The notes beneath the pieces are model-generated. The model searched no databases. It had not been told where the DNA came from and was given only the letters and a program-made list of their open reading frames with translations. The position numbers and the translations under genes were made by a program. From a virus (taxonomy: Duplodnaviria > Caudoviricetes): a stretch of 42,708 nucleotides of DNA. The stretch spans positions 1 to 42,708 of the IMG/VR virus record IMGVR_UViG_3300008255_000037; one strand, given 5' to 3'. Positions 1 to 42,708 of the stretch are shown piece by piece; within the stretch, counting starts at the first letter, position 1; each line of letters starts with the position of its first letter.

Positions 1-123
1 TGGACCCATATTTTCCAGGGGTAACGCTATATCCTTTTTGTTGATACTCTTTCTGGTTGTCTGCGTAGATATTTTTAGAAACCTCAAAAATTTGATCCAT
101 TATTTTCTCCTATTACGTAATAA
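1..123. repeat. Terminal direct repeat, left copy (circular assembly overlap)
   Basis: Exact match to 42586..42708; contains the start of the primase gene, so most likely an assembly overlap of a circular or circularly permuted genome. Confidence 0.95.
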
Positions 124-232
124 TAAATAACATATCATATACGATATGGTTATATATGATATATCAGAAGGCAGTAATTCTAATAAATTTATTATACATA
201 CCGCTGCTAATGCATCTATTAACATCTCTATT

Positions 233-469
233 TTATATTTGCTCATTATACTCCTTAAAATATTTTTTAACACCCACATCGGACCCTTTGCACTGTAAAC
301 CGGATCTTGTCACCTTTAGTATATCTTTAGAGATAAGTGCAAAGTGCATACAATATACACATTTTCCTTCCTTATCTGTATTTGTATATCTCATCTTATT
401 ATGACCGTTCTTAGCTTTTCTTAGATCTAAGGTTCCTCTATTATCTCTACAATCACAGTATTTAAACAT
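233..469 (-). CDS. Small Cys-rich (CxC...CxxCxH) putative zinc-binding protein
   Basis: 78 aa, AGGAG RBS, YCDC and CVYCMH motifs; similar to 39880..40137 and 2009..2317. Confidence 0.7.
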   Translation of the reverse strand: MFKYCDCRDNRGTLDLRKAKNGHNKMRYTNTDKEGKCVYCMHFALISKDILKVTRSGLQCKGSDVGVKKYFKEYNEQI

Positions 470-478
470 ATATTTCTC

Positions 479-889
479 CTATAGTAGCTGTATTAATAGC
501 TGTAAATTTATGTCTTTTTGCTCAGGGTAATCAATACATACAATATCTTTAAAAGCCTCAGCCGCCATGACCCCATATAAATGCTCCTCCTCGGAAGTGG
601 AATTTAAAAGAGTTAAAATATTGGTTAATGTCCCTTTTATCTTATCTCCGTTTAAATAACTTTCTGGGTAAGAAAATATAATATACACAATACAATCCTC
701 TACCCATTTTTCCAGTATATTTTTATCTACTACAGTAGATATTAACCAAAGCTTATTTTCATAAGCTATGTTGGGCAATAATAGACTTTCTGCAAGCGTC
801 CCATTAAATGTTGGGTGATATTTAACAAAGTTTTTATATCCCTCCTCACAAGCCTTTAAGGATTCTAATACTTTAGCACTTATATTCAT
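479..889 (-). CDS. Diverged Imm5-like/'AC..G...F' family hypothetical protein
   Basis: Start moved to ATG 889 (GGAG RBS at 897-900); LKACEEGYKNF...ENKLWL...WVEDC pattern and a C-terminal EQKDINLQLLIQLL that resembles the cassette ends. Confidence 0.6.
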   Translation of the reverse strand: MNISAKVLESLKACEEGYKNFVKYHPTFNGTLAESLLLPNIAYENKLWLISTVVDKNILEKWVEDCIVYIIFSYPESYLNGDKIKGTLTNILTLLNSTSEEEHLYGVMAAEAFKDIVCIDYPEQKDINLQLLIQLL

Positions 890-902
890 TTTTAATCTCC
901 TG

Positions 903-911
903 TGGTATACT
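903..911 (+). promoter_or_regulatory. Extended -10 promoter (TGgTATACT) directly upstream of the GTG start at 918
   Basis: TG-n-TATACT ends 6 nt before the start codon; no SD, so the mRNA is probably leaderless. Confidence 0.5.
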
Positions 912-917
912 AAGTTA

Positions 918-1436
918 GTGAAAATTGAACTAAAACTACATTCCGGTCCTATTTCGACCAATTCTGCGTACTATAAAAGGAATAAATCCTTTAATGAGAA
1001 CTCTCGCAAATGGCGTGCCAATTTCTTCAAAGAACTTATGAAAGAGGCTAACTGGGTACAAATAGAGAAGTTCAAGAAATCTTTTAATCCCAAAAAGCAT
1101 ATGATTAGAGTGTGCTTTACATGGTTCCAGCCACTTGATGTGATTTTAACTAATTCTGGACATCTTTCTTTAAGATCTATGGACGTAGATAATACTTTAA
1201 AAATACCCACAGATTGTGTATTTGACTCTAAATATAATGATACCTGGTTGTCAATCCGCACCGGGGGCGAAAAGAAACTGTACAAAGATTTTACATCTTT
1301 AAAAAACTTAAATATAAATGATAAATTTGTATTTGATACACGTTCCATAAAAATGCCCTCCGACGATAATTCTTTTCACTGTCTTATTACTATTGAACAA
1401 GTGGATCTATTTTCTCATGTGAGACTTCAAAGGTAA
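918..1436 (+). CDS. rusA: RusA-like Holliday junction resolvase
   Basis: PISTNSAY N-terminal motif, DVDNTLKIPTD catalytic motif, INDKFV motif. Confidence 0.8.
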   Translation: MKIELKLHSGPISTNSAYYKRNKSFNENSRKWRANFFKELMKEANWVQIEKFKKSFNPKKHMIRVCFTWFQPLDVILTNSGHLSLRSMDVDNTLKIPTDCVFDSKYNDTWLSIRTGGEKKLYKDFTSLKNLNINDKFVFDTRSIKMPSDDNSFHCLITIEQVDLFSHVRLQR

Positions 1437-1572
1437 TGTTTCTGTATTTAAGTTTAGCTATTATAAAACTGACTTCTAATTTATTATCTTTTTCAATGGC
1501 TTTTTCTAAGTCTTCTAATAGCTTATATACATAAATATCTTTTAAAAAATCTTCTTTATTATTTAGTCTCAT
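1390..1572 (-). CDS. Hypothetical protein
   Basis: 60-aa ORF in the leftward operon, overlapping the upstream gene end. Confidence 0.5.
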   Translation of the reverse strand: MRLNNKEDFLKDIYVYKLLEDLEKAIEKDNKLEVSFIIAKLKYRNITFEVSHEKIDPLVQ

Positions 1573-1747
1573 TTATTTTCTCCACGTTAAATTTATACTT
1601 ATCGCCTCTAAATAAAGTATCTTTATCTACTTTGTTTTTAATTCTCTTAGATACAGTTTCTTCTGATACCTTTAGAAATTGTGCCGCTTTAAAAATAGAC
1701 GGCACTTTTATAATAATCTTTCTATCTAAATCTCTTATAATGTACAT
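1559..1747 (-). CDS. Small HTH DNA-binding protein (NUMOD1-like)
   Basis: PSIFKAAQFLKVSEETVSKRI helix-turn-helix pattern; GAGG RBS. Confidence 0.6.
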   Translation of the reverse strand: MYIIRDLDRKIIIKVPSIFKAAQFLKVSEETVSKRIKNKVDKDTLFRGDKYKFNVEKINETK

Positions 1748-1748
1748 T

Positions 1749-2012
1749 TTATACCTCCTCTTGATTGGCTTGTTTTATACCTTCGTTTATAAGGTTTACT
1801 AGGTCAGCTACTTGATCAGCTACACATTGGTCTATTTCTTCTTGTGTTTCAAATTCTGCCTCACATGAGCTTATAAAGACCTCTTGTAATTGATCTAGGT
1901 TCCAGTCTATAATTATATTTATAGAGCCTGATGCTTCATGCTTTGAATCCGATACTTCAACTTTTTGTTTACCGCAGCTTATAAATAGTAGTACAAGTAA
2001 TAAAGTTTTCAT
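1749..2012 (-). CDS. Putative lipoprotein
   Basis: MKTLLLVLLFISC|G signal peptide with lipobox; ATGA-coupled start at 2012. Confidence 0.7.
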   Translation of the reverse strand: MKTLLLVLLFISCGKQKVEVSDSKHEASGSINIIIDWNLDQLQEVFISSCEAEFETQEEIDQCVADQVADLVNLINEGIKQANQEEV

Positions 2013-2317
2013 ATATTTTGCCTCCATGCCCCTTTTATATGGCTATTTTCCCATAGTAGATAGTGGTCACAAAAAACACATGTTTCATTATCCTCTGATC
2101 GGGTTTTTCTAGGCATTCCGCACCCGTTCTTTACTGAATTACTTACTTTTAAACCATTTAAAAGATAGGAACCTGCACAGTTACAATAAGATTCTTTTCT
2201 AGAAAAGCTTTTTTCATCAGGTAAAAACCCATTATAAATGTGAAGTATTTCTAAATTATCTTCAAAAGATGAGTGTATTTCTTTATAATATTCCATTTGT
2301 ACCTCCATTATACTCAT
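2009..2317 (-). CDS. Cys-rich (CxC...CxxCxH) hypothetical protein
   Basis: YCNC and CVFCDH motifs; ATGA-coupled to the last cassette. Confidence 0.6.
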   Translation of the reverse strand: MSIMEVQMEYYKEIHSSFEDNLEILHIYNGFLPDEKSFSRKESYCNCAGSYLLNGLKVSNSVKNGCGMPRKTRSEDNETCVFCDHYLLWENSHIKGAWRQNI

Positions 2318-2619
2318 AATATTGCCTTAATCATCTCTACTTGTCTCTGTTTTTCTTCTAACTCTGCTGCTGAGTCTGCTGCTAAAAATACTGACCATAT
2401 TGCTGAATATGCTGCTTCCTCCGCTGAATATACTGCTGAATTTGCTGCTGAATATGCTGCTGAATATGCTGCTGAAATTGCTGCTACTCTTGCTGAGTTT
2501 GCTGCTGACCAGTATGATGATAGTGCTGAATCCATTACTGACCGTGTTGGATTTGCTAATGAATATACTGCCGACCATACCTCTTTTCCGGCTTTATCTA
2601 GTTCTTCATCTATGTTCAT
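2314..2619 (-). CDS. xSAA-repeat cassette protein E (101 aa)
   Basis: MNIDEEL start, SAA repeats, EEKQRQVEMIK end; AAGGA RBS, ATGA coupling. Confidence 0.8.
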   Translation of the reverse strand: MNIDEELDKAGKEVWSAVYSLANPTRSVMDSALSSYWSAANSARVAAISAAYSAAYSAANSAVYSAEEAAYSAIWSVFLAADSAAELEEKQRQVEMIKAIL

Positions 2620-2870
2620 AATATATCCTTAACCATCTCTACTTGTCTCTGCTTTTCTTCTAATCCTGATGACTTTTCTACATATCTAGCTGACTCTGCT
2701 GCTGACCATACTACTGACCTTGTTGCTGATCGTGCTGATGAATCTGTTGCTGAAAATGCTGCTGACCATGCTGCTGAATCTGCTGCTGAATATGGGGCTA
2801 ACCCTGTTGCTGACCTTGCTGCTGAATATGCCTCTTTTCTAGCTTTATCTAGTTCTTCATCTATATTCAT
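2616..2870 (-). CDS. xSAA-repeat cassette protein D (84 aa)
   Basis: Same conserved ends; ATGA coupling on both sides. Confidence 0.8.
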   Translation of the reverse strand: MNIDEELDKARKEAYSAARSATGLAPYSAADSAAWSAAFSATDSSARSATRSVVWSAAESARYVEKSSGLEEKQRQVEMVKDIL

Positions 2871-3082
2871 AGTATATCCTTAATCATCTCTACTTGTCTT
2901 TGTTTTTCTTCTAACTCTGCTGCTGAACTTGCTGCTGAAAATACTGACCATATTGCTGAATATGCTGCTGAACATGCTGCTGACCTTGCTGCTAAACATG
3001 CTGACCGTGCTGCTGAATATGCTGACCTTGCTGCTGCTCTTGCCTCTTCTATAGCTTTCTTTAGTTCTTCATCTATATTCAT
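2867..3082 (-). CDS. xSAA-repeat cassette protein C (71 aa)
   Basis: AGGAGG RBS then ATG at 3082; same reading frame as 3158..3733. Confidence 0.8.
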   Translation of the reverse strand: MNIDEELKKAIEEARAAARSAYSAARSACLAARSAACSAAYSAIWSVFSAASSAAELEEKQRQVEMIKDIL

Positions 3083-3147
3083 AATATTGCCTCCTAATTT
3101 CACAGCAACCCTATTTTTGTTACTATAACCCGTTTCAAAAATCAGTT
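3062..3147. repeat. 86-bp exact direct repeat (copy 1; copy 2 at 4162..4247) forming the leader/RBS of each cassette block
   Basis: Base-by-base identity, offset 1100 bp. Confidence 0.95.
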
Positions 3148-3157
3148 TTATAGATAA

Positions 3158-3733
3158 TTATAGTACTCCTAATTTTATCTTTTCTTCAATCCACCTTTCT
3201 TTAGTCTCAATGGCATTTCTAACTCTATTATCGTTAGGGTACTCTTTTTCATAGTTATGTAAACAACTATAGGCAAACTTGACAGACAATTGATGCAACT
3301 TCCTGGCACTGATAAACTCTTCTCTTAAGAATAAATCCAGTGTATCTACACTAATAAGTTCTTTAACGGTGCCTAAATATTTAATACAATCTTTTCCAAA
3401 TAATTTTAAACATTCACTAGGATATGCTTTTAAAGCGTCTAATGTTAACTTTTTATTTAACTCCTCAATAGTATACTCAGAAGAAATATCTAAGTTAAGC
3501 ATCTTTGCAAAGTCTTTAATACCGTATTTACAAAACCCCAGGGATCTAGCTTGTTCAAAATTAATAGTGGTATTGGTATATTGACCACTTTTATTCTTTT
3601 TCTCAATCTCTTTTTCTGCAAACTTAATTGCCTTTTGTTTCCCCCGCCTCCTATACTCTTCTCTTGAGAAATGATACTCTCCATTTTCAGTTTTAATTAG
3701 TACATTTTCTTTGCTTTTAATTACTTCAGTCAT
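3158..3733 (-). CDS. Imm5-like family protein lacking its Ala-rich C-terminal repeat
   Basis: LGFCKYGIKDF motif and LHNYEKEYPNDNRVRNAIETKERWI motif (E..YP.D.R.R.AI), then a stop. Confidence 0.7.
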   Translation of the reverse strand: MTEVIKSKENVLIKTENGEYHFSREEYRRRGKQKAIKFAEKEIEKKNKSGQYTNTTINFEQARSLGFCKYGIKDFAKMLNLDISSEYTIEELNKKLTLDALKAYPSECLKLFGKDCIKYLGTVKELISVDTLDLFLREEFISARKLHQLSVKFAYSCLHNYEKEYPNDNRVRNAIETKERWIEEKIKLGVL

Positions 3734-3820
3734 AAAATCTCCATTGTTAGTTATTGTCCTAATTCATACTACTACATAAACTTGTATAGTTAAAAAACAT
3801 TTGTTAAGTTTATAGTAAAT

Positions 3821-3958
3821 TCATAGTATATCCTTAATCATTTCTACTTGCTTCTGTCTTTCTTCTAAGCTTGCTGACCTTGCTGCTGACCTTGCTGCTG
3901 ACCTTGCTGCTGAATATGCCTCTTTTCTAGCTTTATCTAGTTCTTCATCTATATTCAT
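3821..3958 (-). CDS. xSAA-repeat cassette protein B (45 aa; absent from the ORF track)
   Basis: Translates MNIDEELDKARKEAYSAARSAARSAARSASLEERQKQVEMIKDIL; ATGA-coupled to cassette A. Confidence 0.8.
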   Translation of the reverse strand: MNIDEELDKARKEAYSAARSAARSAARSASLEERQKQVEMIKDIL

Positions 3959-4182
3959 AGTATATCCTTAATCATCTCTACTTGTCTTTGTTTTTCTTCT
4001 GTTCTCGTTGCTGAATCTGCTGAATTTGCTGCTGAATTTGCTGCTGAATATGCTGCTGAATTTGCTGCTGACCAGTATGATGATAGTGCTGAATCCATTA
4101 CTGACCGTGTTGGATTTGCTAATGAATATACTGCCGACCATACCTCTTTTCCGGCTTTATCTAGTTCTTCATCTATATTCAT
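3955..4182 (-). CDS. xSAA-repeat cassette protein A (75 aa)
   Basis: AGGAGG RBS, ATG at 4182; 4061..4176 is identical to 2498..2613 in cassette E. Confidence 0.8.
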   Translation of the reverse strand: MNIDEELDKAGKEVWSAVYSLANPTRSVMDSALSSYWSAANSAAYSAANSAANSADSATRTEEKQRQVEMIKDIL

Positions 4183-4247
4183 AATATTGCCTCCTAATTT
4201 CACAGCAACCCTATTTTTGTTACTATAACCCGTTTCAAAAATCAGTT
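4162..4247. repeat. 86-bp exact direct repeat (copy 2)
   Basis: Identical to 3062..3147. Confidence 0.95.
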
Positions 4248-4510
4248 CTTCTGGGTAAATAATCTCTTTCACTCACCATAAAATCACTTGTTATTTTCTT
4301 TATGGCATCATCGCTTAAGCCGTCCTGTCTTAATAGCTCTGCAAACGTAAGTAATTTAGCTCTGCATTCATCTCTTTTTGTTTTTTCCATAAAATAATCT
4401 CCCTCAGCTGCATTAAAATAACTCATTATAGCCAGTTGCTTTCTAAACGCAGCTACCAACTCTGCTTGTTTTACCATAACCATGCTATCTAAGTCTCTTT
4501 GAAATTCCAT
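4235..4510 (-). CDS. Hypothetical protein
   Basis: Start reassigned to MEFQRDLD (AGGA RBS upstream). Confidence 0.6.
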   Translation of the reverse strand: MEFQRDLDSMVMVKQAELVAAFRKQLAIMSYFNAAEGDYFMEKTKRDECRAKLLTFAELLRQDGLSDDAIKKITSDFMVSERDYLPRRTDF

Positions 4511-4512
4511 TT

Positions 4513-4599
4513 TTACCATCCTGTTGAGGTTAATATATATAATATAAGTACTACACCCGCCCATATCATCAGTTGCTTTATAAAAAAATCGTCTCTCAT
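4513..4599 (-). CDS. 28-aa single-TM microprotein
   Basis: MRDDFFIKQLMIWAGVVLILYILTSTGW; ATGA-coupled, fills the gap exactly. Confidence 0.5.
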   Translation of the reverse strand: MRDDFFIKQLMIWAGVVLILYILTSTGW

Positions 4600-4778
4600 A
4601 GGAGACCTTCTTGAGTCCAGAAATATTGACCTGTGTCTTCATCGTATGTTATATAATCTTCATTTATTAATTCTTGAATATCGTGGTCTGTTACACCAAA
4701 GCTCTGGACCACATCATCTCCGAATGTTATAACGGTACAATTACAGAAAAAATGCTCGCCATTTTTAGTTAATTTCAA
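4596..4778 (-). CDS. Acidic hypothetical protein
   Basis: AGGAGG RBS then TTG at 4778. Confidence 0.55.
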   Translation of the reverse strand: MKLTKNGEHFFCNCTVITFGDDVVQSFGVTDHDIQELINEDYITYDEDTGQYFWTQEGLL

Positions 4779-4786
4779 GAGTCCTC

Positions 4787-4879
4787 CTAAGCATAAATTA
4801 AAGTTGCTGTTAAAATCCCTATCCAAGGATTGATTATAAATAAACCAATACATAAAAGCACTAATATAATATTATACAT
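4787..4879 (-). CDS. 30-aa hydrophobic microprotein
   Basis: MYNIILVLLCIGLFIINPWIGILTATLIYA; overlaps the upstream stop. Confidence 0.5.
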   Translation of the reverse strand: MYNIILVLLCIGLFIINPWIGILTATLIYA

Positions 4880-5039
4880 CTTGCTCGCCTGTTACCTGTA
4901 TAATCATCTCTTTTACAAGCTCTTTATTTCTATGGTTATTAACCCATGTAAGGGTTTCGTTATTTTCATCAATAAACACTATTTCATTTTTAGAGTAAAT
5001 TATATTAAATTTAATGTCGTTAGATTCGATCGTATACAT
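4872..5039 (-). CDS. 55-aa hypothetical protein
   Basis: GGAGG RBS, MYTIESNDIKF... Confidence 0.55.
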   Translation of the reverse strand: MYTIESNDIKFNIIYSKNEIVFIDENNETLTWVNNHRNKELVKEMIIQVTGEQDV

Positions 5040-5058
5040 AATAACCTCCAAAATTATT

Positions 5059-5196
5059 TTATTTTCTATCTAATAAGGCATCTAGCATCATTATTCTGGC
5101 TAAACAGACCTGGTTTTTAGCCTTCATCTTATAATGAAGCAATCCAGTTGCTTTATATAAAAGTAAGTAGGACCTTGCTGCTTGTAAATGTATCAT
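5059..5196 (-). CDS. 45-aa hypothetical protein
   Basis: GGAGG RBS, MIHLQAARSYLLLYK... Confidence 0.45.
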   Translation of the reverse strand: MIHLQAARSYLLLYKATGLLHYKMKAKNQVCLARIMMLDALLDRK

Positions 5197-5269
5197 TTTA
5201 TCCCTCCATTTCATTCTTTATTCATTATTGCATAGGTTGTTTATATCAGCGCTACACCAATGTTAAATA

Positions 5270-5359
5270 TTATAAATTTCTACAAGATTTTTTTATAAAA
5301 ATAATTGTTACTACTACTACAGATGTGCTTGTTATTAGTCCTAGTATTAGATCTTTCAT
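5270..5359 (-). CDS. 29-aa single-TM microprotein
   Basis: GAGGA RBS, MKDLILGLITSTSVVVVTIIFIKKSCRNL. Confidence 0.45.
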   Translation of the reverse strand: MKDLILGLITSTSVVVVTIIFIKKSCRNL

Positions 5360-5407
5360 ATATCCTCGCTATTTAGTGTTTAAAATAACTCGTCCATGAG
5401 TCAGTGT

Positions 5408-5536
5408 TTACTTCCCTAGAAGATGGGCAGACATGCCTTGTTTAGCGCTGACAGCGTGCTGAGCCAGGTTTAGTGTGGCTAGGAAAGCAAAGCTTATTAT
5501 AAGTATAAGTGGTAGGTAAGTTTTAATTGTTTTCAT
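5408..5536 (-). CDS. 42-aa signal/TM microprotein, first gene of the leftward arm
   Basis: AGGAG RBS, MKTIKTYLPLILIISFAFLATLNLAQH... Confidence 0.55.
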   Translation of the reverse strand: MKTIKTYLPLILIISFAFLATLNLAQHAVSAKQGMSAHLLGK

Positions 5537-5787
5537 TATATTCTCCTGTTGTTGTCTTGTCTGGTACTAGAATAACACCATATAAAATATCTGTCCTTCA
5601 CATATGTTAAATCGTATAAAAATATTTTATTAACCAGGAATAAAAATGCTTAAATGCAATAATATCACACACTTAATTATTTTAAATATATTTATTTAAA
5701 GCGATATCTCTAAGTAGTTGATATTACAGGGAATAGGCGCTTTAAAACCATATCTTAAACCATATAAATATCTAATATCTCATATGC

Positions 5788-5817
5788 TTGACACGATTAT
5801 TTAAATAATGATATATT
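5788..5817 (+). promoter_or_regulatory. Sigma70-type promoter TTGACA-18-TATATT with TG extension
   Basis: Consensus -35, near-consensus extended -10; no ORF in the track until 6591. Confidence 0.6.
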
Positions 5818-5828
5818 TAATTATCCCT

Positions 5829-5921
5829 TAATTATGTCTTAAACGAAGCCTTCATTTAAGTCTCCATTACTAGAATGGTGGGATTGAGTGCCTAGCGGCG
5901 AATATGTCTATAACATAATTA
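5829..5921 (+). ncRNA. Candidate structured small RNA
   Basis: Directly downstream of the promoter; closing 9-bp stem TAATTATGT/ACATAATTA and a long inner hairpin with G-U pairs. Confidence 0.35.
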
Positions 5922-6590
5922 TAACTTTATTACCCCCAACTTTATTAAAATATAAACACACCTAATCTAATGTAGTTCAACTTAATTATAATCTGGTTAC
6001 TAACTATATTTAAAACTTAATTATAAACATGTTTATAACATAGTTATGCACAACATATTTACTCATAATAAAACCATAAATAGATCAATAAATAAGTCAA
6101 TAATAAAGCCATAAATAAGCCATAAACAAACCAATAATGGACACCAACCCTTTCAACCACATCTATTATAAACCTATTAAGCCAGACAGCATTATAATCT
6201 GGTTATAGCTACACCCCCCCTGGATATTGACCCCCCCATCAAGGATATAATTACTGGATAAAGGGGGCACACCCTAGACATATACCACCCCCCAAAATAG
6301 TTTAAGACCTTGATATAACAGGGTTTTAACCACTCTCCCCCTAACAAATTTTAAGGGAAAAAGTACTAATATAATTGGTGACATTATGTCCTTTTCACAC
6401 CAAAATTATGCTGAGGAATGACCAATTCCGAGGCATAATTATAGGGTTTTTAAAATATTCAGTTTCTATTTAAATAGACCTAATTACAATAACCTACATT
6501 CCCCCAACTTATTTATATCTCTATTACAAATTCTATTCACATAACTAGTAATGAAAGTACTATTATGGTACTATAAATTATAGGAGGATT

Positions 6591-6944
6591 ATGAAAATAA
6601 TCATAAAAGGTATACCATATAAAGTAATATTATTTAGTAATGTTGAGTTTATAAAGGTGCATTCAGATGCATCCGTGGCAATGCATGTAGGTACCAGAGA
6701 ATTACATTTTAGAGAAGATCACATAAAGAAGAATGTTATAATACATGAAGTAACACATGCCTTTATAAACAGTTTATGTTTAGGCTCTTGTAGTAATATC
6801 TCTCTTGAAGACTTTGAAGAAATTATCTGTGAATTAATGGAAGATCATCTTATGGATATAAACCGAATTAGTAACGAAATCTTAACATACCTTAAGGATA
6901 CCAAGGCACTTAGAAATAAGAAAAGGAAGAAGGCTAAGAAATGA
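6591..6944 (+). CDS. Zinc metallopeptidase-like protein (HExxH)
   Basis: IIHEVTHA motif plus downstream E; AGGAGG RBS. Confidence 0.7.
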   Translation: MKIIIKGIPYKVILFSNVEFIKVHSDASVAMHVGTRELHFREDHIKKNVIIHEVTHAFINSLCLGSCSNISLEDFEEIICELMEDHLMDINRISNEILTYLKDTKALRNKKRKKAKK

Positions 6945-7201
6945 TTGAATCACTTGGATGGGTAGCCGGTTTATTATTTGCCTTCTGTGCACTACCTCAA
7001 GCAGCCAAGTCTATTAAGGAAGGTCACTCTAGAGGTGTTTCTATGACATTTCTCTTAATGTGGTTCATTGGGGAAATATTAAGTATATTCTATATTTATT
7101 TAAAGCATGGGATAGATCAGCCTCTTATGGCTAACTACCTATTAAACATAATGTTTATATTATGTATATTAAAATATAAATTAAAGGAGCGTACATGTTA
7201 G
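6941..7201 (+). CDS. PQ-loop / SemiSWEET-like 3-TM membrane protein
   Basis: LGWVAGLLFAFCALPQ...GVS PQ motif, three hydrophobic segments, PL..NY. Confidence 0.8.
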   Translation: MIESLGWVAGLLFAFCALPQAAKSIKEGHSRGVSMTFLLMWFIGEILSIFYIYLKHGIDQPLMANYLLNIMFILCILKYKLKERTC

Positions 7202-7404
7202 AAACAGAAGAAAAAAGAAATGACAAAGAATATTTCAAATTACCTTTACATATCAGATTTATTCTAAGAGTATCTATTATTCTAATAAAGGTAACTATAA
7301 AACCTCTTATGAAAATTGGATTTACTCCCTACTTCGCAATTTATTATTTAAGAACAGGGAAAGAAAAGATAGAAGTAGAGGAAACAGTTACATATTATAA
7401 CTAG
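7195..7404 (+). CDS. Hypothetical protein
   Basis: 69-aa ORF with AAGGAG RBS. Confidence 0.55.
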   Translation: MLETEEKRNDKEYFKLPLHIRFILRVSIILIKVTIKPLMKIGFTPYFAIYYLRTGKEKIEVEETVTYYN

Positions 7405-7412
7405 GATTAATT

Positions 7413-7910
7413 ATGGCAAATAAACAAAAACTAAGTAAAGCACAAATAGCATCTATAAAAGATATGTATATGAAATACAAATCTATATCTGAGATAGCTA
7501 AGGCGTATGGAGTTTCTCGTACAGCTATTAACTGGCATATTAACACAAACGCCTGGGCAGCAGAAAGAAAGCTAAACGAATCTGAAATACTATCTAGCTT
7601 TACAGACGCAAAGAAATCAGACTTTGTTAAGATGACTCAAAGCGCAGTTAATATTATGGCTCGTAGTTTAGAGAATCTTTCTACAAGGCATGACCCTCCT
7701 TCAATACTAGAAGCAACCAAAGCAGCAGATATATTAAAAACATTAGATAACATACTACGCCTAGATGAAGGTAAACCGACAGACATCGTAGAAAATCAAG
7801 ATAAACCTATGGATGATAAAGAACTTAAGAGAAAATTAAGCGCAGATCCATTTTCAAACATCATCGTCGAGAACGACGAGGAGGAATCAGATGATACGCT
7901 CATTAATTAA
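7413..7910 (+). CDS. terS: Terminase small subunit (putative)
   Basis: N-terminal HTH (SISEIAKAYGVSRTAINW), helical core, acidic tail; upstream of terL. Confidence 0.7.
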   Translation: MANKQKLSKAQIASIKDMYMKYKSISEIAKAYGVSRTAINWHINTNAWAAERKLNESEILSSFTDAKKSDFVKMTQSAVNIMARSLENLSTRHDPPSILEATKAADILKTLDNILRLDEGKPTDIVENQDKPMDDKELKRKLSADPFSNIIVENDEEESDDTLIN

Positions 7911-8541
7911 CATTGTTACTGCCCTATGTGCTGCACTACTTATTTTTGCACTAGCCAAACCAACAAAAGTAGATCTACCTAAAGAATGGGCTAAGCATGT
8001 AGTTCCATTTAGAGTATCTATTATGAATAATGCTAGACACGCTACTGGATTCCACCTCTCCTACCAAGGTAAGACTTTTATTGTTACCAATAGGCATGTA
8101 TGTGATTTCAATATAAAAGTATTTAAGCACAGGAATATTCAATTTGGTGATTTTATGGCTAAGATAATTGCAATAGATACTTTACACGACTTATGCCTGG
8201 TTACAAGTAATAGAAATGAAGGACTTACTTTAGCGAAGACACAATCAAAGCCTTTAGATAAAATTACTTTAATTGGATTTCCACGAGGATTAGGTAAAAC
8301 TATAAGAGAAGGCAGGGTTATGGGAGATTATCCAATATTTGCCCCTTGGTTAGATAATAGAAATGTAGAAGCTTTTCAAATATCCGCTATAGGGTATGGA
8401 GGAAACTCAGGTTCACCTATTCTTAATGAAGAGGGTAACGTAACAGGGGTTTTATTTGCTGGTCATAGATATTTTCATACAGAGGCATATATAGTACCAC
8501 TATCGTACTTAAAGGTATTCCTGGCTCTACACGCTAAGTAA
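7891..8541 (+). CDS. Trypsin-like serine protease with N-terminal signal/anchor
   Basis: Catalytic triad motifs TNRHVC, HDLC, GNSGSP; hydrophobic N-terminus. Confidence 0.9.
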   Translation: MIRSLINIVTALCAALLIFALAKPTKVDLPKEWAKHVVPFRVSIMNNARHATGFHLSYQGKTFIVTNRHVCDFNIKVFKHRNIQFGDFMAKIIAIDTLHDLCLVTSNRNEGLTLAKTQSKPLDKITLIGFPRGLGKTIREGRVMGDYPIFAPWLDNRNVEAFQISAIGYGGNSGSPILNEEGNVTGVLFAGHRYFHTEAYIVPLSYLKVFLALHAK

Positions 8542-8684
8542 TATTAGTTCCATATTTGGAACAAAATAGGCTATATGTACCATATATGGGATTTTAATAC
8601 GATTAACTAGAGTAACCGTAAAATAGTTACTTAAGGTAGATGATAAGTTTTTATAGTGAATAACGTATCAAAATGGAGAGATAA

Positions 8685-10214
8685 GTGACTGATATTAAAG
8701 AAGAGAAGCTACATTTATTAAGTCCAGAAGAACATCTATACCTTCAGATAATGGAGGATTTAAACAGACCTTTTGGAGATGGTATTAAAGTAGGGCTGGA
8801 AGGCAGGCTACATCAAGACCAAATAAACCAATTAAAACCCTTATATGATATAAGTAATAGTATTAACAGTATGTTTATATCCTGTGGGCGGAAATGGGGT
8901 AAAACAGAACTTGTGGCGTATATCTTATGGAGACATGCCTTACTTAACCCAGGATCTGCTTGTTACTATGTAGGACCGGAAGCAGCCCATGCTAGGAAAA
9001 TCTTATGGGATGGTAACAGAATACAGAAGTTCCTTGGCAAATCTACAAGCAGGTATTTACTTAAGACACAAGATCAGCCTATGAAGATCATTCTTAAGAA
9101 TGGCTCCTTTATTCAACTAGTTGGGTCGGATAACTACTCTGTAGCCAATGGGCTAACACCCCATATTGCAGTATATGATGAATTTAAAGCATTTAATCCT
9201 AGGTGGCATGTAGAGTTTGCCCCTAACAGGGCGGCTAAAGCGGCTCCTTTAATAATTATAGGGACAAAGCCTCGACCAGGTAACAAGAATATGGATCAAT
9301 ACAATGAGTTACTTGAATATGCTCAAAGTAATCCTAAAGAATGGTATGTGGCTGAAAGAACTACGTTTGATAACCCTATTAATCATCTACCTGCTCAAAA
9401 GCAAATAATAGACCAGGAGATAAAACAGCTAATAGAAAGGGGTGATGAGGATATAGTCCAACTAGAGTACTATTCTAAAGTCCTGGCAGGTGGTCGTAAA
9501 GCCATATTCCCTATGTTTGATAAAACAGTTCATGTAAGCCCTCATAAACAGTTAGTTAGTTCAATATCTAATGATATAAAGCGTATGGAGTGGTATCTTA
9601 TAACAGATCCCGGTACAGTTACCTGTTTTGGGGCTTTATTAGCCTGTATTAACCCTTATAGTAAACAAGTATACATAATGGACGAGATCTATGAGAAAGA
9701 TCAAAGAGAGACGTCTACAAGGCGTATTTACCCTCGTATGGAAGCCAAGGCTTTAGATTTGTACCCAGGAAGCAATGTTGGGGACGATTGGGTAAAAATA
9801 GCTGATGAAGCTGCGTCATGGTATATGAATGAAGTAATGGATCAATTCTATATATACTTCTCCCCTACTAATAAGAATCATAATAAAAAGGAACAGGGCT
9901 TAAGTTTAATTAAGGATCAGATGATTCATAAGCTTGTTCATATAAGTGATAGATGTGTAAATCTTATAAATGAGATAGAGAAATATGCCGTGGATGATAA
10001 AGGTAACATACCTAAAATACATGATCATCTTATAGATTGTTATAGATATCTTAATGCGGCTGCTAACTATAACATGCATGAATTACTAGAAGCTGTTAGG
10101 TATAGAAGTGATCAAGAAGCTATTAGAGAAGGACGTAGAAGACATCCTCGTCATGATGTAGAGGAAGAAGGAAAAGATTGGATGAAGGGCGTATTTGATA
10201 TAGATTTTGAGTAA
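8685..10214 (+). CDS. terL: Terminase large subunit
   Basis: Walker A GRKWGKT, Walker B VYDE, nuclease DPG and DHLIDCYRY motifs. Confidence 0.93.
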   Translation: MTDIKEEKLHLLSPEEHLYLQIMEDLNRPFGDGIKVGLEGRLHQDQINQLKPLYDISNSINSMFISCGRKWGKTELVAYILWRHALLNPGSACYYVGPEAAHARKILWDGNRIQKFLGKSTSRYLLKTQDQPMKIILKNGSFIQLVGSDNYSVANGLTPHIAVYDEFKAFNPRWHVEFAPNRAAKAAPLIIIGTKPRPGNKNMDQYNELLEYAQSNPKEWYVAERTTFDNPINHLPAQKQIIDQEIKQLIERGDEDIVQLEYYSKVLAGGRKAIFPMFDKTVHVSPHKQLVSSISNDIKRMEWYLITDPGTVTCFGALLACINPYSKQVYIMDEIYEKDQRETSTRRIYPRMEAKALDLYPGSNVGDDWVKIADEAASWYMNEVMDQFYIYFSPTNKNHNKKEQGLSLIKDQMIHKLVHISDRCVNLINEIEKYAVDDKGNIPKIHDHLIDCYRYLNAAANYNMHELLEAVRYRSDQEAIREGRRRHPRHDVEEEGKDWMKGVFDIDFE

Positions 10215-10278
10215 ACATGTTTATAGACAGGCACCAAAGAACTAGACTGTGATAATATTGAAGACCTTATTTAAGACT

Positions 10279-10307
10279 ATGTTACAGATTAGGAATATCT
10301 ATGTCAA
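10279..10307 (-). promoter_or_regulatory. Leftward (antisense) sigma70 promoter TTGACA-17-TAACAT
   Basis: Perfect -35, 17-bp spacer, TAnnnT -10 on the minus strand. Confidence 0.5.
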
Positions 10308-10364
10308 TACATCATGTAAGAAATATTTATATTTTTTTCTTACTGGATATAACTATTCAAGGAC

Positions 10365-10396
10365 TTGACTATTAGCCCCGATAGTACTAATATAAT
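10365..10396 (+). promoter_or_regulatory. Promoter TTGACT-20-TATAAT with AGTACTA motif
   Basis: Same architecture at 12791..12822. Confidence 0.55.
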
Positions 10397-10416
10397 ACTT
10401 AGTAAATAGGAGGGTT

Positions 10417-10701
10417 ATGGAATTAGGATTATTAATAACATGTGTAATATTATCAACAATATCTCTAATATTGTCTATAATATGCGTCATTATGATAATA
10501 GCTAGAGACAAATCTACGCACACAGTACAGATGATGCCAGTGGATGCAGAGATAGAAAAAGCTAATGAAGAATACTTAAGTAAATGGGCGACTTCAGAAA
10601 AAGCTATAAAGAAAGAGCAAAGACTCTATCAAGAAGAGATCGAGACAGAGATGCCAGAGTTTAGTTTAACAGATGAAGATAAAGAAATATTTTCAATATA
10701 A
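10417..10701 (+). CDS. Membrane-anchored hypothetical protein
   Basis: N-terminal TM helix, charged C-terminus; AGGAGG RBS. Confidence 0.7.
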   Translation: MELGLLITCVILSTISLILSIICVIMIIARDKSTHTVQMMPVDAEIEKANEEYLSKWATSEKAIKKEQRLYQEEIETEMPEFSLTDEDKEIFSI

Positions 10702-10710
10702 GGATAAAAA

Positions 10711-12789
10711 ATGTCAGATCTTTTTGATGAAATTGATGATTATGAACTATCAGAAAAAATAGAACCTTTTTATAAAGTATATAATAAGAAGAATGAAAAA
10801 GAATTATTATCTTGGCTTAACAAAGTCAGGACAGCTCTTACCTATAACGCGAAGACCCGAACACTCAATCAGCGAATGAATTTAACAGCGTACCGTGGAT
10901 TAAGCCTGAATAGATGGGAGCGCTCTAGAGATGATAATGGAGTAAGAAGGATCAGCAGACTTAACAAGTTTATTGTTAACCACCTGAGAGATCTTACAGA
11001 AATGAAAGTCTCACAAATGACCCGACTAAAACCGGCTGTGGAAGTTCTCCCATCGAATGATGAATATGAGGACAAAGCTTCGGCAAGGGTAGTCGGGTTA
11101 TTAATTAAACATCTATTTTACATGAATAATCTAGACTTTATTATCCAGCAAATGCACAGACATGCACGTATTTTTGGAGAAAGCTTCTTATATATTGATT
11201 ATGATCAAGAAAAAGGAGACCTAGATCCTGCTTATGTAGAAGCTAGAAACGCAGGTATAAAAGAAATTCAATTACCTGATGGGTCTACATATAATACAGA
11301 GAAGCCTCTTAAAACGGGTGACATATGTTACGATATTGAATTACCTTGGAGAGTTCTTCTTCAAAGAAAACAAAATATAGAGGACGTAGAATATAATTTT
11401 AGAATTACTGTGGAAGAAGTACAGAAGCTTAAGGATAAATATCCAGATAAAGCTAAGTTAATTAAATCTAATGATGACTTAAGAACTTTTGACATAGAGT
11501 CTTTAGAAGATAGATTCCTAGAAGAGCACGTTATTGTATATAAGTTTTTCCATAAAAAAATAGGTGAATTAAATCATAAAAACGTGTATATAGAATGTAC
11601 AAATGATTGTATTCTATTTCAAGAAGAAGAGAAGTTTAGTCACGATAAAAATAACTTTGTACGTCTTACAGACCAGGATGTTCCTGGTGTATTGAATGGT
11701 GTATCTGCCTATGAGACAATTCTTCCCTTACAAAAAATGTATGATAATATTTCTACATTAATAGCAAAGAATATTTATTTAACAGCCCATGCAAAATGGC
11801 TTATGCCTAAAGGTGCTTGTAAAATAGAGCAATTAGGTAACGATAATACTATAGTACAATATCAAGGTCCTATACCTCCTCAACTGGCTCAAGTAGCAAG
11901 CAATCCTGCTGAGGTATATGCTTTTAGAGAACAAATAAAACAAGATATGCAAACTGTATATGGTAACCATGGTATAAGCCGTGGAGAGGTTCCTAAAGGA
12001 ATTACAGCAGCATCTGCCCTTCAATTCTTAAACGAATTAGAGAATGAACGTAATTCAACAGATATATCAAAGCACAGCTTTCTGGTTTTAGATATTGCTA
12101 AGATGTCAGTAGCTATCGCAGGTGATTATTACAATGTAGACGATGGCAGAATGTTAAGAATTGTAGGAGACTCTAATAAACACCTTATCAAGCATTTTGA
12201 TGTCGCAAATCTAAATAAAGACTATGATATAAGATTTGATAACTCTACAGGACTACCAGAAACAAAATCCGCTAAGATCCAAAGAATTATGGATACAATG
12301 CAAAGGAATCCTAATTTATTTAGCCCTGAGCGATGGGAAGAGCTATTAGATTTAGGCAGTTCTGAGAGAATGACTAAGTTATCTACAGATGCAATTCAAG
12401 CAGCAGATTCTGAAAATGAAGATATCTTTGCCGGAGAACCTGTCGGAATGCCTGAAGACTGGGAAGATCATATTGCACACTGGGAAAGTCATGTGAGATC
12501 TGTACAATCCAGATCTTTTAAAGAAGAGGCTACTCCTGAAATTAAAGAAGCTATGAAAATGCATATAAAAATAACAGAGCAATTAATCATAGAGAAAATG
12601 GCTAATAATCCTTTATTTCAAGCTAAGGTAGCGAATTTAAAGCTATTTCCTATTTTTTACCATGAAGGGGCACCTACTCCTTTTAGTGCAGAACACCAAG
12701 CTGCTATGGTAAATGGACAATCTAATAGAGGAGAACCCGTCACAGGAAGTATACCTGGGGTAGATAAAGAGGATATAAATAATCAATAA
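10711..12789 (+). CDS. Portal protein (P22-like podoviral)
   Basis: 692 aa after terL; VNHLR, helical core, C-terminal EDHIAHWESH motif typical of this portal group. Confidence 0.85.
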   Translation: MSDLFDEIDDYELSEKIEPFYKVYNKKNEKELLSWLNKVRTALTYNAKTRTLNQRMNLTAYRGLSLNRWERSRDDNGVRRISRLNKFIVNHLRDLTEMKVSQMTRLKPAVEVLPSNDEYEDKASARVVGLLIKHLFYMNNLDFIIQQMHRHARIFGESFLYIDYDQEKGDLDPAYVEARNAGIKEIQLPDGSTYNTEKPLKTGDICYDIELPWRVLLQRKQNIEDVEYNFRITVEEVQKLKDKYPDKAKLIKSNDDLRTFDIESLEDRFLEEHVIVYKFFHKKIGELNHKNVYIECTNDCILFQEEEKFSHDKNNFVRLTDQDVPGVLNGVSAYETILPLQKMYDNISTLIAKNIYLTAHAKWLMPKGACKIEQLGNDNTIVQYQGPIPPQLAQVASNPAEVYAFREQIKQDMQTVYGNHGISRGEVPKGITAASALQFLNELENERNSTDISKHSFLVLDIAKMSVAIAGDYYNVDDGRMLRIVGDSNKHLIKHFDVANLNKDYDIRFDNSTGLPETKSAKIQRIMDTMQRNPNLFSPERWEELLDLGSSERMTKLSTDAIQAADSENEDIFAGEPVGMPEDWEDHIAHWESHVRSVQSRSFKEEATPEIKEAMKMHIKITEQLIIEKMANNPLFQAKVANLKLFPIFYHEGAPTPFSAEHQAAMVNGQSNRGEPVTGSIPGVDKEDINNQ

Positions 12790-12790
12790 C

Positions 12791-12822
12791 TTGATTTTTA
12801 TTTTAAATAGTACTACTATAGT
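12791..12822 (+). promoter_or_regulatory. Promoter TTGATT-20-TATAGT with AGTACTA motif
   Basis: Upstream of the scaffold-capsid genes. Confidence 0.55.
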
Positions 12823-12843
12823 ACAAGTAATGGAGGAATGAGT

Positions 12844-13992
12844 ATGAGCGATAGTAGCATATCGGAAATTATGATGGATCAAGTAGACATGTCTACGGAC
12901 CCCTTTGATGATGTTGTAGAGATTGAACCTACAACAGAAGCAGAAGGATCAGACCCGTTTGACGAAGTTGATGAAGGGAGTGATGAACAGGATGTTTCAT
13001 CAGAAACATCAGAAGAAGAGAAAAACGAAGTTGTCGCAAGTGAAGATTCAGAAGACGAAGATAGCGGCGGAGAAGAAGATAAAGAAGAATCTACAGAAGA
13101 CAGTGAAGACGAAGTCGGAGTGGATGAACTTAATAAACGAATTGAAGAAGGATCTTTAGAATTAAAGATTAATGACGAGATAGTTACACTTAAAGACCTT
13201 AAAAATGATTATATAGGTCAAAAAGAAATTGCCCGTCGATTTACTGATTATGACATTAAGAGTAAGAAGCTAGAAGCAGACACTAATGAGATCAATGGAT
13301 ACATTAATGACTTTGCAGCCGTTTTAAAAAACGGAGACTCTTTAGGAGCAATGGCATATTTAGGAGAGTTCGCAGGAATTCCTCCTTATATGATGAAAGA
13401 GCAACTTATTGCCGCCCTTACTCCAGAGATAATCAGAAGAGATCAAATGACATCTACTGAAGTTCAAAACGAACTACTTAGTAGTCAGAATAAATATTTG
13501 CAGGATCAACGTGAGTCCGAACTAAAGAAGCAAGCCTACAGCCAAACCCAAGAGGAAGCCAGTAGACTTGTAAATGACCTTCGGGAAGCTAACGGGATAG
13601 ACGAACAAACTTGGAATGAAGCTTCTTCTCATTTGGAAAAGAATCTTACAGAAGGTGAAGAACTAACCCCGGAACTTGTAGCAGACACTATCAAATATGG
13701 TAGAATGTATGAACAAGCGGAGTCAGTTATAAATCTCTCTGGAGAACAACTTGAAAATAAGGAACAGTGGATAGAAGAGTTAGTAAATGTTAAGGAAAAG
13801 TATCCGGATTTTACGGAAGATGATTTAAAAGAAGTACTTCTAAACGCATTGGAAACAGTTAAGAAATCTTCTTCACAGGAAAAATTAGTTAAGAAATTAG
13901 AGTCAAAGAAGACACAAGTTTCTAAAAAACAAGTTAAACAAACTAACCCAGTCTCAGAGGACATTGATCCCGAACTAGAAGACTGGATATAA
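12844..13992 (+). CDS. Capsid scaffolding protein
   Basis: Very acidic N-terminus, LKINDEIVTLKDLKNDY motif, coiled coil; between portal and capsid; GGAGG spacing favours ATG 12844. Confidence 0.8.
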   Translation: MSDSSISEIMMDQVDMSTDPFDDVVEIEPTTEAEGSDPFDEVDEGSDEQDVSSETSEEEKNEVVASEDSEDEDSGGEEDKEESTEDSEDEVGVDELNKRIEEGSLELKINDEIVTLKDLKNDYIGQKEIARRFTDYDIKSKKLEADTNEINGYINDFAAVLKNGDSLGAMAYLGEFAGIPPYMMKEQLIAALTPEIIRRDQMTSTEVQNELLSSQNKYLQDQRESELKKQAYSQTQEEASRLVNDLREANGIDEQTWNEASSHLEKNLTEGEELTPELVADTIKYGRMYEQAESVINLSGEQLENKEQWIEELVNVKEKYPDFTEDDLKEVLLNALETVKKSSSQEKLVKKLESKKTQVSKKQVKQTNPVSEDIDPELEDWI

Positions 13993-13993
13993 A

Positions 13994-14473
13994 ATGAAGA
14001 CTTGTTCTAAATGTGGTGAGACATTGTCACTTACATGCTTTACAAAGGATTCCTCTACTAGAGATGGTAGATACCCTTCTTGCAAAGAGTGTAGAAAAAA
14101 GTACTCTTCTAAATATAGAGAAGAGAATAAGGACAGGGTTCTGTTAATAAATAGAATGAGTAGGCATAGAAATTTAGATAGCATAAGAAGAAAAGACCTT
14201 ATTAGGAATAAAGACCCTAAAAGAAAAGCTTCTAAAAATGCAAGACAGAGATATTACTTAGTGAAACATCGTTCTTTAAATAATATGTTTCATACAGCTA
14301 CCGAGTCTATATATCTAGATTGTGTTTGGTTAAACAAGTATTCTGAGGAGATCTATGAAGTCGATCACATAGTTCCTCTAAAAGGTAATAATGTAAGTGG
14401 TTTACATGTACCTTGGACTCTAGAAATAGTTTCTAGGTTTCAGAATAGAAGTAAAAGTAATAAATTAATATAA
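13994..14473 (+). CDS. Free-standing HNH homing endonuclease
   Basis: KTCSKC...CKEC zinc ribbon; EVDHIVPL...SGLHVPW.L...N.SKSN. Confidence 0.9.
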   Translation: MKTCSKCGETLSLTCFTKDSSTRDGRYPSCKECRKKYSSKYREENKDRVLLINRMSRHRNLDSIRRKDLIRNKDPKRKASKNARQRYYLVKHRSLNNMFHTATESIYLDCVWLNKYSEEIYEVDHIVPLKGNNVSGLHVPWTLEIVSRFQNRSKSNKLI

Positions 14474-14519
14474 ACTAATCCTCAAAGACTTAGTGTCGAG
14501 GAAAAACAAAGGATGACTT

Positions 14520-15800
14520 ATTAGCACATGGACTTATTCGGCTTCAAACGAAGCTAATTTAATGAAAGTTAAATACGGTAAGCTAATTGAAAAACAATTC
14601 AATATGGATAACGTATTATTCGCAAGAATAAACAAAAAACAAGATTTCGTAGGTAATCAAATTGAGATTCCTGTAATCCAATCTATCGGTGGTGGTGTTG
14701 GTGCTGGTTCTCTTCCAACTGCTAACGAAAACAAAGTTGGTAAGGCTACTCTTACGACTAAAAAACTTTATGCTGTTACAAGCATTGACCGTGAAACAAT
14801 GAAAGCAACTAAAACTGACGAAGGTTCTTTTGTTCGTATGACTAAATTTCCTGTTAAGATTGCAACTAAATCTTTCAACAGAAACTTAGAAAGAATGATC
14901 ACTAGAGCACCTATAGATGGTTCTGGTACTCTTGTTACTGGTTCTGCTTCAAACTCTAACTGTTCTGGCGTTGGCTCTACAGCTGATCCATATGTTATTG
15001 AACTAGATCAATCAGGTGTTTATAACCAAGCTGATATCGAAACTATCGAAATTGGTGATTTAGTTCAAATCAATTCTGAAACTACTGCTGCTCTTGAAGT
15101 TGTTGATATCGTAGTTACTTCTGCTGTCCCGGGATCTGTAGCTGTTTCTCTTAAACTTACAGGATCTTCTGCAAGACTTGACGTTATCGGTGATACTGGT
15201 ATCCCAGCTCCTTTTGGTGCTTCTGATAAAGTTTATATGCAAGGATCTAAAGATAATGAGCTTGCTGGTTTAGAAGGTGTTCTTCAAGCTTCTTCAGGAT
15301 CTTACAAAGGTATTACCATCGGTCGTAGATGGAAATCATATAATAAAGCTGTGGCAGGAGCTGCTCTTAGTACTGATCTTATGAATGATGTTGTTATCAA
15401 CATTAAAAGACAATCAGGTGAGTCTCCAAGCCTTATCTTAACTTCTTTTCACCAGTATACAAAACTTCTTAACCTTTTAGAAGATCACAAGAGATATCCT
15501 CTTCCTGCAAAAGATAAGTCTTTCAAAGGACAGATCTCTTTCAATGGTGTTGAGTATATGAGTCCAGACGGATCTATCCCTGTTTTGGCTTCTAGGTATG
15601 TATCTGATGATAATATGCTTTTCCTTAATGATAAGCACATTGAGTTAAACTGTCGTCCAGGTGGATTCGAGTGGTTTGACGAAGACGGTACTGTATTCCT
15701 AAGAGAAGCAGGTGATAGTTATGAAGCTCGTTACGGTGGATACTGTGACTTCTTTATAAACCCACACTTCCAAGGTATTCTATCTGGTTTAGCTGTATAG
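14520..15800 (+). CDS. Major capsid protein (HK97 fold, P22/SU10-like); probable ATT start at 14520 (first ATG 14562)
   Basis: Position and size, GLEG motif, strongly biased codon usage, terminator downstream; AAAGGA RBS precedes the in-frame ATT. Confidence 0.88.
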   Translation: MSTWTYSASNEANLMKVKYGKLIEKQFNMDNVLFARINKKQDFVGNQIEIPVIQSIGGGVGAGSLPTANENKVGKATLTTKKLYAVTSIDRETMKATKTDEGSFVRMTKFPVKIATKSFNRNLERMITRAPIDGSGTLVTGSASNSNCSGVGSTADPYVIELDQSGVYNQADIETIEIGDLVQINSETTAALEVVDIVVTSAVPGSVAVSLKLTGSSARLDVIGDTGIPAPFGASDKVYMQGSKDNELAGLEGVLQASSGSYKGITIGRRWKSYNKAVAGAALSTDLMNDVVINIKRQSGESPSLILTSFHQYTKLLNLLEDHKRYPLPAKDKSFKGQISFNGVEYMSPDGSIPVLASRYVSDDNMLFLNDKHIELNCRPGGFEWFDEDGTVFLREAGDSYEARYGGYCDFFINPHFQGILSGLAV

Positions 15801-15813
15801 GTACAAAATAAAT

Positions 15814-15836
15814 GAGGGGGTGTAAAAGCCCCTTTT
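15814..15836 (+). terminator. Intrinsic terminator after the capsid gene
   Basis: GAGGGGG-TGTAAAAG-CCCCTTTT hairpin with U-run. Confidence 0.7.
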
Positions 15837-15884
15837 AACAATAGCGGTAGACCGCTCCCTCCATAAGGGTTACAGGAGAATTCA

Positions 15885-16220
15885 ATGAAAAGATCAATTC
15901 AATCAAATCAAAGAAAAGTAGAACTATTAACATTTATCGTAAGTGCTGACGGAGCAACTGTTACAGGCTTAGATAAAAACCAAGTAAGTGTAGCTGATAC
16001 TGGTACAGGTGTAAAAACTGTTACTTTAAGTGAAGCAATGACTTCTGGGGACTATTCAGTTTTAGTTACTACTGCAACGGCTGATTCAGTGGCTCAAGTG
16101 TCAATCACTTCTTCCTCTGTATTTGTTGTTAACACTTTTGATTCTACAGATGGAACTACAGCAAAAGATGCTATTTGTCACATTCTAGTTATCGGAAGTA
16201 AAATAGCTGAAAGAGCATAG
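15885..16220 (+). CDS. Putative head decoration/virion protein
   Basis: Thr/Ser/Val-rich beta protein after the capsid gene, with similar codon bias. Confidence 0.6.
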   Translation: MKRSIQSNQRKVELLTFIVSADGATVTGLDKNQVSVADTGTGVKTVTLSEAMTSGDYSVLVTTATADSVAQVSITSSSVFVVNTFDSTDGTTAKDAICHILVIGSKIAERA

Positions 16221-16248
16221 TATTCTAGGGGGCGGTCCTCCACGCCTC

Positions 16249-16274
16249 GTCCTGAGCATGACAAAAAAAGGCTC
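16249..16274 (+). promoter_or_regulatory. Small H-type pseudoknot motif (copy 1)
   Basis: GTC-CTGAGCAT-GAC-A7G-GCTC; second copy at 37234..37260 (-). Confidence 0.55.
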
Positions 16275-16300
16275 GTTCTTTATTAGAACAAAAGGATATT

Positions 16301-16564
16301 ATGGATAATATAAAATTAATAACTCATAGAATAGATGACCTTAAAGACTCTGTTAATGAAAGGTTAGATCGTATAGATGCCAATCTTGCCGAGCACATGA
16401 GACGGACAGACGTTTTAGAACAATTACACAGAGATAATCAAGAAAGAATACAGTTATTAGAAGAACCTAGAAAAGCTCTTCTTTTCCTTAAAAATGTGTT
16501 AATATATGTATCAGTAACATCAGGTGCAATAATAAGTATACTTAAACTATTAGGAAAAATATGA
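16301..16564 (+). CDS. Coiled-coil protein with C-terminal TM (XhlA/holin-like)
   Basis: Heptad repeats followed by one hydrophobic helix. Confidence 0.5.
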   Translation: MDNIKLITHRIDDLKDSVNERLDRIDANLAEHMRRTDVLEQLHRDNQERIQLLEEPRKALLFLKNVLIYVSVTSGAIISILKLLGKI

Positions 16565-16887
16565 CTATAAAAGAAAGAATACAGTTACTTTGGGACCAAA
16601 ACGGAGCTGTACATAGTGCGTATCCTTCTGTAGCTAACGCTACTAAATGGTGTGAGGATCTTTTAGAACTTCCTGAAAATGTAGCCGATACATTATTAAC
16701 AGCCGTAGAAATAAAAGATGCCTTTTTAAAAAAGCAGTTTGAAGACACAGAGTATATTAGATTAAGACAAGCAGTCTACCCTTCTATGGCAGATCAATTA
16801 GATATTATTTTTCACGGCGGTTTAGAAGCATGGCATTTAGAAATTCAAAGAATTAAGGATTTATATCCTAAACCAGAGGAGATATAA
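16561..16887 (+). CDS. Tail fibre assembly/chaperone-like protein
   Basis: YIRLRQAVYPSMADQLD...IKDLYPKP motif. Confidence 0.7.
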   Translation: MTIKERIQLLWDQNGAVHSAYPSVANATKWCEDLLELPENVADTLLTAVEIKDAFLKKQFEDTEYIRLRQAVYPSMADQLDIIFHGGLEAWHLEIQRIKDLYPKPEEI

Positions 16888-17225
16888 TGAGAGTTGAAAC
16901 AGGTGATTTAGTTTTAAGCAGCACGAGTCTTGCATCCTCACTTACATCAAGTGGGATCTTTGTAGAAAGGTGTACAGAATATAGTATACAACTGGTTTTC
17001 ACAGGCACTCCTGTAGGAGAGTTTAAGTTACAAGGGTCTTTAGATGCAGGAACACCCTCTAACTGGACAGACATAACCGGATCTGAAGAATCAGTAACAG
17101 AAGCCGGTGATATTCTTTGGAACGCTCAGGGTGTAGGGTATAGATGGGTTAGATTAATATACACCTCTACATCTGGATCAGGGACATTAACAGTATATAG
17201 AAGTCTTTGTAAAGGTACTGAGTAA
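16887..17225 (+). CDS. Putative virion beta-sandwich protein
   Basis: SIQ...G...LQGSLD...W...YRWVRL.YT..SGSGTL pattern. Confidence 0.6.
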   Translation: MRVETGDLVLSSTSLASSLTSSGIFVERCTEYSIQLVFTGTPVGEFKLQGSLDAGTPSNWTDITGSEESVTEAGDILWNAQGVGYRWVRLIYTSTSGSGTLTVYRSLCKGTE

Positions 17226-17710
17226 TGGCTACAAAGCTGATAAAATTACCTCCTCCTCCAGGTCTTAAAAAAGCTGTCATATATGATCAGAAACCCGCTG
17301 CGACACAAGGAGGTACTTTTACTAGTGGTGCTTGGAGAACAAGGGATTTAAATACCATAGAAGGGGATACAGGAGTAGTTAGTATCTCAAGCAATCAATT
17401 TAGTCTGCAAGCAGGCTCATATATGATATATGCAACGGCACCTGCTAGGGATGTTGATCAACATCAAACTAGGCTTTATAATGTTACGACCTCTAGTGTA
17501 GCGGCAGTAGGAACTGCTGAAAAGGTTTCAAAAGGAGCTCAGTGTCCTACATCAGTACTATCTACCACATTAAACATAGGGTCAGCGTCAACATTCGAAT
17601 TACAACATAAATGTTTAACTTCTTTCGGGACATCTGGATTTGGCACTTCATCAGGAATATTCTCTGGACAAGTAGATATATATGCTTCTTTAATAATATT
17701 AAAACTATAA
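17225..17710 (+). CDS. C1q/TNF-like fibre-tip domain protein, paralogue 1
   Basis: DQKP...GGTFT.GAWRTRDLNT...NQFSLQAGSY.I...APA motif. Confidence 0.6.
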   Translation: MATKLIKLPPPPGLKKAVIYDQKPAATQGGTFTSGAWRTRDLNTIEGDTGVVSISSNQFSLQAGSYMIYATAPARDVDQHQTRLYNVTTSSVAAVGTAEKVSKGAQCPTSVLSTTLNIGSASTFELQHKCLTSFGTSGFGTSSGIFSGQVDIYASLIILKL

Positions 17711-17716
17711 GGACCT

Positions 17717-18187
17717 ATGGCAAGTAAGATAAAAGATTTACCATTTATACCAAGTGAAGCAAATGTTTTTTTAGTAAAAAGAGAAGTCCCTACTAATACT
17801 GAAGGAGCACCTACAATTGGAAAAGTATGGTCTGTAGTATATGTAAACAGTGTAGAAGGAGACACTTCTTTAGCTAGTATAACAGCTAATCAAATAACAA
17901 TACAACCAGGGACTTATGTTGTAAAAATATTTCATGAACAAAATGCTGCTTCAGGAGTCTCTGCATGCAGGTTGTATGATGTGGATAATTCTTTAACTGC
18001 CATTAAAGGAAGTAGTAATATCGCTGACGATGTGACAATTACTATGGAGTTACAAGGAATACTCACTGTAAATACTGCCACAACATATGAAATACAGGTG
18101 TACAAAGCTAGTTCTGGAACACTCCAAGGAGTTCGTTGTAACTATGGAAACGAAGTATTTGTAACAGGGTTTTTTCTAAGATTATAA
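17717..18187 (+). CDS. C1q/TNF-like fibre-tip domain protein, paralogue 2 (diverged)
   Basis: Shares VEGDT, NQITIQPGTY, RLYDV, TTYEIQ with its neighbours. Confidence 0.55.
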   Translation: MASKIKDLPFIPSEANVFLVKREVPTNTEGAPTIGKVWSVVYVNSVEGDTSLASITANQITIQPGTYVVKIFHEQNAASGVSACRLYDVDNSLTAIKGSSNIADDVTITMELQGILTVNTATTYEIQVYKASSGTLQGVRCNYGNEVFVTGFFLRL

Positions 18188-18194
18188 GGAAAAT

Positions 18195-18692
18195 ATGTCT
18201 ACTAAAATAAATTTATTACCTGCAGTAAAGGGAAAGAAAAAGGCAGTAATAACTGATCAAAAACCTTCAGGAGTTAATGGAGGAACTTTTACTCAAGGTT
18301 CATTTATCACTAGAACATTAAATACTATAGAAGGAGATACTGATATAGTTAGTTTAAATTCTAATCAGTTCACAATACAGCCTGGGACATATCTTATATG
18401 GGGATCTGCTCCAGCATATTATGTTAATTATCATAAAGTACAATTATATGACATAACAAATTCAATGATTAAAGTTCAAGGAATGAGTTCTTATGCTACT
18501 ATAGCGGGTAGCACAAGTTCTACAAAAAGATCGTTTTTTACAGCATATGCTGTATTAACAGTTCCTACCACTTATGAGGTCAGACATAGGTGCTCTTCTA
18601 CGTCAGCATCTACTGGATTAGGGATAGCATCTTCAATGGGAGAGGTTGAGATATATACAGAGGTAAGCATAATACAATTAGAGGAGGCATAG
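18195..18692 (+). CDS. C1q/TNF-like fibre-tip domain protein, paralogue 3
   Basis: DQKP...GGTFT...TRTLNTIEGDT...NQFTIQPGTY...APA. Confidence 0.6.
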   Translation: MSTKINLLPAVKGKKKAVITDQKPSGVNGGTFTQGSFITRTLNTIEGDTDIVSLNSNQFTIQPGTYLIWGSAPAYYVNYHKVQLYDITNSMIKVQGMSSYATIAGSTSSTKRSFFTAYAVLTVPTTYEVRHRCSSTSASTGLGIASSMGEVEIYTEVSIIQLEEA

Positions 18693-18826
18693 TGAAAAAA
18701 CAAGAAGTTACAATAGACTTACAGGTATTACAAGAAGTTATAGACTATTTACAGTTAAAGCCTTATAATGAAGTCAGTCAATTGATAAGTAAAATTATAC
18801 AAGAAGTCAATAAGGAAAAGGAATAA
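18692..18826 (+). CDS. 44-aa small tail-associated protein (absent from the ORF track)
   Basis: GAGGAGG RBS, GTG start, YLQLKPYNEVSQLI motif. Confidence 0.65.
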   Translation: MKKQEVTIDLQVLQEVIDYLQLKPYNEVSQLISKIIQEVNKEKE

Positions 18827-18828
18827 AT

Positions 18829-20790
18829 ATGAGCGATGGGTTTTCAAAATTTAAGAAAGGCATACAATTAGATCCACAATCAGCCGATCCTAGTAACCCT
18901 GCTGAGGGAGATCAATTTTACTCAGACGGTACATCCAGAGCTAAAGGTATGTGGCAATATAAAGACGGTGCATGGGCGGAATTTGGAGGAGCAGGCAGTT
19001 CCGGTATTAACTATATGGTTGATGATAATAACAATGCTGAGAATGGCATAGGGGATTGGGTTACATACGCAGATGCTGCTGGCGAAAATGCTGTAGACGG
19101 AACCGGTGGGACAGCCTTATATACTACTTTTACCCAAAACACTACTACACCTTTAAGAGATACGGCTGATTTTAAATTAGCTAAAACGGCAAATAATGCT
19201 CAAGGTGAAGGAGCTTCTTGCGCCTTTACTATTGATAAGGCTGATAAAGCTAAGAAACAAACAATTAGCTTTGACTATGATGCAAGCCATGCTGGGTATG
19301 CAGATGATGATATTCGTTTATCAGTATATGATGTAACTAACGCCACACTAATTCGCATTAATGGTGAAGATCTGAAAGGCGGTAAAGGTACTCATTATGC
19401 TCAATTCCAAACAGCAAGTGATTCAACTTCTTATAGACTAATTGCTCATGTTAGTTCAACTAACGCTACTGCTTATGATGTCTTCTTTGACAACGTAAAG
19501 GTAGGACCAACTAATCTAGCTTTCGGTACGATAGTTACTGATTGGGAATCCACTACTCCAGTTGTCAAAGGTACTACAGCAGATCCTATACTGGGAACTA
19601 CCGGGATAACTAACTTAAGTTACAGAAGAGTAGGAGATAGTTTAGAAGGGAATGTTTCTATATATCAGAGTGCAGCAGGTACAAATGGTACTGGAAGTTA
19701 TTATATACAACTACCAAATGGTTTGACCATAGATTCAACTAAATACCCTTTTAATACTTCTTCAACACCTAGAAAAAATCTAGGAGATGCAGCTATTACA
19801 GTAAATGGTACTAGATATGAAGGTACTTCAATTCTTCAAGAATCTTCTGGAAGTTTCCTAGGTATATCCGCATATATATTTAATGATGTTAGTGGTATAG
19901 GAGAGTGGAACGCAGGTACTCATCCATTTAATACAGGAACTTATGATATACAAATGACATTCACTGTACCAATTCAAGGCTGGTCATCTAATGCAAAAAT
20001 GAGTGAAGATCTTGGTGGAAGAGAAATAGTTGTATCTGCTTATTCAAATGGAAATGAGACTATAGGCGCTAATACAGCAATACCTTTTAGTACTACGGGT
20101 AGAGATACAACTGGTTCATGGTCTGGTACAGAATTTACAGTTCCTGAGACTGGAGATTACCATGTGGATATAATACTGCATACGGTAGCAAAAGATGACT
20201 ATTATGGGATTTGGGTTAATGGTTCTAATGATGGATGGGTAGGTAAAACAGATAATAATGATATTGTTAATGGAAATAAGACTCTTTATTTACTCAAAGA
20301 TGATGTTATAAGTGTTAGATTCAATGCTTCTACAACTTTAGTCACTGGTACAAATCATAGAATAAACATAACAAAATTCGCTTCCCCACAAACACAACTA
20401 GAAACTGAAAGAGAAGCAGTAAGAGTCACATGTGACTCAGGTCTTACAGTAACCGCAGGAAGCCCTATTATATTTAATAATATCATTACCAGTGATTCAG
20501 GTTCATATAATAGTTCTACTGGAGTCTATACAGTAAATAAAAATGGTATTATATCTGGATCAGTGAAGGTGAAACCTAGTTCATCTTCTGTAGTAGAAAT
20601 TGGTATAGAAGTAAACGGAACAGAGGTGGAAGTTTTTGAAGCAGGTACTACTGCAAATAGTGTAACAGTACCTTTTGAGGTTCCAGTAAGTAAGGGAGAT
20701 ACTTTTGAAATAACCAACTCAGCAGGGTCCAGTTTAACACTAACTTCATCAGCTTTAAATAACGTATTAACATTTCATAGGGTTAAATAA
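18829..20790 (+). CDS. Tail fibre / receptor-binding protein
   Basis: 653 aa, G/T/S-rich, N-terminal DPS.P.EGD.FY anchor motif, C-terminal C1q-like (FTVPETGDY, YTV...G) domains. Confidence 0.8.
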   Translation: MSDGFSKFKKGIQLDPQSADPSNPAEGDQFYSDGTSRAKGMWQYKDGAWAEFGGAGSSGINYMVDDNNNAENGIGDWVTYADAAGENAVDGTGGTALYTTFTQNTTTPLRDTADFKLAKTANNAQGEGASCAFTIDKADKAKKQTISFDYDASHAGYADDDIRLSVYDVTNATLIRINGEDLKGGKGTHYAQFQTASDSTSYRLIAHVSSTNATAYDVFFDNVKVGPTNLAFGTIVTDWESTTPVVKGTTADPILGTTGITNLSYRRVGDSLEGNVSIYQSAAGTNGTGSYYIQLPNGLTIDSTKYPFNTSSTPRKNLGDAAITVNGTRYEGTSILQESSGSFLGISAYIFNDVSGIGEWNAGTHPFNTGTYDIQMTFTVPIQGWSSNAKMSEDLGGREIVVSAYSNGNETIGANTAIPFSTTGRDTTGSWSGTEFTVPETGDYHVDIILHTVAKDDYYGIWVNGSNDGWVGKTDNNDIVNGNKTLYLLKDDVISVRFNASTTLVTGTNHRINITKFASPQTQLETEREAVRVTCDSGLTVTAGSPIIFNNIITSDSGSYNSSTGVYTVNKNGIISGSVKVKPSSSSVVEIGIEVNGTEVEVFEAGTTANSVTVPFEVPVSKGDTFEITNSAGSSLTLTSSALNNVLTFHRVK

Positions 20791-21263
20791 TGTATAAAAT
20801 AACAGTAATCAACAATGTAAATGGTCGCCAATTTGGTGCAACTTTTGAAACTCAAGAAGAAGCTCAATCTTGGAGAGATAAGCAAATAGCTAAAGAGTCA
20901 TGGGGTAAAAATGCTTATTCAAATAGACTTCCAGAGGATGAAACCCCTCTAGAAGGATTTGTTAGTTCACAAGCATGTGTTCTGCAAGAAGCTATCATTG
21001 ATTCAATAACAGAAGAGGTTCTCACTGAACAAGTAGATGGAATTGAGTACTTTTACGATGTAGAGTACATAATCACAGAAGAAGACTTATCCTTGAATGC
21101 TGATTATGTAAAAAAAGAAGCTTTAGATAAAAGAAAAGCAGAATACGCTAAAATAGATGATCTATTAAAAGAAGCTTTGGTTGAAAAAGAATTAGGAGAT
21201 TCTACTAAATGGAATCAGTATTTAGTACTAAGAACCAATATTAAAACAAATAACCCTTTATAG
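20790..21263 (+). CDS. Tail fibre assembly protein
   Basis: Follows the fibre gene; KRKAEY...EAL...R..IK...P C-terminus. Confidence 0.6.
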   Translation: MYKITVINNVNGRQFGATFETQEEAQSWRDKQIAKESWGKNAYSNRLPEDETPLEGFVSSQACVLQEAIIDSITEEVLTEQVDGIEYFYDVEYIITEEDLSLNADYVKKEALDKRKAEYAKIDDLLKEALVEKELGDSTKWNQYLVLRTNIKTNNPL

Positions 21264-21271
21264 GATATATT

Positions 21272-21475
21272 ATGAAAGACCCTATTTTAGTAAAGAAACA
21301 GAAAGCCCGGGACGCAGCAAAAGCAGCCAGGGAAAAATCCTATGACCTATATAGTACGCAAATGATTGATTTTGGTCATAAAATAGAAAGAACAGAAGAA
21401 GGATCTAAGGAAGAAGCAGATTTGATTAAAAGAAAGAATAGAATAGAAAAAGCGTTTAAAAGGAGCAGGAAATGA
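21272..21475 (+). CDS. Small basic hypothetical protein
   Basis: 67 aa, AGGA RBS. Confidence 0.55.
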   Translation: MKDPILVKKQKARDAAKAAREKSYDLYSTQMIDFGHKIERTEEGSKEEADLIKRKNRIEKAFKRSRK

Positions 21476-21654
21476 GCGACCCTAGAGAAAGAAGCTTAGG
21501 CAGAAAGTTTTTCATAATGGCTAAAGGTCAAGGTAAATACCAAGCCCCTGAGCAAGACCAATCAGCAGCAGCTAAACGAGCCAGAAAAGAATATAGAGAC
21601 AAAGTTTCTAAAGAGCAAGGCAAGCGTTTTTCTCAAACTACACAGGAGAAATAG
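21472..21654 (+). CDS. Small basic hypothetical protein
   Basis: 60 aa, ATGA-coupled. Confidence 0.55.
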   Translation: MSDPRERSLGRKFFIMAKGQGKYQAPEQDQSAAAKRARKEYRDKVSKEQGKRFSQTTQEK

Positions 21655-22638
21655 ATGGCATATATCACTTTAGGAACGGCTCAACAGTTAGTCATAAAGG
21701 TTCCGACTTTAGGAAGCACTGACTGGGGAGATACTCTCAGAACAGATACATTTTTAAAAATAGCAGAGCATGATCACTCAGGATCTGGCTCAGGAACACC
21801 TTTGTCAACAGGAGCTATCAGTGCCGATGCTATTACTGGTGCTAAAATAAGACTAGATAACGACGAGTATATTAGAGCTAGAAACTTTGCTAATAGTGGT
21901 GACATATCTACTATAAAAATAGGGACAGATGATAAACTAGTTATTAATCCCGAAATTAGCACTGTTGTTAAATTAAGTAATAACATAGCTTTACAACATA
22001 GAAATGCAGCAGACTCTGCTTATGTATCTACTATACTATTGAACGCCTCAGATAAAATTGCTTTAGGAGCAGATTTAGCAAACCTGGCTATCATAAATGA
22101 TACGTTTCTAACTGGTCGTAATAACGCGGATTCTGCCTACATCAATCTACTTAAAGTAAATACGTCAGATAAAATAGCAGTAGGTGCCGATTTAGCTAAC
22201 GCCGCCTTAGTAAACAATGTTTCTTTACAACATAGAAACGCCGCTGATTCAGCGTATATAGAGACTTTAAAAGTAAACGCTTCTGATAAAATAGAGCTAG
22301 GAGCCAATGTAGTTTCAGCTAACATAGAGACAGCCTCTACAAGTTTAATAAACACTTTAGCTAGTGCAGTTACATTAGCAGATAACCAAGCAGCCACTAC
22401 TGCTGGTATAGTTACTTTATCTACTGATGAGTCATGTGCTGTTCATTATAGAATAGTTAGAAATGGAGTTACTCAATCAGGTGTGGTAAGATTTAATGAT
22501 GTAGATACTGTGCCAAGTGAGAGTTTTCACGGTACAGATGTAGGTGTTACATTTACCGTAAATGCAGGTGATTTAGAGTACGCTACAACCTCCACAGGAA
22601 ATACAGCGTCTATGACGTATGTAGTTATAAAGGAATAA
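21655..22638 (+). CDS. Fibre/needle-like virion protein with four ~39-aa repeats
   Basis: EHDHSG motif; repeats RN.ADSAY...KVN.SDKI.LGA. Confidence 0.7.
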   Translation: MAYITLGTAQQLVIKVPTLGSTDWGDTLRTDTFLKIAEHDHSGSGSGTPLSTGAISADAITGAKIRLDNDEYIRARNFANSGDISTIKIGTDDKLVINPEISTVVKLSNNIALQHRNAADSAYVSTILLNASDKIALGADLANLAIINDTFLTGRNNADSAYINLLKVNTSDKIAVGADLANAALVNNVSLQHRNAADSAYIETLKVNASDKIELGANVVSANIETASTSLINTLASAVTLADNQAATTAGIVTLSTDESCAVHYRIVRNGVTQSGVVRFNDVDTVPSESFHGTDVGVTFTVNAGDLEYATTSTGNTASMTYVVIKE

Positions 22639-22639
22639 C

Positions 22640-23092
22640 ATGAGTTCGTTTTGGGAAAATGAGAGTTTTAAAGAGGCTGTAAAAAATAGACCTACATCTA
22701 CAGGTAAACTAACAGCAAGTGCTGATAAAGTAGCGGCTAAGAAGGAAGGGTCAGGAAAAACTGGTAAGTACATAGCTGCTGCCAAACTTGCGAAAGGTGT
22801 CTTAGGCGGAGGACAGTCTCAAGAAGGCGGTAATCAAGATACAGGATCTAGCATGGCAGGAGGAGCGCTTTCAGGGGCAGCAGCAGGTGCTTCTTTCGGA
22901 CCTTATGGAGCAGCCGTAGGAGCAGTCGCAGGCGCAGTCATGGGAGCAGCTTCGGCATCATCTGCCCGTAAAGCAGCTAACGCTAAAATAGAGGCTAATA
23001 AAGAAGCAAACCTAGGTAAGATAGCAGAAGATAAAGAAAAAAGAATAGGCGAGGCACTTCATCAAATGGGTGTAAGAATGGCAATCAGATAA
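22640..23092 (+). CDS. Glycine-zipper internal virion (ejection) protein
   Basis: GALSGAAAGASFGPYGAAVGAVAG motif. Confidence 0.7.
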   Translation: MSSFWENESFKEAVKNRPTSTGKLTASADKVAAKKEGSGKTGKYIAAAKLAKGVLGGGQSQEGGNQDTGSSMAGGALSGAAAGASFGPYGAAVGAVAGAVMGAASASSARKAANAKIEANKEANLGKIAEDKEKRIGEALHQMGVRMAIR

Positions 23093-23102
23093 GGATCTTA
23101 TA

Positions 23103-24059
23103 ATGACACGATACGTAAAATATCTTATTGACGACGTGAGACAATCTACAGAAAATACTGATTTCTCTGATACAGTAGGTATTAAAGATGCAGAGTTCTT
23201 AAGATTTATTAACGACGCTCAGTATAGAATACATAATTTAATTGTTCAACAACACCCTTCAGTATTTTTAACTGAATACACTACTTCTATAGTAGCTAAT
23301 CAAGAAGCATATACTTTACCTGTAAAATCATTTATAGGTAATAAAGTTACTCAGGTAGAGTTTACATCACAATCTAGCGGTAATAGTTATTACTACCCTT
23401 TAAGACCAGCCTCCTTATATCAAAGGAGTTCTGGACCAAGCTCAGGAAAAGGATCACCTTCTAAATATATTAGAAAGTCTGGAGCAATACTATTATCACC
23501 TATACCTAGTTCTTCAACGGGATCTCTTAGAATAACTTATACACATAAGCTTCCTAAATTAGACTTAAGAAGAGGTTCTGTAGCAAGTGTCACCTTAGAC
23601 TCATCTACCAATACTATAACCGCCCTTTCTCTTAACGTATCTACAGATACAGTAGATGGGACGGAACTAGATAAATTTACAAGACTTTCTATCTGTGATG
23701 AAGAAGGGAATGTAAAAATGGCTAATATAAAATATACAAACATAGATACAGGAACAGGAGTAGTTACTGTAGATGGGTCATTCACATATGACACCGGGGA
23801 AACAATAGAAGCTGGAAACTATGTTGTAGCTGGCGAATATAGTTCTACCCATACAGAATTAGATGAGTTAGTAGAAAGGTATTTAATAGCATATGCTACT
23901 TTAAAAATCTTTCAGAGAGATAGTAATATAACAGATCTACAAGTACAGCAAGAAATATTACTTTCTATGGAAACAGATATACTATCAGCTTATGCAGAAA
24001 TATCTGACGACATCATGGAGATACCAGAAATAATAAGTGATGACGATTCTTGGTTCTAG
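23103..24059 (+). CDS. Head-tail adaptor / tail tubular protein
   Basis: EFLRFINDAQ, Y.LP, I.L.P.P...LRITY motifs. Confidence 0.7.
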   Translation: MTRYVKYLIDDVRQSTENTDFSDTVGIKDAEFLRFINDAQYRIHNLIVQQHPSVFLTEYTTSIVANQEAYTLPVKSFIGNKVTQVEFTSQSSGNSYYYPLRPASLYQRSSGPSSGKGSPSKYIRKSGAILLSPIPSSSTGSLRITYTHKLPKLDLRRGSVASVTLDSSTNTITALSLNVSTDTVDGTELDKFTRLSICDEEGNVKMANIKYTNIDTGTGVVTVDGSFTYDTGETIEAGNYVVAGEYSSTHTELDELVERYLIAYATLKIFQRDSNITDLQVQQEILLSMETDILSAYAEISDDIMEIPEIISDDDSWF

Positions 24060-24068
24060 GAGATCATT

Positions 24069-26522
24069 TTGGCAAACACTATAAGTAAATACTATAACAA
24101 TATATTAGGACTAGATTTAAGGGTATCTGACCTTACTAGAAATAGCAATGCCGCTACAGGTGCTACTAACGTCCTGTTACGCCAAACTGGCGCTTTAACC
24201 AAAAGAAATGGGTTCCAGATAAATACAGAGATAGGGACTGGCGGAGCTGGTCTTATTAAATACAATAACGTAGATTTAGGTACAGGAACCATAACCGAAG
24301 AGTTATTAAGTATAGACGATTCTTTGTATCAATATACTCAACAGACATTTACTATAACATATACAGGATCAAACACCGCTTACTATGACTTATATTTAGA
24401 TCCAGATACAGCTATATTTAAATTTGATATGTACGATAACAATGCTAATGTATTAGCTTTAGACTTAGGTACCGGGGAAGAGGCTAGTCCTGTAACCATA
24501 TCTAATTTAAAGACAAACGTAGATGCTGTCTCAGATTTTTCTATGGCAATAACAGACGCAGGATCAACCCCAGCTGCTTACTCAAAAATAGTTAGAAGTA
24601 AAAACCTAGATTCTATAGGCGTAGATAATTATTATTATACCTGGGAACTAATACCTTCACCAGGTACATACACAACTCCTTTTACAGCTCACTGGGCTAC
24701 TAGACAGAACGCTGATTTTGAAATAGCCAGTCATGCCCAACTGTTAGATGTATTATACATAGCAAATGGTTATGATGCTCTACATAAATATGATGGTAAC
24801 AGGATATACAAAGCAGGTCTTCCTAAACCTACAACCCCTACAGAGGGGGTAGGAGCAGGATCTGCTTTAACAGCAGGGAATTACTCTTGGAAATACACTT
24901 ATGAACATACAGACGCTAAACAAAATATATTGACCAGTAAAGATAGCTCTACTGTATCTTTTACTAGTGCAGGCTCTGATAGCAGAACTATAACAATGAC
25001 ACATTTAACAGCGGCTTCAGGATATGGTACGGCGGAGGCTACTTGTGACTCTACTAATGCATCTACTCTAACAATATCTGTTGCAACAGGACATGACCTG
25101 TTAGCAGGGGACGAAGTATATATAAATGACTCTATATCCGGAGAAGTTGTAAAAAGGTCTGTAGTATCTGTTACAGCAACTACTGTAGTAGTAGATAGCC
25201 TAGTGGGCGTTACTAGTGGAGATACTATAAGCCAGACAAAGCTCACTTTATGGAGAACAAAATCAGGTGGAGCTATATATTACTTAGTAAAAGAATTTGT
25301 TAATGACGCTACAACAGCAACAGTAGCTTACGATGATGTAAACGCTGACTCCGCTATTCTTATAGATAAAATAGATTCCATAAAGATACCGGAACTACCT
25401 CCTTCATGCAGATATATTGATGTCTGGCGAGGGCAATTAGTCATGACAGGAGATAGAGAGAATGTAAATACTGTATACTACAGTGACTTCGATGGCGAGA
25501 GTTTTCCTACAGACCAGTCTTTTATAACAGAAGCTAGGCTAGGTGGCGGTAATAGTGGAATCAAGTCTCTGGATAATACTTTGTTTGTATTTAAACCAAG
25601 ATCAATAATAACTTGTACAGGTGACCTAGGTACAGATCAATTCCAAATAGACGGAATGGCTGATGATGGCGTAGGCTGTGTGGCAAACGCTACTATAAAA
25701 GAACTAGAAGGCAGAGTGTGGTTTTTAGGCAAACTAGGTATTTACTCTGTAAACAGGGAAGGTCCTAAAAAAGAAAGTGAAGTAATAGAGCCTAAATTCC
25801 CGGGATCATATTCCGCAAAAAGGGCTATAGCCCATTACTGGATAGAAAAAGACCTTTATATGATACACCTACCTATATTTACTTTAGATGGAAGCTCAAA
25901 TAAGTATATGGAAACCACTTCTTTTATATTAGTATACGACTTATATAGACAAGCCTGGTATGAGTGGAACACTATCAATTTTACTGGAGGAATAGCAGAA
26001 TACAATGGAAACATTTACACATCAGGCTTTGCTATAGATCCTAGCGATTCACTATCTAAACAGTATACCTATAAATTGTTGGACACTGGTTCTTCAGATG
26101 ATTATGCAGACCATGTAACCGGAATATCATTTAACTACAAAACCCACTGGGAAGCTCTGGGAGAACCATCTATATTTAAGAAGTTCTTAAGGATAAAGGT
26201 ACATTCTTTAGACGGAACTATAAATGATTTTGAGTCAGATAAGTTTCAATTAGCTATTGATACAGAACACGACTATAGACCTGTTACGGAAGCTAGTTTG
26301 TCTCTAGATTTTTCAGGGGGTATAGAAGGATGGGGCATAACCCCTTGGGGACATTTTAACTGGGGAGAATCTAGATTAGAGCAGTTAATGAGTAAGTTAT
26401 CCAGTAAAAAAGCTAAGTCTCTTAGAGTTATCTTTAGTAATAGTGAAATACATCAAAATATATTAATTTCTGGGTATGAGTTAGAAATAGCTGCTCCTTA
26501 TGACATACAATTGAAGGAGTAA
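24069..26522 (+). CDS. Tail hub / DNA stabilization protein (P22 gp10-like)
   Basis: TTG start; G.L.KRNG, VYYSD, LFVFK, GVGCVA, VWFL, KKFLR beta-propeller pattern. Confidence 0.8.
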   Translation: MANTISKYYNNILGLDLRVSDLTRNSNAATGATNVLLRQTGALTKRNGFQINTEIGTGGAGLIKYNNVDLGTGTITEELLSIDDSLYQYTQQTFTITYTGSNTAYYDLYLDPDTAIFKFDMYDNNANVLALDLGTGEEASPVTISNLKTNVDAVSDFSMAITDAGSTPAAYSKIVRSKNLDSIGVDNYYYTWELIPSPGTYTTPFTAHWATRQNADFEIASHAQLLDVLYIANGYDALHKYDGNRIYKAGLPKPTTPTEGVGAGSALTAGNYSWKYTYEHTDAKQNILTSKDSSTVSFTSAGSDSRTITMTHLTAASGYGTAEATCDSTNASTLTISVATGHDLLAGDEVYINDSISGEVVKRSVVSVTATTVVVDSLVGVTSGDTISQTKLTLWRTKSGGAIYYLVKEFVNDATTATVAYDDVNADSAILIDKIDSIKIPELPPSCRYIDVWRGQLVMTGDRENVNTVYYSDFDGESFPTDQSFITEARLGGGNSGIKSLDNTLFVFKPRSIITCTGDLGTDQFQIDGMADDGVGCVANATIKELEGRVWFLGKLGIYSVNREGPKKESEVIEPKFPGSYSAKRAIAHYWIEKDLYMIHLPIFTLDGSSNKYMETTSFILVYDLYRQAWYEWNTINFTGGIAEYNGNIYTSGFAIDPSDSLSKQYTYKLLDTGSSDDYADHVTGISFNYKTHWEALGEPSIFKKFLRIKVHSLDGTINDFESDKFQLAIDTEHDYRPVTEASLSLDFSGGIEGWGITPWGHFNWGESRLEQLMSKLSSKKAKSLRVIFSNSEIHQNILISGYELEIAAPYDIQLKE

Positions 26523-26523
26523 T

Positions 26524-26826
26524 ATGAAATTTAACTTGGAAAGGATTAAAGATATAGTAAATCTAACAAGACAGTTATCTGTAGGTTTAAGGGATTTATC
26601 CTTTATAGATAACTTTATATCCTTCGAAAAAACCGTGGAATTACCAGCTACTACAGAGGTAAGGGTCCGAAATGAATTGAATATATCGCCTACTAGGTAT
26701 ATAATAGTGTCACAAGAGGGTAATGGTCTTATAACTAAAGGCACTACTGAGTGGACTAATGATTTCTTGTATTTATATAATAATGGAGCAGTAACAGTAA
26801 CTATAAAAGTTATATTTTTTAAATAG
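26524..26826 (+). CDS. Small tail-associated protein
   Basis: 100 aa after the hub gene; L..L.F.DNF motif. Confidence 0.6.
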   Translation: MKFNLERIKDIVNLTRQLSVGLRDLSFIDNFISFEKTVELPATTEVRVRNELNISPTRYIIVSQEGNGLITKGTTEWTNDFLYLYNNGAVTVTIKVIFFK

Positions 26827-26835
26827 GAGTATTTA

Positions 26836-27972
26836 ATGGGAAATAGTACAGGTGGTGGAAGCGGTTTTGGAGATCTATCTAAGCTTAGTGAAAATCTTAA
26901 AAAAATGGAGACAAAGAAAGCAGATACAGCGACCGCTGCGGAACAAGCCAAACAAGATGCTTATAACAATATAGATACATCTACTGTTTCAGGAAGAGTT
27001 GCTAAAGCTGCCGGTGTATCACCTACTGCCCTACAACAGGATATTACTAGAGGAGCACAATTTGGAGAAGCTGTTATAGGTCCTGAAGGTCTAGGTAGAT
27101 TAGGTACAGATAAAACTATACAAGGAATGGAAGCACAGGCGGCAGAGCTTGCTAAAGGATATTCTTCAGCGGAGTTTCAAGCCAGGGGAGAAAAAGGCTT
27201 AGAAGCAATTAATGCAGGTACTCAAGCACAATCCCGGTCAGCACAAGCAGCTTTGGCTAGATCAGGTGTTAAAGGTCAAGCAGCAGGTGCTCAATTAGGT
27301 CAAATAGCCCAGGCAGGTATACAAGCTAGAGGAAACCTTCAAAGAGATCTTCTTATTGGTAACAGAGAGGCTCAGATGTCTGGACTTGCAATGCAAAATC
27401 AAATGGTTACTAGTAATAGAACTTTTGATATAGGACAGGCAGCTAAAGAAAAAGACATTGCTTTACAAGCCGGTCTTGGATTTGCTCAAATGGGAAGCGC
27501 AGAAAGAGGGGCTTTACAAGCGTCTCAGGCACAAATAGCGGCTGCTAAAGCAGGTAAGTCCTCTTGCTTTATTGAAGGTACTAAAATCAAGATGTTAGAT
27601 GGATCTCTTAAGAATATAGAAGACATAGACATTGCTGATTTTATTCTAGAGGGCGGTGTAGTATATACTATATCTAAATCATTAATAAGCACTATTTATA
27701 AGTATAACGATATAGTCGTAGCTGGCGGGCATGCTGTTCTGGAAGAAGGTAAATGGATCAGGGTAAGTGATAGTAAAACTTCTATACCTATGGAAGGTAT
27801 ATTTCCTGTATATAATCTAAGTAATGAAAACCACAGAATAGTTACAGAGTGTGGTACAATATTTGCAGATTATGACGAGACAGATTATTGTTCTACGATA
27901 ACTGATGCAGAAAACCTGGAGGTTTTAAATGGAAAAGGTAGCAAAGTACTGGAAACAGGAAGAAGGGTATGA
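26836..27972 (+). CDS. Internal virion/ejection protein with C-terminal Hint domain
   Basis: A/Q/G-rich N-part; from Cys244: CFIEGTKIKMLDGSLKNIEDI...GGHAV...VYNL...H.I...FADYDE. Confidence 0.82.
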   Translation: MGNSTGGGSGFGDLSKLSENLKKMETKKADTATAAEQAKQDAYNNIDTSTVSGRVAKAAGVSPTALQQDITRGAQFGEAVIGPEGLGRLGTDKTIQGMEAQAAELAKGYSSAEFQARGEKGLEAINAGTQAQSRSAQAALARSGVKGQAAGAQLGQIAQAGIQARGNLQRDLLIGNREAQMSGLAMQNQMVTSNRTFDIGQAAKEKDIALQAGLGFAQMGSAERGALQASQAQIAAAKAGKSSCFIEGTKIKMLDGSLKNIEDIDIADFILEGGVVYTISKSLISTIYKYNDIVVAGGHAVLEEGKWIRVSDSKTSIPMEGIFPVYNLSNENHRIVTECGTIFADYDETDYCSTITDAENLEVLNGKGSKVLETGRRV

Positions 27973-28252
27973 TACATATCATGATAATGACGGCTTTTAC
28001 GCTTACTACGTTAATGGCGATGAGTTTTTTATTGCATTTTGCCTTATTGAAAAAGGAAAGAGTTACAGTTTCTTTAAAAAAATGCAAGAGCACGCCAGAG
28101 CAGAAGGTGCTAAATATATAACAGGAAATTTGGATCTAACTGACCATAATAAAGATGGTTACAATAGGAAGATCATGGTACACTTAGGACATGGATATAG
28201 AGTGATATCAGTAACTAACAACAGGATAACAGTATTAAAACATTTATATTAA
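27929..28252 (+). CDS. GNAT-like acetyltransferase-fold protein
   Basis: GF..Y...EFFI, G.G/K.....K.....A...G.K.I.G, .GY pattern; position among ejection genes. Confidence 0.55.
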   Translation: MEKVAKYWKQEEGYDTYHDNDGFYAYYVNGDEFFIAFCLIEKGKSYSFFKKMQEHARAEGAKYITGNLDLTDHNKDGYNRKIMVHLGHGYRVISVTNNRITVLKHLY

Positions 28253-28581
28253 TCACGCTATTACTATCAAACCTATCTTTTTCAAAAGGTATAGACCCTA
28301 GGGTAATGGTTGCTTTAAAGAAGTTTCAAAATGAAACCGCTTGTGAAGTGAAGATATCTTCTGGGTATAGGTATCCTGAGAAAAACAAGTTAGTAGGAGG
28401 TGTTAAAGGTTCCTATCATATACAAGGAAAAGCACTGGATTTATATTTCCCAAGATGTCTAACCTATATGCCAGATTTGGCTAAGATAGCATTTAAATAC
28501 TTTAATGGAGTTATAGTTTATAAAAGACATATACATGTAGATATAAGAAATGTGCCTTATTTTGGCAAAGGGAGCTACTAA
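28234..28581 (+). CDS. Peptidase M15 (D-Ala-D-Ala-type) endolysin with signal peptide; probable ATT start (first ATG 28306)
   Basis: ISSGYR...N..VGG...S.H..GKALD...HIHVD motifs; in-frame extension (M)KTFILITLLLSNLSFS. Confidence 0.85.
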   Translation: MKTFILITLLLSNLSFSKGIDPRVMVALKKFQNETACEVKISSGYRYPEKNKLVGGVKGSYHIQGKALDLYFPRCLTYMPDLAKIAFKYFNGVIVYKRHIHVDIRNVPYFGKGSY

Positions 28582-29822
28582 TGGCAAAGATACTAGACGA
28601 AGAACAAAAGAAGAAACTTGAACTAGCGGCTGCTAGAAAATCAATGGATAACATATCCGCTAATTCTACACTACCTAATTTAGAAGGTTACAATAAAGAA
28701 GATCTAATAAAACCTAGTATTGAAGAAAAAGCAGCTATATTAAAAAATAATAAAGAACATATTGCCCAAGGCATTACTGAAAACCCAGATATTAAAGACT
28801 CTGAAAAGAAAAAAGCCATTAACTATATAACTAATGATAAAGCCATAGATAAAACTACTACTAAAATGATTAAGAAAGAGGCTGTTGGAGATGATACCCC
28901 TGCTAAAAGTTCTGCCGATCAGTTTAAAGAAGCACTTATGTTCTTCGCTCCTCAATTAATTGCCGGTGCAGTAGGAGGTGTTTTAGAAGGTGACGCAGGT
29001 ATAGTTGCTGGGTATCAAGCCGGAGGGCAAGCTAGAGACGCCTTTATAAATTATAAGACTAACGAAAGAGAAATGCAGCTGAAGGAAGAAAAACTTAATC
29101 TGGCTGAAAAAAAGGCATTAGCAGGTCCTGCACCAAAGCCTTATCAGCAATTAAGAGATTCTTTTATAACTGATGCTAATGGTAATATGACACCTGCTTT
29201 ATTAGACCCTATATCTGGGAACGTAATTAATCCGGTGACTAAACAAATCATAAAATCAGCAGATCAATTGACTACATCTGAAGCAAGGCGCTTAAAACAA
29301 GCCTCTTCCTTAAGTGATAGACAAGTAGATGCAGTTAAAGGATTTGAAAACTCTCTTAGTGCATTAGATGCAATAGACGGATATAAAGCCAAAGTTAACA
29401 CAGGACCTCTTATAGGAAGGACACAGTCACTAGGGTCCTCTATGGATATGGCTAGTCCTGAATTCGTTGCCTTAAGAACAGAAACAGAAAATGCAAAAGC
29501 CGATTTTCTAAAATCTATGTCAGGTGCTCAGGTTAGTGATAATGAGGCTAGAAGGTTAGCTAATATCATACCTAATGTAAAAGATGATGACGGTACTTTT
29601 AAAGCTAAGTCATTAACCTTTAGAAAAATACTACAAAGACACAGATCATCTATAGCAGAAGCTATAAAAACAGGTCAGCCATTAAAAGCAGATGTTGTAA
29701 ATGAGATGAAAAGAGAAGCCTTGAAATCAGGCTTGTATCAAGAAGAAGAAAGCGGTGCTTCAGTAAATATTGATATGCAAATGAGTATAATAGATAAAAT
29801 CATGGCTAAGAGGAAAAAATAA
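28581..29822 (+). CDS. Ejection protein (internal virion)
   Basis: TGP..G and SGAQVSDNEARRL...IP motifs typical of podoviral DNA-transfer proteins. Confidence 0.7.
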   Translation: MAKILDEEQKKKLELAAARKSMDNISANSTLPNLEGYNKEDLIKPSIEEKAAILKNNKEHIAQGITENPDIKDSEKKKAINYITNDKAIDKTTTKMIKKEAVGDDTPAKSSADQFKEALMFFAPQLIAGAVGGVLEGDAGIVAGYQAGGQARDAFINYKTNEREMQLKEEKLNLAEKKALAGPAPKPYQQLRDSFITDANGNMTPALLDPISGNVINPVTKQIIKSADQLTTSEARRLKQASSLSDRQVDAVKGFENSLSALDAIDGYKAKVNTGPLIGRTQSLGSSMDMASPEFVALRTETENAKADFLKSMSGAQVSDNEARRLANIIPNVKDDDGTFKAKSLTFRKILQRHRSSIAEAIKTGQPLKADVVNEMKREALKSGLYQEEESGASVNIDMQMSIIDKIMAKRKK

Positions 29823-31786
29823 TGGAAAGATACCAAGAAGATATTTTAGAAGAAAAGTTATCCCAGTTATCAGACGATGAGCTTATGGAGTATAAAACAG
29901 AGCTTCAAAAGGAGCAGTTAAAAGCCGAAGCTCCTGAGCCTACTACGGGGGAAGCCCTTTCAACTGGTTTTGTTGAAGGTGTCCCTTTCTTAAAAGATGT
30001 AGTAGCTGGCGTAGATGCAATAGGACAAATGGCTTCTTCAGAAGATCCTATAAGTATTGATTCTTTTGTAGATAAATATAGAAATAACATGAGTGACATG
30101 AATGACGCCATAAACCTTGCTGAAGAAAAGTCTCCTTATTTAACAGGAGCCGGTGGTTTTGCAGGTACATTGGCAACAGTCCCTTTGGCAGGAGCTAGTT
30201 TAGGTGGTGCAGCCGCTTTTGGCGTGGTGGATACACTTTCAAAAAGTGAAGATAGAGGTCTATCTGACGTGGCTACTGGAGCTGCTTTAGGTGTAGGTGG
30301 TAAATTAGTAGGTGACAAAGTAGGAAATATTGTAGGAAAAGGAATTAGAAAAACAGGTAAATTCCTTTCAAATAAGGCTGATGAAGCACTTTCACAGCTA
30401 ATAGGTACAGATAAAAAATGGGGCGCTAGTAATATATATAAACACCTACAAAAAACAGGGCAATCTAAAGAAGAATTTGCAAGCGCTATTAGAAAAATGG
30501 GAATTGTTGAAGCCGGTGATGACACAGCCGCTATGTTAACTAAAGCTACTAATGTAAAACAAAAAGTAGGTAAAGAAATAGGTAATTTTTATAGAGAGGT
30601 AGATTCTACTTATAAGCCAGAGATTGACCTTAATGGTATGAAACAACGCCTTAAAGACGATGTTCTCCCTGAATTTCATTTATCTGATGACCCTGGGCAT
30701 AGAGAGATAGGAAAATCATTAGAATCTTTTATAGATGAATTAGGATATAAACAAGTTAATATCAAGACTACTATAAAAGATGGTGTTAAAGAAGTAACTT
30801 CTGAGACAGTAGAGGACGGGACATGGGGGATTTCTAGGTTACACGACTTACAGACAAATATTAATAAAAGAATACAGGCTATATATAAAAGCAATAGAGC
30901 AGATGTAACATCAGCTAAAGAACAGGAGAGAAAAGTAGCCTCTGCTATAGGAGATATAATTGATGACACACTGGATTCTATTCCTGTAAAAGAAGGGGAT
31001 GCAAGTGGTATTTTAGGTAAAGTAAAAAACCTAAGAAAAGGGTACCAAAACTCTGTTAAAGTAGAAGAGATGCTTTCAGATAAATTATCTAAAACTACAG
31101 ACAACGCCTTATCCGGTCTTCAAGTAAACTTTAGAACTCTTGCCATAGCAGGGTCAGGAGCGGGTTTAGGGGGTCCAGCAGGAGCCATTATTGCTTTAGG
31201 TCTGGACAAGATTATTAGAGATCCTCATACACCTACATATATAGCGCAAGGTCTACCAAAAGTAGCACAGCACTTGACGGGAGGTTTAGCAAGTCCTGTT
31301 GTACAGAAATTGGTTGTAGCATCTAGTTTAAATAGCGATAAATTTAAGAAAACTTTAGAAAGCGCAATAGCTGAAATAAACCTTACAGAAGAACCTATCC
31401 AAAGAAGCGTAGAACAATCATTAATGAAGTCTACAGATATAGAGAAGTTATTAAAAGATAAACTTCCCTCTTTACATGCAGAATATACTGATTTACTAGA
31501 AAGTAATAACACAGGTGGAATGGCTAGATTTCTAGATACTCTATCTAAGAACCCTAAAGCTCAGAAATTCTTCGCACCTGGTATAGGCTTTGATGGCTTA
31601 GTTTACAGTGAGGAAGATAAGGCTCAATTAGAAACTCAAGTTAGACAGGCTGACATACCTGGCGCACAAAGAGTACAATTTATAAATGATCTTAGAGCAA
31701 ATGGTACTATACCTGATCTAAATAAAGTAGTACAAGCACCGCCTAAGCAATGGGTAAAATCTACTAAAAAGGTTCACGATTATTAA
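29822..31786 (+). CDS. Large ejection protein (internal virion)
   Basis: 654 aa, helical, glycine-zipper segments; last gene of the arm. Confidence 0.7.
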   Translation: MERYQEDILEEKLSQLSDDELMEYKTELQKEQLKAEAPEPTTGEALSTGFVEGVPFLKDVVAGVDAIGQMASSEDPISIDSFVDKYRNNMSDMNDAINLAEEKSPYLTGAGGFAGTLATVPLAGASLGGAAAFGVVDTLSKSEDRGLSDVATGAALGVGGKLVGDKVGNIVGKGIRKTGKFLSNKADEALSQLIGTDKKWGASNIYKHLQKTGQSKEEFASAIRKMGIVEAGDDTAAMLTKATNVKQKVGKEIGNFYREVDSTYKPEIDLNGMKQRLKDDVLPEFHLSDDPGHREIGKSLESFIDELGYKQVNIKTTIKDGVKEVTSETVEDGTWGISRLHDLQTNINKRIQAIYKSNRADVTSAKEQERKVASAIGDIIDDTLDSIPVKEGDASGILGKVKNLRKGYQNSVKVEEMLSDKLSKTTDNALSGLQVNFRTLAIAGSGAGLGGPAGAIIALGLDKIIRDPHTPTYIAQGLPKVAQHLTGGLASPVVQKLVVASSLNSDKFKKTLESAIAEINLTEEPIQRSVEQSLMKSTDIEKLLKDKLPSLHAEYTDLLESNNTGGMARFLDTLSKNPKAQKFFAPGIGFDGLVYSEEDKAQLETQVRQADIPGAQRVQFINDLRANGTIPDLNKVVQAPPKQWVKSTKKVHDY

Positions 31787-31814
31787 TAATGATAAATATT
31801 TCTAGAAATAACAA

Positions 31815-31837
31815 AGCCCCTTAATAGGGGCTATTTT
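31815..31837. terminator. Bidirectional terminator between the convergent arms
   Basis: AGCCCCT-TAAT-AGGGGCT flanked by A- and T-rich tracts. Confidence 0.8.
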
Positions 31838-31859
31838 AATCTAAAATATATATTGTTTA

Positions 31860-32015
31860 TCACTTATCCCGAAGAATCATTAGTAAACATAAAGGTATCA
31901 CCAATATGGTTAATATCATCCCTTCAGTGTCCTTTAAATATGCTCTGTACAGTAAACTAGCAGAACAAATTGCCAGGTAAATATATCCTCTAAATACTGT
32001 TGTTTCTTTACTCAT
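31860..32015 (-). CDS. 51-aa two-TM membrane protein
   Basis: MSKETTVFRGYIYLAICSASLLY...LTILVIPLCLLMIL; overlaps the upstream stop. Confidence 0.5.
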   Translation of the reverse strand: MSKETTVFRGYIYLAICSASLLYRAYLKDTEGMILTILVIPLCLLMILRDK

Positions 32016-32154
32016 CTTCTGGCTCCCATTTACATAATATCCCTAATCTTTCCATCCTACTTAGTAGGATATCAAATGTGTGGTAGTCACTTGCTTCTAC
32101 TGGCGTTGAATTATATAAGTTAATCATTTCTTGTATCATTTCACTTCTCTTCAT
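32008..32154 (-). CDS. 48-aa hypothetical protein
   Basis: AAGGA RBS; MKRSEM...WEPEDE. Confidence 0.6.
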   Translation of the reverse strand: MKRSEMIQEMINLYNSTPVEASDYHTFDILLSRMERLGILCKWEPEDE

Positions 32155-32163
32155 AGGTATCCT

Positions 32164-32253
32164 TTACATGTACTTCTTAAGTTCTTTCACGACTTCTACA
32201 TATCCTTGTCTTGATGCCCATCTTAGTGCATCATTTAGTTCTGTTTGTGTCAT
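32164..32253 (-). CDS. 29-aa single ankyrin-repeat-like peptide
   Basis: AAGGAG RBS; MTQTELNDALRWASRQGYVEVVKELKKYM. Confidence 0.55.
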   Translation of the reverse strand: MTQTELNDALRWASRQGYVEVVKELKKYM

Positions 32254-32287
32254 TGATTCTCTCCTTAACATGTTCTCTCTCATATTC

Positions 32288-32638
32288 TTATTTCTTAATC
32301 ACCTTTACAATCTTCTCTAGACTCCTCCCACCACTATATACTCCAAGGAATAATTCAGTCAAAGAATATACTTGAGCAGGAGCATCAACAAATTTAAACC
32401 CGTCTAAAAGTATAAGTGTAAATAACACTAAGGCACATAAGGGGCGCCATGCTGCTACGATCCAATGATCAGACTTTGCTTCTGCCGTCATAAGTTCTAC
32501 AGATTTAGCCTGCATCTGTGCTTGGATAGATGCCAACTCATTTCTAAGCTTACCTCTCTCCTCATCTGATACATGAATCTCATCAATAAGATTAACTGCT
32601 GGCTTAAAAATATCACTGATAAATCCAAATAAGTTCAT
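32288..32638 (-). CDS. 3TM-family holin
   Basis: IDE.H.SDEER, AEAKSDHW....WRP, LG.Y..GRSLEK motifs. Confidence 0.85.
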   Translation of the reverse strand: MNLFGFISDIFKPAVNLIDEIHVSDEERGKLRNELASIQAQMQAKSVELMTAEAKSDHWIVAAWRPLCALVLFTLILLDGFKFVDAPAQVYSLTELFLGVYSGGRSLEKIVKVIKK

Positions 32639-32646
32639 ATAACCTC

Positions 32647-32766
32647 CTATTTGTTTTGTCTACAAACTGATTTTATAGACTGCAATTCCTGTTCCAAAAC
32701 AATAAAGCCACTGTTCGTGGCGGATATCGTCATTATAAATAACATTCCTATAAATAATACGTCCAT
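32647..32766 (-). CDS. 39-aa hydrophobic microprotein
   Basis: Fills the gap; MDVLFIGMLFIMTISA... Confidence 0.4.
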   Translation of the reverse strand: MDVLFIGMLFIMTISATNSGFIVLEQELQSIKSVCRQNK

Positions 32767-32771
32767 AACTC

Positions 32772-32984
32772 TCATCTGCCATACCTCCTGTACTGGTCAA
32801 AAACAGTTCTTATTATTTTAAAATATCTAGGTCTGCCTTGAGGATTTAACCAATAACATATATTGTCATTGCTTTTATAAAAAAATAAAATTTTACATTT
32901 AACATAATCAGCATTCTTATGATAAACTTTATATATTTTAAAGTATAAATCTGAGGGGTGTATAGTAAGGTACATATTACGCAT
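32772..32984 (-). CDS. Hypothetical protein
   Basis: 70-aa ORF overlapping the upstream stop. Confidence 0.55.
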   Translation of the reverse strand: MRNMYLTIHPSDLYFKIYKVYHKNADYVKCKILFFYKSNDNICYWLNPQGRPRYFKIIRTVFDQYRRYGR

Positions 32985-33189
32985 CCTTGTCCACAGAAAA
33001 TAAAGGTAGCATTATTACTTGCCCTGCTTTAAAAACAAGGGTTCCAGAAGGAAACTCTCCGTCTAATAAGGCTATAGTAACGTCTTCTAATGCATGTATT
33101 ATAAGCGTATCCTCGTCTAACTGAATGTTTAAAACCTCGCTTTGATCAGAAGCGTCTTTGTCTAAAACCATAATTCTTGGAATTTTCAT
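32977..33189 (-). CDS. Hypothetical protein
   Basis: 70-aa ORF, AGGAG RBS. Confidence 0.6.
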   Translation of the reverse strand: MKIPRIMVLDKDASDQSEVLNIQLDEDTLIIHALEDVTIALLDGEFPSGTLVFKAGQVIMLPLFSVDKDA

Positions 33190-33434
33190 TATTTTCTCCT
33201 TAGAATAATATACAGTAAATGTCCTGTATCTTCACAAATAACTCTTATTGTACCGGTAATTTTATTTCTACTAGACCTTATTCTTTTAATATAAGTTAAA
33301 GGATACTTACCCTCACAAGCAGACTTAATCATACCAAAAACTGTCATAGGATAGTTAGAGCATATTATAGAGGTGATATTATGCCCAAAAAAAGGTGCTA
33401 AAATGGCTTCTGTATGCTCCTCTCCAAATATCAT
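33189..33434 (-). CDS. Hypothetical protein
   Basis: 81-aa coupled ORF. Confidence 0.55.
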   Translation of the reverse strand: MIFGEEHTEAILAPFFGHNITSIICSNYPMTVFGMIKSACEGKYPLTYIKRIRSSRNKITGTIRVICEDTGHLLYIILRRK

Positions 33435-33793
33435 CTTATCCCTAACGCCTTCTTAAATCTATCGTCTAATTCAGGATAAGTGTCAATTTGATACTCTTGG
33501 GTAACCCACATAATCATAGCATTAGCAGCAATATGTAATAAATGGCTTCTACCGCTTTCAATATCGTTATCTTCACCGTTCATGAAGGAATGTATATGTC
33601 TCATAATACTATCATAAGGAACTGTATAAGGCTGTCCTTTAGCATAATTCCATCTACTGTACTTCTTAGCTGATTCAGTCATAAGATCAGCTAAAGCTAT
33701 TATAAATCCTGGCGCTATATGGTGACAACCTGGCTTATCATTATTATACCTCAATGAGCCTGTGGATAATTTCCCTTTAGCCTTATCTTCCAT
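33431..33793 (-). CDS. dATP/dGTP diphosphohydrolase (DUF5664-like)
   Basis: LRYN.DKP, AKKY..WNY.KG, DSIMRH, D.ESG..HL.H.AAN motifs. Confidence 0.85.
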   Translation of the reverse strand: MEDKAKGKLSTGSLRYNNDKPGCHHIAPGFIIALADLMTESAKKYSRWNYAKGQPYTVPYDSIMRHIHSFMNGEDNDIESGRSHLLHIAANAMIMWVTQEYQIDTYPELDDRFKKALGIR

Positions 33794-34391
33794 GTCCGTA
33801 CTCCTTTAGTCTTCTTAATCCAATTCTTATAAAACCCCAACGAGCATATTCACTTAAAATACCTTCTATATGGTCCAGGTAAATAGCTATCTTGGTCTTT
33901 TGAAACCAAGAGTTTTTACATTCCCCAATACACCCGTTTTTAACAAGGCTACTAATAGACATTACACCATAAATCTCAACACGTCCTGTATCAGTATCTA
34001 CCGTACAAGGAACCATATAATGAAGCTGTTTAGGGTTATTTATAATAGGGTCCGTTCTCTGCATAATCCAGGAAGCCCCGTACATCCTCTTACTCTCTAA
34101 AGTCTGTCCTTTAACATGGAAATGATGTACGCCATCATAAAGATCAGGATCAAAGCTTTTCTTTCTAGCTTCGTGTATGGAGAAATCAGGCTTATTTACA
34201 GGAAATCCTTTGTCTTTAAGCATCTTATATACAGCTATTTCCGCATAGGACCCTGCCAATATATCGATTTCTTTAAAACCGCCTCTTTTTTGATACAGCT
34301 CTACATTATCATTTACCCGGGCTTCTGTAAATTGCTTAGCCCTCCTCATGTCCGCTTTATTTAAATAAATAGTCTCTACTAGATTAATCAT
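33783..34391 (-). CDS. Putative PD-(D/E)xK nuclease-fold protein
   Basis: G..AE.AV...PDF...DPDL...VK arrangement. Confidence 0.55.
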   Translation of the reverse strand: MINLVETIYLNKADMRRAKQFTEARVNDNVELYQKRGGFKEIDILAGSYAEIAVYKMLKDKGFPVNKPDFSIHEARKKSFDPDLYDGVHHFHVKGQTLESKRMYGASWIMQRTDPIINNPKQLHYMVPCTVDTDTGRVEIYGVMSISSLVKNGCIGECKNSWFQKTKIAIYLDHIEGILSEYARWGFIRIGLRRLKEYGHGR

Positions 34392-34632
34392 TTAATGCTC
34401 GTTCATATTCTCTCTTAATATCTTTAGCGTTTCCTAATTGAGCTACAATACTTTCTTCTGGTATATCTACGTAGCTATCTAGTCCAGATACACTATATAT
34501 AAATATATCTTCGTCAAGTATAGTTATTTTAGTTACTATACCTACCATAAAAGAACCCTGATGATTGTAGGCTAGAATGTCATTAATATTATACTTCATT
34601 TGAATCTCCTTTATATAATCTATGGTCTTCAA
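34384..34632 (-). CDS. Hypothetical protein (SH3-like, KY..ND.. pattern)
   Basis: 82-aa ORF; the true start may be the internal MKYNIND. Confidence 0.55.
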   Translation of the reverse strand: MKTIDYIKEIQMKYNINDILAYNHQGSFMVGIVTKITILDEDIFIYSVSGLDSYVDIPEESIVAQLGNAKDIKREYERALND

Positions 34633-34771
34633 AACCTATACCCTCCATTTGTTTAAAACAATCCTCACATACAAAATAGTCCTTTCCAATAGGATATCTG
34701 TTCTTAGATGCTGCAAAAAGGAAACCACAATCATCCTTACCACACCGAGCACATTTAAAATCGTCTTCCAT
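34589..34771 (-). CDS. Small zinc-finger protein (CxxC...CxxC)
   Basis: CARC, CEDC; GAGGAGG RBS before MEDDFK. Confidence 0.65.
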   Translation of the reverse strand: MEDDFKCARCGKDDCGFLFAASKNRYPIGKDYFVCEDCFKQMEGIGFEDHRLYKGDSNEV

Positions 34772-34830
34772 GTTCCTCCTCATATATTTTCTTAAGATTA
34801 GTATAGATTATAGGATGTATATCTATAAGT

Positions 34831-35016
34831 TTATTCATTATCCATATTGCCATTTTTATTTTTTCTAACCTTACGTTTCCTTGGTTCTTCTCCATGTATA
34901 ACAGCCCTTTTTATTTCGTAAATAGATATATCTAGTTTGTCTGATATTTCTTTATACGTCTTACCTAGTTTTCTTTCTATTAAAATAGCTTCTAATATAC
35001 TTTCTCTGTAGCGCAT
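34831..35016 (-). CDS. Small HTH protein
   Basis: GKTYKEISDKLDISIYEIKR. Confidence 0.65.
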   Translation of the reverse strand: MRYRESILEAILIERKLGKTYKEISDKLDISIYEIKRAVIHGEEPRKRKVRKNKNGNMDNE

Positions 35017-35024
35017 AACCTGCC

Positions 35025-36746
35025 TTATTTTGTATAAAATTCTGATATCGAGGATTCTACACCCACGGATACATCAGGAACAACCTCTCTCATTGAATCT
35101 ATCATAATTTTTTCTTGTAATAAAAGCATTTCTTCTGCCTTTTCTTTAGGTACCTGACAAATAATCTCATCATGGACAAATCCCACTACGCGAAATCCCT
35201 CTTTAACTAAATTATATAGTGCAAGTTTCGCTCCATCAGCAGCTAATCCTTGAAATGGAGTATTTTTCTCTGCACAAAATGAGGTATTTCCTCTTTTACG
35301 TCCTGTTACAGTAAATATCTCTCCAATCTCATTTTTCATGTACTCACGCATTTCTGGAAAAGCATCAAACCAGACATCTTTCATTTCCTGAGCCTTTTCT
35401 TTAGTTAAATCTAAACCGTACCCAGCAGAGAACTCTATAAACGTATCTATACCAAGCCCGCCAGGGAATCCAAAATTAGCTGCTTTAGCTTCTTGTCTTT
35501 GCTGTTTAGTAACTTCTTCAATAGTGCATCCATTCATTACAGATGCATAATATTTATGCAGATCTACACCATCATTTATTTGATCTCTCATGATAGAATA
35601 TCCAAACATATCGTACGCAACTTGAGCCAGAGTAGATAATTCTATAGCTGAATAATCTGTTATTATAAACGTATCGTTAGGTTCTGTAGGCACAAACATT
35701 TCTCTAATACCTCCAAATTTAGGAAGCTGCTGGAAGTTTGGCTTAGAACAACTTGTCCTGCCTGTATTTACCAAAAGATTGTAGCGTGGATGAACACGGT
35801 TTGAGGTAATTCCTGTAACGAAAGAGGACGCTTTTTCAAGGCTCTGGTATTCGAGATAGGAATTGACAAAAGGGTTTGATTTATAGGGTTCAAGGTCATC
35901 TGCTTTGCTGGATAAAACTCCTGTGTCTGTGACGGGTAGTAAAGAGGCAATCCCCAAGCGACTAAGAATACTGTTAAAAACATCATTTACTCCTTTTTTT
36001 CCTCTAACCCAGCCCCATGAAGCCAGTATATTAGAGTGTTTCTCCATTTCTTTATTAATACCTACTAACCAACCGTCTCTTTGGGTAAGGTCGAAACCTA
36101 TACCATTTTTATATATTTTATTAAGAGCCAAGTCGCCCTTAACCTGTATATCATGACTAAGTAAAGTATTATATTTATCATGATTTCTAATTTCAGCTAC
36201 TAATTTAAAATAAAGTTTATAAGTGGCTATAACATCTGCTGCCCCATATTCTAAATACTCTTTAGGTATAGATTCAAAAGGCAAGTCTTTAAACTGCCCA
36301 AAATTCTCTCTTATTTCGTCTTTAATAAGTTTAATACCTAAGAATTTTTCAGATAAAGCAGCTAAATTATATTTAAACGGAACAAAACCCAGAGATGCAA
36401 GATGTAGCAAACGATACAAAACACCAGTATCACGAATAAGGTTATTATCATAAAAGCTAAGCATGATTTTATTATCTCCAAGGGTTTTTGAAATAACGCC
36501 TTCATCAAATGGCATGTTATGAGCAATAAGATAGGAGCCTTTATGGACAAACATAAATTCTTTAATATCTTCTTTGAGTACGTAGTATACATTTTTTCCT
36601 CCGGAATATGCTTGAAATGTGACCAAATCAGGGACCATAGTAAAAGGGGCAATTGTGGTTTCGGTATCAATACTAACAAACCTCCCTAAAAACCCTTCTT
36701 CTGTATCCCATACTTTAATATTATATTCCTGTTCATTAAAAATCAT
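35025..36746 (-). CDS. polA: DNA polymerase family A with 3'-5' exonuclease
   Basis: DTET, HN..FD, YGAAD exonuclease motifs; TGRTSC..PNFQQ, DYSAIEL, RQEAKAANFG, FVHDE polymerase motifs. Confidence 0.95.
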   Translation of the reverse strand: MIFNEQEYNIKVWDTEEGFLGRFVSIDTETTIAPFTMVPDLVTFQAYSGGKNVYYVLKEDIKEFMFVHKGSYLIAHNMPFDEGVISKTLGDNKIMLSFYDNNLIRDTGVLYRLLHLASLGFVPFKYNLAALSEKFLGIKLIKDEIRENFGQFKDLPFESIPKEYLEYGAADVIATYKLYFKLVAEIRNHDKYNTLLSHDIQVKGDLALNKIYKNGIGFDLTQRDGWLVGINKEMEKHSNILASWGWVRGKKGVNDVFNSILSRLGIASLLPVTDTGVLSSKADDLEPYKSNPFVNSYLEYQSLEKASSFVTGITSNRVHPRYNLLVNTGRTSCSKPNFQQLPKFGGIREMFVPTEPNDTFIITDYSAIELSTLAQVAYDMFGYSIMRDQINDGVDLHKYYASVMNGCTIEEVTKQQRQEAKAANFGFPGGLGIDTFIEFSAGYGLDLTKEKAQEMKDVWFDAFPEMREYMKNEIGEIFTVTGRKRGNTSFCAEKNTPFQGLAADGAKLALYNLVKEGFRVVGFVHDEIICQVPKEKAEEMLLLQEKIMIDSMREVVPDVSVGVESSISEFYTK

Positions 36747-36785
36747 ATATACACCTTATATATATATATATTAAGGGGAGATGAA

Positions 36786-37025
36786 TTATTTACTTTCATC
36801 ATACTCCTGTAATAATTTGTATAGTACTTCAACCTTTTCATATAAACCTTCAGCAAGCTCATACACATCAGTCTTGTATGTAACATACTTGGGTTCTATA
36901 TACAACTTGTTAATGCAAAATCCATTAGTGCATTTTTTTAATGTATAATGAGAATCCCAGTCATAGGAGATTTCATCCATAAGTTCTTTAAATGTAGTAA
37001 TAGGAGGTGAATTAGGTACTCTCAT
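36786..37025 (-). CDS. Hypothetical protein
   Basis: 79-aa ORF. Confidence 0.55.
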   Translation of the reverse strand: MRVPNSPPITTFKELMDEISYDWDSHYTLKKCTNGFCINKLYIEPKYVTYKTDVYELAEGLYEKVEVLYKLLQEYDESK

Positions 37026-37029
37026 TTTT

Positions 37030-37206
37030 TTACTCGATGTCCAAGGTTTCTCTTAGGTCTTCAGTATTGAAACCACATGCTGATAGAAATATGATAAACT
37101 GCTCAATCAACTCGGTTCTGCTTAATGTATCTATTTCGAATGTTATATCTGATATTTCAAACTGGTTAGTAGGATCTTTAATTGATTTTAAAATATACTT
37201 AGACAT
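37030..37206 (-). CDS. 58-aa hypothetical protein (absent from the ORF track)
   Basis: GGAGG RBS; MSKYILKS...FIIFLSACGF. Confidence 0.65.
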   Translation of the reverse strand: MSKYILKSIKDPTNQFEISDITFEIDTLSRTELIEQFIIFLSACGFNTEDLRETLDIE

Positions 37207-37233
37207 AATACCTCCATAAAGCTTAAGTAAGGT

Positions 37234-37260
37234 GAGTAGTTTTAAGTCTTGCTCAGGACT
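37234..37260 (-). promoter_or_regulatory. Small H-type pseudoknot motif (copy 2)
   Basis: AGTC-CTGAGCAA-GACT-TAAAAC-TACTC on the minus strand. Confidence 0.5.
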
Positions 37261-37412
37261 AACCGTTTAACATCATCAGGATAGCTTTTCCCTAGTAAGG
37301 AGCGTTAGCCTTTTTAGGATCGTAGGCGTAGGATCAACGCCTCGTTAACGTCATTACTGATTTGTTCCCATAATAACTCTTCCTTTTAAAGGACCTCTTA
37401 GTACGAGAGGTA

Positions 37413-37832
37413 CTAACGAGTCATAAACTTTTTAATATTATTCCTAGCCTTACTTTTTTGCATAGTGCCATCAGCGGCTTTATACGTCTTAGGCTCTTCA
37501 ATACTAATAACTGCTGTAAAAGGAATTTCAGTCCATTGCTCTAAAAGAGATCTGTCATAATTAATTCCTTCTAACCCACCGGCTTTAACAGCTTGTAGGT
37601 ACTCATCTAATTGCTTATTGCCAATTTCTTGAGCCTTAGCGCTTGGATGTTCTACTAAAAAATTGTGGAAAACTAATCTACCTTTATTTTCACCGGCTAC
37701 AACTTCGAAGCCAGCAGAAATTAAAGTGCCGTCACCTTTCTTAGTAGACTTCTCTTCAAACTTATTAAGTCTACAAAGATAGTCTCCAGCAGGAATAGGT
37801 TGGAACTCAGGTTTTTTGCTTGTTTCACTCAT
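37413..37832 (-). CDS. DUF669-family ssDNA-binding protein
   Basis: FQPIPAGDY, FEVV.GE.KGR..F, RN.IK motifs; AAGGAG RBS before ATG 37832. Confidence 0.85.
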   Translation of the reverse strand: MSETSKKPEFQPIPAGDYLCRLNKFEEKSTKKGDGTLISAGFEVVAGENKGRLVFHNFLVEHPSAKAQEIGNKQLDEYLQAVKAGGLEGINYDRSLLEQWTEIPFTAVISIEEPKTYKAADGTMQKSKARNNIKKFMTR

Positions 37833-37848
37833 TTCATTCTCCTTAAGA

Positions 37849-38196
37849 TTAGGTCGTTTCGACCCCATTTGTTTTGGCGGTTAATTCCGCAATTTCGCCC
37901 ATATCACTCATTGATATAGATGATTTGTTATTTAAATCTTCTTTCAAGTCATCCCTTACTTGATCATTTTTTGAAGCCCCTCCGTAAATACCTTTAAGTG
38001 TTCTATAAAGGTGCCTTACTTCTGTGCTTCTAGCCTGTAGTACTTTTTCTTCTCGGACTGTATGCTCACCGTCTGGTTGAATCTGTAGTACACGTCTATT
38101 TCCTATAGACGTAGCTCCATGGGCTTTATCTTCTGAATAAAAACTCAAATCGCATCCTAATGATTTTCTAAGCTTCCTCGCTTTTTTCCCATTCAT
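37849..38196 (-). CDS. Hypothetical protein
   Basis: MNGKKARKLRK...R.LYR.LK pattern. Confidence 0.65.
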   Translation of the reverse strand: MNGKKARKLRKSLGCDLSFYSEDKAHGATSIGNRRVLQIQPDGEHTVREEKVLQARSTEVRHLYRTLKGIYGGASKNDQVRDDLKEDLNNKSSISMSDMGEIAELTAKTNGVETT

Positions 38197-38327
38197 TTCT
38201 TACCTTTTCTTTGTAAATTTTGAATAGCCTCTTCAATTAGAGCTAATTTTTCCAAAACTGTGTCTAATTTGACACTGGATTCCTGTGCCACTTTGTCCCT
38301 TTCAATCTGCCTCTCTGTCTTATTCAC
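38193..38327 (-). CDS. 44-aa coiled-coil protein
   Basis: AGGAGG RBS, GTG start, ATGA coupling. Confidence 0.55.
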   Translation of the reverse strand: MNKTERQIERDKVAQESSVKLDTVLEKLALIEEAIQNLQRKGKK

Positions 38328-38489
38328 TTAAACCCTCCTTAAAATGGCTTTCATAGCATCAATAGTTTTCCATAGGAATTTATTTTCAGCTTCTAGCTCA
38401 TCGATTAACTGTTGTTTTCTTTCGTTAGCTTCGTCTTGCTCATCAAAGATTTCTTTTAAATTCTCATCAACTGTATTTACTCTGGACAT
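38328..38489 (-). CDS. 53-aa coiled-coil protein
   Basis: GGAG RBS; fills the gap exactly. Confidence 0.55.
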   Translation of the reverse strand: MSRVNTVDENLKEIFDEQDEANERKQQLIDELEAENKFLWKTIDAMKAILRRV

Positions 38490-38896
38490 ACAATCTCTCC
38501 ATTTATGATGGAAAACTGCACATCTCTGCCATCGGTAGTAGTATAAATAACATCTTCTTCCAATAAGACTAATCTCTGCTTATGGTAGCTATTAGAGGAT
38601 AAAAAAGCCAGGAATTCTGTACCTGATTTAACTAAAGTCTCTTTGTAAACACCGCTAAAATCCGGACAGATTTCTACTAAAGCTACATCAGCACTAGTTC
38701 CATCAGTACCATTAGTGCCGTCAACTCCGTTGGTTCCATCTACGCCATCAGATCCGTTAACACCATCTTTACCGGATGGACCTGTAACGCTTTTACCAGA
38801 ATCCCCTTTATCTCCTGTAAGGTTAAAGAATTCTTCAGGGGTTTCAACCCTCCCACAACTGATCATAATTAATACTATTGTTAAATACTTAATCAT
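38477..38896 (-). CDS. Collagen-like lipoprotein
   Basis: MIKYLTIVLIMISC|G lipobox; about a dozen Gly-X-Y triplets with one interruption; C-terminal globular domain with YTTTDG. Confidence 0.8.
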   Translation of the reverse strand: MIKYLTIVLIMISCGRVETPEEFFNLTGDKGDSGKSVTGPSGKDGVNGSDGVDGTNGVDGTNGTDGTSADVALVEICPDFSGVYKETLVKSGTEFLAFLSSNSYHKQRLVLLEEDVIYTTTDGRDVQFSIINGEIVCPE

Positions 38897-39075
38897 TTTT
38901 TCTCCTTTATTACAGGGCATTTCTTCTTGCCGCATTTGTTTTTATGCAAATGTTCTGCCAGTGTTTTTTCTAGATCATCTCTAAGATCTAATAATTCTTT
39001 AAAATCGCTTCTATTAGGACTATTTTCTAATAGGTTAGTTAATCTTTCTATCAATTGAGATAATTCAAAATCCAT
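38893..39075 (-). CDS. Hypothetical protein
   Basis: 60-aa coupled ORF. Confidence 0.55.
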   Translation of the reverse strand: MDFELSQLIERLTNLLENSPNRSDFKELLDLRDDLEKTLAEHLHKNKCGKKKCPVIKEKK

Positions 39076-39899
39076 TAACCTAGCTCCTCGATCTTATTTT
39101 CGAAATATACATTAGTCCTTTCCGCCTCTTTTAAAAGAGATATAGCTTTTTTATAAGAGGCTCTTCCTCTAGAAAGCATTTCATTACTGGCTTTAAATAT
39201 CTTAGTCTCATAAGTCTTTTTACTAATAAAAATAAAGTAAAAATCATGTGGCTTACCTGTCTCTTGTGTCACTAAGTCCACATAAAGAGCAGCGCTTAAA
39301 TCGTATCCCCAGTATGAGCATATCTCCTCTACTTCTTGCTTTGTACTTATAGAGGATCCTGTGGTTTTTAAATCATTAATAGACCCAAAATCATCAAATT
39401 CTTTTCTGTAGTCGAATCTGACCTTTACTTTATATCCGTCTATTTCGCCACATAAAGTCTCTTCCGCACTACCTCCTGTAAAAAAGGAGGATATTGCAAC
39501 CTCTTTTTCATTGCCCGGCTTTCCTACTTTAACAAAAGATTTCTCATAGCTGTCTATCATAGAATCTACTAAAGACTTTTGAGAAGAGGTCACTATTGTC
39601 TTCCCTTCATTGGCTTCTTTGAACTCCTTCCATATATCTCCGGATCTTCTAGCTCCTGTAAAAATAGCATATTCTTCATCCACTAAATGAGGCTCTAATA
39701 TTCTTGTATGTGAATAAGATCCGATTGTAAGGGCATCTCCGCTAAAGTCTTGAGGTGTATTTAATACATAAGTTTTATAATATTCTCTAGGGTCTTTAAG
39801 AATTAGTTTTAAAGCAGAACTAGATTTATACTCCCTATCTAAATGATAATCCGTATTCGAACACTTCTCATTAAAGCCTTTAATTAACTTTTTCATCAT
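39075..39899 (-). CDS. RecE/Exonuclease VIII-like PD-(D/E)xK nuclease (DUF3799-like)
   Basis: YH...SSS.LK, GS..H..ILEP, KVRFD, DLKTT, YDLSAALY. Confidence 0.9.
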   Translation of the reverse strand: MMKKLIKGFNEKCSNTDYHLDREYKSSSALKLILKDPREYYKTYVLNTPQDFSGDALTIGSYSHTRILEPHLVDEEYAIFTGARRSGDIWKEFKEANEGKTIVTSSQKSLVDSMIDSYEKSFVKVGKPGNEKEVAISSFFTGGSAEETLCGEIDGYKVKVRFDYRKEFDDFGSINDLKTTGSSISTKQEVEEICSYWGYDLSAALYVDLVTQETGKPHDFYFIFISKKTYETKIFKASNEMLSRGRASYKKAISLLKEAERTNVYFENKIEELG

Positions 39900-40137
39900 A
39901 TCTCCTGTCTTTTATAAAAACCTCTAGATATTCTTTTTTTAATTTATCTAAATGCTCTTTATGTTTCTCGGCTACCTTTATGTCCTGTTTTTTAACAGGT
40001 CTTTTTACAGCATAGTATCTACAGTATACGCATCTACCTTCTTTACCAGTAGCCACAACATGATCCGTACCTTGATCTTTAGACAAGGCACTAGGTAAAA
40101 GACATATGCAAAAATATTCGATGTCTCCCTCTTTCAT
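39880..40137 (-). CDS. Small Cys-rich (CxC...CxxC) protein
   Basis: FCIC, KEGRCVYCRYYA; paralogue of 233..469. Confidence 0.65.
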   Translation of the reverse strand: MKEGDIEYFCICLLPSALSKDQGTDHVVATGKEGRCVYCRYYAVKRPVKKQDIKVAEKHKEHLDKLKKEYLEVFIKDRRYDEKVN

Positions 40138-40535
40138 TAATCCTCTTTCAAAGCTTGTTTAGCTCTTTCTTGAAAAAAATCATTTAATAAATAGGCTTTT
40201 TTATGTACATCAAAGTCATATTCGGCTATTTCAATCAAAGCATTTTTATAACGGTCGCTAATAGCAGTAGTTACTGATACTAGTTGCTCAAATGTCTCTA
40301 CATTTGATCTAAGCTCTTTTTGAGACGCTTCATATAAGTTTACCATATGAGATAATTCTGCTTGAATTGTATTTTTTTCTTTAAAGAATCTACTACTTTC
40401 TTCAAGAAGTGTATTATTAATAGCTTGTTGTTTAACGTATTTACTATTTAATCTATCTATTAAACTATCCTTTTCCTTAATCTTTAAGCTCAATTCTTCA
40501 ATTTCTAATAATTCTTTTTTGTTGAAAAACCCCAT
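40137..40535 (-). CDS. Coiled-coil hypothetical protein
   Basis: 132 aa, heptad pattern. Confidence 0.65.
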   Translation of the reverse strand: MGFFNKKELLEIEELSLKIKEKDSLIDRLNSKYVKQQAINNTLLEESSRFFKEKNTIQAELSHMVNLYEASQKELRSNVETFEQLVSVTTAISDRYKNALIEIAEYDFDVHKKAYLLNDFFQERAKQALKED

Positions 40536-42685
40536 TACACTCTCCTTAATGTTATTACTTGTTGACCTTCTATACTTTCTAAGTCTCTGGTTATAAGATT
40601 AGACGCTAATAAATCATCTATAATAGCCTCTCTTTCTTTTTTATTTAGAAAGCGAGTGCTTTTATACAGATCTGTCTGTGCAATTCTATTGCCAGATTCT
40701 TCTATGATGTTAAGTATCTTCTGGCTATTCATTTGTGTCTTATTTTCAAAGATATACTTGTCTACAACTTCGCCAATTGTCTCAAAATAATACATAATTA
40801 ACCTATAACCGAACTCTACATCGTCTTTTTGTATTACAGGAACGTCTTGTACTGTCCTACAACATGCGCTAACTATAACAATCTTTATCATTTGCTGGTA
40901 TAACCGGGCTATGATAGGTAGTTTAGGATCGTTTTGATCGGTATCTCTTCTTAAATCATCTAGAGTATTAAATATCTCATCTAAGCGATCCTCAGCAGCT
41001 TTAGATGCCTTTACATCAATAAATGATTGAGAGATACCTCCTAATTCCAATGTTCCTGCATTTTCAATATAATCCTCTACTCTAAAGCTATACCAGAAGT
41101 TAAGCTGGTCTTTAACATAGTTAGGTAGCTTTGTAAAAGAGCGAAGTCTCTCTGCTTTAGCGTCACTGCTACCTAAGAAGATCAAAAACCGCCCCATAAG
41201 CCCTTTTTCTATAGCCCTCCTGCTTACCCCTTCACTGAATCCTGCCGGTGTAGTAGATGCTAATATGTTTACATTAGGTCTATAACAATTCCCTTTATTC
41301 CCCTCAGCGGTTTGCCTACCTAAGTATTTAGTATTACTACTGGTATATAGCTCTGCTAGTATGTCCGCCATTTTACCTCCGTAGTCAGATTTACTGGAGT
41401 TAACCGTCCTTAATATACCACCTGCTTCATCTAGTATGTCTAACCTTATGGGTTTGTTTGCCAAGCCATCCATAAGTGAGGCGTCACTAACATAGTCCCC
41501 GGCGCCAAGAAGAGAATCTGCTCTCATATCTATTAAGATTTCTTTAACAAAAGATTGAGGCTTATCTTTTCCCGAACCAGAAGGGGAGATATTTAATATA
41601 TATAGGTTGGGGCTTAGTCCTTGAAAAACTACTTTCCTACTGACCAGCGTGCTCATTAAACTTAATACCGCTCCTAGAGACAGGTCGGGTTGTTTAACCC
41701 AACTATTATTTAAGAGGGTCGTATGTAAAGTCTTTAGTACAGTAGGGGCAAGAGACATTATATCGCTTAAGTTTCTTACCCCTTGTAGCTTTTTTGGCTC
41801 ATCTGCTCCTTTTGTAGAGCAATCTGTCACTTTTGGCATAATAGGTATTTCATATTCTTTAGAATCTCTATAGTGTCTATTATTTATAGTATTTAAATGA
41901 TTTGCATAAAACATAAGGGCGTTACTGACGGGTTCTGTATGCCTGAATTCGTTTGCATCTGTAAATAAAGGAGGATCATTTATTTCAACGTCTTTAAGTA
42001 TAAGCTCATTAATAGCGTTAACAATAGGGGTGTTCTTTTGAATTAAAGAACCGCATATGGAGGATAGTTCATCATTTCTACCTGACCTTATTTTTCCTAA
42101 AGATTCTTGAACCGTGTCTGGAAAAGTTGTCTTTAAAAGACTTCCTAAATGGGCAAATAGTGCCGGTGGTAACATAGGTAAAGATTCTTTACTTATACTT
42201 AATAGAGTATCTGTTGAGGTCCATACATAATTCAAGCCATTAGGGTGTCTCGAGGGAGGCATTGTTGTTTTTTTATTAGTAGATAGTATTTCTATAACCA
42301 TTTCACCATTGAACTTTAAGCTCTCGGTTACTTCTCCAGTATATCTAAAAAAGCGAGTTTCGCCTTTAGCGCCTTTCTTTACGACAGGGCTTTCCGGTAA
42401 AACAGGCAGTATAACATTTAGTATCCTTTCATCTATACAATCTATATCTAAAGCAACTACTCCAGAGATCTCTCCTAATGCAAGATCTAGATTCGTCTCT
42501 GAAAAATTTCTCATCCATGACATAACTTCATCTGTAGAGGGGTATCTATAACAATACTCCGTCCAGTTTTTTATGGCAGGTAGCTTGGACCCATATTTTC
42601 CAGGGGTAACGCTATATCCTTTTTGTTGATACTCTTTCTGGTTGTCTGCGTAGATATTTTTAGAAACCTCAAAAATTTGATCCAT
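40535..42685 (-). CDS. Bifunctional primase-polymerase (Prim-Pol) fused to a DUF3987-like helicase
   Basis: VALDID, PPSRHP..Y.W Prim-Pol motifs; GRND; Walker A PSGSGKD, Walker B LDE. Confidence 0.9.
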   Translation of the reverse strand: MDQIFEVSKNIYADNQKEYQQKGYSVTPGKYGSKLPAIKNWTEYCYRYPSTDEVMSWMRNFSETNLDLALGEISGVVALDIDCIDERILNVILPVLPESPVVKKGAKGETRFFRYTGEVTESLKFNGEMVIEILSTNKKTTMPPSRHPNGLNYVWTSTDTLLSISKESLPMLPPALFAHLGSLLKTTFPDTVQESLGKIRSGRNDELSSICGSLIQKNTPIVNAINELILKDVEINDPPLFTDANEFRHTEPVSNALMFYANHLNTINNRHYRDSKEYEIPIMPKVTDCSTKGADEPKKLQGVRNLSDIMSLAPTVLKTLHTTLLNNSWVKQPDLSLGAVLSLMSTLVSRKVVFQGLSPNLYILNISPSGSGKDKPQSFVKEILIDMRADSLLGAGDYVSDASLMDGLANKPIRLDILDEAGGILRTVNSSKSDYGGKMADILAELYTSSNTKYLGRQTAEGNKGNCYRPNVNILASTTPAGFSEGVSRRAIEKGLMGRFLIFLGSSDAKAERLRSFTKLPNYVKDQLNFWYSFRVEDYIENAGTLELGGISQSFIDVKASKAAEDRLDEIFNTLDDLRRDTDQNDPKLPIIARLYQQMIKIVIVSACCRTVQDVPVIQKDDVEFGYRLIMYYFETIGEVVDKYIFENKTQMNSQKILNIIEESGNRIAQTDLYKSTRFLNKKEREAIIDDLLASNLITRDLESIEGQQVITLRRV

Positions 42686-42708
42686 TATTTTCTCCTATTA
42701 CGTAATAA
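42586..42708. repeat. Terminal direct repeat, right copy
   Basis: Identical to 1..123. Confidence 0.95.

Follow-up and report, generated by a model that had tools for sequence, protein, structure and literature searches.

Gene arrangement of the split Imm5-like locus

On the minus strand of the window, by which we mean the whole 42,708-nt stretch of DNA that was analysed, a gene for a protein of 191 amino acids (in the following called N) lies between two blocks of short paralogous genes, cassettes A to E, encoding 45 to 101 amino acids. The array is situated amid small genes, 3′ of an AT-rich intergenic region, and its members are presumably early genes. The five cassettes and N agree with the original prediction in coordinates, strand and sizes. 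They are listed below together with neighboring features (L numbers denote other loci used for comparison).

4235..4642, minus strand: upstream gene, 135 aa; a similar gene was recognized by eye at the equivalent place in L004 and L005
4162..4247, minus strand: leader U, copy 1, an 86-nt exact repeat preceding cassette A
3955..4182, minus strand: cassette A, 75 aa; its first 116 nt are those of E
3821..3958, minus strand: cassette B, 45 aa, with the shortest tract; ATGA overlap with A
3158..3733, minus strand: N gene, 191 aa, between the A-B and C-D-E blocks
3062..3147, minus strand: leader U, copy 2, preceding cassette C
2867..3082, minus strand: cassette C, 71 aa; the frame of N is kept, with a single TAA and a 75-nt gap in between
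2616..2870, minus strand: cassette D, 84 aa; the C/D junction has 105 nt in common with the A/B junction
2314..2619, minus strand: cassette E, 101 aa
2009..2317, minus strand: downstream Cys-rich gene, 102 aa; similar genes were recognized by eye at the equivalent place in L004, L005 and L008

All five cassettes start with MNIDEEL and end with EE(K/R)Q(R/K)QVEM(I/V)K(D/A)IL, again as predicted. Each is preceded by a Shine-Dalgarno-like AGGA(G), and ATGA overlaps exist at A/B, C/D and D/E. Leader U comprises the end of the upstream gene, a small hairpin, a Shine-Dalgarno sequence and the opening codons of cassette A. A scan of U found neither a promoter nor a terminator on the sense strand, and promoter-like sites in the array region occurred at chance level (27 vs 23.5).

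The motif GATGAAGAACTA is present in five copies genome-wide, every one inside a cassette, and TCAGCAGCA in 22 coding-strand copies in the array with a single one elsewhere in the genome. Within the tracts, TCA accounts for 53/57 Ser codons and GCA for 78/86 Ala codons, compared to 44/269 and 72/230, respectively, in six large genes. Position x of the x-S-A units is occupied by Y (10), R (8), W (6), D and N (5 each), F and S (2 each) as well as C, E and I. Exact blocks are shared in a mosaic manner: 116 nt between the 5′ ends of A and E, 105 nt between A3′-B5′ and C3′-D5′, the 86-nt U before A and C, and further internal cassette blocks of 33 nt and 32 nt. The repeat AAATTAGGAG is common to the end of N and leader U. 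To call the cassettes interchangeable, as was done initially, is an interpretation placed on the array that goes beyond what was observed.

Strain variants are not mixed in the array, because all of its pieces reach roughly the depth of the genome in two studies. Unique array pieces of run X1, which may be the source sample, showed depths of 20.5, 21.4 and 23 versus 20.4 in the flanks, with leader U at 39.4 and shared pieces at 33–39; in X2, from a different study, unique pieces ranged from 9.7 to 16.9 versus 13.1–15.7, with shared pieces at 22.4. A single 467-nt contig of run X4 carries the C-D-E junctions without differences, a second assembly (L003, maybe from the same sample) is identical to the window at 7036/7036 nt, and the same layout is found in distant phages. 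No listed contig covers the entire array, so the gene order rests on the assemblies, and in run X3 one low-depth contig links A with E over the 116-nt repeat and N lies on a different contig. The latter points would suit an artefact in which variants of one cassette were strung together during assembly, but given the depths, the junction contig and the recurring layout, we consider this explanation extremely unlikely. Genuine pop-out events or assembly collapse at low depth could account for the joint seen in X3 (2497-4061; protein P0038) and for P0040, an A/E chimera.

The window is a complete phage genome of 42.6 kb, the ends of which overlap by 123 nt. By a Pfam scan of 37 ORFs, we identified an SU10-type capsid and adaptor, a P22-like portal, a family A polymerase, a DUF3799 nuclease and a DUF669 protein. 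The phage is present in sequencing runs from aquifer, cold-spring and groundwater, and its capsid and terminase match those of cultured phages at only ~23–24%.

Two halves of one Imm5-like domain

The Imm5-like family is normally single-chain, as stated in the original prediction: of 74 further viral loci of this family, 72 have a chain that continues across the break point, the remaining two being L109, ended by a contig edge, and L066, which was unscorable. We built a profile of 188 positions from 32 single-chain Imm5-like proteins, on which N covers positions 3–106 and the cassettes 106/107–186, bearing out the claim that both are adjoining parts of one chain. The individual spans were 107–183/186 for A, C and D, 106–182 for E and 145–181 for B. 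N matched the Pfam family Imm5_like (PF21805) with 27.6 bits, above the gathering cut-off of 25, covering only positions 9–54 of 129, which leaves the domain incomplete on the N chain. Searched singly against Pfam, cassettes A to E yielded no match; the closest fused relative, P0014, scored 47.9 bits against PF21805.

N consists of an N-terminal domain with an LGFCxYG motif, followed by Imm5-like helices 1 and 2 (residues 144–189), and terminates in the loop between helices 2 and 3. The AlphaFold2 model of P0014 (pLDDT 86) contains four helices (141–162, 168–180 / 186–214, 222–244), with the break located in the loop between helices 2 and 3. Low confidence is confined to the tip (209–221), and the repeat tract extends helices 3 and 4. 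We also modeled N read through into cassette C, with X at the stop position. The last cassette helix was predicted confidently (blocks of 77 and 93), cassette helix 1 and the tract with low confidence (55 at 221–230, under 50 at 230–271), in what is a tethered chain guided by the fused relatives and hence lends weak support to docking.

N and the cassettes share the half-domain motif, the xSAA/xAAA tract and the terminal helix with the single-chain phage proteins of PF21805. In contrast to these uncut proteins, the break here separates helix 2 from helix 3, and a multi-copy gene array encodes the second half. Look-alikes in the Atlas were viral Imm5-like clusters, and an Atlas search with N residues 1–135 gave scores of at most 0.82. 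Foldseek searches of PDB and BFVD returned nothing at E ≤ 0.001, and PDB sequence searches gave chance-level rows only. The Imm5-like family bears many different N-terminal domains.

The frame offset from N to the following cassette is 0 in the window and three loci, +1 in five and +2 in two loci, with a spacing of −17 to 75 nt, overlapping stop/start pairs included. Because this frame varies among relatives, the two halves are likely translated separately. In several loci the codons for the last residues of N, LG[E/V]L or EEYK, contain a GGAG/GAGGA motif that precedes the next start, and we infer that the cassette genes are translated by coupling through the stop/start overlaps.

Alternatively, a fused chain might still arise if ribosomes read through the stop or hop over the gap, or by DNA deletion at AAATTAGGAG, with the other cassettes serving as a reservoir. 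A single TAA before an in-frame cassette, present in the window and in L004/L005/L008, is in line with this, and leakage through the TAA of the window is possible. However, the unconserved offsets and spacing argue against programmed read-through or hopping, no conserved RNA structure was found at the N-cassette junction (z −1.35; no credible Rfam hit), and no N-cassette joint was listed among the contigs of four runs, contigs being prone to drop rare forms. Bypass or read-through of the T4 gene 60 type involves a conserved frame relation and an RNA structure at the junction, which the three frame offsets and weak junction fold do not match. We therefore regard a fused product as very unlikely.

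Split lineages and their relatives

Homologues of N normally ending at the same place had been named at the outset as evidence against a split protein. Among 136 candidates, we identified 37 N homologues, comprising 19 short ones that stop just past the conserved W, 16 fused ones and two others: P0036, with a different repeat, and P0037, which has a DUF7666 domain and the same split end and is the sole example among the N homologues found of a split form with another N-terminal domain. A shared end thus exists in 19/37, but a cassette start follows 3′ of N in all 11 split loci with DNA available, which points to a conserved split and not to an N-only protein. These 11 loci, counted besides the window's own copy, include several near-copies (L004/L005/L008, L032/L050). 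A cassette also lies 5′ of N in all nine split loci having upstream DNA; L008 and L037 are without it, and in L025 only the 3′ part of a cassette is found upstream, one gene away. Cassettes on both sides of N are the rule in the split lineages, and even near-identical phages differ in how many cassettes they carry and in the makeup of these. The two-sided layout, the double origin of the split and the recombination between copies go beyond the original prediction.

Around 21 fused loci, the 1.5 kb upstream contained no standalone cassette in any case. The upstream repeat ORF seen in two of them is a fused paralogue (L022) or an ORF of uncertain type near the contig start (L018), and in the fused locus L027 a lone cassette lies 5.8 kb upstream. 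Among the 120 of 155 profile matches listed, at least 29 standalone-looking cassettes of 37–131 amino acids were recognized, four of which, among these matches, belong to the window phage. Records L125, L126 and L128 were considered as cassettes in N-less genomes and rejected, as they are fragments; G002 begins inside a cassette, overlapping the end of an N-bearing contig.

In one genome per prokaryote species, neither N nor the start of NKY-type cassettes had a relative, and N, P0014 and cassette D had zero matches among 50,697 phage records; neither a host nor a cultured relative emerged from these searches or from those with the capsid and terminase. Searches of viral contigs by DNA pattern found no MNID-type cassette; one other hit, located within a tail gene, was fortuitous.

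To place the split in a phylogeny, we used 54 rows of an alignment cut before the junction, dropping 10 duplicates and omitting P0036, P0037 and loci that were incomplete or present twice. The 25 split rows formed two clades, one of 17 rows including the window (100/98) and one of eight rows (91/87), besides 29 fused rows. Constraining all split rows to one clade was rejected (p-AU 0.0013). Judged from the sequences, the split is a lineage trait with two separate origins. When cassette ends were scored against fused tails, with the sides taken from the 54-row tree, 19/20 MNID-type and 17/17 NKY-type ends scored best against tails from their own tree side; the exception, P0057, has the start of one cassette type and the end of the other. 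The cassettes of each split clade hence resemble the tails of its own fused relatives.

N, its half-domain included, is kept by purifying selection. The dN/dS of N was 0.09–0.17 in the four unsaturated of eight whole-gene pairs, all four from the second clade (pN 0.17 and pS 0.86, saturated, for the window vs L004), and 13 half-domain residues are invariant in 25/25 split rows. Position 177, mostly Ala, is shifted to Thr/Val in both split clades. This shift, lone cassettes away from N (L126) or near a fused gene (L027), and the fusion of N's first domain to an unrelated repeat in P0036 would suit a scenario in which both parts are now independent, N acting via its N-terminal domain and each cassette functioning singly or as a helical hairpin within a homo-oligomer. 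Yet the core residues of the half-domain are kept throughout the split rows, N and cassette types co-descend, and a cassette is coupled to every split N for which DNA is available, so that we judge independence improbable.

Cassette turnover and a putative two-chain binder

We propose that the cassettes dock in trans on N and rebuild a four-helix bundle with a variable host-binding tip, encoded by a recombining array, and assign this reading a probability of about 0.5. N would contribute helices 1 and 2 and a cassette the predicted helices 3 and 4, with the repeats lengthening the helix 3–4 hairpin. Recombination at cassette ends would homogenise the docking ends and reshuffle the tips, while N and cassettes may be gained, lost or swapped; the DUF3799 nuclease and DUF669 protein of the window could drive such recombination. 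Several N-cassette pairs would be present together in one infection, allowing one genome to sample tip variants, whereas the fused relatives do so only across strains. As for its origin, a free upstream cassette may have come first, making the loss of N's own tail harmless, and duplication of the cassette-N unit may then have brought an independently started cassette to the 3′ side of N. In L002, a remnant of the N start lies after the second cassette, which fits such a duplication.

Cassettes turn over between close relatives. Cassette-end identity is 0.90 within genomes (17 pairs) compared with 0.70 (41 pairs) and 0.82 (25 pairs) between genomes of a clade. L004 and L005 differ over ~3.5 kb by three bases and one complete 251-nt cassette; L008 and L004 are identical at 435/450 nt of N but have different cassettes behind it; and between L032 and L033 the upstream gene is identical at 212/213 nt and N at 501/582 nt (86%). 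Fused genes with identical first 540 nt still differ in tract length (three pairs), so this variability alone needs no selection, a point that also weighs against the split having a special role.

The extra cassettes could, on the other hand, be redundant copies in the same two-chain protein, produced by slippage and unequal crossover in the 12-nt repeats and retained through dosage or neutral drift; fission would have been harmless once a free cassette existed, and specificity would be unchanged. The nearly single-codon repeats, the tract lengths of fused genes, near-identical contigs differing by one cassette, cassettes down to 37 amino acids and the L002 remnant, as if from tandem duplication, are all compatible with redundancy, while 19/19 examined cassettes are open with start signals, and the both-sides layout was held in two independent clades across saturated synonymous divergence, which speaks against it. 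We see redundancy as a possibility with the odds against it. A difficulty for docking in trans is the length range of standalone cassettes, 37–131 amino acids, which argues against a fixed binding geometry.

Returning to docking in trans, a two-chain protein of N and a cassette is likely when the readings of varied tips and of redundant copies are taken jointly. That the tips differ in specificity is doubtful, and only tentatively do we suggest that uncultured phages twice evolved a two-chain combinatorial binder, in which small genes of a recombining array would each complete the fold of a constant scaffold with a different tip and a single infection would thereby bring several specificities to bear on enzymes of host defence or conflict.

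The diversification differs from that of diversity-generating retroelements, which combine a reverse transcriptase with variation that stems from a template repeat and is specific to adenines. No reverse transcriptase was found among the 37 ORFs scanned, and variable codons such as TGG/AGG/CGG/TGT show differences here at positions other than A.

Among phages, Imm5-like repeat proteins make up a very large family that has already been catalogued, and to which the locus adds a fission that is convergent and conserved and comes with an array of recombining cassettes. We found no paper on the phage family, on the split or on this architecture in the literature searched, with subscription journals largely outside that search. 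That the split arose twice at the same loop marks a module boundary, and the array offers a ready panel of tips of 37–131 amino acids on one scaffold, reducing the question of what the tracts bind to co-expression. If the tips differ in specificity, this would be a new phage route to diversify a host-interaction protein without reverse transcriptase or invertase and, if the combinatorial binder holds true, a protein-level analogue of cassette switching. If they are redundant, the locus would still clearly exemplify a gene fission that happened more than once and is kept up through complementation in trans.

With regard to function, the passages on Imm5 in two papers describe it as mostly helical, tied to DYW deaminases and CdiAC, and suggest it as a scaffold for several toxin domains (PMC3482391, PMC3239186). 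SsdAI is, in the part of its description considered here, an all-helical protein whose protrusion plugs the active site of the toxin (PMC7901873). It was the top structural match (PDB 7JTU chain B) of both models: for P0014 with Z 7.7, rmsd 3.6 and 117 aligned residues, a Z that unrelated helical bundles also reach, and for the read-through model (residues 121–288) with Z 7.5, rmsd 4.9 and 110 aligned residues, within the range of common helical bundles. These matches extend over the whole Imm5-like region of both models at 9–11% identity; the Foldseek E-value for SsdAI was 6.0. SsdAI may itself be an Imm5 member. Based on the link of Imm5 to deaminases and the SsdAI match, we speculate that the locus has a host-enzyme-binding role. 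Early in infection, the partner of the variable alanine-rich tip is probably a host protein; more speculatively and by analogy, this target might be a host conflict enzyme, similar to the way in which Imm5-type immunity proteins block deaminase toxins. Polymorphic-toxin Imm5 proteins are encoded beside a toxin gene or in a poly-immunity locus, and SsdAI is one chain, whereas the genes described here stand in a phage early-region context, and a Pfam scan of 37 ORFs found no toxin domain, in the array neighbors or elsewhere among them.

In the sections of PMC3482391 dealing with polymorphic toxins, variable C-terminal modules have coding sequences separate from that of a constant N-part and are swapped through recombination. 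The array resembles such standalone cassettes, as far as these sections describe them, in the separation of variable C-terminal modules from a constant N-part. Toxin cassettes, however, replace the C-terminus of a full-length gene, whereas N stops in all split rows; as the cassettes have start signals of their own and N is without a C-terminus, variety would be combined at the protein level.

PeSLs of T4-type phages, in the portion of PMC2839356 devoted to them, are short repeats in a non-essential early region that drive gene gain, gene loss and small circles. Repeat-driven shuffling in a presumed early region would be common to both, but PeSLs are there non-coding promoter/terminator cassettes with a strong sigma-70 promoter, whereas the repeats here are coding cassettes and U is without a sense-strand promoter or terminator. 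Finally, a shortened near-copy of an array cassette lies alone ~19 kb off, behind an AT-rich stretch, and likely shares its genome with a split N.

Mobile modules and possible further Imm5-like traces

Two homologues of N, the 191-aa protein that ends within the Imm5-like domain, combine its parts otherwise: in P0036 its first domain is joined to an unrelated repeat of ~24 aa, and in P0037 a DUF7666 domain precedes the same split end. Both the first domain and the split end of N are mobile modules. The window holds two possible further traces.

479-889, minus strand: 136-aa gene matching the single-chain Imm5-like profile
3807-3824, minus strand: 4-codon ORF (MNLL), opened by an ATGA overlap

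The match of the 136-aa gene covers the N-terminal part of the profile (4-80 of 188, E 6.5e-4), and the gene is likely a degenerate Imm5-like paralogue lacking a repeat tract. The MNLL ORF starts in the overlap at the end of cassette B, one of the short xSAA-repeat genes, and resembles the stump of another cassette.

Repeat genes at related loci

L020 and L021, about 2500-3600, and L022, 1321-1947: second xSAA-repeat genes
L002, 2779-3693: two tandem pentapeptide-repeat paralogues

At the three fused loci, which encode a single-chain Imm5-like protein, the nearby second xSAA-repeat gene has an N-terminal domain of a different kind; in L020 and L021 the tracts have sequence blocks in common. 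The L002 paralogues, located near that locus's cassette-N-cassette array, share their ends and differ in repeat number. Another small gene is present there in two copies, flanking the array.

Promoter-like pattern and other genes

3099-3126, 4199-4226 and 6536-6563, plus strand: promoter-like TTCACA-N16-TACTAT (pattern scan)
6941-8541, plus strand: PQ-loop gene and trypsin-like protease (Pfam scan)
33431-33793, minus strand: dATP/dGTP diphosphohydrolase-like gene (motif)

Each copy of leader U, the 86-nt exact repeat before cassettes A and C, carries one pattern running antisense to the cassettes, and the third lies directly 5′ of the rightward structural operon. Three occurrences compare with 0.37 expected, for a pattern picked post hoc and with two of the three being copies of one repeat. 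The PQ-loop and protease genes precede the terminase gene. By its motif, the gene at 33431-33793 presumably resembles dATP/dGTP diphosphohydrolases.
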